This document shows, one piece after another, positions 1 to 64,000 of a stretch of DNA of 64,000 bases. Made by a program: the position numbers and the translations under genes. Position 1 is the stretch's first letter, and every line of letters begins with the position of its first letter. The notes beneath the pieces are model-generated. The model searched no databases. It had not been told where the DNA came from and was given only the letters and a program-made list of their open reading frames with translations. This DNA is from Chloroflexota bacterium (GTDB lineage Bacteria > Chloroflexota > Dehalococcoidia > Lucifugimonadales > Lucifugimonadaceae): NCBI GenBank assembly GCA_002719295.1, contig PBHC01000012.1, forward strand, positions 109,930 through 173,929. Reading direction: 5' to 3'.

Positions 1-2
1 GT

Positions 3-746
3 TACTCTTCAGCAGGACCCCTTGACCAAATCACAGGAAAATATATAAATCCTCCTAACCTAACTGGGTGGCATGACAAATCATTGATTCCGTTTATAGA
101 GAGAAATTTAGGAATTGTTTCAAAAGTAGGGCATGATGCTACATTGGCAGCATTAGCGGAAACAAAATTTGGTGAATTTACTGGATCTAAAGATATAGTA
201 TATTTAACAGTTTCAACAGGTGTCGGAGCAGGAATGATATCTAATGGAAATATGATTCAAGGCCATAATTGGTTCGCTGGAGAGGTTGGTCACATCATAA
301 TTAATCCTAATGGTCATAGATGCTCTCTTGGGTGTCCAGGATGTCTTGAAGGAAATGTTTCCGGTACTGCTATAGCATCAATTGCAAAACAAAGATTAAA
401 AAAATATAAAAGTAAAATTTTAAATGATTATTCAGATAATGAAATAAATTCTAAGCTTGTTTTTGATTATGCAAGAAGAGGAGATTTATTGTGTAAAGAA
501 ATTTTGTTTGATGTCATAGAAAATTTAGGTAGAGGCTTAGCTTCTTTATTAGCGGTATTAAATCCTGAAATTATAATATTAGGAGGATCTGTTGCTGAGG
601 CTATAAATAATAATTATTCTGATGTTCTTATAAAATCAGTCTCAAAATATTGCATTGAATTTTATAAAGAATCTCCTCCAATAAGAATGACTAAATTAGG
701 AGAAAATGCATCTATTTTAGGAGCCTCAATAATTGCTCAAAATTAA
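3..746 (+). CDS. ROK family sugar kinase (glucokinase-like), 5'-truncated by window edge
   Basis: Frame is open from position 3 (YSSAGPLD...NPPNL.GW). ROK motifs: HDA, TVSTGVGAG, AGEVGH and C-x3-C-PGCLE zinc site. Confidence 0.9.
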   Translation, partial: YSSAGPLDQITGKYINPPNLTGWHDKSLIPFIERNLGIVSKVGHDATLAALAETKFGEFTGSKDIVYLTVSTGVGAGMISNGNMIQGHNWFAGEVGHIIINPNGHRCSLGCPGCLEGNVSGTAIASIAKQRLKKYKSKILNDYSDNEINSKLVFDYARRGDLLCKEILFDVIENLGRGLASLLAVLNPEIIILGGSVAEAINNNYSDVLIKSVSKYCIEFYKESPPIRMTKLGENASILGASIIAQN

Positions 747-1807
747 TCGTCAATATCAGGTTGGTCGATAGGTTTTTCATAATCAGCCAATGATTTTATA
801 GGATCGTCAATATCGTCATCAATTGCATCTGGGGCAATGAATGATGTCCCATCAGCGTTTAATGATCCCCATCCTTCAATCTCAGCGGCGTTGTATTCAT
901 CAAAATCTTTTTCATAATCTTCTTTAATGTTTTTTTCAGTCTCCTCTGAAATATCATTTGGATTAGCAGAAATCAATTCTTCATCAGCCTTTATTTCAGA
1001 TAGTTTTTCTTTACTTAGTGTCACAATTTCAGGTTCACTCGAAAACTTTAAATTATCCAAAATGCTTTTAGCGTAAACACCACCAATATTTGAAATTCCG
1101 TTTACAGCTGCTTTTTGAGTTTCTAATTCTTCATCCTCTAATAAATCTTTTATTTGATCTAAATTTTCTTCATTCCCAATTAAACTTAAAGAATTGCAAG
1201 CCTCTGACCTTATTTTAAAGTTGTCATGATCTAACATTTCTTCTATTAGAGGAATCCATTTAATATCTCCGTTATTTCCCATTGAAGTAATTGCACAAAT
1301 CAAATCTTCATCCCCATTTGAACTATATTTTTCTAAAATCAAGGTTTCTATATCAGGATTTTTTATAAAACTTAAACTTTGAATCATTAAGTTCTTATGT
1401 TTTTCAGATTTTGATGATTTTACGAAGTTCAATCCAAATTCCATTAGTCTTTTTAACTGTTTATTTTTTGAAACATAATTAGAAATCCAATTTCCAAATA
1501 TAATAATTGCTTGTGTTTTTATATCATCATCTTTTTCTAGTGTAATAATATTTCTAATTTTTTGTAGTGAAGAAATATCAGAACTTTTTGTAAGATACTT
1601 AGTACTAATTTTTCTGATTTTATTATTTTCATGATCTAAAAATTTCAAAATAAAATCTTCAAAATCATAACCTTTGTTTTCATTTTCAAAAATTATCATT
1701 TCTTCTAAAAAATTTATAATTTTTTCTACGTTAAATTTAATTATTTTTGTATAATTTTCTTCGTAGGTTTCGAAATTTACTTTTGAAAAATCTATTCCAT
1801 ATGTCAT
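743..1807 (-). CDS. HEAT-repeat protein with acidic C-terminal tail
   Basis: Repeated L.D.D..IR..A...L..IG helical units; D/E-rich C-terminus. Confidence 0.8.
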   Translation of the reverse strand: MTYGIDFSKVNFETYEENYTKIIKFNVEKIINFLEEMIIFENENKGYDFEDFILKFLDHENNKIRKISTKYLTKSSDISSLQKIRNIITLEKDDDIKTQAIIIFGNWISNYVSKNKQLKRLMEFGLNFVKSSKSEKHKNLMIQSLSFIKNPDIETLILEKYSSNGDEDLICAITSMGNNGDIKWIPLIEEMLDHDNFKIRSEACNSLSLIGNEENLDQIKDLLEDEELETQKAAVNGISNIGGVYAKSILDNLKFSSEPEIVTLSKEKLSEIKADEELISANPNDISEETEKNIKEDYEKDFDEYNAAEIEGWGSLNADGTSFIAPDAIDDDIDDPIKSLADYEKPIDQPDIDD

Positions 1808-3108
1808 GATGAAATCTCAACATTACTAGTTTGTAAAAAAGGTAATTCTAATGATCCATACACAATTTCATTTTCTTTGCTTATACTATCAACTTTATTA
1901 AGAGCATTGAAAGAGTTTCCAGAAATCATCGTGTTTTTTACTCTTCCTACTAGTTTTCCTTTTTCAATTTTATATCCAAGTGATATGTTGGCACTAAAAT
2001 CTCCTGAAAGTTCATTGCCTTGTCCTGCCCCAAGAAGATGATCTACTAAAATACCTTCATCAATTTGTTCAATCATTTTATTAAATGAGGTATCTCCGGT
2101 ATTCATTATGAGATTAGAAATACTAGGGAAAGTATTTGAATGCACTGATCGTACTGCGGAACCTGTTGATTCGCAATTATACTCGTTGGCTGTTTTTAGA
2201 TCAAAAATCCCTGAAATAAACTTTCCGTTTTTTATTAAGGTATTTATTTTACTTGGAATTCCCTCACCATCATAATTTCTAGATGATGTACTAAAATCTA
2301 TTAATGGATTATCTACAACTGTTATTTTATTATCAAAAATATCTTCATTTTCTTTATTGGATAGCTTAGATAGATTTTTTGATAGATTGGTGCCATTAAA
2401 TGAAACAAGTAAAGGGGATAAAATTGTTTGATAAAGTCCGTGGGGTGTGAAAATTATAGGGCAACCATTTTTAGGTGTTTCTTTTATGTTTTGTGCGATA
2501 GATAAGTTTTCTATCAATTTGCTGGTTAATTTATCTACAACTTCATCTTCAATATTTTTTACTGAACTTGCATAGTTATATATATTCAACATATCATTTC
2601 CATTTATAGTTTGTGCGGAAATAAAAAAACTTATTCCTGATTCATTTGATTCAAGACTTAGGCCATTAGAATTTTTTAAAAATGATTTTCCTTTACCTAG
2701 ATCGAACTCTGCATCACATAATGCATCTGGAAATTTATTTAATATTTTTTTTATGTTTTTATCTAACTTGTCTATAAAAAAATTATTTTCTAATAAGAAT
2801 TCTTCTTCTGAATAAATTAAGGCTTTATTTTCAGATAGTTTTTTCTTTGGAAATTTTATATTTGTTTTTGTAGGGAAATCACTTAATTCTAGAAAATTTG
2901 AACCAAATTTTTCTAAATCATAATTACTAGATGATGAGAAAGTTAAACCAGAGTCTTTTATTGCTCTGACCGCAAAGCCTTTTGACTGCTTAATTGAAAT
3001 TTCTTTTAATTTATTCGATTCAAATCCTATGCTTTTATACTCATTTTCTTCTTCATAAATTTCATGTTGTTCAAAATGATTATTTAATAATTTTTCAATC
3101 TTTTTCAT
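1804..3108 (-). CDS. pmbA: TldE/PmbA family protein
   Basis: D.EG.P motif, SGDFS, G.KIEKG and ISGN motifs; lacks HExxxH; adjacent to tldD. Confidence 0.85.
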   Translation of the reverse strand: MKKIEKLLNNHFEQHEIYEEENEYKSIGFESNKLKEISIKQSKGFAVRAIKDSGLTFSSSSNYDLEKFGSNFLELSDFPTKTNIKFPKKKLSENKALIYSEEEFLLENNFFIDKLDKNIKKILNKFPDALCDAEFDLGKGKSFLKNSNGLSLESNESGISFFISAQTINGNDMLNIYNYASSVKNIEDEVVDKLTSKLIENLSIAQNIKETPKNGCPIIFTPHGLYQTILSPLLVSFNGTNLSKNLSKLSNKENEDIFDNKITVVDNPLIDFSTSSRNYDGEGIPSKINTLIKNGKFISGIFDLKTANEYNCESTGSAVRSVHSNTFPSISNLIMNTGDTSFNKMIEQIDEGILVDHLLGAGQGNELSGDFSANISLGYKIEKGKLVGRVKNTMISGNSFNALNKVDSISKENEIVYGSLELPFLQTSNVEISS

Positions 3109-4478
3109 TATCCACTCGATACTAAACAGTTATTTATTCTTATATGAGGCGATCCATTTGATACAGGCAATGGGCTTTGTCCGCCTTTTCCACAGCCTCC
3201 ACCTTGATTTATTTCTAAATCATTTGCGATTCCATTAATATTTTTAAGTGTAGTAAATAAATTGCCAGATAGCTTAACTGGTCTCAATGTCTCTTTTATT
3301 TCTCCATTTTCAATTTTATATGTTTCAGCAGATGAAAAAGTGAACATTTCATGTTCTGTCATCCCTCCATACCAATTTTTGACATATAAACCATCTTTTG
3401 TATCTTTAATGATTTCATCCTTTGTATTCGTGCTGTTTTCTATTATCGTGTTTGTCATTCTTACAATAGGGGGATAAGCATATGATATGGCTCTTGCATT
3501 TCCTGTTGGTTTTTCGTCTAGTTTGCTTGCAGTTTCTTTAGAATGCAATCTTCCCACAAGAACCCCTTCTCTTATTAATGGTGTACTAGTTGAGGGAGTT
3601 CCTTCATCATCATACTCATATGAACCTCTTAGGTTTGGAATTTTTGCACCATCTGTAATATTAAGATCTGGATTACCAAATTTTTCTCCCAGTTTTAATA
3701 TCTCTTGCAATCTTTTATTTTCATACACATTATCTGCTTCTGAAAGATGCCCAAATGCTTCATGAACAAAAACGCCTGCTAGTATTTGATCTAATACAAC
3801 TGTAGTTTCTTGGCCTGTTATTTTTGGAGCTTTAATTAAGTCTATTGATTTTTTACTGCATTCTAAAACTTTATTATCAAGGTTTTCTACAATAGAGTAA
3901 TCACCTAAAGAGCCTATTGAAAATCCAGATTGAAGCATGTCATTACCATCTGAGCTATTAGCAGCAATTCTAAGTATTACATGAATAAAATTTTGCTCTA
4001 TTTCGTTGCCATCACTATCCGCAAAAATCACTTTTCTTTCAGTATCACCATAAACAATTTCACATCCATGAATTCTTTTATCACTTAAAACTAATTCTTT
4101 GTAATGGTCTAAAAGAGTAATTTTTTCTGATAAAGAAATTTTTCTTGGATCTTTTTTTACTTCTGCTGGTAATACCACTTTTATTGGGGTGTTTTTTTGA
4201 ATTTTAAAGGCTGTATTTTGGCTGTAGTTTGCTAATTCTATAGATTCCTTCATTTTTGTTGGGGCCAGATCTATTTCATTGAAACTAGTAAAGCCCCAAC
4301 CGCCATTACTCATTGATCGTGCAGATCCTCCAAAATGTGAGTTTATAGATACGTTTTCTCTAGTTTTTCCATTGTAATTAATTCTTGTAGAAACAGTTTC
4401 TTCTACTCTAATCTCTTTATATTCTGCATTTTTGCAGTTTAAAGAATCTTGCATTATAGTTTTATAATTTTTTTCCAC
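3108..4478 (-). CDS. tldD: TldD metalloprotease
   Basis: HEAFGHLSEAD zinc motif, DDEG, RMTNT and C-terminal GGCGKGGQ.PLPVS.GSPH. Confidence 0.92.
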   Translation of the reverse strand: MEKNYKTIMQDSLNCKNAEYKEIRVEETVSTRINYNGKTRENVSINSHFGGSARSMSNGGWGFTSFNEIDLAPTKMKESIELANYSQNTAFKIQKNTPIKVVLPAEVKKDPRKISLSEKITLLDHYKELVLSDKRIHGCEIVYGDTERKVIFADSDGNEIEQNFIHVILRIAANSSDGNDMLQSGFSIGSLGDYSIVENLDNKVLECSKKSIDLIKAPKITGQETTVVLDQILAGVFVHEAFGHLSEADNVYENKRLQEILKLGEKFGNPDLNITDGAKIPNLRGSYEYDDEGTPSTSTPLIREGVLVGRLHSKETASKLDEKPTGNARAISYAYPPIVRMTNTIIENSTNTKDEIIKDTKDGLYVKNWYGGMTEHEMFTFSSAETYKIENGEIKETLRPVKLSGNLFTTLKNINGIANDLEINQGGGCGKGGQSPLPVSNGSPHIRINNCLVSSG

Positions 4479-4482
4479 TAAT

Positions 4483-5388
4483 TTATCCTAATTTTGAACT
4501 ATCTGTTAATTTATTTTCTTCAAACCATTCATATGCATCAATTTTTTTACCATTATGATCTTTGATTCGACCTATAATTAATTTTTTATTTCCTAGCCCT
4601 ACGCTTACTGTTTTATTTTTTATAATTAACTTTTTATTTATATCTATTTCGTCACTATTCATAAACTTACAATTGTATAGAAATACAGTTTTTGAATCTA
4701 TTTTAGTCCAAGCTCCAGGTTGGGGGTCGCAACCTCTAATTAAATTATAGATATCATTAGGATCTTTATCCCAATTAATTTCTTTTTTTGAACACCAAGA
4801 TTCATATGATGCTTTTTTTTCATCTTGTTTGATTTTTGGCGCCTTATCAGAAATCACAAGTTTTACTGATTCTACCAATGAGCTGACTCCTAAGGGAAAT
4901 AACTTATTAAAATACAAGCTCCCAGTTGTATCATCAGTTGATATATCTAACTCTTTTTGCATCAAAATAGGTCCGGTATCTAATCCTTCGTCAGGCCAAA
5001 ATATAGTTATCCCTGTTTTTTTATCGCCATTAATAACAGCCCAATTTATTGAAGAAGGGCCTCTATGTTTTGGTAATAGCGAAGGATGGTATTGAATGGT
5101 TCCTTTTTTTGGGTTATTAATTATTTCCATTGGTACAATATCAGTTACATATGCCATAACAAGAAGATCAACATTAAGTTTTTTAAATTCTTTAATAGCA
5201 TTTTTAGATCTAAGTTTTTCATACCTTAAAATATTCATATTTTGTGTAATTCCATATTGATAAAGAGGATCATTATCTTGGTTTTGTGGGGTAAAAATCC
5301 CTACTATATTACAACCTTCAATTTTTGATACTTCTGAAGTAACCTTTTCTCCAAATGCAGATTGACCAATTATAGCTATATTAGTCAT
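4483..5388 (-). CDS. Formyltransferase family protein (Fmt-like; resembles 10-formyl-THF hydrolase domain)
   Basis: IIGQSAFG N-terminus, YHPSLLPKHRG, DEGLDTGP, IRG.DP.PGAW. Confidence 0.8.
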   Translation of the reverse strand: MTNIAIIGQSAFGEKVTSEVSKIEGCNIVGIFTPQNQDNDPLYQYGITQNMNILRYEKLRSKNAIKEFKKLNVDLLVMAYVTDIVPMEIINNPKKGTIQYHPSLLPKHRGPSSINWAVINGDKKTGITIFWPDEGLDTGPILMQKELDISTDDTTGSLYFNKLFPLGVSSLVESVKLVISDKAPKIKQDEKKASYESWCSKKEINWDKDPNDIYNLIRGCDPQPGAWTKIDSKTVFLYNCKFMNSDEIDINKKLIIKNKTVSVGLGNKKLIIGRIKDHNGKKIDAYEWFEENKLTDSSKLG

Positions 5389-5977
5389 TAAAAAAATCCA
5401 TTCTATAATAATTCCTTATATTTTCAAAAGACTGAACGATTTCGAATTGATTGAATTCATCTTTATTTTTTTTAGCATCATTTAAATGTTCTAATAAAAA
5501 ATATGCCTCAGCTTCACTTAATTTTTTATACTCTTCATGTCTTTTTAATGTTTCAAATGATATCCCTAAGTCATAAAGATTTTTGTAGGATTTTATGATT
5601 TTTACTATTCCGTTTGGATGTAACTTTTCTCCTTCTACATCTTTTGGTGGTTTAATTAATTTGTTTTCTAATAAATCTTCATAAAATAATTTAGTTACAT
5701 TTGATAGCCTTATAATTTCATCAATTGAATAGTTCTCCTTAATTTGTGAAGAAATAGTATTTATTTTTTTCTTAATTAATTTTAATGGGAAACCATCATT
5801 CTGTAATTTTTTTATTTCATTTATTTTTTCTAGATGAAAATTTGAAAAAGTAGATCGAGTTTTAGAAATTTTTTTAGGGGGCTCTAAAATATTTAATCTT
5901 ACATAATAATTTATAGCTGAAGTACTGACTCCAGTTATTTTTGAGACCTCACTTATTGAATAGTCATTTTCATTCAT
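5381..5977 (-). CDS. MerR family transcriptional regulator (two HTH-like repeats)
   Basis: YSISEVSKITGVSTSAINYY...GFPLKLIK; second YSIDEI repeat. Confidence 0.8.
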   Translation of the reverse strand: MNENDYSISEVSKITGVSTSAINYYVRLNILEPPKKISKTRSTFSNFHLEKINEIKKLQNDGFPLKLIKKKINTISSQIKENYSIDEIIRLSNVTKLFYEDLLENKLIKPPKDVEGEKLHPNGIVKIIKSYKNLYDLGISFETLKRHEEYKKLSEAEAYFLLEHLNDAKKNKDEFNQFEIVQSFENIRNYYRMDFFND

Positions 5978-5995
5978 AAAATAAATTCTACATTA

Positions 5996-8665
5996 TTATT
6001 TTTTAGTTACTATAACTAATAAACTAGGAAGTACAAATACTGTAGATATAAGTGCAAGAAAAATCATAATTGCTGTTATTTGCCCAAAGCTTGCAAACAT
6101 AGGCATTGGAGCAAATCCCATGATTGCAAAACCAATAATGCTAGATATTGCAGAGCCTAATAATGCAATTCCTGTTCCATTTAGAGTTTTTTGGAGAGCT
6201 ATATCATAAGAACTTTTTCTTAATTCTTCTCTAAACCTTTGAGTTATGTGGATTGAGAAATCTATTCCTACTCCTATTGATATTGCTCCTATTGTAGCTG
6301 TAACTAAATTTAAAGAGTAACCACCAATGTACATAATTCCATATAACCAACTTACAACTAAACCAATAGGAATTACTGTTACTAAAGCATATCTTATTGA
6401 TCTAAATGTTATTAGTAGTACTATAAATGAAGCAAATGCTGCAATTGGTATAGATCTATATAAAGATTTTGTTGCTGAGGATAATTCTATATCTCTAACA
6501 AAAGGAGAACCCGTTATTCCATATTCAGTAATGTATGGCTTATTTTTTAGAAATTCTAGTTCATTTTCTAAATCATTTCTTGCAAGAGTTGTAATATTTT
6601 GATTAGCTGAATCTGGAATTCCTACTCTAAAAACTGTAGAAAATTCATTTTCATCTTTGATAAGTGTAAATTTAATTCTATTTGGTGAATAAAATTCTTC
6701 ATTGTTTTCATTTATCAGTCCTTCGTTTATTAAATTTTCAAAGGTTTTTCGATTTTCTTCTTTATCATTCCCAGAAAGGTTTTTCTGTTCTATTAAGGAA
6801 ATCAAATTTGGTTCAATTAATAATAATTCCCCCATTTTGTCATGAGCTAAGAGCTCCATACTATCTAAATTTTCAAGTAACTGTTTCAAATCTTTAATAG
6901 CACTTGGGTTTGCTAAGTCCCCTTTGATATATATCACCCCAATTTCACCTGTGGTGTCTCCAAAGTGATAATCTAGCTTATCTAATCCGATCACAAACTC
7001 TGATTCTTCATTGAAAAAATCTGCGACTTCAAATCTTGCTTCAAGTTTAAACGCTAAAAAAGTAGAATAGACTGTTATTAATGAAAATATAAGAATTGTT
7101 AGATATGGTTTTTTTGCAAAAAATATAATGATTTTGCTAAACATTTCTTCAAATTTAACAAAAACATTTTTATTATTTATTTTTTCTTCTATTTCAATAT
7201 TTTTTTTAGATCTGCTTGCTAAATATACAGGTAATAATAAAAACATAAGTATGTTAGTTAGAATCATAATTATCCCAATTAATGGAGACACAAGTAAGAA
7301 AACAATAACAGATCCTCCTGAAAGACCTGCGGATCCTATTGCTTCTATTGTCCAAAACAATTTATTTTTATTTTTCTTATTGTCAATTGAATCTATTTTC
7401 GAAAGAATGAAAGGTGCATATATTCCTAATACAATGTAAGATGCAAACGCTGCTACTCCTGCAGCAAGACCAAAATGCACAACAGATTCTATACCTGCAG
7501 TTATGTTAGATAAAAAAGCAATAGCATCACTTATAAAAGCTAATGTTAATGCTGACCCTACTCCTCCAAATGCAATAATAAACTTTTTATCAAAAGTTAT
7601 ATTATTACTTTTTTCTTCTTGGTATCTTCTAATGGAATGAACTGCAAAGTCTACTCCAAATGAAACCATAGCAATTGGCACAATTAAGTCAGAAATCAAC
7701 CCTCCTTTAAGACCTAATAAAAATGAGATCCCTTTTAACCAAATCATTAGCGTTGAGAGCCCTATCCCTACTAGAACAACTGCCCAATAAGACCTTAGAG
7801 AAAGGCCGACTACTGCAATAGCTGCTATAACAGTTAGCGTTATGAATAAAGCTGAGGAGGTTCCTTGTCTTTCTCCTTCAGTATTTACATCAATTGCAAT
7901 TCCCCATATTTTTAATGTATGCATTTCTTGCTTTAGAACTTCTAAAATATTAATATTGAATTCTTCTTTATCAAGAGTATTTTTATCTCCTCCAAGTGCA
8001 ACTCTTTGAGAACCTCCTCCAAGAGATTCGTTATTTCCTAATACAACTATTAACATTGCAGGTGAAGTCCACCAATCAATTTCATTCCCATCTATATTTT
8101 TCTTTTCTATGTTTGAATGAATGCTTATGTTTCTCTTAATATCTTTTACTTGATCTCCTTTTAGAACTGTTGATATGACTTCCTTCACTTCTTCATTGGT
8201 AGCATTTTGAAGCGTTTTATTGTATCTAGGGTTTGCTAGTAATACATTGTTTACAACATCTGCTAAAGTAAGAATTCCATTAACTTCTATTGATGTTTCT
8301 GAATCCACATAGCTAAATAGATGATTTTGCTTCTCAATCGTACTTGGAGATAGTTCCTTTTTAGAATCAATTAACCTTAATTTTTCAGAGGCTTTAAATA
8401 TTTCAAGTAAGTATTTTTTAGAAAGAATATCTTCGCCTTTTGGGACTTCAAGAAGATATAGTGCAAAATGCACTTCATCTGAAAACTTTTTTGATATTTC
8501 TATATCAAGATCTATGACGGGATCTTTTGGAGAAGTAGATGCATCTCCTCGATAAGGAATGAATGAGTATGAAAGTGCCAAGCCTACAGTAATAAAGATA
8601 AATAGTAGAAACAGCTTTCGGGGGTTATCAACAAAAAACTTAGAAATTTTTTCATAAATATTCAT
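5996..8665 (-). CDS. MMPL/RND family transporter
   Basis: Two TM bundles with GVDFAVH and GIDFSIH motifs, separated by large extracytoplasmic loops. Confidence 0.88.
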   Translation of the reverse strand: MNIYEKISKFFVDNPRKLFLLFIFITVGLALSYSFIPYRGDASTSPKDPVIDLDIEISKKFSDEVHFALYLLEVPKGEDILSKKYLLEIFKASEKLRLIDSKKELSPSTIEKQNHLFSYVDSETSIEVNGILTLADVVNNVLLANPRYNKTLQNATNEEVKEVISTVLKGDQVKDIKRNISIHSNIEKKNIDGNEIDWWTSPAMLIVVLGNNESLGGGSQRVALGGDKNTLDKEEFNINILEVLKQEMHTLKIWGIAIDVNTEGERQGTSSALFITLTVIAAIAVVGLSLRSYWAVVLVGIGLSTLMIWLKGISFLLGLKGGLISDLIVPIAMVSFGVDFAVHSIRRYQEEKSNNITFDKKFIIAFGGVGSALTLAFISDAIAFLSNITAGIESVVHFGLAAGVAAFASYIVLGIYAPFILSKIDSIDNKKNKNKLFWTIEAIGSAGLSGGSVIVFLLVSPLIGIIMILTNILMFLLLPVYLASRSKKNIEIEEKINNKNVFVKFEEMFSKIIIFFAKKPYLTILIFSLITVYSTFLAFKLEARFEVADFFNEESEFVIGLDKLDYHFGDTTGEIGVIYIKGDLANPSAIKDLKQLLENLDSMELLAHDKMGELLLIEPNLISLIEQKNLSGNDKEENRKTFENLINEGLINENNEEFYSPNRIKFTLIKDENEFSTVFRVGIPDSANQNITTLARNDLENELEFLKNKPYITEYGITGSPFVRDIELSSATKSLYRSIPIAAFASFIVLLITFRSIRYALVTVIPIGLVVSWLYGIMYIGGYSLNLVTATIGAISIGVGIDFSIHITQRFREELRKSSYDIALQKTLNGTGIALLGSAISSIIGFAIMGFAPMPMFASFGQITAIMIFLALISTVFVLPSLLVIVTKK

Positions 8666-8713
8666 TTTTTAATATTATTATAATAATAAGATTTTTATGC
8701 ATCTAAACAAATA

Positions 8714-9982
8714 ATGTTAAATATATTTTCAATTCGATCAAAAAAAATTTATTATGGGTGGTTAATTGTTGGTGTTCTATTTCTTTTCAACGTAATTGGG
8801 ATTGGAACTAGACAAGGATTTGGAATTTTTGTTGATATATGGGGATCAGAATGGGAAGTGAATGTATCATCTATTAGTTTGGCTGCAAGCATAGGTTGGC
8901 TAGTTAATGGATTGGCAAATCCTATAATCGGCCAATTATCTGATAAATATGGCCCTAAGATTGTGATGGTTTTCTGCTCTATAATTGTTTCTATTAGCTC
9001 AATATTAGTTGCTACTTCTTATAATGTTTTCACACTCTCTTTTTATTATGGGTTTTTGATTTCATTTGCCACTGGAACAGGAGGTCCTTTGGGCATTATT
9101 CTTTCAAAATGGTTTGCGAAAAGGAGAGGAGTAGCAATGGGTGCTGTTATGGCTGGAGGTTCAATAGGGAGTCTGTTTTTTATCCCATTATTGACTTTTA
9201 TTGCTATAAATTATAGCTGGCAATTAGCATGGATTGTAGTTGGTTTATTTGGACTTATTCTTGTTGTTCCAACATCTATAATTGTTTTGAAAAATGAACC
9301 TAGAGATATTAATTTGACTATTGAAGATTCTGATCAAGATGGCAACCACTCTTCTAAAGAATCAGGCCCCTTGTGGGTAGATAAATGGACAACTGCTTAT
9401 AACTCAAAGCCAATGTGGCAACTATCAATAGGATATTTTGTTTGCGGAATTACTACTGCTTCTATTTCTGTGCATTTTATAAAATGGGCTATTTCAGAAA
9501 ACATTTCAACTTCTGAAGCAGCATTATCTTTTGGAGTTTTGAGCGCAGTGAATGGGGTCTCAGTTTTTTGTTCAGGTTATTTCTCAGACATTTTTCAAAG
9601 AAGGATAATTTTGGGTCTTGTTTATGCTACTAGAGGGATAGCATTTCTTGCATTATTGCTTTTAACTGGTCAATTAGCATTATGGGCATTCGCAATAGTT
9701 GGAGGTATGTCTTGGTTGGCAACTGTACCACTTACAACTGCTTTGACATCAGAAATTTACGGTCAAAAAAGACTTGGATCTTTAGTTGGTCTGATAAATA
9801 TGTCTCATCAACTAGGAGGAGCTGGAGCTGTACTATTATTTGGAATGGTATACGATATTTTTGGAAATTATGACTTTGGATTATGGGTTGGAGTTGTATC
9901 TCTTCTAATTGCTTCAATTGCTTCTTTCTCGATAAGTGAAAAAAGATTTTCATCCAGATTTCATAAAAGACTTGCAAATTAA
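8714..9982 (+). CDS. MFS transporter
   Basis: YYGWLIV start, G.LSDKYG motif A, WF.KRRG.A.G; about 12 TM segments. Confidence 0.9.
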   Translation: MLNIFSIRSKKIYYGWLIVGVLFLFNVIGIGTRQGFGIFVDIWGSEWEVNVSSISLAASIGWLVNGLANPIIGQLSDKYGPKIVMVFCSIIVSISSILVATSYNVFTLSFYYGFLISFATGTGGPLGIILSKWFAKRRGVAMGAVMAGGSIGSLFFIPLLTFIAINYSWQLAWIVVGLFGLILVVPTSIIVLKNEPRDINLTIEDSDQDGNHSSKESGPLWVDKWTTAYNSKPMWQLSIGYFVCGITTASISVHFIKWAISENISTSEAALSFGVLSAVNGVSVFCSGYFSDIFQRRIILGLVYATRGIAFLALLLLTGQLALWAFAIVGGMSWLATVPLTTALTSEIYGQKRLGSLVGLINMSHQLGGAGAVLLFGMVYDIFGNYDFGLWVGVVSLLIASIASFSISEKRFSSRFHKRLAN

Positions 9983-10177
9983 ATGTTTCTTAAACCATTA
10001 AAGCAATCCGAAGGATTAAATCATCATGGGGATTCAATAAATCCTGATTTTGCAAAATGGATAACAGATTTTATATCTGGATTTTCTGAAAATTTATTAA
10101 TTGCAATTTTTATAATTGGATTAGTTTTATTTTTTACTTTATATGCATTTATTTTGTTTTTTTCTCGTAAAAAGTAA
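9983..10177 (+). CDS. Small single-TM membrane protein
   Basis: ATG directly follows the MFS stop codon; one hydrophobic helix ending RKK. Confidence 0.55.
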   Translation: MFLKPLKQSEGLNHHGDSINPDFAKWITDFISGFSENLLIAIFIIGLVLFFTLYAFILFFSRKK

Positions 10178-10221
10178 AATATCTTAAGTATTTAATAACT
10201 AAAAAACTTAAAGGAGAAAAT

Positions 10222-11274
10222 GTGACTAGTCAAAATGAAATCACTGCAGCTTTGGATGATGGAACTGGTGATTATATTGTTCAACAAATTCCTTTCCCAA
10301 ATATTTTTAATGGAGCTGCAATCGTTAATATAAAATCTTCAGGAATTTGTGGATCTGATTTACATATGACTAATGAGAGATCGGAGCCTCAAGTAGTTCC
10401 AAGTGGTCATGAAATTGCTGGAGTGATAGAAGAGTTGCCAAAAACATATTCTGGAAATTTAAGAATAGGGGATAGAGTTGCAATAGATAATATAGGTGCA
10501 GGAAAATCTTGTAATAATTGTTATTTTTGTAAGTATGGTCAATTTAGGCATTGTACGAATCCCGCTGAAGAAACTGGTGGCGGATTTTCTCAATACATTA
10601 CACGTAGGCCCAATGGATTATTTAAAATTTCTGATTCAATGGATTGGAAAGACGGTGCATTAGTTGAACCAATGGCTGTCTCAGTACATGGATTTAGATT
10701 TGCGCAGTTTTTACCCGGAGAAAGTGTAGCAATTGTAGGGTCTTCTACAATTGGTCTATCTGCAATTTCAGTAGCAAAATACTTTGGAGCTAAGACTGTT
10801 ATTGCTTCAGCAAAATATCCACATCAAGCAGAAGCTGCAAAAAATATGGGAGCTGATATTGTTGTAGGAGCAGAACCTGGAGAGCTTGAAGAAAAATGTT
10901 TTGAAATATCTAATGGAATTGGAGTAGATGTTGTTGTAGAAACAATTGGAGGTACATCAGCAGGACCGTTAGTCCAGGCTGCAAAATGTGTTAAAAATAC
11001 AGGTAAAGTGATAGTATTAGGCGGGTTTAGAAATCCTGTAGAAATAGACTTTTTGCAACCGATGATCAAAGAGATAAGTTTTATTCCAGCCACTTGTTAT
11101 GCAAATATAAACGGGAAACATGATTTTGAAATTGCTGTAGATATTTTATCCTCAGGAAAGCATCCATATAAAAAAATAGTTACTCATGAGTATTCTTTAG
11201 AAAAAATCCAAGAGGGATTTAAGGTTGCTTATGACAAAAATTCAGGATCAATTAAAGTTCATATAATCCAATAA
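10222..11274 (+). CDS. Zinc-dependent alcohol/sugar dehydrogenase (MDR family)
   Basis: GICGSD, GHE, C-x2-C-x2-C-x7-C structural zinc site; AAGGAG RBS before GTG start. Confidence 0.9.
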   Translation: MTSQNEITAALDDGTGDYIVQQIPFPNIFNGAAIVNIKSSGICGSDLHMTNERSEPQVVPSGHEIAGVIEELPKTYSGNLRIGDRVAIDNIGAGKSCNNCYFCKYGQFRHCTNPAEETGGGFSQYITRRPNGLFKISDSMDWKDGALVEPMAVSVHGFRFAQFLPGESVAIVGSSTIGLSAISVAKYFGAKTVIASAKYPHQAEAAKNMGADIVVGAEPGELEEKCFEISNGIGVDVVVETIGGTSAGPLVQAAKCVKNTGKVIVLGGFRNPVEIDFLQPMIKEISFIPATCYANINGKHDFEIAVDILSSGKHPYKKIVTHEYSLEKIQEGFKVAYDKNSGSIKVHIIQ

Positions 11275-11277
11275 ATT

Positions 11278-11955
11278 TTATCTTTTAGAGACTATATTTA
11301 TAAGCCTTCTAAGTGTAACGCTCCATATGATTACTGAACTAATTGCTATTGATAAAGGTTCACCAGGGACCCCTCTTCTCCAATCATCGATATCTTTTAC
11401 TGAATCAAAAAGGATAAATTTATACAGTTCATCGATTGTTCCTACTAATGCTGTAATAGAAATTAGACCAAAAAAAACAGTTCCTGCAAAAACTAAAATT
11501 TTGAACATAATATCATTTGTGTTACTTTGATTATTTGAAAGATCATTCCTTTTTTGAAGAAATACATGGACTAAATATATAATCCCACTAATTATTGCAG
11601 TTGTAATACCAGTAAAAAGACTTGCCTCTACACTTCCATCATACATAAGGTTAGTTTTTGGTATTTGTGATCCATTAATATTTTCTGTTACATTAATCAT
11701 TTCATAGCTAAAGCTAGATCCAAATAATGAAGCAAATAAGCCTTGTAATATTCTAGAAATTCCTGCTAGACAAAAAACCCCACCAGAAATAAGCCTTACA
11801 AAATAGAAGTAACCATTCAATGATAAATCGAAACTAATTTTTACACCTGAGTTTTTTAATGAATACCCAATAAGAAAAATAACTCCAGATATAATAAGAA
11901 CTGCAAATAAAATTCCAATTGCTACACCTATAAAATCAAACATACTCAATCTCAA
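11278..11955 (-). CDS. Multi-pass membrane protein (DUF5671-like)
   Basis: About five hydrophobic helices with Y.Y.V..IS pattern; family call is from recollection only. Confidence 0.55.
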   Translation of the reverse strand: MRLSMFDFIGVAIGILFAVLIISGVIFLIGYSLKNSGVKISFDLSLNGYFYFVRLISGGVFCLAGISRILQGLFASLFGSSFSYEMINVTENINGSQIPKTNLMYDGSVEASLFTGITTAIISGIIYLVHVFLQKRNDLSNNQSNTNDIMFKILVFAGTVFFGLISITALVGTIDELYKFILFDSVKDIDDWRRGVPGEPLSIAISSVIIWSVTLRRLINIVSKR

Positions 11956-12040
11956 GCTACTTTATGTTATGAATATTATACTATTACGTAATAATTTATA
12001 ATTGAGATATAAAGATTTTTATTATAGTTTATGATGGCTT

Positions 12041-12232
12041 ATGAAAAAAAACATTAAAGTTATTGATGATAAGAATAAAATAAATGATCCTTGGGAAGAT
12101 TATATTAATCAAGGTTATGACAATCTGAGTAAATTTCAAAAAATACTTAGATTTAGTGTAATTTTTTCTATTATATTGATTTTATTTATAATTATAATTG
12201 GATATCTTTTAGTAAAAACTGGTCAGTGGTAA
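12041..12232 (+). CDS. Small membrane protein
   Basis: ATG ORF with C-terminal TM helix, 5 nt before the next gene. Confidence 0.55.
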   Translation: MKKNIKVIDDKNKINDPWEDYINQGYDNLSKFQKILRFSVIFSIILILFIIIIGYLLVKTGQW

Positions 12233-12237
12233 ATTGA

Positions 12238-13215
12238 ATGGATATTTTAACTCTTAATATAATTATTTTTGCAATTAGTGCTGTTTCTACAGTTATCTTT
12301 GGTAGTTATTTAGCAAAATATGGAGATGTATTAGCATCAATAACTGGATTAGGTCGCTTATTTATAGGAAGTATACTTGTAGCATTAGCAACATCTCTTC
12401 CTGAACTATCCGCTAATATATCTGCAGTGTTATTAGATCCTCCAAACCCAGCTCTTGCACTTGGAGATATACTTGGTTCAAACATGATCAACATGCTTAT
12501 ATTTTGTTCAATTGCACTTCTTTTTGGTGGCAAAACTGTAATTGATCAAATATCAAGTAGCCAAATTTATCTTGCAGCACTGGCTACATTTATGACTGTA
12601 GTTGTTTTACTAGTTACTTTTCTAAATTTTTCATATTCTTTCTATAATGTAGGTTTATCTTCATTCATTATTTTTATCTTTTATGTGATAGGACTTAGAT
12701 ATACATATAAGTTGAAACCAGACGAAGAAATAGAAGAGGACGATTCAGATATCACACCTTTCAAAGCTTGGTTTTATTTTATTCTTATTTCAGTAGGAGT
12801 TGTTTTTTCTGGATATTTTTTAGCTTATAGCGTAGATAATATTTCTCATGAAACAGGAGTAGCATCAAGTACCTTAGGCATAATTGTTTCATCCATAGTT
12901 ACTTCCATGCCTGAAGCTTCATCATATATAGCTTCTGTAAGAATGAAGGCTACTGACTTAGGAGTAGCAGGCTTATTTGGAAGTTGTGTATTTAATGTGA
13001 CTATTATTTTTTATACAGATATTTTTTATGTTGGAAACATAATTGAGCAATTTGAAAGTGCTCATATAATTGCCACAATAACAGGACTTTTATTGATATC
13101 AATTTCTGCATTATTGATATTTTTGAAAGGTAATTTATCTGGATATATGAAAAATGCTTTTCTTGTTGTTTTAGTTCTAATATATATAGCAGGAATCTTT
13201 TTTATAACCACATAA
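12238..13215 (+). CDS. Sodium:calcium (CaCA) antiporter
   Basis: Two alpha-repeats: ATSLPE...GSN and VTSMPE...GS..FN. Confidence 0.88.
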   Translation: MDILTLNIIIFAISAVSTVIFGSYLAKYGDVLASITGLGRLFIGSILVALATSLPELSANISAVLLDPPNPALALGDILGSNMINMLIFCSIALLFGGKTVIDQISSSQIYLAALATFMTVVVLLVTFLNFSYSFYNVGLSSFIIFIFYVIGLRYTYKLKPDEEIEEDDSDITPFKAWFYFILISVGVVFSGYFLAYSVDNISHETGVASSTLGIIVSSIVTSMPEASSYIASVRMKATDLGVAGLFGSCVFNVTIIFYTDIFYVGNIIEQFESAHIIATITGLLLISISALLIFLKGNLSGYMKNAFLVVLVLIYIAGIFFITT

Positions 13216-13219
13216 GTGC

Positions 13220-14323
13220 TTATATTGTAAAATCTATTATTCCTCTACCATCTTTTCCATTCTCTAGATCTTTATATGCTTCATTGATTTGATCTAATGG
13301 GTATTTTCTTTCTATAACAGAATTTATATCTAGTTTACCTGTTTTATAAAAATCAATTATTCTTTCAAAAGTTACATGAGGAGATACTGATCCATAGTAT
13401 GAACCCACAAGAGTTTTATGATCTCTTACCATATCAACTAAATCTATATTTGCGGTCATTCCCATTGGAGCGAGTCCAATAATTACACCAGTTCCTCCTT
13501 TTTTCAAGGATTTCATCATCTGTTCTGTTGTAATAGAACTTCCAAAGGCATCAAATCCAAAATCTACGCCCTGTCCATTTGTAATTTCTTGAATTTTTTC
13601 TTGAACATCGTCAGTTTTAGAATTAATTGTATGGGTTGCTCCAAATTTATAACTAAATTCAAGTTTGCTATCTAGTATATCTACCGCAATAATTTTAGAA
13701 GAGTTCATTATTTGACCACCCAATATAGTGTTCAGTCCTACTCCTCCTGTACCAAAAACGGCAATAGTTGCACCTGGGAAGATGTTTTTTTGATTAATTA
13801 CTCCCCCTACCCCTGTAGTAACAGAGCACCCAATTAAGCATGCAACATCTATTGGAACGTCATCATCTATCTTGAAACATGCATTTTCAGGGATAACAAT
13901 TTCTTCAGCAAAAACTCCTAGTTTTGCCATCTGATGAATTTCTTCATTTTTTTCATCTTTTAATCTAAATGTTCCATCGTATTGCTTAGTTCCTGTAAGC
14001 CTATTAGTGTCACATAGATTCCCTAATCCATTTCTACAAGAAACACACGATCCACAACTAGCTACAAAAGATAAAATACATTTATCGCCTTTACTTACAG
14101 ATGTAACATTTTCTCCAATATCTTCTATTATCCCAGCACCTTCGTGACCTAAAACAATTGGCATTGGGAATGCTGTTTCACCTTTCATGATATGGTGATC
14201 TGAAGCACATACCCCAGCAGCTAACATTTTTACCTTAACTTCATTGCTTTTTGGAGATTCTTGGTGAAGATCTTTTATGATCATTGGCTTGTTAGCTTCA
14301 TATAGAACTGCTGCTTTAACCAT
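13220..14323 (-). CDS. Zn-dependent alcohol dehydrogenase, class III / formaldehyde dehydrogenase-like
   Basis: GVCASD, LGHEGAG, C-x2-C-x2-C-x7-C, GCSVTTGVG, GTGGVG. Confidence 0.88.
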   Translation of the reverse strand: MVKAAVLYEANKPMIIKDLHQESPKSNEVKVKMLAAGVCASDHHIMKGETAFPMPIVLGHEGAGIIEDIGENVTSVSKGDKCILSFVASCGSCVSCRNGLGNLCDTNRLTGTKQYDGTFRLKDEKNEEIHQMAKLGVFAEEIVIPENACFKIDDDVPIDVACLIGCSVTTGVGGVINQKNIFPGATIAVFGTGGVGLNTILGGQIMNSSKIIAVDILDSKLEFSYKFGATHTINSKTDDVQEKIQEITNGQGVDFGFDAFGSSITTEQMMKSLKKGGTGVIIGLAPMGMTANIDLVDMVRDHKTLVGSYYGSVSPHVTFERIIDFYKTGKLDINSVIERKYPLDQINEAYKDLENGKDGRGIIDFTI

Positions 14324-14325
14324 AA

Positions 14326-15540
14326 TTATTTTCCTTTATTAGGCTTTATTCTTACAAAAATAAAACTGATTATTGAAATTATTAAAATCAATTCTACAAG
14401 ATTAAATGCTAAAGTATAAGTTTTATATCTATCAAAAATTATACCTGAGAATATAGGACCAATAATTATAGGTAATGCTATTGGCATATTGATAAAACCA
14501 AAAATTGAAGAATATTTTTTCAATCCAAATAATTCAGTTGTAATTGCAGGACCCAATACTCCCATAGCACCAATTCCTAAGCCCATCAATGAAGATCCAA
14601 TCCACATTAACTCTTGTCTGTCAGCAAGGACAAATTGTATCCCAATCATTTGGAAAATTACTACAATTATTAAAATAAACCTTGATGGAATCAAATCGCT
14701 TAGCCAACCACTTATTAATTTACTTATAACCGCAAATATTCCAAATGCGGACATCATAGAGGAAGCTAAACCAACATTCACTCCTTTAGCTACAAAATGA
14801 GGGACCAGTTGTATTACAACTGTGGTTCTAGCAAATTGTTGTAAAGTCATTCCTGATACTAAAAACCAAAAAGCACTAGTTTTGATAGCTTCTGATAACT
14901 CATAATCTTTTTCAGAGCCTTTTTTTGCTTCATTTTTATTTCTAGATTCAAAATCATGATTTTTATCATCCCTTATAAATATAAGAACTAAAATAAGTAC
15001 AATAAATGTTGATATACCTAGAGCATAAAAAGCAAATCTCCAACCTGATGCGAGAATTATAAAGGTCGCAATTGGTACAGTTACAACTGCTGAAAAATTA
15101 TTTCCAGCCATTGTAAAACCGATCATCCTTCCTCTAATTTTTGGGAACCATAAACCCATAAGTTTACCTAGAGGAAGCTGTGTAGCTCCAGGAATCCCTA
15201 CATATAGTAGTATGCTTGATACATAAAGTTGCCATAAGTCACTCATAGAGCCCCTCATAAAGAAACCTAAAGTAACAAGTAATAAAGAAAGTGACATTAT
15301 TTTAGTAGATCCAAACCTGTCTAAAAACCTCCCTGCTACAGGGGCTATAAACGAACTGGCTATACCTAAAGATAAAGATAAGTTAATTTGAGTTCTTGAC
15401 CATCCGAATTCTTCTTCTAAGGGAATTACAAAAGCCTGAAATGCATATTGTACAAATCCTATGGATGTACCAACAGAAAGAAATGTAGTTCCTGCAACAA
15501 GCCACCTTCTGTATTGATAACTAAATAAATTAAAACTCAT
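14326..15540 (-). CDS. MFS transporter
   Basis: GWSRT, GRFLDRFG motif A, WFPK.RG; about 12 TM segments. Confidence 0.9.
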   Translation of the reverse strand: MSFNLFSYQYRRWLVAGTTFLSVGTSIGFVQYAFQAFVIPLEEEFGWSRTQINLSLSLGIASSFIAPVAGRFLDRFGSTKIMSLSLLLVTLGFFMRGSMSDLWQLYVSSILLYVGIPGATQLPLGKLMGLWFPKIRGRMIGFTMAGNNFSAVVTVPIATFIILASGWRFAFYALGISTFIVLILVLIFIRDDKNHDFESRNKNEAKKGSEKDYELSEAIKTSAFWFLVSGMTLQQFARTTVVIQLVPHFVAKGVNVGLASSMMSAFGIFAVISKLISGWLSDLIPSRFILIIVVIFQMIGIQFVLADRQELMWIGSSLMGLGIGAMGVLGPAITTELFGLKKYSSIFGFINMPIALPIIIGPIFSGIIFDRYKTYTLAFNLVELILIISIISFIFVRIKPNKGK

Positions 15541-16655
15541 GTTCTTATAATTAGGTCTTCCTTAATTGTTACACCAAGTCCTGATCCTTCAGGAACTTTG
15601 ATTTTTCCATTAATTACTTCTGGGTTTTCATTGAAAATATAAAATTTATGTTTATAGCTACTTAAAGGAGGGTCATTTAGCATTTCACAATAAGGGGCAT
15701 TTTCCCAAGTTGAAAGAAGATGAATATGAGCAATAACTCCAATATCTCCTCCTCCATGATGCGGAACAATTTCTTTATTATGTTTTTTTGATAAATCTCC
15801 AATTTCTATAAGAGGAGAAATTCCTCCCAAAACCATAGATTCGGGTTGTAAAATATCATAAGCATTCTTTTCAATCATTTCATGAAAATCTGACACTACT
15901 GTATTATTTTCTCCTCCAGCAATCTTTGTTTTTTTCATTGATACTAGTTCAGAAAGTTCTCTGTAATTAAATCTAGGCCTTGGTTCTTCAAGCCAATAAC
16001 ATCCAAGTTCATGCATTGCTTCATTTGTTTTTTTTGCTCTATCCATATCCCAAATCACCCCAGGTTGCCAAGGATAACTTGATTGTGCTTGATTTGCGTC
16101 AACTAAAATATCTAATTTTCCATTAGTTTTTGATACTATTTTTTCTATAGTTTCTATATCTTTTTCATAATCATTATGATGTAACCTAACCTTTATAGAT
16201 TTCCATCCTTCTTTCAATAAATTTTCAGATAATTCAGCTCTCTCATCTGGATCTGAAAGAATAACAAAACTTGAATAAGGAATTAAATAATCTTTTTTCT
16301 TGCCTAAAATCTCTGAAATAGACTTCCCTTCTATTTTTCCTTTTAAATCCCACAAAGCTATATCTATCCCAGCCAATCCATTATATGGAATATTTCTAGT
16401 TTTATAGATCAAATACTTAAAATGACTAATCACATCCACAGGACTTTTTCCAACTAAGTATTCTTTTGCATCATTCAAAATTGATTGATCACATCCAGGT
16501 CCTATTCCAATAGTTCCATCATCTAATTCAATTTCTGTAAATGTTGTTCCTCCGATATTTGATTTTACTGAACTACCGGGACTCCAAGCTGGTTCAACAT
16601 CTCCCAAATATTCTACTAATTTAGTTTTAGAGAGTCTTAAGTCTTTAATTTTCAT
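15537..16655 (-). CDS. Mandelate racemase/muconate lactonizing (enolase superfamily) enzyme
   Basis: DIALWDLKGK, K-x-R, VDAN, WLEEP, GGEN, P.GSGLG. Start moved to the ATG at 16655, which has a GAGG RBS. Confidence 0.88.
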   Translation of the reverse strand: MKIKDLRLSKTKLVEYLGDVEPAWSPGSSVKSNIGGTTFTEIELDDGTIGIGPGCDQSILNDAKEYLVGKSPVDVISHFKYLIYKTRNIPYNGLAGIDIALWDLKGKIEGKSISEILGKKKDYLIPYSSFVILSDPDERAELSENLLKEGWKSIKVRLHHNDYEKDIETIEKIVSKTNGKLDILVDANQAQSSYPWQPGVIWDMDRAKKTNEAMHELGCYWLEEPRPRFNYRELSELVSMKKTKIAGGENNTVVSDFHEMIEKNAYDILQPESMVLGGISPLIEIGDLSKKHNKEIVPHHGGGDIGVIAHIHLLSTWENAPYCEMLNDPPLSSYKHKFYIFNENPEVINGKIKVPEGSGLGVTIKEDLIIRT

Positions 16656-16752
16656 ATTTTCCTCTATACAATTTTTTTTTTTATTGGATATGATAATTTT
16701 CAAATGTTATATAAATTACAAACACTAAACTATACTCTAATGGGACAGAATT

Positions 16753-17943
16753 ATGAAAATTAAATCAATCGAAGCTTTTACAATCGAATTAAAACCCAAT
16801 ATAAAAACTAAACCTAGAGTGCCTAAATCTAATGATCCTTATGACACTAGAGGAATGGTAAGCCCAATGAATAGATATCCAGGTATCCCTAGGTCTGAAT
16901 GGACTGCTAATTGGAAAAGAACGGCATGTATAGTAAAGGGTGAAGATGGAACTTGGGGGTTTGGATTTACCCTATATTCAGGTGTTACTGAGTCAATAAT
17001 AAATGATCACTTGGCTAAAATTTTAGTTGGTAAAGATTGTATGTCTACTGAAATGCTTTGGGATATTATGCAGCAATCAACAATTCCATATGGTACATCT
17101 GGATTATCAAGTTTTGCAATAAGTGCAGTAGATAATGCTATTTGGGATCTTAAGGGTAAAGTTTTAGATAGGCCAGTTTATGAAATTATTGGAGGGCCTC
17201 AAAAGGATAAAATATTTTGTTACGCAAGTAATACTAGTTTTGAATATGGGACTAAAAATAGCATAGAGTGGTTCTTAGAATTAGGATTTAAAGCCGTAAA
17301 ACTCTTTTTAAGAGAAGGGCCAGAGAGTAATCTTGAAGGAATAAACAGAGCTGAAGAGTTAGTTGCTTCAACAAGAGAACAAGTGGGACCTGATGTAGAA
17401 ATAGCTGTTGATGCATGGATGTCCTTAAATAATGAGTATGCTGTTAGGTTAGCAGAAGCATTAAGGCCATACAAAATTAAGTGGATGGAGGATTACTTAA
17501 ATCCAGAAAATCTAGATGGTTATCAAAACTTAAGAAATAGAATACCTTGGCAAACTTTAGCAACTGGAGAACATTGGTATTCATTGTATCCCTTCGCTGT
17601 GGCTGCTAGTAAAGGAATCGTAGATATTTTTCAACCAGACTTGAATTGGGTAGGGGGAATAACAGCAGGAATAAAGATTTGTCACTTAGCAGAAGCGCAT
17701 GGTCTTTCAGTAATTCCTCATGCTAGTACAAACTATCCATATGGACAACATTTGGCTTTTTCTATGCCATCAGTGCCTTGGGCAGAAAGATCAGAAGGAG
17801 TTTCTCCTCCAGGAGTTCCATTAGAAGAAATGGTTTTATTACCTGGAACACCTACAATTAAAGATGGCTATATTATTCCATCAGATGCTCCTGGTTTTGG
17901 GTTAGAAATTACAGAAGACTGGCTTAAGGAAAGAGCGGTTTAG
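16753..17943 (+). CDS. Enolase superfamily acid-sugar dehydratase (L-rhamnonate dehydratase-like)
   Basis: SAVDNAIWDLKGK, VDAWMS, WMED, TGEHW, QPD, IPH, PGFG. Confidence 0.85.
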   Translation: MKIKSIEAFTIELKPNIKTKPRVPKSNDPYDTRGMVSPMNRYPGIPRSEWTANWKRTACIVKGEDGTWGFGFTLYSGVTESIINDHLAKILVGKDCMSTEMLWDIMQQSTIPYGTSGLSSFAISAVDNAIWDLKGKVLDRPVYEIIGGPQKDKIFCYASNTSFEYGTKNSIEWFLELGFKAVKLFLREGPESNLEGINRAEELVASTREQVGPDVEIAVDAWMSLNNEYAVRLAEALRPYKIKWMEDYLNPENLDGYQNLRNRIPWQTLATGEHWYSLYPFAVAASKGIVDIFQPDLNWVGGITAGIKICHLAEAHGLSVIPHASTNYPYGQHLAFSMPSVPWAERSEGVSPPGVPLEEMVLLPGTPTIKDGYIIPSDAPGFGLEITEDWLKERAV

Positions 17944-18039
17944 TTAAAATTTAATATTTTTATATGACATTTCAAAATAATTGATATATTATATTTTTCT
18001 AAACAAGGTTTATTACAAATGAAATTATTGGAGAATTAA

Positions 18040-18813
18040 ATGAATAAAGTAAAAGAGAATTTAAAGGCAGGAAAAACAGTAGTAGGCTGTGCAGGATCCC
18101 CTTGGGTAGAAAATATGAGCATATTAGCTGATTCTGATTATGATTTTATATTATATGACACTCAGCATTCACCATTTATGGTAAAAGAATTTATTCCAGC
18201 TATTGCTTCAATGGCGGGGAAAAATGCTTCTCCTATAGTGAGAGTAAGCGCAAATCAACCAGATCTTATATGTTTTGCTTTAGACGCAGGAGCTAGAGGA
18301 ATAGTTGTTCCAATGGTAAATACAAAAGAAGAAGCTGAGGCAATGGTCAGAGCTTGTAAATATGCTCCATTAGGAGATAGAAGTAATGCCGGCCTTAGAG
18401 GTGATTGGGGAGTAGACGTTAAAGAATATTCTACAAAAGAAAAATATAGAGAATATTTAGATATGTATAATGATGAAGTTTTGATTGCTCCTATGATAGA
18501 AACTCAACAAGCTATTGACAACATAGATGAGATTTTAAGTGTAGACGGTATAGATGTATTGCTTATTGGTCCTTCTGATTTATCTATAGAACTTGGAGTT
18601 TCATTAGATTTTGAATCAAGTGAATACGAAAAAGGTTTGGATATAATTGCTGAGGCATGCAAAAGACATGGAGTCGTACCTGGAATGTATTTTATCCCTC
18701 CAACTATGGATCCTAACTTTTTTGTAGATAAAGGATATAAATTTTTCACAATGCCATGGGGTAATTGGGCAACTCAAGGAATTTCTGAAGGATTAAAGTC
18801 AATTAAAAGATAA
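18040..18813 (+). CDS. HpcH/HpaI aldolase family protein
   Basis: DTQHS, VRV, ALDAGARGIVVPMV, MIET, IGPSDLS. Confidence 0.9.
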   Translation: MNKVKENLKAGKTVVGCAGSPWVENMSILADSDYDFILYDTQHSPFMVKEFIPAIASMAGKNASPIVRVSANQPDLICFALDAGARGIVVPMVNTKEEAEAMVRACKYAPLGDRSNAGLRGDWGVDVKEYSTKEKYREYLDMYNDEVLIAPMIETQQAIDNIDEILSVDGIDVLLIGPSDLSIELGVSLDFESSEYEKGLDIIAEACKRHGVVPGMYFIPPTMDPNFFVDKGYKFFTMPWGNWATQGISEGLKSIKR

Positions 18814-18933
18814 AAAATAATTTATCTAACATTGTTTTAAGAATTTAGACCAGTATCAGTAGTAATAATCATCAGCTAGATAAGGAATTACTCTATAGAA
18901 TTGAATTCTACGATTAAAAAACCGTAGAAAAAT

Positions 18934-20130
18934 ATGACTTCTTTTTTAGATTACAATTTAGCTGATGGTTTAATTAAATCATTAAAATATTTAAAATTTC
19001 ATAAACCGACAGAAATTCAAGAAAAAACTATACCAATTGCTTTAAAGAACAATGACGTACTTGCAAGTGCTGAAACAGGTTCGGGGAAGACTGCTGCATA
19101 CCTGATTCCGTTGATACAAAAAATAACTTCATCACCAAATACTTATGGTTTAATTCTTGTTCCTACTAGAGAATTAGCAAAACAAGTAGCAGATGTTGGA
19201 ATTTCCCTCAAAGGATACAAAAGTAAAATTTTAATAACTCAAGTTGTGGGTGGAGCAAGCTTAAACAATCAGGTTTCTCAATTAAAAAAATCTCCAAAAA
19301 TAATCATAGGAACCCCAGGAAGAATTAACGATCTATTACTTAGGAAATCTTTATCATTGAAAAACTTTAATTTTCTTGTTCTGGATGAAGCGGACAGAAT
19401 GTTGGACATGGGTTTTGAAGACCAAGTTGAGAAAATCTTAAAATATTTACCTAAAAAAAGGCAATCCTTACTTTTTTCAGCAACAATACCAGAGAGAATT
19501 AAAAAACTTTCAACAAAATATTTAAAATCACCTCATAGAGTAGAAGTTAAAGAAAATAATGTTATAAAAACTCAAATTACTCAAAAAATCATACAAACCA
19601 CACAAGAAAAAAAATATGATGAATTACTTGATGAAATAACAGAAAGACGCGGTTCAATTTTAATTTTTGTAAGGACAAAATACTTAACTGAAAAATTAAA
19701 GAAGAGGTTGAAACAAGATACAGTCAAAAGTTTGGCTCTTCATGGAGATCTAAGACAAAACAGAAGAAATAGAGTGATAGATGATTTTAAAAAATCTAAA
19801 TATAGAATACTTATTGCTACTGATATTGCTTCAAGAGGCTTAGATATTCCTCATATTGAACACGTAATAAACTATGATATGCCTCAAGTTCCTGAAGACT
19901 ATATTCACAGAATAGGTAGAACAGCAAGAGCTGGTTCAATTGGAGAAGCTGTCAGTTTTATTTCTCCTAGAGATGCAAAAATGTGGAAAATAATAGAGAA
20001 GCTTTTGGATAAAACCAAAAATCCTGACAAGAAATTTACCGAAGAAAAAATCGAAAAAAAACCAAAAGAAAATAGATTTAAAAAGCGAAGAAGAAATTCC
20101 AGAAAATACTATCAAAGATCTAAAAAATAA
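18934..20130 (+). CDS. DEAD-box RNA helicase
   Basis: Q motif, AETGSGKT, PTRELA, TPGR, DEAD, SAT, HRIGRTARAG; basic C-terminal tail. Confidence 0.95.
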   Translation: MTSFLDYNLADGLIKSLKYLKFHKPTEIQEKTIPIALKNNDVLASAETGSGKTAAYLIPLIQKITSSPNTYGLILVPTRELAKQVADVGISLKGYKSKILITQVVGGASLNNQVSQLKKSPKIIIGTPGRINDLLLRKSLSLKNFNFLVLDEADRMLDMGFEDQVEKILKYLPKKRQSLLFSATIPERIKKLSTKYLKSPHRVEVKENNVIKTQITQKIIQTTQEKKYDELLDEITERRGSILIFVRTKYLTEKLKKRLKQDTVKSLALHGDLRQNRRNRVIDDFKKSKYRILIATDIASRGLDIPHIEHVINYDMPQVPEDYIHRIGRTARAGSIGEAVSFISPRDAKMWKIIEKLLDKTKNPDKKFTEEKIEKKPKENRFKKRRRNSRKYYQRSKK

Positions 20131-20203
20131 GTCTGTTACCAACTTTTCCTGATTTATTACCCAATTGTTTAAGTGAGATTTTTTTAATTTGAACTCAGAA
20201 GTT

Positions 20204-20280
20204 TGGTACCCCGTACCGGATTTGAACCGGTGATCTCCTGCGTGAAAGGCAGGCGTGTTAGGCCACTACACCAACGGGGC
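20204..20280 (-). tRNA. tRNA-Glu (TTC)
   Basis: Reverse complement GCCCCGTTGGTGTAGTGGCCTAACACGCCTGCCTTTCACGCAGGAGATCACCGGTTCAAATCCGGTACGGGGTACCA folds as a cloverleaf with TTC anticodon and encoded CCA. Confidence 0.97.
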
Positions 20281-20283
20281 ATA

Positions 20284-21300
20284 TTAAGGGTAAATAGGCA
20301 AAGCTCCTATACCCATTGTTTCTTCAAAACCTTGCATTAAGTTCATGTTTTGAATAGCGGCACCTGCAGAACCTTTTACAAGATTATCCAAAGCGCTAAT
20401 AACAACCAAAGTGTTTGTATCTTCCCTTACATAAGGATATAAGTATACAAAATTTGATCCCCAAGTATGCTTTGTTGCAGGAGGTGCATCTACTATTTTA
20501 ATGAAAGGTTCGTTTTTGTAAAATTCTTTATATAGGTCAACAACGTCTTTTTCTTTGATTTCTTTTTTTAAAGTTGCGTAATTGGTACCTAAAATACCTC
20601 TTGTCATTGATACTAAGTGAGGCGTAAATAATACTTTGATTTTATTATTAGATAAAAAATTCAGCTCTTGTGCCATTTCAGGTTGATGTCTATGACCTTT
20701 AGTTCCATAAGCTGCACAATTATCATTTAATTCTGAAAATCCAAAAGCTTCTTTTGAAGTTCTTCCTGCTCCTGATATTCCTGTTTTTGAGTCAATAATT
20801 ATCAATTCTTCTATTAAATTATTACTAACTGCAGGAGACATAGATAATATTCCTCCAGTTGGAAAGCAACCTGGGTTTGCTACTAATTTACTTGCTTTAA
20901 TTTCTTTTCTGTGTAGTTCAGGAAGACCATATGTTGATTGTTCTATCAACTCAGGTCTTGGATGAGTGATATCATACCAATTTTCATAAGTAGATAAATC
21001 TTTTAGTCTAAAATCTGCTGATATATCAATAGCAGGAATTCCACTATCTACATATTGAGACAGTTTTTCAGCACTTGCTGCGTGTGGTAAAGCTGAAAAA
21101 ACAAAATCTATGTTATCTGATAATTCTTCTTGAATTTTTATATTAGTTTTTTCCAAATGAGGAAAAACTTCATTTAAATTTAAACCTGCTTTACTTCTTC
21201 CTGTTGCAGATGCAAGATGTAATTCTGGATGTGAGTAAACGAGCCTAGCAATCTCTGCTCCAGCATATCCAGTTATATTTATAATCCCGACGTTTAACAT
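20284..21300 (-). CDS. argC: N-acetyl-gamma-glutamyl-phosphate reductase
   Basis: TGYAG, ALPH, D.SADFRL, YGLPE, ANPGCFPT, SGAGR, DNLVKG.AG.A.QN. Confidence 0.96.
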   Translation of the reverse strand: MLNVGIINITGYAGAEIARLVYSHPELHLASATGRSKAGLNLNEVFPHLEKTNIKIQEELSDNIDFVFSALPHAASAEKLSQYVDSGIPAIDISADFRLKDLSTYENWYDITHPRPELIEQSTYGLPELHRKEIKASKLVANPGCFPTGGILSMSPAVSNNLIEELIIIDSKTGISGAGRTSKEAFGFSELNDNCAAYGTKGHRHQPEMAQELNFLSNNKIKVLFTPHLVSMTRGILGTNYATLKKEIKEKDVVDLYKEFYKNEPFIKIVDAPPATKHTWGSNFVYLYPYVREDTNTLVVISALDNLVKGSAGAAIQNMNLMQGFEETMGIGALPIYP

Positions 21301-21383
21301 AGCAATAAATAATTTATAAAATTTAATTTTATCTTAAATTTTAAAAGTTTAGATGAATGGTTTTATTCAACTTGCATTTATTA

Positions 21384-22037
21384 CTAGGCTTTGTTTACTT
21401 TGAATGGGTTTTTTCTATTAGGAAAGCAAGTCCTACAAATTTCACATATAGTTCCATCGCATCCTCTAGCTGTACAATTGGACCTTCCGTAATAAATAAA
21501 TTGCAAATGTAATTTATTCCAGCTTTCTTTTGGGAATAATCTTTTTAAGTCTGTTTCGGTTTTATTTACATTTTGCCCATTGGTTAATCCCCATCTTTGA
21601 GAAAGACGATGAATATGAGTGTCTACAGGGAATGCTGGATGTCCAAATCCTTGAGACATTACTACGCTTGCTGTTTTATGTCCTACTCCAGGTAAACTTT
21701 CTAAATCCTTGAAGTTTTCAGGAACAATAGAATTGAATTTATTCACTATTATTTTTGATAAATTAGAGATGTTAGAAGATTTTTGAGGAGCCAAACCGCA
21801 CGACTTAATTATATTTTCTATTTTTGATGGATGTATTTTCATCATTTTGACAGGAGTATTTGCTAAATCAAACAATTCTGGAGTAACTTTATTTACTCTT
21901 TCATCAGTACATTGAGCACTTAACAATACTGCTATTAGTAACTCAAATATATTATGATGCGATAAAGGGATAGGAGTTTCGGGATACATCTCATTGAGTT
22001 TTTTGAGAATGTAGTTTGCTCTTTCTTTTTTTAACAA
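21384..22037 (-). CDS. nth: Endonuclease III
   Basis: LLSAQCTD, HhH LPGVGHKTA, VDTH, C-terminal Cys cluster. Confidence 0.95.
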   Translation of the reverse strand: MLKKERANYILKKLNEMYPETPIPLSHHNIFELLIAVLLSAQCTDERVNKVTPELFDLANTPVKMMKIHPSKIENIIKSCGLAPQKSSNISNLSKIIVNKFNSIVPENFKDLESLPGVGHKTASVVMSQGFGHPAFPVDTHIHRLSQRWGLTNGQNVNKTETDLKRLFPKESWNKLHLQFIYYGRSNCTARGCDGTICEICRTCFPNRKNPFKVNKA

Positions 22038-22048
22038 TTTTTTCCCTT

Positions 22049-23041
22049 TTATTTATCTCTTTTCATTGAGTAATAAGCTAAATCTTCTAGTGATTCAGTA
22101 TAAACATTATTTTTTTCAATCGATTTTATGTCTTTAATAGATGATTCAATTAGATTAGAAGCTTTCTTTTTTGATTCCTCAACATGACCAGCTTTTTTGA
22201 TAGTATTTACTATTTCCTTTGCTGATATTTCTTTGTCTTTTTTTGGTAAATTGAATAATTCTTCTATGTCTTTTTTTATATTTTTATCTTTTTCTCTAGC
22301 TATTATGGAAGGATAAGTCATTATTCCATTTTTCAAATCACTTCCAACAGGTTTGCCCAATTGATTTTCTTCTCCCTCAAAATCTAGCACATCGTCAAAT
22401 ATTTGAAAACCTAATCCTAAGTTTCTACCATATGAATATAAATTTTGAATATTTTTTTCATTTGCTCCTCCCAGAAGCGCTCCGCTCATAGATGAAGTAG
22501 CAAATAAAGAAGCTGTTTTTTTGAAAATTACATCTAAGTAATCCTTTAAATCAATATTTACATCGTTACTGTTTTCTATTTCTTTCAGTTCTCCTTTAGC
22601 CAAATCAGAAATAGTAGAAGCAAATTGTTTAATTAACCTTATAGAGCCAGTATCACATACATATTCTGCACTAGTTGCAAAAAGAAAATCTCCAACCAAA
22701 ACGGCTATATGAGGTCCCCAAATATTAGAAGCAGTCTTTTCGCCTCTTCTGGTATCAGCGAAATCAACAGTATCGTCATGAACTAAAGTGGCTATATGCA
22801 ACAATTCAACAGCAGTAGCCATTTTTATCACTTTATCATCTACTTCTTTATTCCATATTTTTGAGCAAATAATTGTTAATGAAGGTCTTAGCTGCTTTCC
22901 AGGGATACTCAATACGTGATTTATAATATTTTCATTTAGATTAGATTCTGAATTATGCTGTTCGGAGATATTATTTAGTTCTAGCATAACCATTAATAAT
23001 TCATCGTTTACTAAACTAGATAGTTCTTTTTTATCCTTCAT
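22049..23041 (-). CDS. Long-chain trans-polyprenyl diphosphate synthase (HepT/IspB-like)
   Basis: GKQLRP, HDDTVD...RRG, KTA, FQIFDDVLD, GKPVGSDL. Confidence 0.92.
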   Translation of the reverse strand: MKDKKELSSLVNDELLMVMLELNNISEQHNSESNLNENIINHVLSIPGKQLRPSLTIICSKIWNKEVDDKVIKMATAVELLHIATLVHDDTVDFADTRRGEKTASNIWGPHIAVLVGDFLFATSAEYVCDTGSIRLIKQFASTISDLAKGELKEIENSNDVNIDLKDYLDVIFKKTASLFATSSMSGALLGGANEKNIQNLYSYGRNLGLGFQIFDDVLDFEGEENQLGKPVGSDLKNGIMTYPSIIAREKDKNIKKDIEELFNLPKKDKEISAKEIVNTIKKAGHVEESKKKASNLIESSIKDIKSIEKNNVYTESLEDLAYYSMKRDK

Positions 23042-24701
23042 TCAAAGATTTCCTATTCTCCATTAGTACTATTTCTTCGTCAAGCTTTGTAAACAAAGGC
23101 ATTGGCTTTTCGAAGGTTTCTCCAGGTTTTGGCAAGATTAGATTCCATTCATTTATTTGTTTTCCAAAAAGAATTTTCTGTAATTTTTGAGCTGAATTTG
23201 GAAGGAAAGGTTCTAAAATTGAACTAAGCGCATGAATGATTATGATTGATTGGCCTAAAATTTCTCCTGCTTCATCCTTATTTTCCTTCATTTTTTTCCA
23301 AGGCTCATTTTTATCAAGAAATTGATTCCCATATTTTGATAATGCCATTAATTTGTTTAGGCTTTCTCTAAATTTTCTTTTAGATATAGATTTTCCAACT
23401 TCTAAAATAGATTCATTGCACTTACTAATAATTTCTTTTGAAATTTTTGAATTAGGGTCAAAATGAGGTATTTTTCCATCATAATTTTTATGAGCCATTG
23501 TTAAAATTCTATGAATAAAATTGCCTAGATTTGCGACTAGCTCATTATTATTTGAGCTCAAGTAACCTTCCCATGTGAAATCTGAATCAGATGCCTCAGG
23601 CATAATTGAAGTAAGGTAATATCGAAGTGAATCTGCGGAGTATTTTTCTAAAAAATCAGGTAGCCAAACAGCCCAATTTTTACTTTTTGAAAATTCTTTT
23701 CCAGAAAAGTTTAAGTATTCGTTTGCAACCACTTCTGTAGGAAGATTTTTCCCTTCAATGCCAAGTAAAATAGCAGGTAATATAATCGAGTGAAAAGGAA
23801 TATTATCTTTCCCTTGAAAGTAATATGATTCTGATTTCTCATTTTCCCAAAATTCTTTCCATTGATCAGGATTATTTGAATCCTTAAAAAGTTCAACAGT
23901 TGCTGAAATATATCCTATTACAGCTTCAAACCATACATATATTTTTTTTTCTTCCCATCCATCAACAGGTATGTCTATTCCCCAAGATAAGTCTCTTGTT
24001 ATTGCTCTGTCTTTTAAACCTTCTTTAATAAATGAAAGGCTTTGATTTTTAACATTTTGTCTCCAGTCATTTTTTGACTTTAACCAATTCTTTATTTCTT
24101 TTTCCATTTCACTTAATTTTAGAAAGAAATGAGAAGTATTCCTAAATTCTGGTACTGATCCGTCTCTTTTAGATCTAATATTGCCTAGATCAGAAGGATC
24201 TAATGTTCTTCCGCAAACATCACATTGATCTCCTCTAGCTTTATCATTGTTACCACAAGGACATTCTCCTTCTACTAGACGGTCACTTAAGAATATATTT
24301 TCTGTAACTGAATAAGGCATAAGTTGTTCTCTTATTTCGAGAAAGTTTTTTTCAAGTAGAGTTTGAAAAATTTCTTGAACGATTATTCTATGATTTTCTG
24401 TATGAGTATGGGTGTAAAGATCATATTGAAAATTCATTTGATCTAGAGATTTTGACCAAATATCATGATATTTTTTAGAAATTTCCTCAGGAGTTACTCC
24501 TAAATCATTTGCTAGTAAAGTAACAGGAGTCCCGTGCATATCTGAACCTGATACCATTGCTACATTATTTCCTATAAGCCGGTTATATCTTCCAAATATA
24601 TCTGCAGGGATACTCATCCCAGCGATATGTCCTAAATGAGGAGGACCATTAACATAAGGCCAAGCAACGCAAACTAGTATATTTTTAGGTTTTGTTTCCA
24701 T
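23031..24701 (-). CDS. metG: Methionine--tRNA ligase
   Basis: PYVNG.PHLGH, D.HG, Zn knuckle, YVWFEA, GKDN..FH, FSKS. Confidence 0.96.
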   Translation of the reverse strand: METKPKNILVCVAWPYVNGPPHLGHIAGMSIPADIFGRYNRLIGNNVAMVSGSDMHGTPVTLLANDLGVTPEEISKKYHDIWSKSLDQMNFQYDLYTHTHTENHRIIVQEIFQTLLEKNFLEIREQLMPYSVTENIFLSDRLVEGECPCGNNDKARGDQCDVCGRTLDPSDLGNIRSKRDGSVPEFRNTSHFFLKLSEMEKEIKNWLKSKNDWRQNVKNQSLSFIKEGLKDRAITRDLSWGIDIPVDGWEEKKIYVWFEAVIGYISATVELFKDSNNPDQWKEFWENEKSESYYFQGKDNIPFHSIILPAILLGIEGKNLPTEVVANEYLNFSGKEFSKSKNWAVWLPDFLEKYSADSLRYYLTSIMPEASDSDFTWEGYLSSNNNELVANLGNFIHRILTMAHKNYDGKIPHFDPNSKISKEIISKCNESILEVGKSISKRKFRESLNKLMALSKYGNQFLDKNEPWKKMKENKDEAGEILGQSIIIIHALSSILEPFLPNSAQKLQKILFGKQINEWNLILPKPGETFEKPMPLFTKLDEEIVLMENRKSLNEG

Positions 24702-25521
24702 TTTTTCTTTTTATTTCCAACCATCTTTCATATAGAAAACTTTTATTTGTTCCACTTAAATCTGAAATCAGGTTTAATAAATTTTTGCCTTTTATGCCTT
24801 TTTCGTAACCTTCCATTAAAATTTTATCGTATTTCTCAATTAAAGATTTAGAATAGATAATTTTTTCGTGATTAAAAATAATTACAAATTCTCCTTTTTC
24901 ATTACTAAACTTATTAATAGCTTCATTTATTTCACCATAAAATATTGTTTCATAAATTTTTGTTAATTCTTTTCCTATAAAAATATTTTCTATATCAAAT
25001 TCATCTTTTAGAAATTTTAAAGTTGCTTTGATTCTTCTTGGTGATTCAAAAATAATCACAGGTAAATTAGTTTCATTGGATTTTGATAATAAATGTATCT
25101 TTTGCGAATTACTTTTTGGCAAAAAACCTAAAAATGTAAACCCTTTGGATTCTATGCCTGAAACAGAAAAAGCAGAAGTCAATGAAGATACTCCAGGAAT
25201 TGTTATTATATTGTGATTGTTTTTTCTTGCTAGAGATACGAATTCTCCCCCTGGATCTGAAATACCTGGCATCCCTGCATCAGAAATAAATGCAATGTCA
25301 TTTTGATTTAATAATTCTAAGAAATAGTCGGAATTTAATTTTTTATTTCGTTTGTAGATCGATACCAGTTTACTATCTACATCATATTTATTAAGGAGTT
25401 TTTTACTAACCCTGGTGTCTTCTGTAAAAATAAAATCCACTTCCTTGAAAATCTTTAAGGCTCTAAATGTTAAATCTTCTAAGTTGCCAATAGGAGTTCC
25501 TACAATATAAAGTTTTGACAA
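24685..25521 (-). CDS. rsmI: 16S rRNA (cytidine1402-2'-O)-methyltransferase
   Basis: LYIVGTPIGNLED, EDTR, SDAGMPGISDPG, FESP.R, KELTK.YE. Confidence 0.95.
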   Translation of the reverse strand: MSKLYIVGTPIGNLEDLTFRALKIFKEVDFIFTEDTRVSKKLLNKYDVDSKLVSIYKRNKKLNSDYFLELLNQNDIAFISDAGMPGISDPGGEFVSLARKNNHNIITIPGVSSLTSAFSVSGIESKGFTFLGFLPKSNSQKIHLLSKSNETNLPVIIFESPRRIKATLKFLKDEFDIENIFIGKELTKIYETIFYGEINEAINKFSNEKGEFVIIFNHEKIIYSKSLIEKYDKILMEGYEKGIKGKNLLNLISDLSGTNKSFLYERWLEIKRKNGNKT

Positions 25522-25522
25522 G

Positions 25523-26425
25523 TTATTGACTCTTTGATTGATTTATTAGTTTCTCTACTGCAGCATTATGTTGCTCATCAGCATGGTAAGAAGATCTTAC
25601 AAGTGGGCCTGCTGCTACATGGCTAAATCCCATATCCATTCCTATTTTTTGTAGTTCAGTAAATTCTTTAGGGTTATAAAATTTAATTATAGGATGATGT
25701 TTTTTTGAAGGCCTAAGGTATTGTCCTATTGTTAACAAATCTACATTATTATCTAATAAATCTTGCATTGTTTGTATTATTTCTTCTTTTGTTTCTCCTA
25801 ATCCAACCATCATGCCAGATTTAGTAGGCAAATTTGGATTTATACTTTTTGAATTTGATAGAAAATCCATTGAAAGATCATAGTCTCCTTTTGGCCTAAC
25901 TTTTTTAAATACCCTTCGAACTGTTTCAATATTGTGATTCATCACATCAGGCTCAGCTTTAATAACAATTTTCAACAAATCTTTAATTCCATTAAAATCA
26001 GGAGTCAGAACTTCAACTTTTATATTTGGTGAGAGTTTTTTTGTTTGAGAAATAGTTTTTGCAAATATTTCTGATCCAGCATCATCAAGGTCGTCTCTAT
26101 CTACGGAAGTTATTACTACATAGTTAAGTTGCATTTGTTTAATTGTCATTGCAACTCTAAATGGTTCAGATTTATCAACAAACCCTGGCCAACCAGTTTT
26201 TACATTACAATATGAGCAAGCCCTAGTGCAAGTATCTCCAAGTATCATGAAGGTTGCTGTTTTTCTATCCCAGCAATCAGCAATATTTGGACAAGCAGCT
26301 TCCTCGCATACTGTGTTTAATGATGCATTTGAAAACTTTTCTTTTAGTTCATGAAAATTTTCACCAGTTGGAAACTTTACTTTAAACCAATCTGGTAATT
26401 TTCTTTTTACTTTTACTTTCTGCAT
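25523..26425 (-). CDS. lipA: Lipoyl synthase
   Basis: CEEA.CPNI..C auxiliary cluster, CTRACSYC radical-SAM motif, RSSYHA. Confidence 0.97.
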   Translation of the reverse strand: MQKVKVKRKLPDWFKVKFPTGENFHELKEKFSNASLNTVCEEAACPNIADCWDRKTATFMILGDTCTRACSYCNVKTGWPGFVDKSEPFRVAMTIKQMQLNYVVITSVDRDDLDDAGSEIFAKTISQTKKLSPNIKVEVLTPDFNGIKDLLKIVIKAEPDVMNHNIETVRRVFKKVRPKGDYDLSMDFLSNSKSINPNLPTKSGMMVGLGETKEEIIQTMQDLLDNNVDLLTIGQYLRPSKKHHPIIKFYNPKEFTELQKIGMDMGFSHVAAGPLVRSSYHADEQHNAAVEKLINQSKSQ

Positions 26426-26486
26426 AATGATGAATCTTTATTCATTTAAATATTATCAGCAATCGAATATTGTTAGAATCTAATAT

Positions 26487-27725
26487 ATGGGTAAAAGAAG
26501 AAAAAAGAAATTTTATACGGGACCAAATTTAACCGAGGAACATAATTTTTATATTGATCAAAAACTAACTATTCTAATAGAAAAATATGATTCAAATGGA
26601 GTAGGGATGGGATTTTACAAAGAAATCCCTATAGTTGTTTTTAATTCTATTATAGGCGAAGAAATAGAAATAGCTATTGAAAAAATTTTTCCAGAAAAAA
26701 TTATAGGAAAAAATTTAAAAGTTAAACAATTTTCAGATAAAAGAACCAAAATTGCTTGTGAATTCTTTGGGAATTGCACAGGTTGTCAATGGATGCATAT
26801 AAATTATTCAGATCAACTTATTATGAAGAGAGATATTGTTGTAGACCATTTATCAAAAAATGATTTATTAATTGAAGATATAGTTGAAAAAACTATTCCT
26901 TCAAAAAAAACAATTCATTACAGAAATCACGCTAGGTTTACTGTTAGAAAAAAAGATGAAAATGAGGAGATAGGATTTGTTAATTTTCTAAATAGGCAAT
27001 GGACAAATGTAAATCAATGCAAAATTATGAATAAAACCATAAATAATAGGATGGAATTACTCAGAAATAATTTACAAGGGAAAACTCAAGTAAGCATCAG
27101 AGCTTCAGATGTAACAAATTCTTATCTTATTCAACCAAAATTTGAAAATCTAGAAATAGATACAGGCCAAAAATATTACAAAGAGAAAATTTTTAATAAT
27201 ATCTATCAAGTTGCCAGCCCTAGTTTTTTTCAAGTAAATATTTCTCAAGTTGAAAAAATATTTAAAAAGTTATTTGATTCTGATGTTTTTTATAAAAATC
27301 AAATTGTTGTAGATGCTTACTGTGGTGTGGGTACTTTTACATGTTTGGTGTCCCCATACGTAAATAAAGTTTATGGTATTGAAGAATCTGCATCTGCCGT
27401 TATAGATGCCAAAGAGAACTCAAAAAAATATTCAAACATAGAATATTTATTAGGAAAAACAGAAGAAGTCTTATCTGATGTTAATGAAAATATAGATTTA
27501 TTATTATTAGATCCACCTCGAATAGGTTGCGATGATAAAGTTATTGAAATTATTAATAAAGTAAAACCTAAGACTATTTTATTGATTTCATGCTCTCCGG
27601 AAAATTTTGCAATTGATATATCTAAACTTGTAGGAATCTCTTACGAGGTAAAAAAAATAATACCCTTTGATATGTTCCCTCAAACCCACCATGTAGAGGT
27701 AGTAGGAGTTTTGAATTTATTATGA
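26487..27725 (+). CDS. rlmD: 23S rRNA (uracil-5)-methyltransferase RlmD/RumA
   Basis: C..F..CTGCQW Fe-S motif, SFFQVN, DAYCGVG, DPPR.G, SC, DMFPQT.HVE. Confidence 0.92.
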   Translation: MGKRRKKKFYTGPNLTEEHNFYIDQKLTILIEKYDSNGVGMGFYKEIPIVVFNSIIGEEIEIAIEKIFPEKIIGKNLKVKQFSDKRTKIACEFFGNCTGCQWMHINYSDQLIMKRDIVVDHLSKNDLLIEDIVEKTIPSKKTIHYRNHARFTVRKKDENEEIGFVNFLNRQWTNVNQCKIMNKTINNRMELLRNNLQGKTQVSIRASDVTNSYLIQPKFENLEIDTGQKYYKEKIFNNIYQVASPSFFQVNISQVEKIFKKLFDSDVFYKNQIVVDAYCGVGTFTCLVSPYVNKVYGIEESASAVIDAKENSKKYSNIEYLLGKTEEVLSDVNENIDLLLLDPPRIGCDDKVIEIINKVKPKTILLISCSPENFAIDISKLVGISYEVKKIIPFDMFPQTHHVEVVGVLNLL

Positions 27726-28324
27726 GTGATTTTGTTTTTGCAACTAGTTCTCCTAGAAGAATTGAATTGCTAAAAAAAATTAATTTGAAATTTAAATTTG
27801 TTCCTCATGAGTTTGAAGAAAATAATGAACTAGATATAGGTCCGTATGAATTACTCGTTCTAAATTCTGAAAAAAAATCAAGAAGTATTTTAAAAAAATA
27901 TCCAAAAGATACAATTCTTGCATCAGACACAATCGTTTATAAAGATCGTGTCATAGGGAAGCCAAAAAATAAAATGGAAGCATTGAAAATCATCAATTTC
28001 TTGAATGATAGTTTTCATACTGTAATGACTTCAATTGTAGCGATAAACAATCAGGGAATAATTTTTTCTGGAGTTAAGACATCTCTAGTAATAACTAATA
28101 ATATTTCAACTGATAAAATAAATAAGTATATTGAATCTGAGTATTACGCGGATAAAGCTGGTGGATATGGTATTCAGAATAAAAATTTTGATTTTGTAAA
28201 AAAGTACTATGGTTGTTATGAAAATATTTTAGGTCTTCCCACTTGCCTAATTAAGGAATGTTTATCAATAATAAACATAGATAATGATTATAATTTTTCG
28301 AATTGTATAGAGAGAAATAGATGA
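27722..28324 (+). CDS. maf: Maf family nucleotide pyrophosphatase
   Basis: TSSPRR, ASDT, IGKP, DKAGGYGIQ, N..GLP. Confidence 0.93.
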   Translation: MSDFVFATSSPRRIELLKKINLKFKFVPHEFEENNELDIGPYELLVLNSEKKSRSILKKYPKDTILASDTIVYKDRVIGKPKNKMEALKIINFLNDSFHTVMTSIVAINNQGIIFSGVKTSLVITNNISTDKINKYIESEYYADKAGGYGIQNKNFDFVKKYYGCYENILGLPTCLIKECLSIINIDNDYNFSNCIERNR

Positions 28325-28599
28325 ATATATTTGGAATAGGCGGATTTGAATTATTATTAATTCTATTAATAGCATTCTTCATAGTGGGACCTTCTAATCT
28401 TTTGATTTTTATTAGAAAAACAAAAATTATATATTCAGAATTTAAGCAAAAAAGAGACGAGTTGATTTCAGTAGTAGAACAAACTATAGAAATAGATGAT
28501 GATATTGAAGAGCTTAAAAATATAAAAGAAAGCTTATCGGATGTTTCTGATAAGACTACAAAATCAATAAATAGAATGAAAAAAGATTTGGAAAAATAA
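28321..28599 (+). CDS. tatB: Twin-arginine translocase TatA/TatB subunit
   Basis: FGIG..EL...L..A..IVGP TM plus amphipathic helix; lies directly before tatC. Confidence 0.75.
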   Translation: MNIFGIGGFELLLILLIAFFIVGPSNLLIFIRKTKIIYSEFKQKRDELISVVEQTIEIDDDIEELKNIKESLSDVSDKTTKSINRMKKDLEK

Positions 28600-28602
28600 C
28601 TT

Positions 28603-29454
28603 TTGATTGAAGATAAGCCTGTAAATATTTTAGATCATTTCAGAGAGATTAAAAAAAGATTAATAAGATATTTTATTTTTCTAGGAATTTTTATTGTTAC
28701 TTCTTTGATCTTTTTTAAACAAATTATAAATATATTTATTGAACCTGCGAATAAAATATTTATCAATTCAGGTGTAGAGGGAAGTATAGTATTTGGTAGA
28801 GTCACAGAAGCTTGGGGCGCTGCTGCTAGAACCTCTATAATTTTGGGTTTTTCTTTGTCTATACCTTTTTTACTTTATGAAATAATTATGTTCCTACGAC
28901 CAGGATTAATGGGGAGAGAGAGATTTTATGTATATTTATTAATTCCTTTCTGTTTTATATTTTTTATATTGGGGGCAGCTTTCGGTTATTTTTTTGTTAT
29001 TCCTAGTGCATTGAACTTCCTAATTAATTTTGGAGATGATATAGCTCAACCCATGATTAATATTGGCCCTCTTACTTCTTTGATGTTTTCAATGATGTTT
29101 TGGATGGGTTTAATTTTTCAAATTCCTTTGATTATGTTTTTATTAGGAAGCCTCGGAATTATAACTAATGATTCATTATCGAAGTACAGAAGGTGGGTCA
29201 TTCTTATATCTTTTATATTGGGAGCATTGATTACTCCTACGGTAGACCCTATAACTCAAATTACGGTAGCTTTACCTATAATTCTATTATTTGAGGTTGG
29301 TTTGGTACTAATAAAGATTACTTCACCAGGGAAAAAGTCAAAAAGATTTTATTTTAGTTTATTTGTAATAATCTCACTAGTTGTGTTAGCGATTTTAGGT
29401 ATATTTTTTTTAAAATTAGATTCAAATAATTACTTCAGTAATATTTTAAGCTAA
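28603..29454 (+). CDS. tatC: Twin-arginine translocase TatC
   Basis: DH..E...RL, F..PGL...E, FQ.P, A.ITPT.DP.TQ, LFE.G. Confidence 0.93.
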   Translation: MIEDKPVNILDHFREIKKRLIRYFIFLGIFIVTSLIFFKQIINIFIEPANKIFINSGVEGSIVFGRVTEAWGAAARTSIILGFSLSIPFLLYEIIMFLRPGLMGRERFYVYLLIPFCFIFFILGAAFGYFFVIPSALNFLINFGDDIAQPMINIGPLTSLMFSMMFWMGLIFQIPLIMFLLGSLGIITNDSLSKYRRWVILISFILGALITPTVDPITQITVALPIILLFEVGLVLIKITSPGKKSKRFYFSLFVIISLVVLAILGIFFLKLDSNNYFSNILS

Positions 29455-29621
29455 TCTTTGTCTTCTTTTTTTTCAGATTTACTGATTGCAGTTTTGAACT
29501 CGTTTATTGCTTGCCCTAATCCTTTTCCTACTTGAGGCAACTTTCCTACACCAAATAGAACTAGAATCACAACTACAATTAATACTAACTGTAATGGTCC
29601 TAAATTTTGAATAAATCCCAT
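29451..29621 (-). CDS. tatA: Twin-arginine translocase TatA (56 aa; missing from ORF track)
   Basis: Hand translation MGFIQNLGPLQLVLIVVVILVLFGVGKLPQVGKGLGQAINEFKTAISKSEKKEDKD; FG..KLP..G..LG..I.EFK signature; AGGA RBS. Confidence 0.93.
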   Translation of the reverse strand: MGFIQNLGPLQLVLIVVVILVLFGVGKLPQVGKGLGQAINEFKTAISKSEKKEDKD

Positions 29622-29695
29622 ACTTTTCCTAATGTTTTTTAGAATTATTTTAATGATAGCAAATTATCAAATAATCTATCAGGTCTCTTTGTTAC

Positions 29696-30343
29696 CTATT
29701 TACCAGGCATATATCTCCACACAGCAACAACTTTGCCCAAAATACTAACATTATTTGATGGAAAAAACATAGGATCCATTAGAGGGTTTTCAGGTTGTAA
29801 TCTAGTATTTTCTCCTTCTCTAAAAATCCTTTTAAGCGTTGTTTCATTTTCTGAATCGATTTTAGCCGCCACCATCTCTCCATTTTTAGCTTCATTAGTT
29901 TTTTCTAATATAATAGTATCTCCATCTCCTATTAATGCGTCAATCATAGAAAACCCGGAAACCTTAAGTGCAAAAATTTTATCTTCTATGTATGAAAAAT
30001 TCTCAGGAAGTTCTATTGTATCTAAATCATCAATATCCCATCTGCTATCTTCAACTAAAGGGAATGGTTGGCCTGCTGTTATTGTTCCTAATACAGGGAC
30101 CTTTATGTTCTGATTTTTTTCAATATTATTTAGGCTAATACTTCTTGAAACTTCTGAGTCTCTATTCATTAGCCCTTTTTCTTGCAATCGGTCTAAATTA
30201 TATTTCACTACAGAAGTTGAAGAAATATCACAATTATTTTGGATGTCTCTAATTGAAGGTGGATATCCGTATTCTTCAATGTAACTTTGAATAAAATTTA
30301 GAATATCTATTTGTTTTTGTGTTAGAGGTTTAGAGTTTCTCAT
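29696..30343 (-). CDS. lexA: SOS repressor LexA
   Basis: LT.KQ..IL, GYPPSIR wHTH, Ala-Gly cleavage site (TAGQP), catalytic Ser (GFSM) and Lys (TLKR). Confidence 0.96.
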   Translation of the reverse strand: MRNSKPLTQKQIDILNFIQSYIEEYGYPPSIRDIQNNCDISSTSVVKYNLDRLQEKGLMNRDSEVSRSISLNNIEKNQNIKVPVLGTITAGQPFPLVEDSRWDIDDLDTIELPENFSYIEDKIFALKVSGFSMIDALIGDGDTIILEKTNEAKNGEMVAAKIDSENETTLKRIFREGENTRLQPENPLMDPMFFPSNNVSILGKVVAVWRYMPGK

Positions 30344-30378
30344 AATTTCAACATATGGTACATTAATGTCAACGTCAA
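30344..30378 (-). promoter_or_regulatory. Putative sigma70 promoter of lexA (probably leaderless)
   Basis: TTGACG (30378-30373), 17 nt spacer, TATGTT (30355-30350), then 6 nt to the ATG; no SD sequence. Confidence 0.55.
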
Positions 30379-30393
30379 ATCTTATGTCCTCAA

Positions 30394-30795
30394 TTAATGA
30401 GGATGATCTTCAAATGTTATTCCTTCAATATTTTGTGGAGGGCTATTTTCATCTTCACTGAAACCGAATCCTATAAAGTGTGGAGGTGGGTTTTTTACGG
30501 TCAATTGAGCCGGTTTAGTTTTACTTATTGATTCCACTCCACCTTTTACAATTACTTCAAGGCCATCTTGAAGGATTATCTTATCTGTTTCTACTATACC
30601 TCTTGGATTATTTAATTCTTTGGATTCTTTAGTATAAATGCCCCAGTTTATAAGACCTTCATATTCAGCAGGAAGTATTATTCTCCATTTAGAAATTAAT
30701 CCAGAGTGAGGACTTATTGAAACTATAATACTTGATTCAGGATCGGAAGGATCCCCGTGATCTATTTCCCAGTTATATAAAGAACCGTTTTGCAA
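30394..30795 (-). CDS. Hypothetical protein
   Basis: 133-aa ORF filling the gap between rpsT and lexA; TTG start abuts the rpsT stop. Confidence 0.65.
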   Translation of the reverse strand: MQNGSLYNWEIDHGDPSDPESSIIVSISPHSGLISKWRIILPAEYEGLINWGIYTKESKELNNPRGIVETDKIILQDGLEVIVKGGVESISKTKPAQLTVKNPPPHFIGFGFSEDENSPPQNIEGITFEDHPH

Positions 30796-31050
30796 TTACT
30801 TAGATTTATTGACTAATTGTTGAAGTCTAGATTTTTTTCTCGATGCGTTATTTTTGTGGATGACGTTCTTTTTAGCTGCTCTATCAAGAACTTTTGATGC
30901 TTCTCTAAGCAGTTTTTCAGTCTCTTCAGCAGAATCTTTTGCTGAAACACTATTTCTTAATCTAGTTATTGAAGATTTTATAGCAGTCTTTATCGACAAA
31001 TTTACATTATATTTGTTTGATTGACTTCTATTAGATTTTAAGCTTGGCAT
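30796..31050 (-). CDS. rpsT: 30S ribosomal protein S20
   Basis: LDRAAKKNVIHKNNASRKKSRL signature. Confidence 0.93.
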   Translation of the reverse strand: MPSLKSNRSQSNKYNVNLSIKTAIKSSITRLRNSVSAKDSAEETEKLLREASKVLDRAAKKNVIHKNNASRKKSRLQQLVNKSK

Positions 31051-31055
31051 GATTT

Positions 31056-33218
31056 TTACTTTTTCCTTTTAACATTATAGACTCCAGCAATACTTTCCAT
31101 TTTTCCAAGAAGTCTAATAATTTGCCCTAAGTCTCTAGTATAAACTGTTAATTGAATTTTGCATGTACCATTTTTATCGTCTTCTTGAGAATTTATTGAA
31201 TGTAAATTTGTTTTTTCTCCCCAGACAACGTCTGTAATGTCTCTTATTAGTCCAATTCTGTCATAAGCATCAATTTGTACTATTGTAGGATTAAGGTTTT
31301 TCAAATGACCCCATGCAGCGGGTTTAAATCTCTCGGTATTTTCAAATGTTCTTAATCTTGAACAAATTATTCTGTGGATAATTATGTCATTTGTAGTATT
31401 TTTGTATCCTACTATTTCATCACCATAGACAGGTTCACAGCAGTTTGCTAATTTCTTTTCAGAATCTTTTTCACCCATAATTATTACTGATGAAACTGAA
31501 TCAAAATTTTGTTGATTATTTTCTTTGTTTGTAAGTTCCTCATTGCTTTGCATTTTTCGGACAGTTTCTTCTAATTGCCTCTCATTAATTAAATCAATAA
31601 TTTTATGGTTTCCGATTTCTCCAGTTCCTACTTTATATGCAAAGTTTTCATATGAGTCATTTTGAGAAAGATATGGTAAAAATTGATCTGGATCATCTAT
31701 GTTAGAAAGTCTTATTGTTCTTAAAATTTGTCTTTCTCCTCGCTCAATATTTTCTTCTCTCTCTCTCTTTTTGAACCATTCTCTAACTTTATTTTTTGCA
31801 TTTGCGGTTTTTATGTATCCTAAACTATCATTCAACCAGTCTAAGTTTGGGCCTTTATCACTTTCTGATTTTTGTATTTGAACAGTATCTCCATTATTAA
31901 GAGTTGTATTTAATGGTTTTAAAACTCCATTTATAAATGATGCCTGACAAGCATGACCTAGCTCAGTATGTAAACTATAAGCATAATCTAATGGCGTTGA
32001 CCCAATTGGTAAAGTGAAAATTTGGTTTTTTGGTGAATAAACAATTACTTTGTCGGAAAGTATATCGTTACTTACAGAATCTAAATAATCACTATCTTCA
32101 AGAACCTCTTTTTCAAAATCTATCATATCTTTAAGCCAATAAGTATCTTTTTCATTTTCAAGAATTTTTTCTTGCTCAATTGAATCTTTATATTTCCAAT
32201 GAGAAGCAACTCCTTCTTCAGCAAATTTATGCATTTTTTCTGATCGGATTTGGAATTCAATTTTTTGATTATTTTCATTCATAACAACAGTATGAAGTGA
32301 CTGATAATAATTTTCTTTAGGAGAAGCTATATAATCATCAAATGAACCTGGAATTGGTCTCCATAAGTCATGAATTTTACCTAGGGCAACGTAGCATTCT
32401 TCTTTTGACTTAACCACAATTCTAATTGCTATTAAATCTTCTATATCAGAGAAATTTCGTCCCATTTGTTTATATCTTTGCAGTTTGTTATAAACTGAAA
32501 ATAAACTTTTAGGCCTGCCTGTAACTAATGCATTTAGATTATTTTTTTCTAAAAAAGACTCTATTTCTGAAATCATATTCTTAGTCGCTGCTTCACGCTC
32601 ACTTCTTTTTTGGCTGATTAGCCTTTTTGTCATCTTAAACTTATCAGGCATTAAGTGTTTGAAACTCTCGTCTTCTAGTCTCCACTTAAGATCATTCATG
32701 CCTATTTTTTGAGCTAATGGAGCATGAATAGTCAAAGTTTCTTGAGCGATTTTTTTTCTTTTTTCTGGATCTAAATACCTTAAAGTTTCCACATTATGAA
32801 GTCTATCTGCTAATTTTATTATCATTACTCTTACATCTTTAGCTACTGAAACTAAAAATCTTCTCATATTTTTTTGATCAATATTTTCTATAAGGTTATT
32901 TTCATCTGCCGTAAGTTTTGTTAGAGATGAAACTATATTTGAAACTTCATTCCCAAAATTATTTTCAATGTCAGTAGAATTGAATGTAGTATCCTCAATG
33001 ACATCATGAAGTAAGCCTGCAATAATTACAGTTGGATCTAATTCCAACCGTGCAAGATGAGTTGCTACTTCAACTGGATGAATAATAAAATCATGTCCTG
33101 ATTTCCTTTTTTGTCCTTCATGGGCTTTTTCTGCAAAATCAAAAGCTTGAATTATTTTATCTATTTCATCTTTTGGGAGATAAGATTCCAGTTTGTTTAT
33201 AAAATTATCTGTAAGCAT
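31056..33218 (-). CDS. rel: Bifunctional (p)ppGpp synthetase/hydrolase Rel
   Basis: HD domain (HP..VA, LHDVIED, KLADRLHN), synthetase (GRPK, YQSLHT, EFQIR), TGS, CC.PV.GD and ACT domains. Confidence 0.95.
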   Translation of the reverse strand: MLTDNFINKLESYLPKDEIDKIIQAFDFAEKAHEGQKRKSGHDFIIHPVEVATHLARLELDPTVIIAGLLHDVIEDTTFNSTDIENNFGNEVSNIVSSLTKLTADENNLIENIDQKNMRRFLVSVAKDVRVMIIKLADRLHNVETLRYLDPEKRKKIAQETLTIHAPLAQKIGMNDLKWRLEDESFKHLMPDKFKMTKRLISQKRSEREAATKNMISEIESFLEKNNLNALVTGRPKSLFSVYNKLQRYKQMGRNFSDIEDLIAIRIVVKSKEECYVALGKIHDLWRPIPGSFDDYIASPKENYYQSLHTVVMNENNQKIEFQIRSEKMHKFAEEGVASHWKYKDSIEQEKILENEKDTYWLKDMIDFEKEVLEDSDYLDSVSNDILSDKVIVYSPKNQIFTLPIGSTPLDYAYSLHTELGHACQASFINGVLKPLNTTLNNGDTVQIQKSESDKGPNLDWLNDSLGYIKTANAKNKVREWFKKREREENIERGERQILRTIRLSNIDDPDQFLPYLSQNDSYENFAYKVGTGEIGNHKIIDLINERQLEETVRKMQSNEELTNKENNQQNFDSVSSVIIMGEKDSEKKLANCCEPVYGDEIVGYKNTTNDIIIHRIICSRLRTFENTERFKPAAWGHLKNLNPTIVQIDAYDRIGLIRDITDVVWGEKTNLHSINSQEDDKNGTCKIQLTVYTRDLGQIIRLLGKMESIAGVYNVKRKK

Positions 33219-34199
33219 TTATAATATTTTTATTATTTCGTCCTGATCAAATCTTTTTAGTTTTAAAGATTTACCTTTATTAATAATGATATTACCTTTT
33301 TCTTTTTTTGTCGTTTTTCCAATTATTGATGAAGGAATATTATTATTATTAAGCTCTTTAATTATGTTTTTAGAATTATTTGAATTACTGATAATAATAA
33401 GACAACCTGAACTAATAACTCCTAAAGGATTTATTTTTAATGATTTGCAAGCTTTTTCAAAATTTTCTACGAATTTAATTTTTTCAAATTCTATTTCACA
33501 CCCAACTTCTCCATATTCAGTTATCTCATTTATTGCAGTTGAAATCCCTCCCTCTGTAGGGTCATGCATTTTTATAACTCCTCCAGACCTAATTGCACAT
33601 TCGGAAATCTTTTTTACAGATATTGATAAGTCTTTACAGTGAGATTCTAATCTTTTTATTTCTTCCTTATCATTGCTTATATTGGAACAAATTATTTTAC
33701 TTCCTTCAATTCCTACTAATCCTCCTATAATAATATCTTGATCTGGTTTGATTTTTTCGTTTTCATTAAAACCTTTGTTGTAAATACCAATAATAGTTCC
33801 TGAAACAATTATTTTATTTACTGAAGAAGTAACTTCAGTGTGACCTCCAACTATATCTATATGATTCAAATTAGCTTTGTGCGAGAGACCTAAAAGATTA
33901 TTTCTTAATACTTCAAAAGATGTATTAAGAGGAACTAAACAAGTAACTAAAAGCCATTTAGGAATTCCTCCTGAAGCATATATATCATTAGAACAAATAT
34001 CTACTAAATAACTTCCAATATTTTCTGTATCAAAAGTTATGGGATCTGAAGAAACTAATATTTTTTTATTATCAGAAATATTTATTTCTGTTGAATCTTC
34101 CCCAATTTTTGGGGTTTTTGAATTAGAATTATTTATATCGCTAAATAGTTTTTTTAGTAAATTATTATTAAGTTTTCCCTCTGGAAGAATATTCATCAT
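33219..34199 (-). CDS. AIR synthase-related (PurM/HypE-like) protein
   Basis: GKL, GED, SSDPIT, ND...SG, GGHTE, MHDPTEGG, ISSG.L. Confidence 0.85.
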   Translation of the reverse strand: MMNILPEGKLNNNLLKKLFSDINNSNSKTPKIGEDSTEINISDNKKILVSSDPITFDTENIGSYLVDICSNDIYASGGIPKWLLVTCLVPLNTSFEVLRNNLLGLSHKANLNHIDIVGGHTEVTSSVNKIIVSGTIIGIYNKGFNENEKIKPDQDIIIGGLVGIEGSKIICSNISNDKEEIKRLESHCKDLSISVKKISECAIRSGGVIKMHDPTEGGISTAINEITEYGEVGCEIEFEKIKFVENFEKACKSLKINPLGVISSGCLIIISNSNNSKNIIKELNNNNIPSSIIGKTTKKEKGNIIINKGKSLKLKRFDQDEIIKIL

Positions 34200-35200
34200 T
34201 TAGGCATCCCTGGGAACTCTATTGTAGAAAGTATTTCTTCGACAATACTCAATATTGTGTTTCCTGAAGTTATACTTTCATCAACGTAAACATAATATGG
34301 GTTTTTATTACAATACAATAACATTTCAATAGATGAATCCTCTTTTTCAAATATAAGTTTGTAGTTAGCCTCACAAATATCAGATTGAGTAATCGTAATT
34401 TTTTTATTTATGGAATTAATAATGCTATTAATCCTTTCTTCGTTTTCTATAGTAGAAATTAGTTTTTCTTCTTTATTTAATCTGAGTTCAATTCTTTTTG
34501 TATTTGATAATTCATACTTTTCAACAAAGTTGAAATTAGCATTTATATTTGATTTTTTTATCTGAGTGCAATTAATATAGTTAGTTCTTAAATCAGTATG
34601 ATATTCTTCTTTTTCATTGTTTTTTATAACATTTAACTTATATCCATCAGTAATTACTTCGGCATAGAACATTCCATTTACTGGGCATCCTAATGCACTT
34701 GAATTCCATGTTACTTCTTCAAAAGAATCAAAAGTAAAATTATTGATATCTATTTTTTCTTCTGAAATTATTTTTGCCAAAATCATACTAATATAATCTG
34801 GTATTTGTTCATCTAATTCAGATGAATTATTTGATTTATTATTTTCTTTTACTTGTTTTACTCTTTCTTGTATTATTTTTTCGGCTTCTTCTTCTGTTAT
34901 TCTAGGCTTCTTTTCATTAGATTTTTGAGGAATCAGTTTTTCATCTTCTTGTTCTACTTTTTCTTTAGACTCATTAGGTTCGCTTATAAAGTGTTGGTTA
35001 GTGTCAAGAATTTGAGGATCATCTTTTTTAGGCACAGTTTCTTTACTTAAATCTTTGTTAGAAAGATTTTTTTCATCATATATATTGGGACTGCTTGTAT
35101 AAAAATTATTCTCTAATATTAAAAAAACTATTGTTATAGAAAATAAAATGACAATTAGGACAGAAATTAAGTTTATGTATCTTATAAAAACGTTATAAAT
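34196..35200 (-). CDS. Membrane-anchored/secreted hypothetical protein (W..S.LGCP..G..Y motif); start uncertain
   Basis: Track ORF begins at GTG 35035, but the frame is open to 35224 and adds a TM helix. Candidate ATT start at 35200 follows AAGGGG. Confidence 0.6.
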   Translation of the reverse strand: MYNVFIRYINLISVLIVILFSITIVFLILENNFYTSSPNIYDEKNLSNKDLSKETVPKKDDPQILDTNQHFISEPNESKEKVEQEDEKLIPQKSNEKKPRITEEEAEKIIQERVKQVKENNKSNNSSELDEQIPDYISMILAKIISEEKIDINNFTFDSFEEVTWNSSALGCPVNGMFYAEVITDGYKLNVIKNNEKEEYHTDLRTNYINCTQIKKSNINANFNFVEKYELSNTKRIELRLNKEEKLISTIENEERINSIINSINKKITITQSDICEANYKLIFEKEDSSIEMLLYCNKNPYYVYVDESITSGNTILSIVEEILSTIEFPGMPK

Positions 35201-35259
35201 GAAATACCCCTTATGAATGAATAGTTATTGTATACTGATTAGGTAGAAATAATATTAAA

Positions 35260-36879
35260 ATGTCAGCACTTTCATCAAATTCAATTATATACAAGAAATT
35301 TAAAAAATTAGATTTGGGACTTACTGTCATCCATTTTTCCTCCTTGGTTTTAGGTTTTTTCCTAGTTCTTCCTTTGCTATATTTGCTAGCTAAAATAACT
35401 TTTGAATTTAATTTATTCTTTGATTTTATATTTAATACTAATATATTGAAATTATCTTTTAACACCGTTTCATTGATAGTTCTAGTGGTTGTTTTTTCAG
35501 TTTTAATTTCATTACCATTGGCTTTTTTGAATGTGCGTAGTAATCTTCCTTTTGCAAAATACTTAACCTCAATTTCAGTTTTACCAATTGCATTACCTAG
35601 CTATGTAATGGCAACAACTCAGATTGAAATTTGGAGTAAGAATGGATGGGTTCATAATTTTTTAAAATTATTTTTCGAAATGAAAACATTTCCATCATTT
35701 TATGGTTTAATTGGTTCTGTTTTTGTATTGTCCCTAATTACTTACCCATATGTATATATTGGGCTTGCAGCTATGTTTAGAAGATTTGATTATCAGATGA
35801 TTGATGCTTCTAAAACATTAGGAGATAATTCTTTTCAAACATTTACTAAAATTATTTTTCCTTTAGTTAGTCCTACAATTGTTGGAGGATCTTTGCTTGT
35901 TTCTTTGTATGTTTTAAGTGATTTTGGAGCAGTTTCATTATTGAGATTTAATACTTTTACAATAGCTATTTTTAACAGAATGTATAACAGTATTAGTAAT
36001 TACGGAGTTCTAGAAATATCTCTTCTTGCAATTTTATTTTGTTTTGTAATTTTATTTATAGAATCAAGAACCAAAAATGAATCAAGGCATTTTTCAAACT
36101 CAAATTTATCTGATTACAAAAAATCAGATTTAGGATTATGGAAATGGGTTCTACTCCCAATATCTTTGATTCCATTGATTTTTGGATTTATCCTTCCTAT
36201 TTCTGTTCTTATTTATTGGCTTATAATTGGGATAGGGGAAGATACTGGTTTTTCTGATGTCATTCAACCTACTATAAATACATTAATGATCTCTTCAGTA
36301 TCAGCAATATTTATTACACTGGTTTGCATTCCTTTGTTGATCACTATTAAGAAAAATATAAGAGTACTTTCTTTTATAATAGATAAAGTATCTTATATTG
36401 GCCTGTCTCTTCCAGGAGTAATTGTTTCTATGTCTTTAGTCTTCTTCTGTATAAATTATTTTGATTACATCTATCAAACCTTTATTGTTTTGGTTTTAGG
36501 ATATTTTATTTCTTTTTTACCTGCTGCATTAGGTCCAATCAAAGCTAGTATGACTCAAATAGATCCCAAGCTAGAAGATGCATCATTAACTCTTGGTGCA
36601 AGTAGAATTAAAACTTATATTAATGTGGTTGTAAAATTATCAAGCCCAGGATTTATTTATGGAGGTGTTTTAGTATTTATTCTTTGTCTAAAAGAACTAC
36701 CTGCAACATTAATATTAAGCCCCATAGGTTTCCAAACTTTAGCAACTGAAATTTGGAGTAATGCAAGTGAGGCCTTTTTTATAAAAACGGCTTTGGCGTC
36801 TATCGTTTTAGTTATAATAGCTGGAGTCCCGTCTTATATTTTTATGTCTAATGATTTATCAAAAAGGCTAGGGAATTAA
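35260..36879 (+). CDS. Fe3+ ABC transporter permease (FbpB-like)
   Basis: Duplicated permease halves; P.ALPSYV, YPYVY, LSDFGAV, KELPATL.L.P.G..TLA. Confidence 0.9.
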   Translation: MSALSSNSIIYKKFKKLDLGLTVIHFSSLVLGFFLVLPLLYLLAKITFEFNLFFDFIFNTNILKLSFNTVSLIVLVVVFSVLISLPLAFLNVRSNLPFAKYLTSISVLPIALPSYVMATTQIEIWSKNGWVHNFLKLFFEMKTFPSFYGLIGSVFVLSLITYPYVYIGLAAMFRRFDYQMIDASKTLGDNSFQTFTKIIFPLVSPTIVGGSLLVSLYVLSDFGAVSLLRFNTFTIAIFNRMYNSISNYGVLEISLLAILFCFVILFIESRTKNESRHFSNSNLSDYKKSDLGLWKWVLLPISLIPLIFGFILPISVLIYWLIIGIGEDTGFSDVIQPTINTLMISSVSAIFITLVCIPLLITIKKNIRVLSFIIDKVSYIGLSLPGVIVSMSLVFFCINYFDYIYQTFIVLVLGYFISFLPAALGPIKASMTQIDPKLEDASLTLGASRIKTYINVVVKLSSPGFIYGGVLVFILCLKELPATLILSPIGFQTLATEIWSNASEAFFIKTALASIVLVIIAGVPSYIFMSNDLSKRLGN

Positions 36880-37934
36880 TGACTAATCAAGAAAATACAG
36901 GAATTATACCTAAGCTAGAAATTGCAGATATGCATTTTTCATATACTTCAGAGCATGAAGTTTTATCAAATTTATCTTTAAAAGTGCAGGATAGAGAATT
37001 TGTCAGTGTAATTGGAGACAGTGGTGCAGGAAAAACGACTTTGTTTAGAGCTATTAATGGCTTGGAAAAAGTTAATGAGGGTTATATAAGATTAGATGGT
37101 TACCTTCAATCTGCAGCTTTTTTTCATATACCAGCTGAAAAAAGATCTATAGGAACTATTTTTCAAGATTATGCACTTTTCCCTCATTTAAATGTCGAAA
37201 AAAATATTAAATATGCTCTAAAAAGTTCTAATTTTGATAAAAATTTTTATGAAAACATTTTGGCGTTATTACGAGTAGAAGAATTACTAGATAGATTTGT
37301 GGATGAATTATCTGGGGGACAAAAACAAAGAATTGCGTTAGCTAGATCTTTAGTTAGAAAACCAAAATTATTGTTAATGGATGAACCTTTTTCAAATTTA
37401 GATAGAAATCTAAGAGTACAAATTAGAAGAGAACTTAAACAAATTTTTAAAGATATAGGCACAACAGTTTTACTTATAACTCATGATTCTGAAGAAGCTT
37501 TGAGTCTATCTGATAAAGTTGGATTCCTATATGCAGGAGAAATCATACAATTTTCTACTCCAGAAAAAATTTATGACAGACCTGATCATAGTATTATTGC
37601 AAAATCTATATCTAATTCAAATGTTATTTTTGGAGATGTTTATAAAAATAAAGTTTCAACTTTTATAGGCAATTTTATTTTGGATGAAAATTTCAATGAA
37701 CAAAGTAAAATTTACATCAATGTAAAACCAGATCAATTGTCAATAAATCTTAACCAGAAAAATTTTGTCATAAAAGATAAAGAGTTTTTAGAAGGAAGCC
37801 AGCTTTTTGTTCTTAATGAAATTGACACAGGAATGGAGCTAAACGTTAAGATGCCTAATAGTAGTGATTATCAAATAGGTCAAAACGTTGGTATAGAAAT
37901 TATAAAAAAAGAAGTAAATAAATTATTGGAATAG
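36879..37934 (+). CDS. Fe3+/polyamine-type ABC transporter ATPase (FbpC-like)
   Basis: GDSGAGKT, FQDYALFPHL, LSGGQ.QR, LLMDEPFSNLD. Confidence 0.9.
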   Translation: MTNQENTGIIPKLEIADMHFSYTSEHEVLSNLSLKVQDREFVSVIGDSGAGKTTLFRAINGLEKVNEGYIRLDGYLQSAAFFHIPAEKRSIGTIFQDYALFPHLNVEKNIKYALKSSNFDKNFYENILALLRVEELLDRFVDELSGGQKQRIALARSLVRKPKLLLMDEPFSNLDRNLRVQIRRELKQIFKDIGTTVLLITHDSEEALSLSDKVGFLYAGEIIQFSTPEKIYDRPDHSIIAKSISNSNVIFGDVYKNKVSTFIGNFILDENFNEQSKIYINVKPDQLSINLNQKNFVIKDKEFLEGSQLFVLNEIDTGMELNVKMPNSSDYQIGQNVGIEIIKKEVNKLLE

Positions 37935-37942
37935 CGAATATA

Positions 37943-39175
37943 TTAATATTTCTTGATTACAACGCAGGCATTTTGACCACCAAATCCAAAGCTATTGGAT
38001 AAAGCTATATCAACGTTCTTTTTTATTTTCTTGTTTGGAACATAATTTAAGTCACATTCAGGATCAGGGTTTTCTAAGTTTATTGTTGGGTGTATTTCAC
38101 CATGAATAGTAGATTGAATACAAGCTATGATTTCTAATGCTCCAGAAGCCCCTAAAGAGTGTCCGACCATAGATTTAGTTGAAGAAATAGGAATATTATA
38201 TGCCTCATCTCCAAATAAATTCTTAATAGCTAGTGTTTCAATTCGATCATTTGTTGGAGTCGAAGTCCCGTGAGCATTTATATAATCTATTTCACTTTTT
38301 TCTAATCCAGCATCCTCAATAGCGAGTTTCATAGCTTTAGTTGCTCCTAATCCTTCTTTATGGGGCTGGACCAAATGAAAAGCATCAGAAGTGACTCCAA
38401 ATCCTGCAATTTCAGCAATTGGTTTAGCTCCTCTATTAAGAGCATGCTCTTCTGATTCTAAAATTAGTATTCCAGCGCCCTCAGAAGGAGCAAATCCATC
38501 TCTGTTCGCATCAAATGGCCTGCTAGCCTTAGAAGGATCACCATCCCATGTTGATAAAGCATGCATTGTACTAAATCCTCCCATTCCTATTTCACAAATA
38601 CCTGACTCAGCTCCACCAGTAATTACTATATCTGCTTTATTATTTTTTATTATTTCTGCAGCTTCACCTATAGCTTGAGTAGAGGCTGCGCAAGCTGTTA
38701 TACAAGTATTGTTATATCCTGTAGCTTGATAAATCCTTGAAATGTTTGCAGAAGCCATATTTGATAACATTGATGGTATATAAAAAGGACTCATTCTCAT
38801 TACGCCTTTTGTTTCCTTGATTGCTGCTTGTTGATCTGTTTCTGGTAGCCCCCCTGCACCAGTTCCAATTAAAACACCTATTCTATCTGTATCAATTTTA
38901 CCTAAAAATTTTGATTGCTCTACTGCATCTTTAGCTGCAGCTACAGCTAGTTGAGAAAATCTCCCCATTCTTTTAGCTTCTTTTGGGTTCATCCATTCTC
39001 CTGGTTCAAAATTTTGGACTTCGCCACTAACTTTGCACGGGAAATCATCTGAACTAACTTGAGTTATTGTTCGAATTCCAGAAACTCCATTTGATAAAGA
39101 GGTCCAATAATCTTTTACAGTATTTCCTAAACAACTTTGTATTCCAATACCTGTTACTACTATTTTTTTACTCAT
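37943..39175 (-). CDS. fabF: 3-oxoacyl-ACP synthase II
   Basis: TACAA catalytic Cys, NAHGTST, KSMVGH, SNSFGFGGQN. Confidence 0.95.
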   Translation of the reverse strand: MSKKIVVTGIGIQSCLGNTVKDYWTSLSNGVSGIRTITQVSSDDFPCKVSGEVQNFEPGEWMNPKEAKRMGRFSQLAVAAAKDAVEQSKFLGKIDTDRIGVLIGTGAGGLPETDQQAAIKETKGVMRMSPFYIPSMLSNMASANISRIYQATGYNNTCITACAASTQAIGEAAEIIKNNKADIVITGGAESGICEIGMGGFSTMHALSTWDGDPSKASRPFDANRDGFAPSEGAGILILESEEHALNRGAKPIAEIAGFGVTSDAFHLVQPHKEGLGATKAMKLAIEDAGLEKSEIDYINAHGTSTPTNDRIETLAIKNLFGDEAYNIPISSTKSMVGHSLGASGALEIIACIQSTIHGEIHPTINLENPDPECDLNYVPNKKIKKNVDIALSNSFGFGGQNACVVIKKY

Positions 39176-40520
39176 AATTATATTTTTCTGGTTTGATTTC
39201 TTTAATTATTTCTATTATTTCTGATGCTATGTAAAGAGAACCGAATGCTACGATTACTCCATCAAAATCAATAATACTTTTTGCTATTTTATATGCTTCT
39301 TTAGTGTTATTTGTTAATTCTATTATATTTAATCTTAAATCTTTTATTTCTTTATGTATCTTTGTTGGATTTTTTGCTTTTGGAATTCTGCTTTTAGTAA
39401 TAATTATTTTAGGATTGAATTTTTTTATAGGCCTTAATGTCTCTAAAGAATTATGACCTTCTGATCCACCATAAATCCAAATAATATTATCAAAATTTAC
39501 TTTTTGGCCTTTCAAGACATCAATCAATGCTTTAGTTGATTTAATATTTTGAGCCCCATCAATAACATTTTTTATTCCACTTTTATTTATGATTTCACAC
39601 CTTCCTATCATGTGAGTTTTTGAAATATTTTTTGTTATCAATTCCCAATTTGGGGTAATAGATTTAATCCCTAAGAACACATCAATGGATTTTAGTGCAG
39701 TCTTTATATTTTCTAATTGATGCTTTCCTAATAAAGAAGTAGTAAATTTATATTTATTTAAAAATTTTAATTTCTGCTCCATATTATTTATTGAATTAGC
39801 TTTGTTTTTAATTAATTCTATATTTTTAGAACTAAATAATTTTGCATTATTTTTTTTTGCTGAAAGTTCTATAACTTCGTGTGCATTTTTTACTTGATTT
39901 GAAGTAACAACAGGAATGTTTTTCTTGATAATCCCAGCTTTTTCATATGATATTTTTTTTATAGTATTTCCTAAAATTTTAGTATGATCTTTGCTTATTT
40001 GAGTTATTACACAAATTGTTGGTTCTATAACATTAGTTGAATCGAGTCTTCCGCCTAATCCAACTTCAATTATTGATAAATCTACTTTTTCATCTCTAAA
40101 AATAACTAAAGATAAAAGGGTCATAAACTCGAAGAAAGATGGTCGTTGGCTTAAGTCATTTTTCATTATTGATACAATTTCCCAAACCTTTACAAAATAT
40201 TTATTAAATAATTTTTTTGATATTGGAGAATTATTGATTTTAATTCTTTCAGTAACAGAGTGCATATGTGGAGATGTGAATAATCCAACTTTGTATTGCA
40301 TAAGACCATTTGATATTAAGTTTGAAGTAGATCCTTTTCCTTTTGATCCAGCTACATGTATAAAAACCTGATTTTTATTTGGATAATTAAATTTCTTCAT
40401 CATGTACTCTACTCTTTCAAGATGAAATCCAGGAGGATTATTCTTACTTTTTTCATATTCAAAATTAGTAAGACTCATTAATTTATCTATATTTTTTACG
40501 TAAAGAGATTCTTCATTCAT
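39168..40520 (-). CDS. folC: Folylpolyglutamate synthase/dihydrofolate synthase
   Basis: HVAGSKGKGST, FTSPH, EVGLGGRLDSTN, EKAGI.K, GSLY. Confidence 0.93.
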   Translation of the reverse strand: MNEESLYVKNIDKLMSLTNFEYEKSKNNPPGFHLERVEYMMKKFNYPNKNQVFIHVAGSKGKGSTSNLISNGLMQYKVGLFTSPHMHSVTERIKINNSPISKKLFNKYFVKVWEIVSIMKNDLSQRPSFFEFMTLLSLVIFRDEKVDLSIIEVGLGGRLDSTNVIEPTICVITQISKDHTKILGNTIKKISYEKAGIIKKNIPVVTSNQVKNAHEVIELSAKKNNAKLFSSKNIELIKNKANSINNMEQKLKFLNKYKFTTSLLGKHQLENIKTALKSIDVFLGIKSITPNWELITKNISKTHMIGRCEIINKSGIKNVIDGAQNIKSTKALIDVLKGQKVNFDNIIWIYGGSEGHNSLETLRPIKKFNPKIIITKSRIPKAKNPTKIHKEIKDLRLNIIELTNNTKEAYKIAKSIIDFDGVIVAFGSLYIASEIIEIIKEIKPEKYNYE

Positions 40521-40592
40521 GATTATTTACTTTATGTTTTCTAATAAGCATTATAATTACTTAAATGTTATATTTTTTTAGAGGGGTTTTTT

Positions 40593-41453
40593 ATGAAATT
40601 TTTATCCATTCAAGAGAGAAATTATGAAATTGATGACTTGTTAGTATCTACAGATTGGTTATTAAAGAATATAAATAATGAAAATTTAATCATTTTAGAT
40701 CTAGATTCTAGAGAAGAATATCTTTCATCTCATATTCCAGGTTCGCTTAACGTAATTGATAACTATTATAAAACGTCTTTAGAAGACAGGACTCATGTTC
40801 AAAATCCAGATCAAATTACTAAAACCTTTTCGGACTTAGGCGTTTCCTCAGATTCCGTGGTAGTCGGATATGACAGATCTGCATGTTTGTATTCATTTAG
40901 ATTAGCTTGGGTATTAAAATATTTTGGACATTCAAATGTTAAAGTTTTAGACGGAGGGTTCCCTAAATGGGATTTTGAAGGAAAAGATAAAGAATCCGAA
41001 GATAATCTTCCTAAGAATAAAGGTAATTTCAATCCCAAAAAACCAGTTAATGAAATTTTTGCAAATAGAGATGAACTGTTGGAAATTTTAGAAAAGAATA
41101 AAGATATTCAAATATTTGATGTAAGGTCAGATGATGAAAGAAATGGGATAAACCTCCGTGGTGGCAAAAGAGGAGGATATATTCCTACTTCACTCCATAA
41201 AGAATGGGTAAATTTTAATACAATTGGAGATGTTCCAATACTAAAAACTTCAGATGAAATATTGCAAATAACCCAATCATTAGGTTTAGACCCCAATAAG
41301 CCAACTATAACTTATTGCCAAGGAGGAATCAGAGCTGCTCATGTTTTTTGGACCTTGAAATTAGCAGGATTTAAAAATGTGAAAAACTATGATGCTTCTT
41401 GGAGGGAATGGGGACATGATGAAAGTTGTCCAATAATAGATATGACAAAATGA
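40593..41453 (+). CDS. Tandem-domain sulfurtransferase (rhodanese)
   Basis: HIPG, LDGG, active-site YCQGGIRA, YDASW.EW. Confidence 0.92.
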   Translation: MKFLSIQERNYEIDDLLVSTDWLLKNINNENLIILDLDSREEYLSSHIPGSLNVIDNYYKTSLEDRTHVQNPDQITKTFSDLGVSSDSVVVGYDRSACLYSFRLAWVLKYFGHSNVKVLDGGFPKWDFEGKDKESEDNLPKNKGNFNPKKPVNEIFANRDELLEILEKNKDIQIFDVRSDDERNGINLRGGKRGGYIPTSLHKEWVNFNTIGDVPILKTSDEILQITQSLGLDPNKPTITYCQGGIRAAHVFWTLKLAGFKNVKNYDASWREWGHDESCPIIDMTK

Positions 41454-42256
41454 CAAAAATAAAAAATAAAATCTTAATAGTGCTTGATGGATCCGAAGAA
41501 CTTGAAAATTCATTAAATATTGTCACTGAAACTAATATTTTGAATTGTGATCAAATCGTATTATTCTTTATATTAAACCCTTTTAATCCAATTACTAAAG
41601 GTCAAGAAAGAGAAGTTTTATATAACGATTTTGTTCATGATCACGGAAGAAGACTTGCAACTTTATACATAGAAAAATTAGAATCCTTAATTCATTCAAA
41701 AAATATAGATATAGAAATTTCAAATAATTTAGTAAATTCTTATGAAAATATTGCTAGAAGACTAAGTTTAGGAGATATAGATTTGACAATTTTTTCGATA
41801 AAATTTTCTAACAAAATAGACTATGTTTTCAATAAATCAAAGAATCTCAACTATTTGCTAAACGTATCAAACAACATTTTAATATTACCTTATGAATTTA
41901 TTCATAATTCAAGTAATAAAAATAACTTGGTTGTATCTTATTCAGAAGTAAATAATAAAAATCCTTTTGATATTTTTTTGAAATCATTTGATTTTGACAG
42001 AATAACTTTGTTGTATGAAAAACAAAAAAAATCAGATGTTGAAGAATTTATTGATCAAAATTCAAATAAAAACCTATCATTAGAATTATTGGAGAATGAC
42101 TCTAAAGTCTTTAAAAATTTAGTAGAGTTATCTAAAGAATATAACCTGATTTTTTCTAAAGAACCAAATGGGAAAATGAAACTTTGGGACAGCTTCAAAA
42201 AGTTTTCTAACTATTCCTTTCTTGACAAAAAAATTCCTTTATTTTTTTATAAATAA
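41450..42256 (+). CDS. Divergent universal-stress-protein-like protein
   Basis: KILIVLDGSE N-terminal USP motif; ATG overlaps the rhodanese TGA (ATGA). Confidence 0.55.
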   Translation: MTKIKNKILIVLDGSEELENSLNIVTETNILNCDQIVLFFILNPFNPITKGQEREVLYNDFVHDHGRRLATLYIEKLESLIHSKNIDIEISNNLVNSYENIARRLSLGDIDLTIFSIKFSNKIDYVFNKSKNLNYLLNVSNNILILPYEFIHNSSNKNNLVVSYSEVNNKNPFDIFLKSFDFDRITLLYEKQKKSDVEEFIDQNSNKNLSLELLENDSKVFKNLVELSKEYNLIFSKEPNGKMKLWDSFKKFSNYSFLDKKIPLFFYK

Positions 42257-42257
42257 A

Positions 42258-42671
42258 TTAGTTAGATTTTGCTCTTGCAGCATAGCTTATTAATGCTCCT
42301 ACTAAATTTCCAAACCAAGTATATGGGATTAATACAATGGCTAAAATCATAGCTAAAATAGGATCCATCCCTGCAACTTCAGATTGATTTGAACGTTGAA
42401 TTAATGAGTATGCAATAATAAAAACACTTGGAATTGCTGTAATTCCCGTAGTTATAAAGCTAAAAAAGATAATTTTTTCTTTTTCAGCTTTAGCTATAGA
42501 TCCTCCTATAAATCCTCCTATAAATGGACTTAATGGAACTGCAAAAAAATGAACTACAGGTATTGGAATAAAAATAAACATTAGAATTACTGAAGTTAGA
42601 GCACCTTTTAGCACGTTATTAGCCTTAAATTTATAGTATTTTAATTGTATTCTAAAAGTTAAATTGCACAA
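42258..42671 (-). CDS. Small membrane protein (Gly-zipper; start uncertain)
   Basis: PFIGGFIGG motif with 3-4 TM segments. Confidence 0.6.
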   Translation of the reverse strand: MCNLTFRIQLKYYKFKANNVLKGALTSVILMFIFIPIPVVHFFAVPLSPFIGGFIGGSIAKAEKEKIIFFSFITTGITAIPSVFIIAYSLIQRSNQSEVAGMDPILAMILAIVLIPYTWFGNLVGALISYAARAKSN

Positions 42672-42680
42672 GGATCTAAT

Positions 42681-44282
42681 TTGCCAAAAAATTTACCATT
42701 TAAGGATATAGTTATTGTAGGCTCAGGAGCTTCAGGAGGAGCTTGTGCATGGAGATTATCTAACAGTGGTGCGTCTGTAGTTTTATTAGAACAAGGACCT
42801 TGGTTTGATAAAGAAAACTATCCAGGAGATTCAAATTCTTGGGAGATAGATTCAAAAAATTCTTTTGATTTCAACCCCAATGTTAGAAAATTAGATTCTG
42901 ATTACGAAATTTTAGATAAAGAATCAGATATTCACCCCTTAATGTTCAATGCGGTTGGAGGATCTACTCATCATTGGACTGCTCATACACCTAGATTTCA
43001 TCCATCTGATTTTAGAGTTAAGGCACTTGATGGAGTAGCTGACGATTGGCCTATTTCATATTGGGATTTAGAAAAATATTATGATATAAATGATGAAATG
43101 ATGGGATGTTCAGGTGTAAATGGAGACCCTGCAAATCCTCCTAGGACTGAAAGGCAAATGCCTCCTCTTCCATTGGGTCCTGATGGAGAAAGAATAGCAA
43201 AAGCTGCAGATAAACTTGGTTGGCATTGGTGGCCATCAGACTCATATCAAGCATCTGAGGATTATAAAGGAAGAGTTGGATGGAATAATCATGGTACATT
43301 TGCTTCAAAAAAGAAATGGCAAGCTATAGCATCTACAGATCATACATATATTAGACCTGCAATGGAAAATGGTTTAGAAGTAAGAGAAAATTGTGCTGTT
43401 CAAGAAATATCTGTTGATAATTCAGGAAAATTAAAAGGAGTTGTTTATGTAGATAATAAAGGGATACAGTATTTTCAAGAAGCAGGCAAAGTAATTGTAG
43501 CCTGTAATGGAATTGGTACTCCCAGATTATTGCTAAATAGTAAATCAAAAATTTTCCCAAATGGGTTAGCAAATTCAAGTGGATTAGTAGGAAAAAATTT
43601 AATGTATCATCCATATGCTAGTGTGAGTGGGATTTTTGATGATGATGAAATAAATTATTCTTTGGGTCCATTAGCAAATATAATTATTGTACAAGAATTT
43701 TATGAAACAGATGAGTCTAGAGATTTTGTAAGAGGATATTCATTTCAAATGAATAGATCTCATGGTCCAGGTCATACAGCGCTGGGAACAGGGAGTGGGG
43801 GAAAAATTGTTCCATGGGGAAAAGAACACCATCGAGAATTTAAAAGAAAATTCAAGAAGTATTTAGGAATGGCAGTCATCAGTGAAGATTTACCTGAGCT
43901 TCATAATAGAGTTGAAATAGATGAAAACCTAAAAGATAAAAATGGAATTCCTCTTCCAAGAATTTTTTACAAGACATCTAAAAATACTAGAAATCTTTTA
44001 GATCACGGAATTAGATCAGCAGAAAAACTACTAAAAGAAGCAGGTTGTTATGAAACGCATGTTATCCCTACCCTTGAGTCAGCAGGATGGCATCTAATGG
44101 GAACAGCTAAAATGGGTGAAGATCCAAAAACTTCTGTTGTAAAAGCAAATTGCGAAACACATGATGTAGATAATTTATATATTATAGATGGATCCGTGTT
44201 TACAACATCTGGAGCGGTGAATCCAACTCCTACTATTCAAGCCATAGCATTAATGGCCTCAGATAAGATATTAGGAGGTTAA
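42681..44282 (+). CDS. GMC family flavoprotein oxidoreductase (gluconate/sugar dehydrogenase large-subunit type)
   Basis: GSGASGG, VGGST.HW, DWPISY.DL, NSSGLVGKNLM.H, H.MGT..MG, NPT.TIQA.A. Confidence 0.92.
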   Translation: MPKNLPFKDIVIVGSGASGGACAWRLSNSGASVVLLEQGPWFDKENYPGDSNSWEIDSKNSFDFNPNVRKLDSDYEILDKESDIHPLMFNAVGGSTHHWTAHTPRFHPSDFRVKALDGVADDWPISYWDLEKYYDINDEMMGCSGVNGDPANPPRTERQMPPLPLGPDGERIAKAADKLGWHWWPSDSYQASEDYKGRVGWNNHGTFASKKKWQAIASTDHTYIRPAMENGLEVRENCAVQEISVDNSGKLKGVVYVDNKGIQYFQEAGKVIVACNGIGTPRLLLNSKSKIFPNGLANSSGLVGKNLMYHPYASVSGIFDDDEINYSLGPLANIIIVQEFYETDESRDFVRGYSFQMNRSHGPGHTALGTGSGGKIVPWGKEHHREFKRKFKKYLGMAVISEDLPELHNRVEIDENLKDKNGIPLPRIFYKTSKNTRNLLDHGIRSAEKLLKEAGCYETHVIPTLESAGWHLMGTAKMGEDPKTSVVKANCETHDVDNLYIIDGSVFTTSGAVNPTPTIQAIALMASDKILGG

Positions 44283-44283
44283 G

Positions 44284-44730
44284 ATGGATATTGAAAATAA
44301 CGATATTACTAACTTGTTCTCATTTGTAGATACAATTATACCTTCTGATGAATCTATGCCATCAGCTTCAGAAATAATCTCTTCTGAAGATTTGAAATGG
44401 ATATTAGAAAATAATAATAAATATATTGATTCAATAAAAGATTGCTTGAATTTTATAAAAAAAGAACCTTCAACTAGAGTTGTTGGAGGAATTCAAGAAT
44501 TGAATGAAGATCATAGGATTGAAATATTAAATTTAATGCAATCAATTATTCCTGATCAGTTCAATTTATTAATAGAAGCTATCTATCTTCTATACTACTC
44601 AAAAGAAAAAGTTCATGAAATTATTGGATGGAATACAGATGAATCATCTGATGAAAATAAAATGATTCCTTTTGATAGAACTATTCTTGAAAATGTAAAA
44701 AAAAGAGAACCTTTTTGGAAAAAAGTTTAG
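44284..44730 (+). CDS. Gluconate 2-dehydrogenase subunit-3-like small partner
   Basis: DTIIP...MPSA, YY...V...IG pattern; lies directly after the GMC gene. Confidence 0.7.
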   Translation: MDIENNDITNLFSFVDTIIPSDESMPSASEIISSEDLKWILENNNKYIDSIKDCLNFIKKEPSTRVVGGIQELNEDHRIEILNLMQSIIPDQFNLLIEAIYLLYYSKEKVHEIIGWNTDESSDENKMIPFDRTILENVKKREPFWKKV

Positions 44731-46349
44731 TTTACTTGGGATCTTCTAAGAACTTTTCCGGGTGTTTTTTTTGTATGTTTTCCTTCAGAAACAACTAATT
44801 CTCCATTTACTAGAACATATTCAATTCCCTCTGAATATTGATGAGGATTTTCAAATGTAGCCTTGTCTGAAACTGTATTTGGATTAAAAATTGTTATATC
44901 AGCAACATAATTTTTTTTGATTACACCTCTTTGTTTTAGGCCTAATCTCCAAGCAGGAAAGCCTGTCATTTTATAAATAGCTTCCTCAAGTGATAACTTA
45001 GATCTATTTTCTCTTATATATCTTCCTAGAATTCTTGGGAAAGTCCCATAAAATCTTGGGTGCGGCTTCCCATCTTTATAGAATCCATTTTTTGAGACGG
45101 CATTCCCATCTGATCCAAACATTGCTAATCTATGATCCATAAAACATTGTATATCCTCTTCAACTCTATTATGAAAAATCACTGAAACTACAGCTTGCTC
45201 TTCCTCAGTAAGTTGCATAATAGTTTCACCTATATCTAAGTTTCTTTGTTTAGCTATTTCTTCTATAGAAAGTCCTATAATATTTTTATTTTGAGGATTT
45301 TTTACAGATGATATGACAATAGTTTCCCACTTCTGAGGTAATCCATCTATACCATCCATTGTTTCTTTTTTAATTTTCTCTCTTAGCTTAGGGTTTTTTA
45401 ATCTTTCTAAAAACTCTTCAATTCCTCCTGAATGAGACCATAATGGCATAGTTTGATCTAAACCTGCGCCAGCTGCAGTGTATGGATACATATCATAAGT
45501 TATATCAAGTCCTTTTTTTTCAGCATCTTCAAAAACTTTGTGCATTTTAGAACCTTCACCATAATATCGCCAATCAGTAATGGCTAAGTGAGAAAATTGC
45601 ACTGAAATATTACTTTTGATCCCTATTTCTACAGCTTCTTCTATTTTTGAAATATGCCTTCCTGCCCCTTCTCTGGCATGAGTAACATAAAAAACATTGT
45701 CATAATGTGAAATAGATTTACAAATTTCTATTATTTCTTCAGTGCTAGCAAATGCAGATGGAGGCACAGATAATCCTGTAGATAGTGAAAAAGCACCCTG
45801 TTCAATAGACTCATTTGCCAATTTTTTCATTTTTTTTAGTTCGTCTTCTGTAGCTCTTCTGTTTTCTACTGAACCTGAAGCAATTTGTAATGCGGCATAG
45901 CCAACTTGAGGGGCAATATTTAAGCTTGTTTGTTTTTCCTGAAGGTAGTTTGCATATTCATCAAAATTTGTCCATTTCCAAACAGTCGCAGGGTCATCAG
46001 CATTTCCTCTTTTCTCCCATAGTTCTTCTTTTAAGGTATTGGGATCATCATTTCCTGAAGGGAACGGCGAATAACTACAATTCCCTGTTACTTCAGTTGT
46101 AACACCTTGGTATATTTTACTTTCATTGTAAGGGTCATTGATAACTGAAATATCTGAATGTGTATGAATATCTATAAAACCAGGAGAAATTATAAGATCT
46201 GATGCATCTATTATTTTTTTTGCTGTGATATTTTCAAGAAAACCTATTTCTTGAATTTTATTATTTCTTATTCCGATATCAGATTTGAATTTCGGTTTAT
46301 TTGTTCCGTCAACAATATTTCCGTTTTTAATTATTATGTCGAAGTTCAA
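44727..46349 (-). CDS. N-acyl-D-amino-acid deacylase (D-aminoacylase)
   Basis: PGFIDIHTHSD, GVTTEVTGNC, YPYTA, GSDG, PHPR.YGTFPR.LG. Confidence 0.92.
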   Translation of the reverse strand: MNFDIIIKNGNIVDGTNKPKFKSDIGIRNNKIQEIGFLENITAKKIIDASDLIISPGFIDIHTHSDISVINDPYNESKIYQGVTTEVTGNCSYSPFPSGNDDPNTLKEELWEKRGNADDPATVWKWTNFDEYANYLQEKQTSLNIAPQVGYAALQIASGSVENRRATEDELKKMKKLANESIEQGAFSLSTGLSVPPSAFASTEEIIEICKSISHYDNVFYVTHAREGAGRHISKIEEAVEIGIKSNISVQFSHLAITDWRYYGEGSKMHKVFEDAEKKGLDITYDMYPYTAAGAGLDQTMPLWSHSGGIEEFLERLKNPKLREKIKKETMDGIDGLPQKWETIVISSVKNPQNKNIIGLSIEEIAKQRNLDIGETIMQLTEEEQAVVSVIFHNRVEEDIQCFMDHRLAMFGSDGNAVSKNGFYKDGKPHPRFYGTFPRILGRYIRENRSKLSLEEAIYKMTGFPAWRLGLKQRGVIKKNYVADITIFNPNTVSDKATFENPHQYSEGIEYVLVNGELVVSEGKHTKKTPGKVLRRSQVN

Positions 46350-46474
46350 TATATTAGCCTTCTAATTTATAAGTTGATTTCTAATTTTTATATCTTTTTT
46401 TCAATTAATAATCTATATAGTTTTTTTATGGTTGTAAGAGTTTATTGTTGTAAAATTAAAGAATCTAAACTTAT

Positions 46475-46512
46475 GCCCCTGTAGATCAGAGGATAGAGCT
46501 CCGGTTTCCTAA
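46475..46512 (+). pseudogene. 5'-half tRNA-Arg(CCT) fragment (att-like partial repeat)
   Basis: GCCCCTGTAGATCAGAGGATAGAGCTCCGGTTTCCTAA matches nt 1-38 of the tRNA at 48981-48944 at 36 of 38 positions, inverted, and ends in the anticodon loop. Confidence 0.92.
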
Positions 46513-46727
46513 TCCTCTTCTCAATTGCATATTTCAAAAGAGGGGATATTGTATTTTTTACTCTTACCTTTTGGTTTAGCTCTAACTCATCAAAGAATCT
46601 TTGAATAGTAGCTGTTTTTATTTTATTTTGTAATAAAGTTTTATAAACTCAAAAAATAAGTCATTAGCATAAAAAAAAATTAAAACGTAAATGTATATTA
46701 TTAATAAATATACAAATCTTAGGAAAT

Positions 46728-47849
46728 ATGAGTAAAACAGGTATATCAGCCGTATGGCACGCATCAGATAAAAGCTGGGAGCTTAGAGAGCTTCCATTAC
46801 CCAAACTTGAAAATGACGGAATTCAAATAAGAGTAAAAGCAACTAGTGTATGCGGGTCAGATTTACATGTATGGAGAGGCGATGGATTAGATAAAGATGC
46901 TCCTCCTCCTGATCCAATGGTATTTGGTCATGAAATGATGGGAGTAGTTGCAGCTTTAGGTGGAAAAATCAAAACTGATTCACTTAGAAGGCCTTTAAAA
47001 GAAGGAGATAGAGTTGCATATTCTTATTTTTTCCCATGTGCAAAATGCTATAACTGCATTAGAGGGGAATTTGGAGCTTGTAAATTTAGAATGGGGAGAA
47101 AACCTTTGGATGAATTCCCGTACTGTAACGGTGGATTTGCACAATATTATTACTTAAGAAGCCCTCAATACGTATTTAAACTTCCAGATAGTATAAGCGA
47201 CGCTGCAGCAGCTCCGATAAATTGTGCATTGGCTCAAGTTTATGAAGCTCTTCATCTTGGAGGAGTAAGACTAGGGGACAATATTGTAATTCAAGGAGCA
47301 GGTGGACTTGGAGTTAACGCAACTGCAGTCGCAAAAGAATTGGGCGCATCTAAGATAATTGTAATTGATGGTCAAAAACCTAGATTAGACTTGGCTATAA
47401 AATGTGGAGCAACTCACACTATAGATATGAATGAGTTCCGTACTGCTGAATCTAGAATTGAAAGAGTTATGGAATTAACTGGTGGGATTGGAGCTGATAA
47501 AGTAGTGGAAGTTGTGGGATTCCCTTCTGCTGTTGAAGAAGGAATAAAAATGGTAAGAATGAGAGGAATTTACCTAGAAGTAGGACATATTTCTCCAAAC
47601 TCATTTGCATCAATCGATGTTACAGGATTAGTTTCTAATCAAATAAGGTTTTATGGTATTCAACACTATGACCCTTGGATCATTCCAAATGCGATAGATT
47701 TTATAGAAAGAACTAAAGATAAATATCCTTTGACTAATGTAATTTCTCACGAATTTCCAATTGAAAAAATTGACGAAGCTTTTAAAACTGCTGAGTGGAT
47801 AGGAACCCAATCAGGTAGTGAAGTTACCAGAGCAATAGTTACTCCATAA
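46728..47849 (+). CDS. Zinc-binding alcohol dehydrogenase
   Basis: VCGSD, GHE, C-x2-C-x2-C-x7-C, QGAGGLG. Confidence 0.9.
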   Translation: MSKTGISAVWHASDKSWELRELPLPKLENDGIQIRVKATSVCGSDLHVWRGDGLDKDAPPPDPMVFGHEMMGVVAALGGKIKTDSLRRPLKEGDRVAYSYFFPCAKCYNCIRGEFGACKFRMGRKPLDEFPYCNGGFAQYYYLRSPQYVFKLPDSISDAAAAPINCALAQVYEALHLGGVRLGDNIVIQGAGGLGVNATAVAKELGASKIIVIDGQKPRLDLAIKCGATHTIDMNEFRTAESRIERVMELTGGIGADKVVEVVGFPSAVEEGIKMVRMRGIYLEVGHISPNSFASIDVTGLVSNQIRFYGIQHYDPWIIPNAIDFIERTKDKYPLTNVISHEFPIEKIDEAFKTAEWIGTQSGSEVTRAIVTP

Positions 47850-47850
47850 G

Positions 47851-48096
47851 TTATTTTCTAGACTTGTATTCATCAGTCTCATATGAATAATCGGAAAGTT
47901 CGCATACCTTCCCATTTGGAGTTTCTACACAATTAGTCTTACTTTTAGGAAGATCATATAGGTCATACATAAGAATCTGAGTCATAAAAAAATAAATAAC
48001 AAATAATGCAATAGCTATCAATAAAATATTTTTTTTACTTAATGTAAATAAGTTAATCTCAAATAGGTATTTTAGATGTAAAAGGTTTTTTATCAA
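47851..48096 (-). CDS. Small membrane-anchored hypothetical protein (start uncertain)
   Basis: One TM helix followed by CVETPNGKVC. Confidence 0.55.
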   Translation of the reverse strand: MIKNLLHLKYLFEINLFTLSKKNILLIAIALFVIYFFMTQILMYDLYDLPKSKTNCVETPNGKVCELSDYSYETDEYKSRK

Positions 48097-48109
48097 AAAC
48101 TTTTCCTGA

Positions 48110-48793
48110 TTAATTATTATATGTTTTAGGTACTACTTCTTCAAAATTTTTATGCTCATTATAAGGAATTATTTGAACATTATTTACTTTTGGGTCAATA
48201 ATCACTTCTTCTTCGCCCAATTGATTCAAATATAAAAAGGCATCTTTTCTAGAGATCCTTAAGCTTAAAAATCTATTATTCTTTGGTTCAGATTTAGATG
48301 CTTTGTTTCTATTATAATACCAAATAGCGATACCTCTATTGAGAGTCCAGGAGATACCATCAATAGAGCCTGCTCTATAAACAATAAAGTTTCCTGTTGG
48401 TAAATATTTATAAAATTCCTCATTTTTTGGAAATAATTTGAATAAATCTATCCATTTATTAATATATTTGTGAAGTTTCAAATGGGAATTAATCCAAGTA
48501 TCGGACAACCATTCATCTAAAAGCATTACTTCATACTGTTTTTCTGAAAAATAGGTATAAAAAAGCCTTTCAATATCAATATCTTCAAATGCTTCAGCAA
48601 AACTATCTACATTATTCATAAGACGTGTAAGTATAACTGTATCTCCAGACAGGTCAGCATTTCTTAATGCTTGTTCGCCTTCACTTGATTTATAAATAAT
48701 TCCTAGCACAAGCAGTAAATCTAAGTGCTTTTCAATGGGCATACTAAGGAATAATTTCACCCATTCTTCAATTTCATATGGCTTCTGACTCAT
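48110..48793 (-). CDS. Hypothetical protein with putative ADP-ribosyltransferase (R-S-E) fold
   Basis: Ordered motifs IVYRAG, GISWT...A and GEEEVII in the C-terminal half. Confidence 0.6.
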   Translation of the reverse strand: MSQKPYEIEEWVKLFLSMPIEKHLDLLLVLGIIYKSSEGEQALRNADLSGDTVILTRLMNNVDSFAEAFEDIDIERLFYTYFSEKQYEVMLLDEWLSDTWINSHLKLHKYINKWIDLFKLFPKNEEFYKYLPTGNFIVYRAGSIDGISWTLNRGIAIWYYNRNKASKSEPKNNRFLSLRISRKDAFLYLNQLGEEEVIIDPKVNNVQIIPYNEHKNFEEVVPKTYNN

Positions 48794-48905
48794 AAAATAA
48801 TTATATATGAATAAAACATAGTAAATTTATCTATTTTTATCTCAAATAAACTTAGATATTAGATCTATATAAAATAAAAAATTATTTTATTTTTTAAAAA
48901 AAAAA

Positions 48906-48981
48906 TGGTACCCCTGCCGCGACTCGAACGCGGGACACCCGGTTTAGGAAACCGGTGCTCTATCCTCTGAGCTACAGGGGC
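48906..48981 (-). tRNA. tRNA-Arg (CCT)
   Basis: Reverse complement GCCCCTGTAGCTCAGAGGATAGAGCACCGGTTTCCTAAACCGGGTGTCCCGCGTTCGAGTCGCGGCAGGGGTACCA; cloverleaf, CCT anticodon, encoded CCA. Confidence 0.97.
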
Positions 48982-49035
48982 ATAAACTCTAATAGCTTAA
49001 TTTTATAACGAAAAATGTAAAAAACATGAGAAATT

Positions 49036-49055
49036 GTGTGGGAGTTAGTGTGGGA
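49036..49055 (+). repeat. Direct repeat GTGTGGGA x2 (12-bp period)
   Basis: Copies at 49036-49043 and 49048-49055, G-rich in an AT-rich context, about 55 bp from the tRNA-Arg 5' end. Confidence 0.6.
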
Positions 49056-49351
49056 TGAGAATTGAATCAAGATTAATAGAAGATAAATTAGAAGCAGTTT
49101 TACTAGATGGTGAAGAGATATTATGTATCTTCCCTAGAATCGAGGGCGAGGGAGAAACTAAAGTGAAAATTCCTGAGTTCATAGTAAATTACAGGTGGAG
49201 ATGCAAAATAATGATTGATAAACACATAAAGCCACCACAAATAATTCTTCCTCCTAAACCTAAGAAGCCAGAGAAAGTTGAAGTTTACTTATTGGCAATA
49301 TTTATTTTGATTACTATGACTATAACTAATAAAACTTTTATTATTTCTTAA
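49055..49351 (+). CDS. Orphan ORF, possibly a mobile-element remnant
   Basis: 98-aa ORF with no recognisable motif; converges on and overlaps the fdh 3' end. Confidence 0.35.
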   Translation: MRIESRLIEDKLEAVLLDGEEILCIFPRIEGEGETKVKIPEFIVNYRWRCKIMIDKHIKPPQIILPPKPKKPEKVEVYLLAIFILITMTITNKTFIIS

Positions 49352-50537
49352 AGTTTGCAGCTTCTTCTGATCCACCAGTTGCACTTCCTTTAGAATAGGA
49401 ATGTGCTCCCATTCCAGCCAAGTCGCCATCCTCAACTATAAGATATTCATTTCTAATATTTTTTCCTTCAAAAAAACATTCTAGAATTTCTCTGACTCCA
49501 GCTGCATATCTAGCTTGAGCTGATAAAGATGTTCCACTGGTATGAGGTGTCATTCCATGATTTGGCATTTTTCTCCAAATATGATCGTTGGGAGCTGGCT
49601 GAGGAAACCAAACATCTCCAGCATAACCACTAATGTGTCCAGATTCCAACGCTTTAGCCATTGCTTCTCTATTCACAATCTTGCCTCTTGCGGTATTTAT
49701 AACATACGCACCTTTTTTACACTTACTAATAAGCTCTTCATCAAAAAGGTTTTCAGTTTCTGAGTGTAATGGACAACTTATGTTAATAACATCACAGACT
49801 GAAACTAAAGATTCTACAGTGTCATGAAAAGTTAAGTTTAATTCTTTTTCTTTTTCTATAGGTAATCTATGTCGATCATTGTAGTGTAGTTTCACGTCAA
49901 AAGGGTACATCTTTCTTAAGACATCGTATCCAATTCTTCCAGCTGCAATTGTTCCTACATTCATTCCTTCGACATCGTAAGATCTCTTAACCGCATCAGC
50001 TATATGCCAACCACCATCATTAACTATTCTATGTTGATTATGATAATCTCTAACCATTGCTAGAATCATCATTACAATATGTTCAGATACTGATCTTGAA
50101 TTACAATATGTAACTTCTACAACATCTACTTTATTATCAATAGCCGCTTGTAGATCAACATGATCAGAACCAATACCAGCTGTAATTGCCATTTTTAAGT
50201 TTTTTGCTGATTCAATTCTTTCTCTGGTTAGGTAATATGGCCAAAAAGGCTGAGAAATTACTATGTCTGCGTCTACTAACTCTTTATCCGCAATACACCC
50301 TTTTGAGTCTTTATCTGAAGTTACCACCAAAGTATGTCCATTTTCTTCTAAGAATTTTCTAAGACCTAACTCTCCTGAAACACACCCTAGTAACTCACCG
50401 GGTTTAAAATCTATAGATTTTGGATTTGGTAATGTCATTCCATCAGGATATTTATCTAAATGAGGAAGTTCGCTCATAGGATATGACTCAGGCATTCCAT
50501 CTGTTGGGTCATCATATAAAACACATAAAATTTTCAT
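49341..50537 (-). CDS. fdh: NAD-dependent formate dehydrogenase (metal-independent)
   Basis: KILCVLYDDP, LLGCVSGELGLRKFLE, SQPFWP, TAGIGSDHVD, AAGRIG, GDVWFPQPAP.DH.WR.MP..GMTPH.SG. Confidence 0.96.
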   Translation of the reverse strand: MKILCVLYDDPTDGMPESYPMSELPHLDKYPDGMTLPNPKSIDFKPGELLGCVSGELGLRKFLEENGHTLVVTSDKDSKGCIADKELVDADIVISQPFWPYYLTRERIESAKNLKMAITAGIGSDHVDLQAAIDNKVDVVEVTYCNSRSVSEHIVMMILAMVRDYHNQHRIVNDGGWHIADAVKRSYDVEGMNVGTIAAGRIGYDVLRKMYPFDVKLHYNDRHRLPIEKEKELNLTFHDTVESLVSVCDVINISCPLHSETENLFDEELISKCKKGAYVINTARGKIVNREAMAKALESGHISGYAGDVWFPQPAPNDHIWRKMPNHGMTPHTSGTSLSAQARYAAGVREILECFFEGKNIRNEYLIVEDGDLAGMGAHSYSKGSATGGSEEAANFKK

Positions 50538-50546
50538 AAATATTTC

Positions 50547-51017
50547 CTATCTAGCTATAAATTTATAAACCATTCCTTGGTCATAATGACCTGCAGTATT
50601 ACAAATAAAGGCATATGTTCCTGCTGGAAGATCATTTATTACAAGTTCTGCTGTTTCTCCAGGCTGAATACCTTCTATTTTTCCTAAAATATCAAGCTGA
50701 CTTTCATCTGCCATTGATCCGTCCTCAGTTAATGCTAAATCTTCGTGTTTATTGTTATTTAGCAATACCAAATTATGTTCTAAGTTCCCATCATTTGTAA
50801 GAGTTAGTGTAAGTTCACCAGGTTTTATATGTTTCCCCATTTTATAGTTTGGGTCAACGTCAACATCCCACTCACTCATTGATACATCAACTCTGCTTTT
50901 TGTGATTGTTTCTCCTTCATCACTTACTACCGTTTCGCCTTCAGTTGTGCTAGAGCAGCCAAGCGCTATTATTGAAATAATTGATAAATAACACAAACTT
51001 GATAAAACTTTTTTCAT
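50547..51017 (-). CDS. Blue-copper (cupredoxin; auracyanin/sulfocyanin-like) lipoprotein
   Basis: Lipobox ALGC; type-1 Cu ligands HN...C-x4-H-x4-M (CNTAGHYDQGM). Confidence 0.85.
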   Translation of the reverse strand: MKKVLSSLCYLSIISIIALGCSSTTEGETVVSDEGETITKSRVDVSMSEWDVDVDPNYKMGKHIKPGELTLTLTNDGNLEHNLVLLNNNKHEDLALTEDGSMADESQLDILGKIEGIQPGETAELVINDLPAGTYAFICNTAGHYDQGMVYKFIAR

Positions 51018-51110
51018 TTTTCTAACCTTTCTAATAATTAGATAAATTTTTTAGATTGATATTACTATTTTAAAAAATCTTTTTTTTTGATTTTTTTTTA
51101 ATTTAAAACT

Positions 51111-51175
51111 GTCTTATTTAAAGTACTTTAATAAGACCCAAAATAGAGAATATTAATATCCGATATAATTGTCAA
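51111..51175 (-). promoter_or_regulatory. Sigma70 promoter plus downstream palindrome for the cupredoxin-fdh unit
   Basis: TTGACA (51175-51170), 17 nt spacer, TATTCT (51152-51147); near-perfect palindrome GTCTTATTTAAAGTACTTTAATAAGAC at 51111-51137. Confidence 0.65.
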
Positions 51176-51198
51176 CTAATTTGGTATAGAATTTTATT

Positions 51199-51906
51199 TT
51201 ATTTTAATAATTGATGTAGTTCTAAAAAATTATTACATGAATAATTAAATTTGTTTTTTGGTTTTTCTTTAGCATTGCTTGAGTATTCAAATGGTCGATG
51301 AACATAAGCTGTTTTTAAGCCAGATTTTTCGGCTGCTAAAAGATCGTTTTCATGTGCTGCAACTAACATAACTTCATTTGTTTCAAGACCTAAATATTCT
51401 GTTGCTTTTTTATATACATATTCATTTGGCTTATATTTTAAGAACATATCTCCTGAAAAAATAAAATCCCAAGATAATTTAGAATATTTACTCATATTTA
51501 GAAGTAATGAAAAATTCCCATTTGAAAGCGTACCAATACTAAATTTATTTTTTAGTAATGCAAGTCCTTCAACTGAATCTTCCCACGGATCTAATTGATG
51601 CCAAATTTGATTCAATTTATCGATTGAGTGATCATTCATTTTATCGATTAATTTAAAATCTTTGAGTAATTTTATTAATTTGTTCTTATGAATTTCATCA
51701 ACTATTTTCCAGGTTTGATTTTGATCATTAAATTCTTTGATGTAATCTGAGTATCCTTTTCTCCATTCTGTAGCAAAACTTTCTAGATCAGAATCTGATA
51801 AATCTTCAGGTAAAAAAGAGTTTAATCTTCTAGTTATTGTTTTTCTCCAATCAACTACGGTGCCAAAAACATCAAAAATCAAGGCTTTTATCTTTTTATC
51901 ACTCAT
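51199..51906 (-). CDS. Haloacid dehalogenase type II
   Basis: FDVFGTVVDWR, WH.L.PW.D, LSNGN, YKP...VY, MLVAAH..DL.AA. Confidence 0.92.
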   Translation of the reverse strand: MSDKKIKALIFDVFGTVVDWRKTITRRLNSFLPEDLSDSDLESFATEWRKGYSDYIKEFNDQNQTWKIVDEIHKNKLIKLLKDFKLIDKMNDHSIDKLNQIWHQLDPWEDSVEGLALLKNKFSIGTLSNGNFSLLLNMSKYSKLSWDFIFSGDMFLKYKPNEYVYKKATEYLGLETNEVMLVAAHENDLLAAEKSGLKTAYVHRPFEYSSNAKEKPKNKFNYSCNNFLELHQLLK

Positions 51907-52773
51907 TTAAATAAATATTTCCTCTCTTGATCCTATAGAAGTTTCAACTTTTGCCATATTTTTTAGAATTTCTATTTCAACTTCATTTATTTTAGAGTAT
52001 GATTCAACAGCTTTAATACCTTTTAAAAATAGATCAGGATCACCAGGCGGTAAGAAAGATGTGATATTACGAGATAATGCAAATCTAACTGCTAAATTAA
52101 TATTTTTTATATCTGAAAGTGGTTTATACCAACAATTCTTATAACTTAATTCTCTTTCTTTTTGAGAATTCCATTGTCTATCTGCCATTACTTTTAAAGC
52201 TAAAACAGAAACTCCTAGTTGATTACATTCATCAATTATTTCCACTCCAAAATTATGATTCAATATTAATTTCCAATTTATGGGAATTAGTATTGAATCA
52301 AATGAAAAGGTTTTTAATAATAATTTAGCAACTTCTATGGAATGACATGAAAATCCTATATTATTAATTTTTCCTTCTTTTTTTGCTTTTTCTAAAGTTT
52401 CCAGCGCTCCATTTTTGCCAATTACTTTTTCATAATCTTCTTTTGTTTTCATTCCATGTAATTGATAAAGGTCAAAATAATCTGTTTTTAAGGTTTGTAA
52501 TGAATCTTCTAAATCTTTATTTGAATCCTTTAGAGTTCTAGATTTTGTTTTACATGCTAGAAAAACATTATTTCTTTTATTCTTCAATCCTTCTCCCATT
52601 AGTTTTTGCGCATCACCATATCCAGGAGCGACATCAAAATAATTAACGCCTTTATCAAGTGCTAAGTTTATAATTTTTGAGGATTCTTTTAAACCTAAGC
52701 CTTTAATAGATATCCCACCTAATCCAACGACAGAAAGCTTTTTTTTATTTTTCCCGTAATTTCTATAAAGCAT
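51907..52773 (-). CDS. Aldo/keto reductase
   Basis: G.NYFDVAP.YG, LACKT, L.TDYFDLYQLH, IGFS.H. Confidence 0.92.
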   Translation of the reverse strand: MLYRNYGKNKKKLSVVGLGGISIKGLGLKESSKIINLALDKGVNYFDVAPGYGDAQKLMGEGLKNKRNNVFLACKTKSRTLKDSNKDLEDSLQTLKTDYFDLYQLHGMKTKEDYEKVIGKNGALETLEKAKKEGKINNIGFSCHSIEVAKLLLKTFSFDSILIPINWKLILNHNFGVEIIDECNQLGVSVLALKVMADRQWNSQKERELSYKNCWYKPLSDIKNINLAVRFALSRNITSFLPPGDPDLFLKGIKAVESYSKINEVEIEILKNMAKVETSIGSREEIFI

Positions 52774-53494
52774 TTGATTTTCTTTTTCTTTGTTTAAAAA
52801 ACAATAAACAATTTAATAATACTAATACAATCCCTAGTGCAGCTGGAAAATAAATTTCGTTTATAAATCCTATTATTGAAAAAAAAGAAATAACTAAAAT
52901 AGATATGATCCTACTTGGGGTTTCTACTGTTTGTTTTGAAAAATTTAAAAGAATAAATATTGGAATGGATAAAATAAACCATCCAAGAAAATTATGATTT
53001 GGGATTGAGTAATATGGGCCTTCTTCATTCCAAATCCAAATTTCTAAACCATGCACTGCGATAGGATCTATTACTAAGTCAATGATTACCATTATTATTG
53101 AGCCATAAATTATAAAAAATTTATTTCTAATATTTTGAATGAAACTGAAGCTAAAATTTACTATTATTATCCATGCAGAAATCATTACAATAGGTACTGA
53201 AAAAAGTTTTAGATTAAATACATCACTATAATTATAAGAACCAAACAATATCCCTATTTTTACTCCTAAAACTTCGTAAAAAAATCCTATAATTCCAATA
53301 CAAATAAGAAAACATAACAATTTTCCTTTTGAAAACATTAGAACCAATAAACTTCCTACTATCATAAATAAATTTGGAGCCCATGAAGGAGTATTTTTTA
53401 TAATTCCTATTTCAGCTAAAATACCACCCATCAATAAAGTTATAAAAAATGAAAACCCTGCATATTCAAATATTTTTTTTATTTTTTTAGGCAT
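52763..53494 (-). CDS. cruF: Carotenoid 1,2-hydratase CruF family (DUF422)
   Basis: E.LGV..G..FGSY.Y, VP.....W, DL..DP, W.W, IP..NF.GW; located in the crt cluster. Confidence 0.82.
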   Translation of the reverse strand: MPKKIKKIFEYAGFSFFITLLMGGILAEIGIIKNTPSWAPNLFMIVGSLLVLMFSKGKLLCFLICIGIIGFFYEVLGVKIGILFGSYNYSDVFNLKLFSVPIVMISAWIIIVNFSFSFIQNIRNKFFIIYGSIIMVIIDLVIDPIAVHGLEIWIWNEEGPYYSIPNHNFLGWFILSIPIFILLNFSKQTVETPSRIISILVISFFSIIGFINEIYFPAALGIVLVLLNCLLFFKQRKRKSNAL

Positions 53495-54935
53495 ATTTTT
53501 TTATAATTTCTCTGCTTACAATTTTTGAAGACATAACAACTATTGGAGTCCCACCACCAGGATGGACCCCCCCTCCAACATAATATAAGCCTTCTATTTT
53601 TCTATCCTTATTTGGCTGTCTAATAATACTTCCTAGTATTCCGTGGGAAACTTTACCATATATAGATCCATAAGGTGCTGCAAATCTTTTTTCAAAATCG
53701 TTAGGTGTTATTATTTCCATAAATTTAGAATTATCAATTATTTTTTCTAAATTATGTTTTTTTAAGGTATTTCTTATTTTGGAAACTGCATTTGTTATTT
53801 CCTTTTCCCCCCATATTTCTTTTGTTGCATGGGTATTACACATCAAAAAGATACTTTCTGAATTTTTTGGAGCTAAGGTGTTATCAGTTTTTGTTGGGCA
53901 GTTTATATAGACTGTTGGATCAGATGGAAACTTTTTTTTATTAAATATTTCTTCAAATTCTTTTTTATAATTTTTAGAAAAAATAACATTATGATGACGT
54001 ATTTCTGGAATTTGCTCATTTAATCCAACTAGAATAACAAAACCAGACATAGACAAAGAATCTTCTTTTATTTCAAATTTGTTATTTATCATGGTTTTAG
54101 TTATTAATGGATCAACGTTACTAACGATAATATCGCAATTGATTTTTTCTCCATTACTCAAAGTTACAGATTGCACTTTTTTCTTATTATTGTTTATTTT
54201 AGAAACCTTTAAATCTTTTATTATTTTAATATTTTTCGAAATTAATATTTTTTCTATTTTTTCAATTAATTTATATAAACCTCCTGAAATATACCATGCT
54301 CCATAACTCAACTCCATATATGGAATAATAGACAAGATTCCAGATGATTTGTACGGAGATGACCCAACATATGTTGGGTATCTATTGAAAATTTTCCTTA
54401 TTTTTTCATCAGAAAATTGATCTTCAATATAATTATTATATTTTTTAAAAAATAATTTAAAAGGACTTGCTAATAATAATAATAAATTTGAAAATTTTGG
54501 TTTTGAAAAAAGTCCTTCTTTGAAAAACGTTTTTTCTGAAAGATGAAATAACTTTGAACCTTTTAGTATAAGTTCATAGAATTTTTTTATTTCATTATTG
54601 AATACTTTTTCTAAATCACTTAGATCAGATGAATATTCGATTTTTTCTTTTTCAAACATATATAAAAAAAGAGGATTTATTTTTTTTAGATTTAAATGAT
54701 CATATATATTTTCACCGCATTCCTTAAATAAATCTTCAAATATATGAGGCAAAGTTATTAATGAAGGTCCTGTATCAAAAGTAAAACCATCTTTTTTGAA
54801 GATATTCATTTTTCCTCCTAAATTAGAGTTTTTTTCAATGATTGTAATATCAAATTCACTTTTAGATAAATTTATAGCAGTTGCTAAACCACCCAAGCCT
54901 CCACCTATTATTATGATTTTTTTACGATTTTTCAT
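53487..54935 (-). CDS. Phytoene desaturase family protein (CrtD- or CrtP/CrtNb-like)
   Basis: IGGGLGGL, FDTGPSL.T, RY.TYVGSSPY, GG.VHPGGG.P. Confidence 0.85.
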   Translation of the reverse strand: MKNRKKIIIIGGGLGGLATAINLSKSEFDITIIEKNSNLGGKMNIFKKDGFTFDTGPSLITLPHIFEDLFKECGENIYDHLNLKKINPLFLYMFEKEKIEYSSDLSDLEKVFNNEIKKFYELILKGSKLFHLSEKTFFKEGLFSKPKFSNLLLLLASPFKLFFKKYNNYIEDQFSDEKIRKIFNRYPTYVGSSPYKSSGILSIIPYMELSYGAWYISGGLYKLIEKIEKILISKNIKIIKDLKVSKINNNKKKVQSVTLSNGEKINCDIIVSNVDPLITKTMINNKFEIKEDSLSMSGFVILVGLNEQIPEIRHHNVIFSKNYKKEFEEIFNKKKFPSDPTVYINCPTKTDNTLAPKNSESIFLMCNTHATKEIWGEKEITNAVSKIRNTLKKHNLEKIIDNSKFMEIITPNDFEKRFAAPYGSIYGKVSHGILGSIIRQPNKDRKIEGLYYVGGGVHPGGGTPIVVMSSKIVSREIIKKYA

Positions 54936-56034
54936 ATGTTCTGTCTTTCCAATCTAACCCTTTCCCAAATTTCATATTTTTCCATGAACTTATACCTAGT
55001 AGGAACATTGTCAATATTCCAAAAGGATGTGTAAAAATAGATAAAAAATTATACTTGAATTTTATGTTTATTAGAATTATGGGAATAAAATTTATAGATA
55101 GTAAAATGGCAGACAAATTTTCATGGAAATTTAGAATAATTGATGATGTGTAAATTATGGGAGCAATAAAATAACTTATTATAAAAATTGATTGAAAAAA
55201 GAAAAATGATGAATCTTTACTAAAGCCAGGATAGTAATTTTTCTTGAAACCATTCCATATTGATTTAAAAGAATCGTACATTTTTACAGAAATTATTTTT
55301 GATCCGTTTATACAGTAAGTATTCTCTCCTTTTTGTCTGAAAATTCTAGCTAATCTTGTATCTTCAAAAAGATCATTTTTTACTAAATCGTGACCACCTA
55401 ATTTGAAATAAGTTTCCTTTTTGAATAGTATACAAGCTCCATGAGCTAGGCCTAAATTATCAGAGTTACTTTTTTTTGATATAAGCATTGGACACGTTGT
55501 AAAAACAATAAAGTTTAGCAATGGCATAAATATTTTTTCTACAATAGATTGCATTTCAATTTTTGGCCATGCAGATACCATTGTAAGTTTATTTTCTTTA
55601 GAATAATCAATTAGTTGACTTAGTTCCTGTTTAATAATAGTGTCGGCATCAATAAATAAAATCCATTCTGAAGAAGACTGCTTTGCAAGCTGATAACATG
55701 CAAAAGATTTTCCTGTCCATCCTTTTTCTAATTTATTAGTTTTTGCTAGTTTTACTTTTCTATTTGTTTGTATTATTTTTTTTATCTCTTCGCTTGTTGA
55801 ATCAGTAGAGTGATCGTCATAAACTAGTATTTCGTTAAAATTTTTGTTTGTAGAAATTATTGAATCAATACAATTTTTTATATTTTTTTCTTCATTTCTT
55901 GCAGGAATCAGAATAGATAAATTTTTACTATGACTTTTTATCGAACCAAATTGAACCCAAGAAAGGTTGGAGGATACTATTAATATCGAATATAAAACAA
56001 AAAAGCTTAAAATTATGTAAATAATTTCAATCAT
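54922..56034 (-). CDS. GT2 carotenoid glycosyltransferase (CrtQ/CruG-like)
   Basis: LIPARNEE, DDHSTD, GWTGK..AC, FIDAD, ED..LAR, W.GF.KN, WK.R.Y. Confidence 0.88.
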   Translation of the reverse strand: MIEIIYIILSFFVLYSILIVSSNLSWVQFGSIKSHSKNLSILIPARNEEKNIKNCIDSIISTNKNFNEILVYDDHSTDSTSEEIKKIIQTNRKVKLAKTNKLEKGWTGKSFACYQLAKQSSSEWILFIDADTIIKQELSQLIDYSKENKLTMVSAWPKIEMQSIVEKIFMPLLNFIVFTTCPMLISKKSNSDNLGLAHGACILFKKETYFKLGGHDLVKNDLFEDTRLARIFRQKGENTYCINGSKIISVKMYDSFKSIWNGFKKNYYPGFSKDSSFFFFQSIFIISYFIAPIIYTSSIILNFHENLSAILLSINFIPIILINIKFKYNFLSIFTHPFGILTMFLLGISSWKNMKFGKGLDWKDRTYEKS

Positions 56035-57503
56035 ATCTCTAAATCTTCTAAAATTTTTTCTTTTGTCATTTTTGAGCTAAGCACACACATTGGAACTCCT
56101 GTTCCAGGAGTTGTTGACGCTCCAACAAAATATAAATTTTTTATTTCTTTTGATTTGTTTGGATTTCTAAAGGGACCTATTTGATTGAAGTTATGAGAAG
56201 GGCCAAAAGCAGATCCGTCAAATAATCCATATTCGTTTTTCCAATCTTTTGGGGTAAATATTTTTTCGTAAACTATATCATCATTTTTTATATCTATATT
56301 ATTTTCTTTAAACCTTTTAAAAACTAATTCTTTTAACTCTTTTGCTTTTTTTGCACCATGTTTACCTTTGAATTTTGAAATAGTTGGGCATGGTATTAGG
56401 ACAAATATTGAAGATTGCCCTTTAGGTGCAAGTTTTGGATCTGTTTTTGATGGGATTGATATATAAAACGGAAGATCACTTGGAATCTTATTTTCAGTAA
56501 ATAATTCATTGAAAGTTTTTTTGAAATCATCAGGTAAAAAAATAGTATGGTGGGTTAATGAATCTACTGTTTTATTAAGCCCCCAGTAGTAGGTGTATAC
56601 TGATGGAGTCATTTTATTTTTATTTATATTTAGGCCTATTAATTCCTTGTATGTTGTTTCAGAATCAACATTTGAAATTATCAAGTCTGCGTATTTTATT
56701 TCTTTATCAACTAATACCCCTATAGCCTTGCCATTTTCTATGATAATTTTTTCTATTTTCGAAGATGTATTGATTTTTACTTTAGAATCTAGATTTAATT
56801 TTTCAATCCCTTTAACAAGGCCGTACATTCCTCCTTTTGGCATCCATAATCCATACTGTAATTCACCATAAGGAAGAATACTGAAAAACCCAGGAAGCTT
56901 ATACGGAGAATCTCCTAGATACATACTGTATGAACTAAAAGCTTCTATTATTTTTTCTTCTACAAAAAATTTCTTTATTTCACTATACATATTGTTGGTT
57001 AAGCCCAACTTAAGTAGATTTTTAAAACCTGCGTTTAATAGCCAACTGAAAACATTAGAAGAATTTTTAGTAACAATATTCTTAAATGCTAAATCATATT
57101 TTTTTTGTGAACTTTTGAAAAAATTTATTATCCCTAATCTGTCTTTTTTTGAAAATTTACTTATTTCATCAGATAAAATGTTTAGATCAGAGCTTAGCTG
57201 CAAATTACTTTGATCTCTCCATAAAAAATTTACTGCAGGGTCAACTTTAATTAATTTAACATAGTCATAAAAATTTTTACCTAAACTAGAAAAATAATCT
57301 TCATAAACCCATGGATAATTTAACAAAGAAGGTCCTGTGTCAAAAGTGAAACCCTCTTCTGAAATTATATTAGCTCTACCCCCGACACTTTTTTGTGATT
57401 CATAAATTTCTACATTGAAATTTTCTTTTGAAAGTAAAGGAGCGATAGAAAGTCCTCCTATCCCTGCTCCTATAATGATTACTTTTTTAGGGTTATTTTT
57501 CAT
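56031..57503 (-). CDS. crtI: Phytoene desaturase (CrtI/CrtN)
   Basis: IGAGIGGL, GGRA, FDTGPS, Q.GPFR..N, GASTTPGTGVP. Start taken as the ATG overlapping the crtB stop. Confidence 0.88.
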   Translation of the reverse strand: MKNNPKKVIIIGAGIGGLSIAPLLSKENFNVEIYESQKSVGGRANIISEEGFTFDTGPSLLNYPWVYEDYFSSLGKNFYDYVKLIKVDPAVNFLWRDQSNLQLSSDLNILSDEISKFSKKDRLGIINFFKSSQKKYDLAFKNIVTKNSSNVFSWLLNAGFKNLLKLGLTNNMYSEIKKFFVEEKIIEAFSSYSMYLGDSPYKLPGFFSILPYGELQYGLWMPKGGMYGLVKGIEKLNLDSKVKINTSSKIEKIIIENGKAIGVLVDKEIKYADLIISNVDSETTYKELIGLNINKNKMTPSVYTYYWGLNKTVDSLTHHTIFLPDDFKKTFNELFTENKIPSDLPFYISIPSKTDPKLAPKGQSSIFVLIPCPTISKFKGKHGAKKAKELKELVFKRFKENNIDIKNDDIVYEKIFTPKDWKNEYGLFDGSAFGPSHNFNQIGPFRNPNKSKEIKNLYFVGASTTPGTGVPMCVLSSKMTKEKILEDLEI

Positions 57504-58510
57504 ATATAAAGTAATATTAACTTCCATAATTTTTTGAAAGGTAAAAATGATAATTTTTCTTTTAACGTCAGGCTATAACGATGATCTGCGTCCATTTCTT
57601 TTTCTAAAATCTTAGAATTTAATTTCCTATATAATTTTAGGCAACTCTTGATTGCAATTTGGCTATCAGGAGAAAAGTTTTTCATCCCTTTCTCAGCTTT
57701 TTGATACCATTTTTCAGCTTCTTGAGCTAATATTTTTCTGGCTTCTATAACGTATATTGGAAGATCAGAAATTGTTTTAGGTTTTTCCAGCAAGTTTTTG
57801 GGAGTATAAAATCTACCTCTAAAATAATCTTCATAAACATCTCTTGCAAAGTTTGTAAGTTGCAATGCTATACCCAAATCTCTTGAAGGCTCTAGCAAGT
57901 CATTCACAGTTTTGTTTTGATTCGGCCCATAAATATAAGCTAAAAAATAACCAACTACTATTGCTGAACCATATATATATTTGTCTATTAGCGTATTCAT
58001 GTCTGAATATTCATAAACATCTATATCTTTTCTCATCGCATCAATAAATGAAAGATAGTATTCATCAGGAATATTTTTTTCAATTGCAGCCATTCTGTAT
58101 GCTGAGATAATTATAGGAATTTCATTAGATGTTAGTTCTTTTATATTGGAGTATTTTTTAGATTCTTGAAATTTATTTTCCCATTCATCAAGCATTGAAT
58201 TTTTTTCTTCTGAAGTCATTTCAAAAGTATCTACTATTTCATCAGGGAATCGAACTGAAGCATAGATGATTTCTACCAAATCTCTTTTTTGCTTGGGGAG
58301 AAATCTTGTAACGGTAAAAAAACTATTGCTGTAGTTTTTTAGGATATTTTTTCCTAAATCTTTACATACCTTGTAAGCTTCTTCATCGTTTTTAGAAGAT
58401 GTGATTTTCTGCAATGAAGCTTCTTCTAATTTATTCCATTGATTTAATTGCCATAAATTTTCATCAGAAGAATACTTGTAAAGATTATTATCTTTTTTTT
58501 TCCTTGCCAT
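57500..58510 (-). CDS. crtB: Phytoene/squalene synthase family (CrtB/CrtM)
   Basis: S.SF...TRFLP, R.PDEIVD, Y.YGSA..VG, LG.ALQLTNF.RDV.ED...GR.Y.P. Confidence 0.88.
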   Translation of the reverse strand: MARKKKDNNLYKYSSDENLWQLNQWNKLEEASLQKITSSKNDEEAYKVCKDLGKNILKNYSNSFFTVTRFLPKQKRDLVEIIYASVRFPDEIVDTFEMTSEEKNSMLDEWENKFQESKKYSNIKELTSNEIPIIISAYRMAAIEKNIPDEYYLSFIDAMRKDIDVYEYSDMNTLIDKYIYGSAIVVGYFLAYIYGPNQNKTVNDLLEPSRDLGIALQLTNFARDVYEDYFRGRFYTPKNLLEKPKTISDLPIYVIEARKILAQEAEKWYQKAEKGMKNFSPDSQIAIKSCLKLYRKLNSKILEKEMDADHRYSLTLKEKLSFLPFKKLWKLILLYI

Positions 58511-58602
58511 AACTTAATTCTAATCTAATTTTTTTTTCTTCACACAATATTAATAATCAGAGTTTACAATTATTATAACTATTAGTATTTAAAAGGTATT
58601 TT

Positions 58603-60531
58603 ATGAAAAAAATAGCTATATTTATATTTCTACTATTTATTTTTTCTTGTTCTGATAATTCAGAAGAATCTATCAATAATAATTTAATTGAAGATAATAC
58701 TTCCATACAATTAGAAAATGATAAAGCTGAAGAAAAAATAAATCAGAAAGACCCTAAAGATTATAATAAAAATACACCTTCGCCCTCAGATCATAATAAT
58801 CAAACTTCAGAGACTAAAGAAATATATGATAAATCCTCTGTTATTTCGGTAGATTTCGGCCCTGAATCTGGAAATTATATTAGAGCAAATTATAGAGTAA
58901 AGGAACAATTGGCTAGGCTGCCTTCTCCAATTGAAGCTATCGGATACACAGATTCTATAACAGGAGGGATTTATATTGATGCACAAGGGGTTCCAAATAA
59001 AAACTCAATTATTAATATTGATTTATCTACACTAAAAAGTGATGAATCACGAAGAGATAATTATTTGAGAGGTAGCTCTTTAGAAACAGATAAATTTCCT
59101 AAGGCTGTATTTGAAATAAGAGAAATCGCAGGGTTTGATTTAAGTTCTCTGATTACTTTACAAAAAAATGATTTTCAGATGCAATTGATAGGTGATCTTA
59201 CTATTCATGGGGTTACAAAAAGAAAAACATGGAATATTGATGCTACGTATGAATTGGGAAAACTAAAAGGTAAAGCTTCTCTTTCATTTCCATTTAGCGA
59301 TTTTGATATGGATATTCCTAAACTTTTCTTTATTATTAGCGTTGAGGATAAAATTACACTAGAATTAGACTTTGATGTTTTATTAAGCTTAGACTCTACA
59401 ATAGATCTTACTTCTAAATCAGTTCCTCAGTTTATTTCAGAGCAAATAGGTGCAAATAAACCAAATTCCTTATATACGAATGCTTGGCTATGCGCAGATG
59501 ATAAAACTGTTTTAGTTGATGATCTTTCAACACAAATAGAGGAAACATGGAAATGCTATGTAGATATAGAACTATCCGATGATTCTGTCGTAGTTACTAG
59601 CACAGGTATCCCAAATCATGATTTTCAATCTGGATTAGGCTGTTGTGCAGAAGAAGTAAATTATCAATGGATTATTCCGACAAATCCTCAGATCAATGAA
59701 ACTATTACCATGGCTCCTGATAGAGGAGCTGTGGCTATTACCGTAACGGGAGTCCCAATATTTGGCCCTGAAGAAGGACCTGGGGGTGATGCTGTTGCAT
59801 TGCACTTTGATTATTTTGAAGAGGACAGGCAACCTATAGAAATTGGTGTGTGCGGAGGACATTCTGCTGGAGCTTATTTTCATTATCATTTTGATGCCAA
59901 TTGTATGCATTGGCACCCTGAGGGGACAGGCTTAGATTGGGAAGATTGGGATTATAGGACCTCCTTAGATACTAGCGAACACTCTCCTATAATAGGATTT
60001 GCTTTTGATGGATTCCCCATTTATGGTCCTTATGGCTGGGATTCTTATAAAAATGTTATAGAAATCACGTCAAGCTATAGATTGAAAAAAGATTCTAATG
60101 GATATGGAGGTATAGATGATTGGGAATATATTGAAGGATTAGGAGATACGGATGAATGCAATGGGATTTCAAGTCCTACCCCAGAAGTTCCGGACGGGAT
60201 TTATCATTACGTTAGCTCCATAAGAAATGGAGAAGGAGAAATTGGATTTCCTTATTTTTTACTTTGCTATCATGGAATTCCAGAACAATCTAATTTTGAT
60301 AAAGGAGGAACACAGCAAGGACCTCCACTCAGAAATCAAATGCAAGGAAATCCAAATAGAAGAAGCCAATCTCCTGACTTTACTGAAGCAGCATCTAAAT
60401 TAGGAATTTCTCAGAAAGAGCTATTATCTGCATTAGGAGGCCCGCCGCCTGACTTAGAAAAAGCTGCAGAAGTACTTGGTGTATCAATTGATGAACTAAG
60501 AGAAATCATCCCTCTTCCGCCTAGAAGGTAA
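58603..60531 (+). CDS. Lipoprotein: YceI-like domain + YHYH domain + C-terminal helical repeat
   Basis: Lipobox FSC; YceI (Y.V.EQL, SDE.RRD, GDLTIHGVT); YHYH (CGGH...YFHYH, IIGFAFDGFPIYGPYG, DECNG, YHY); two PD..AA..LG.S..EL repeats. Confidence 0.8.
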   Translation: MKKIAIFIFLLFIFSCSDNSEESINNNLIEDNTSIQLENDKAEEKINQKDPKDYNKNTPSPSDHNNQTSETKEIYDKSSVISVDFGPESGNYIRANYRVKEQLARLPSPIEAIGYTDSITGGIYIDAQGVPNKNSIINIDLSTLKSDESRRDNYLRGSSLETDKFPKAVFEIREIAGFDLSSLITLQKNDFQMQLIGDLTIHGVTKRKTWNIDATYELGKLKGKASLSFPFSDFDMDIPKLFFIISVEDKITLELDFDVLLSLDSTIDLTSKSVPQFISEQIGANKPNSLYTNAWLCADDKTVLVDDLSTQIEETWKCYVDIELSDDSVVVTSTGIPNHDFQSGLGCCAEEVNYQWIIPTNPQINETITMAPDRGAVAITVTGVPIFGPEEGPGGDAVALHFDYFEEDRQPIEIGVCGGHSAGAYFHYHFDANCMHWHPEGTGLDWEDWDYRTSLDTSEHSPIIGFAFDGFPIYGPYGWDSYKNVIEITSSYRLKKDSNGYGGIDDWEYIEGLGDTDECNGISSPTPEVPDGIYHYVSSIRNGEGEIGFPYFLLCYHGIPEQSNFDKGGTQQGPPLRNQMQGNPNRRSQSPDFTEAASKLGISQKELLSALGGPPPDLEKAAEVLGVSIDELREIIPLPPRR

Positions 60532-60575
60532 CAAATAAAAGAGATTTTTTTTAATAAATCTTGTAATTAATTCTG

Positions 60576-60605
60576 TTGACTTAATTAGAACACTTGTTCT
60601 AAAAT
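60576..60605 (+). promoter_or_regulatory. Sigma70-type promoter
   Basis: TTGACT (60576-60581), 18 nt spacer, TAAAAT (60600-60605); AAGGAG RBS at 60623-60628. Confidence 0.7.
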
Positions 60606-60618
60606 GAACATATGTTCT
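60587..60618. promoter_or_regulatory. Two tandem LexA (SOS/Cheo) boxes
   Basis: AGAACACTTGTTCT (60587-60600) and TGAACATATGTTCT (60605-60618) both match GAAC-N4-GTTC exactly and flank the -10 element. Confidence 0.88.
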
Positions 60619-60635
60619 AATTAAGGAGTTTATTA

Positions 60636-61157
60636 ATGACAACGAAATTTTCAGAAAATGTTTTCAGTAATACTGAAGAAACTAAATTATTAACAGATAA
60701 TAATTTGATAAGATCTATAGCCTCAAGCATAATCAATAAAAAAGAATGTCAATATGATGTAGGAGTTGAATGTTTTTATTGCTGGCACGAAGCAATGAAT
60801 GATTTAAGAATATGGACATTAGTTAAGAACAATCATGAATATTCTAAGTGCGCTGTATTTAGTTCTTTGATAATAGAATGCTTGTATCCAGCTGTATTAA
60901 AGATGATTAATAAAGTCAATGAATTTAATAATTTTGATTTTCTTTTTTCAAAAAACCATAATGAAATATCATATGATAAATCAAAGTATGTTTTTTCTAA
61001 TAAATTGGATCATTCTGATAAATTTTTGATAGCAGAAAATATTGATCTATATGGTCAAAACTTAGATTCAATAAATGCTTTAGTGAAAATAAATGTTCTT
61101 AAAAACAGGTACTCTCAAGAATATTTTTATGTTTCTAATAATTGTAATCATATTTAG
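60636..61157 (+). CDS. Cys-containing hypothetical protein, predicted LexA-regulated
   Basis: Strong RBS; C-x7-C-x2-C-x-H cluster near the N-terminus. Confidence 0.75.
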   Translation: MTTKFSENVFSNTEETKLLTDNNLIRSIASSIINKKECQYDVGVECFYCWHEAMNDLRIWTLVKNNHEYSKCAVFSSLIIECLYPAVLKMINKVNEFNNFDFLFSKNHNEISYDKSKYVFSNKLDHSDKFLIAENIDLYGQNLDSINALVKINVLKNRYSQEYFYVSNNCNHI

Positions 61158-61167
61158 GAGTGCTGTA

Positions 61168-61506
61168 ATGACAATGATTGAAAATAATAATTCAGCTTCT
61201 AAAGATTTTTTTCTTGATGATGGCTGTGAATATTCAAAAAGTTGCTTAGAATGCCCTTTGACTCTTTGTAAATATGATGATCCTATCTTGGATAATTCTA
61301 AATCAAAAAATAATAGAAATATTATTATTGCTAATATGAAAAAAAGCAATATGACAAATAAAGATATAGCCGAAACATTGAATATTTCTACTAGAACTGT
61401 TCATCGAGTTTTGAGCCAAGAAAATATTATTAGTCAAAAATTTGTACTAGACCTCAAGAATCAAAATATAATCAAAAAAACTCATTTGATTAGTATGAGG
61501 AACTAA
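61168..61506 (+). CDS. Cys4 metal-binding + helix-turn-helix protein
   Basis: AGGAG RBS before ATG 61168; DDGCEYSKSCLECPLTLCKYDD, then HTH TNKDIAETLNISTRTVHRVL. Confidence 0.8.
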   Translation: MTMIENNNSASKDFFLDDGCEYSKSCLECPLTLCKYDDPILDNSKSKNNRNIIIANMKKSNMTNKDIAETLNISTRTVHRVLSQENIISQKFVLDLKNQNIIKKTHLISMRN

Positions 61507-61652
61507 GTCAAATCTCTTCTTTGGATAAAGGTTTCTAAGAAAAGTTGTGTTCAAGATTTTACTCCCCAAAAAACATAAAGTTTTTGAAACTACAGGTTTT
61601 CTATATAAACTACCTCGAACGCTTTATTTAAAGAAGAGATTTTAATGTAAAA

Positions 61653-62300
61653 TCAATTTCCTACAAGAAGCATTGATCTTTCTGCAATATTTACGCCTCT
61701 ATCAGCAATTCTTTCCAGGTTATGAGCAACCCATAGTAGATATGTTGCTCTTTCTATCTCAAGGGGTTTATTCTTCATTAGTTGAATCAACCTGCCTCTA
61801 ACATCAGAATTTAACTTATCAATAACGTCGTCCTGTTTTTTTATCTTATTAAATCTAGTTTTTACTTCCTTGGGGTCTTTTATTAAGAATGTTTCAGTAC
61901 TCATTCGTAATATTTCAACTGTATTTATACTCATCTGAGGAATAATTACTAGATCTGTTGGAAGTGGCCTTACTCCCATTTTTATTGTTAGAACAGCTAT
62001 TCCTTCAGCATAATCTCCAATTCTCTCTAATTCCTCAATAACATACATACAAGAAACTATTTCACGTAAATCTGATGCTAAAGGTGCTTGCCTTCTTAAA
62101 ATTCCCATACATAGCTCTTCTAGGTCATCACACATTTTATCTATAACATCATCACCCTTTATTACATCTTTAGCCAATTCCATATTTTGTTCTAGTAAAG
62201 AATTTATGGATTTTTCAATTGATGATTCAACTGTGGATGCCATTATTTTAATTTCAGTTTCTAATCTTTCAAGTTCCTGATCAAACTCTACTCTTGCCAT
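61653..62300 (-). CDS. phoU: Phosphate signalling/transport regulator PhoU
   Basis: D..ID, Q.P.ASDLR, ELERIGDYA..IA, LERIADR..NIAE. Confidence 0.95.
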   Translation of the reverse strand: MARVEFDQELERLETEIKIMASTVESSIEKSINSLLEQNMELAKDVIKGDDVIDKMCDDLEELCMGILRRQAPLASDLREIVSCMYVIEELERIGDYAEGIAVLTIKMGVRPLPTDLVIIPQMSINTVEILRMSTETFLIKDPKEVKTRFNKIKKQDDVIDKLNSDVRGRLIQLMKNKPLEIERATYLLWVAHNLERIADRGVNIAERSMLLVGN

Positions 62301-63100
62301 TATCCTATCCTTCCAGTCACATAGTCTTCTGTTCTTTTATCTTTTGGATTTCCAAAAACTGAGTCATTTGTACCATACTCTATTAGTTCTCCAATTCTTT
62401 CTTGCCCAGCCATCATAACAGCAGCATAATCACAAATTCTTGTAGCTTGTTGCATGTTATGGGTTACTATTACAATAGTTACATTTGTGGATAATTCTTT
62501 AATTAAGTCTTCTAATTTTGAAGTAGATACAGGGTCTAGAGCAGAAGCAGGTTCATCCATCAAAATTATGTCTGGATTGACTGCGAGTGCTCTTGCTATA
62601 CATAATCTTTGTTGTTGTCCTCCAGATAACTCTAATCCATTATCATCAAGCCTGTCCTTTACTTCTTCCCACAATGCCGCTTTCTGTAAGGATGTCTCTA
62701 CTATGCTTTCTATTTCATTATTCTTAAATCCATTTATTTTAGGCCCAAATGCTACATTTTCAAAAATGCTTTTAGGGAACGGATTTGGTTTTTGGAATAC
62801 CATACCAATTTTGAATCTTATATATGTTGGATCTGATTTAGGAGAGTAAATCGATGTTTCGTTATACTTAACATCCCCTTCAACTTTGGCAGTTGGGATT
62901 AAGTCGTTCATTCGGTTAAAACAGCGAATCAAGGTACTTTTACCACATCCAGAAGGTCCTATTAAGGCTACGATTTTATTTCTAGGGACATTAAAAGATA
63001 CTTTATCTACAGCTTTAGTTTTTCCATAATAGACTGATAGGTCTTCAGTTGTTAAGATCGCCTCATTCTGATCAATTGTGTCTATGTGCTCTTTTCCCAT
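62300..63100 (-). CDS. pstB: Phosphate ABC transporter ATPase
   Basis: [49 protein letters not shown]. Confidence 0.96.
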
Positions 63101-63189
63101 TTTATGAACAATCTGTATTTGTTTATTCTTATATATATTAACACATCATAATTTATAATTGTTAAGAGACTATTAATAATGTTATCCCA

Positions 63190-64000
63190 ATGGAAGATAT
63201 ATATAACTTAACGAAAAAACAAATTATTGAACTTATGGAAAAAAATAATTTTCCAAAATTTCGAGTGGATCAATTATGGAGATATTTGTATAAAAATGAT
63301 CTAAATAAATTTGATGATATGACGAATATTTCAAAAGAATTAATTGTTTTTTTAAAGAAATATTTTTATATAGGAAGTGTAGAAGAAGTTAGAAGTATTA
63401 TTTCGAAGGACAAATCAACATATAAAAGTTTATTTTCATTAAAAGATCGCCAAAATGTAGAATCAGTATTGATGAATTATCCTTCAGATGATCATAGAAA
63501 ACCTAGAAAAACTATTTGTATTTCAAGTCAGGTAGGGTGTGCATTAGGATGTACTTTTTGCGCAACTGGGCAACAAGGCTTTACGAGGCATCTATCTTCA
63601 GGTGAAATTATTTCTCAGGTACTTTATTATAAGCAATTAGATAATAAAGGTTTTTTTGATAAAGTCCTAGATAAACCAGAAAAATCCTATAAAGGGATAA
63701 AAAATATTGTTTTTATGGGAATGGGCGAACCTTTAGCAAATTATGAAAATACTATTAATGCAATTAGGATATTAAATGATAGCCAAGGCACAAATTTTGG
63801 TGCTAGAAATATCACTGTTTCTACAGTTGGATTAGTTCCACAGATCTTAAAATTAGCAGATGAAAAAATACAAATAAATTTAGCTGTATCTATCCATGCT
63901 CCTGATAATGAAACAAGATCTCAAACAGTACCAGTAAATAAAAGGTATCCAATAGAAATGTTAATCGATGCATGTAAGGAATATATAAAAAAAACAAATA
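63190..64000 (+). CDS. rlmN: 23S rRNA (adenine2503-C2)-methyltransferase RlmN, 3'-truncated (not in ORF track)
   Basis: Hand translation MEDIYNL...FRVDQLWRYLY...VESVLM...TICISSQVGCALGCTFCATGQQG...NIVFMGMGEPLANY...ITVSTVG...LAVSIHAP. Confidence 0.95.
   Translation, partial: MEDIYNLTKKQIIELMEKNNFPKFRVDQLWRYLYKNDLNKFDDMTNISKELIVFLKKYFYIGSVEEVRSIISKDKSTYKSLFSLKDRQNVESVLMNYPSDDHRKPRKTICISSQVGCALGCTFCATGQQGFTRHLSSGEIISQVLYYKQLDNKGFFDKVLDKPEKSYKGIKNIVFMGMGEPLANYENTINAIRILNDSQGTNFGARNITVSTVGLVPQILKLADEKIQINLAVSIHAPDNETRSQTVPVNKRYPIEMLIDACKEYIKKTN

Follow-up and report, generated by a model that had tools for sequence, protein, structure and literature searches.

The operon, its promoter and its surroundings

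What do two uncharacterised genes do behind a pair of perfect LexA-type boxes, and where did they come from? The question is raised by an operon lying in a 64,000-nt stretch of DNA (hereafter the window; contig C12, positions 109930-173929) of the assembly G000, which totals 1.27 Mb at 30.7% GC and is 81% complete. The features concerned are the following.

29696-30343, minus strand: lexA, intact, passing TIGR00498; its own promoter is without LexA box in the genus
30374-30388, minus strand: GACA-N6-TTGAC at the lexA promoter, a candidate ORF2 site adjoining the -35; same position and spacing in 13/13 genus loci
60562-60566, plus strand: TGTAA, 9 nt upstream of the operon -35, within GTAATTAAT; kept in 12/12 genus loci, with diverging flanks
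60576-60581, plus strand: -35 hexamer TTGACT, from the sequence; identical in 12/12 genus loci
60588-60599, plus strand: LexA-type box 1, GAACACTTGTTC, between the -35 and -10 hexamers; perfect in 12/12 genus loci
60600-60605, plus strand: likely -10 hexamer, TAAAAT in 11/12 and TAATAT in 1/12 genus loci
60606-60617, plus strand: LexA-type box 2, GAACATATGTTC, covering the probable start of transcription; identical in 12/12 genus loci
60623-60628, plus strand: ribosome-binding site AAGGAG, from the sequence; conserved
60636-61157, plus strand: ORF1, 173 aa, putative truncated remnant of a terminase large subunit ATPase domain; NCBIfam NF052413
61168-61506, plus strand: ORF2, 112 aa, G-C-x5-C-x2-C-x4-C domain and helix-turn-helix (HTH); candidate phage-derived transcription activator

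An earlier note on this DNA had described two exact GAAC-N4-GTTC sites, 18 bp apart, one in the promoter spacer and the other over the start, and both coordinates and sequence agree with it; the spacer between the -35 and -10 hexamers, which contains box 1, is 18 nt long. The inverted repeat (arms at 60581-60592 and 60613-60624), the ribosome-binding sites, the two genes 10 nt apart and the presence of lexA in the same window were likewise found as first described. This larger repeat consists mostly of the outer halves of both boxes and their TTAA flanks.

The core of the operon promoter is near-identical in 12/12 genus loci, whereas ORF1 falls to about 49% identity. Summed dN/dS values are 0.24 for ORF1 and 0.18 for ORF2, vs. 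0.07 for a neighbour gene that we take to be phoU. The upstream neighbour of the operon differs within the genus: in the window this place (58603-60531, plus strand) is held by a lipoprotein-like fusion of YceI and YHYH domains, and in G029 and G401 by a shorter, YceI-only gene. In G403 (L038, C67:4656-8168), lexA lies one gene upstream of the operon.

Contig C19 duplicates the operon region of C12 at 99.86% identity, and any second copy in G000 is therefore likely an assembly duplicate. As a whole, the assembly holds three long near-identical contig pairs (C19/C12, C20/C1 and C17/C11; 15-38 kb, 99.5-99.9% identity), likely reflecting strain or assembly redundancy. As for metatranscriptomes, contigs from four runs cover parts of ORF1 and ORF2, yet they are not taken as evidence of operon expression, since neighbours and promoter are covered too and the contigs may stem from DNA.

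LexA boxes and the direct LexA regulon

The window contains three perfect GAAC-N4-GTTC sites vs. a chance mean of 0.30, and none of 100 shuffles reached three. Among the 14 perfect sites of the assembly, only the two boxes and their C19 copies are intergenic according to the script labels. A 2002 paper is said to have given GAAC-N4-GTTC as the LexA site of Dehalococcoides. In other genera, 15 of 17 lexA promoters carry a site of this type with at most one mismatch, and a matrix was built of 17 sites taken exclusively from relatives' lexA promoters. In G000, the top rank went to a site upstream of recA and the next to one in a coding region, box 1 and box 2 taking ranks 3 and 6. The earlier assignment of GAAC-N4-GTTC as the LexA operator thus matches the class's own lexA-promoter motif.

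The boxes are also conserved at orthologues, the point on which a check had been proposed: besides the 12/12 genus loci, in 40 of the 44 family loci outside the genus the 1250 nt preceding the first Cys of ORF2 contain one or more perfect boxes, and in 28 they contain at least two. LexA control is well supported by this conservation together with the independent matrix, and repression of the ORF1-ORF2 operon by LexA can be taken as highly probable.

Concerning the rest of the regulon, the lexA promoter of this genus lacks a LexA box in 13/13 loci, the matrix scan of G000 listed no site upstream of uvrA or umuDC, and no LexA box was seen in the umuD promoter. From these absences and the matrix ranks, the apparent direct LexA regulon in G000 comprises recA and the ORF1-ORF2 operon.

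Two minor observations concern lexA itself. Across the genus it appears leaderless or nearly so, since the -35 stands about 30 nt before the ATG (window positions 30343-30380, minus strand) and leaves no room for a ribosome-binding site; the umuD start looks similar. In two genomes of the family, G415 and G416, neither lexA nor ORF2 was matched and neither box nor motif was seen upstream of recA, possibly a joint loss of the two genes.

ORF2 and the head-packaging cluster of Dehalococcoidia

The earlier note had drawn attention to Cys clusters in both proteins. That of ORF2 stood, its four Cys being invariant across 54 diverse homologues; in ORF1, C38 of the C-x7-C-x2-C-x-H pattern is not conserved. 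The predicted structure of ORF2 has a pLDDT of 81.5, and fold searches with it matched the HTH only, with no match reaching E 0.001 and a maximal Z of 6.1. Fourteen fragments of the Cys domain gave no match in Pfam. The protein probably holds a 4Fe-4S cluster or a Zn ion.

ORF2 is found in 253 of 401 genomes of the class (the unpublished genome G244 is counted in all tallies for the class), mostly as a single copy, and in 82/90 family genomes, vs. none among about 134 genomes from other classes of the phylum. Look-alike clusters contain Chloroflexota or tailed-phage proteins, and homologues come from sources named SAR202 and Dehalococcoidia. A tblastn search of 50,697 phage records with one homologue found nothing. 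Among IMG/VR loci with ORF2, 17/27 carry the terL, portal or capsid gene of the cluster described below, and a few resemble other phages. At L157, L158, L172 and L182, homologues are situated on phage-like contigs without these three genes. In an ORF2 tree of 85 columns, several genera and families group, the whole being poorly resolved and the family not forming one clade.

In many relatives within Dehalococcoidia, ORF2 stands between the terL and portal genes of a cluster; when intact, this begins with terS and a small gene ahead of terL and continues after the portal with scaffold, capsid, adaptor and a large tail-like gene. PHROG and Pfam matches for terS, terL, portal, capsid and adaptor establish its identity. 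The capsid gene occurs in 222/401 class genomes, mostly in single copy. Cross-counting it with ORF2 gave 189 genomes with both, 64 with ORF2 only, 33 with capsid only and 115 with neither. In L050, the cluster is flanked by host-type neighbour genes. The ancestral cluster thus shows one trait of gene transfer agents, namely phage head genes that are widespread, mostly in one copy and set among genes of the host. Of the 40 upstream regions of capsid genes fetched, 37 were located and 24 of these have a box. Where the cluster is split and ORF2 stands apart from terL (L050, L051, L052, L060, L062 and L064), ORF2 has a box of its own.

In the family of the window the capsid was found in 0/8 genomes, and in family f2 in 0/9; G000, which is 81% complete, gave no terL, portal, capsid, terS or adaptor match. 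What is conserved across the family is the boxes and ORF2. At the position of terL, other genera have a full-length gene, an N-terminal remnant, a C-terminal remnant or nothing. Read as a history, the capsid was lost in this family and terL was reduced to ORF1 or disappeared, ORF2 and the boxes being retained. In G000, all that remains of this single-copy, class-wide phage head-packaging cluster is the ORF1-ORF2 operon. The earlier guesses of a domesticated prophage switch and of a second-tier regulator both fit ORF2, which would originate from this domesticated cluster and is the best candidate for a second-tier activator.

Decay of the same cluster is also seen elsewhere. In the 1.5 Mb genome G055 (L051, C1:362900-382800), the portal gene is split across two reading frames, its second part apparently fused to the tail-like gene, and no capsid match was obtained in G055, G079 or G133; the portal and capsid state of G055 is a separate decay. 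In family f42 (L013, L026, L027, L028 and L030), the nuclease-side half of terL is kept between tandem boxes and ORF2.

A conserved element beside the -35 region

In promoters of the intact cluster, a GTG[A/C]CA motif is followed after about 8 nt by the -35 (TTGAC), and a LexA-type box occupies the spacer. Of 43 boxed cluster promoters, 39 have the motif, vs. 2-6 in five control windows of equal size placed further upstream, the genomes being related and the counts therefore not independent. Its distance to the -35 is often 6 nt in this family and 6 to 9 nt overall.

In G000, G[AC]CA-N6-TTGA precedes genes at only four sites: umuD, recA, lexA and one MFS gene. Within the genus, for which no capsid match was obtained, GACA-N6-TTGA was found at 13/13 recA, 13/13 lexA and 12/13 umuD loci, the thirteenth umuD locus not having been located by the search pattern. 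Since the choice of a 6-nt spacer was guided by lexA and recA, umuD is the only unprompted prediction. The MFS transporter gene (G000, C7:75035-76207, minus strand; G029, L297) has GACA-N6-TTGAC upstream in both genomes, which makes it a candidate fourth member that may belong to the regulon; it is not among the G402 matches.

Outside the genus, the lexA promoter has the motif at 4/6 loci from other genera of the family plus G428 (G417 and G064 lack it). In other families of the order it is present in 3/5 genomes with ORF2 and in 0/6 without, one regex match in G444 being discounted as it lies downstream of the -35. At recA it was found in 5/10 family genomes and in 0/10 order genomes, some of the latter with ORF2. 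G088, which keeps ORF2, has no SOS gene among its nine pattern matches.

From these distributions we infer that ORF2 binds the GACA element. The element could also be read as the site of another host factor, as a tandem -35 or as an upstream promoter element, with LexA control and phage origin both holding and ORF2 having its targets elsewhere, an explanation that we consider rather unlikely. Its variable spacing of 6 to 9 nt would suit this explanation, as would the genome-wide counts, in which the pattern showed no enrichment relative to control words or to alternative spacers (0-6 matches each, the pattern lying below its control) and the two genomes, G088 and G417, that retain ORF2 with no motif detected at recA. 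A tandem -35 is conceivable where the upstream GACA is part of TTGACA, as at some sites; many others read AGACA, GGACA, CGACA, TGCCA or AGCCA and are not -35 hexamers. What speaks for ORF2 is that it is the only HTH gene found inside the cluster and that the motif goes missing with it: besides the six lexA promoters of ORF2-negative genomes mentioned above, it is absent from the expected window in 2/2 boxed capsid promoters of such genomes (five fetched).

Against a role of ORF2 at this element speak the operon's own promoter, which has TGTAA-N9 in place of GACA-N6, and the retention of the motif in no more than 10 of 44 operon promoters of the family. The TGTAA of the window (60562-60566) is possibly a diverged copy of the activator site YG[ACT]CA, with one mismatch and a longer spacer.

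Proposed mechanism

An HTH in ORF2 and a conserved promoter site abutting the -35 are both features of a class II activator. The reading that we favour, and hold to be somewhat more probable than its rivals taken together, is that the operon is a LexA-repressed relic of the packaging cluster whose ORF2 activates recA, umuDC and lexA after DNA damage. RecA activated by damage would bring about the cleavage of LexA, and the double-boxed operon would open late. ORF2 would then bind GACA beside the -35 and recruit RNA polymerase, amplifying recA and licensing the error-prone Pol V (umuDC) only after strong damage. By resupplying LexA it would also serve as a delayed off switch, in replacement of the lost LexA autorepression. 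In the ancestral cluster, the same parts would have formed an AND gate of LexA release and activator, with positive feedback.

A further-reaching version, which we advance only tentatively, is that in this streamlined SAR202-type genus a phage-derived Cys4-HTH cascade has replaced most of the LexA regulon: LexA would repress only recA and the operon, the Cys4-HTH protein (ORF2) would activate recA, umuDC and lexA, and the former terminase would be a metal-binding partner of the switch.

Binding directly beside the -35 may equally keep polymerase out, and the best structural neighbours of ORF2 include the DeoR and SorC repressors (weak, Z 5-6). Both would suit an ORF2 that represses at GACA sites and shuts the response down late. 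This is very unlikely, since a block of recA, lexA and all particle genes released through LexA would stop the response and its reset; moreover, the best PHROG match of intact-cluster ORF2 is a late activator family (weak, HTH-only, E 1.2e-4).

Origin and fate of ORF1

In the activator reading, ORF1 is a leftover of terL. Its profile is present in 11/12 genus genomes and in 0/48 others. Against 23 N-terminal terL remnants of the family it gave a profile match of 72.8% (E 3.2e-5, 102 columns), and these remnants match intact TerL at 99.8%. An HMM of the remnants placed ORF1 at the top of 1301 G000 ORFs (E 7e-4, the next at E 2.2), and all 13 ORF1 sequences outranked 1313 decoys (1300 shuffles and 13 reversals). 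Compared directly with intact TerL, ORF1 gave a non-significant E of 0.43, so that the link is transitive and rests on the family remnants and on synteny. We nevertheless think it highly likely that ORF1 derives from the ATPase domain of a terminase large subunit.

In a joint alignment, ORF1 is in register with this domain from its first helix through the Walker B strand, and the terminase hallmarks Walker A, Walker B and nuclease domain are all missing. The Walker A column changes from RQGGKNE in TerL to CFYCWHE, the acidic pair (DE) of Walker B is lost and some 20 residues further on the protein stops. It is predicted to be catalytically dead. The only invariant residues are C46-x2-C49-W-H51, C82, C170 and H172. 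Invariant Cys/His have been acquired where the P-loop stood, and the dN/dS of 0.24 indicates that purifying selection still acts. The predicted fold has a pLDDT of 32. A HEPN identity, for which there was an Atlas lead (0.81) and no Pfam match at E 1, was dropped after the terminase link was found.

The purifying selection and the gained Cys/His are what an effector would lead one to expect, with ORF1 as a damage-induced division inhibitor or toxin and ORF2 as its regulator or antidote. Two results make this a distinctly improbable explanation: searches of Pfam (to E 1) and PHROG found no family matching ORF1, and genera g2, g3, g229, g223 and g236 have no terL remnant at all, their boxes directly preceding ORF2. 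The checkpoint or toxic effector supposed in the earlier note therefore finds no support, ORF1 being a degenerate terminase fragment deleted in related genera that keep boxes and ORF2.

ORF1 does match NF052413 (NOV1T2S5) with 310 bits vs. a cut-off of 200, a family named 'terpene biosynthesis-related', a label that probably reflects gene neighbourhood. That the operon is a terpene-biosynthesis gene pair, as this name and the putative ORFs 2-7 kb upstream, presumably carotenoid genes, might suggest, or else neutral debris, can practically be set aside, given the dN/dS of both genes, the nearly invariant promoter core, an upstream neighbour that changes within the genus, the derivation of ORF1 from TerL and the absence of support for the terpene label in the tests run.

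Comparison with known systems

The pieces resemble gene transfer agent (GTA) activators on the one hand and activator-driven damage regulons on the other. LexA takes part in GTA control. The Dehalococcoidia cluster can be seen as a GTA-like kit in which the same set of terS, terL, regulator, portal and capsid stands under LexA-type boxes; compared with the intact kit, the window is at the end stage, no capsid, portal or terS having been found. G000 itself was rejected as a GTA carrier, as no capsid, portal or packaging genes were found in this 81% complete assembly. GafA is the GTA activator of RcGTA (PMC6363796, PMC9638019); it serves a particle of domesticated phage origin, as ORF2 would do in the cluster. 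ORF2 differs from it in being a 112-aa Cys4-HTH protein encoded inside the cluster. G000 differs further in having lost the particle genes, and the proposed targets of ORF2 are SOS genes of the host.

PafBC of mycobacteria and DriD of Caulobacter activate repair genes, including recA, from beside the -35 region; they are WYL proteins acting independently of LexA. ORF2, in contrast, stands under LexA boxes and is phage-derived, and no WYL protein or domain was found in G000.

Titles and abstract openings in the literature searches gave no description of the cluster, of ORF2 or of the motif. If the proposed reading is true, a regulator of a domesticated phage would have been captured stepwise by its host and a core stress network rebuilt on it, and existing genomes would display each stage of the process: intact, split, decayed and fully rewired. 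The class-wide GTA-like element would thereby gain a probable master activator with a known DNA site, and overexpression of ORF2 in cultured Dehalococcoidia with an intact cluster would be a direct test for particles. The reading would also predict gating of the mutagenic Pol V in an abundant ocean bacterium.

Like ORF2, WhiB-like [4Fe-4S] regulators are small proteins whose four Cys, C-x2-C-P among them, precede a DNA-binding part. Their Cys spacing is C-x14-22-C-x2-C-x5-C; that of ORF2 is C-x5-C-x2-C-x4-C, and with no Pfam match for its Cys domain either, a WhiB-like identity was rejected. With ORF2 as query, a phage WhiB model had the highest query TM (0.51) among the 50 BFVD rows listed, at E 0.22.
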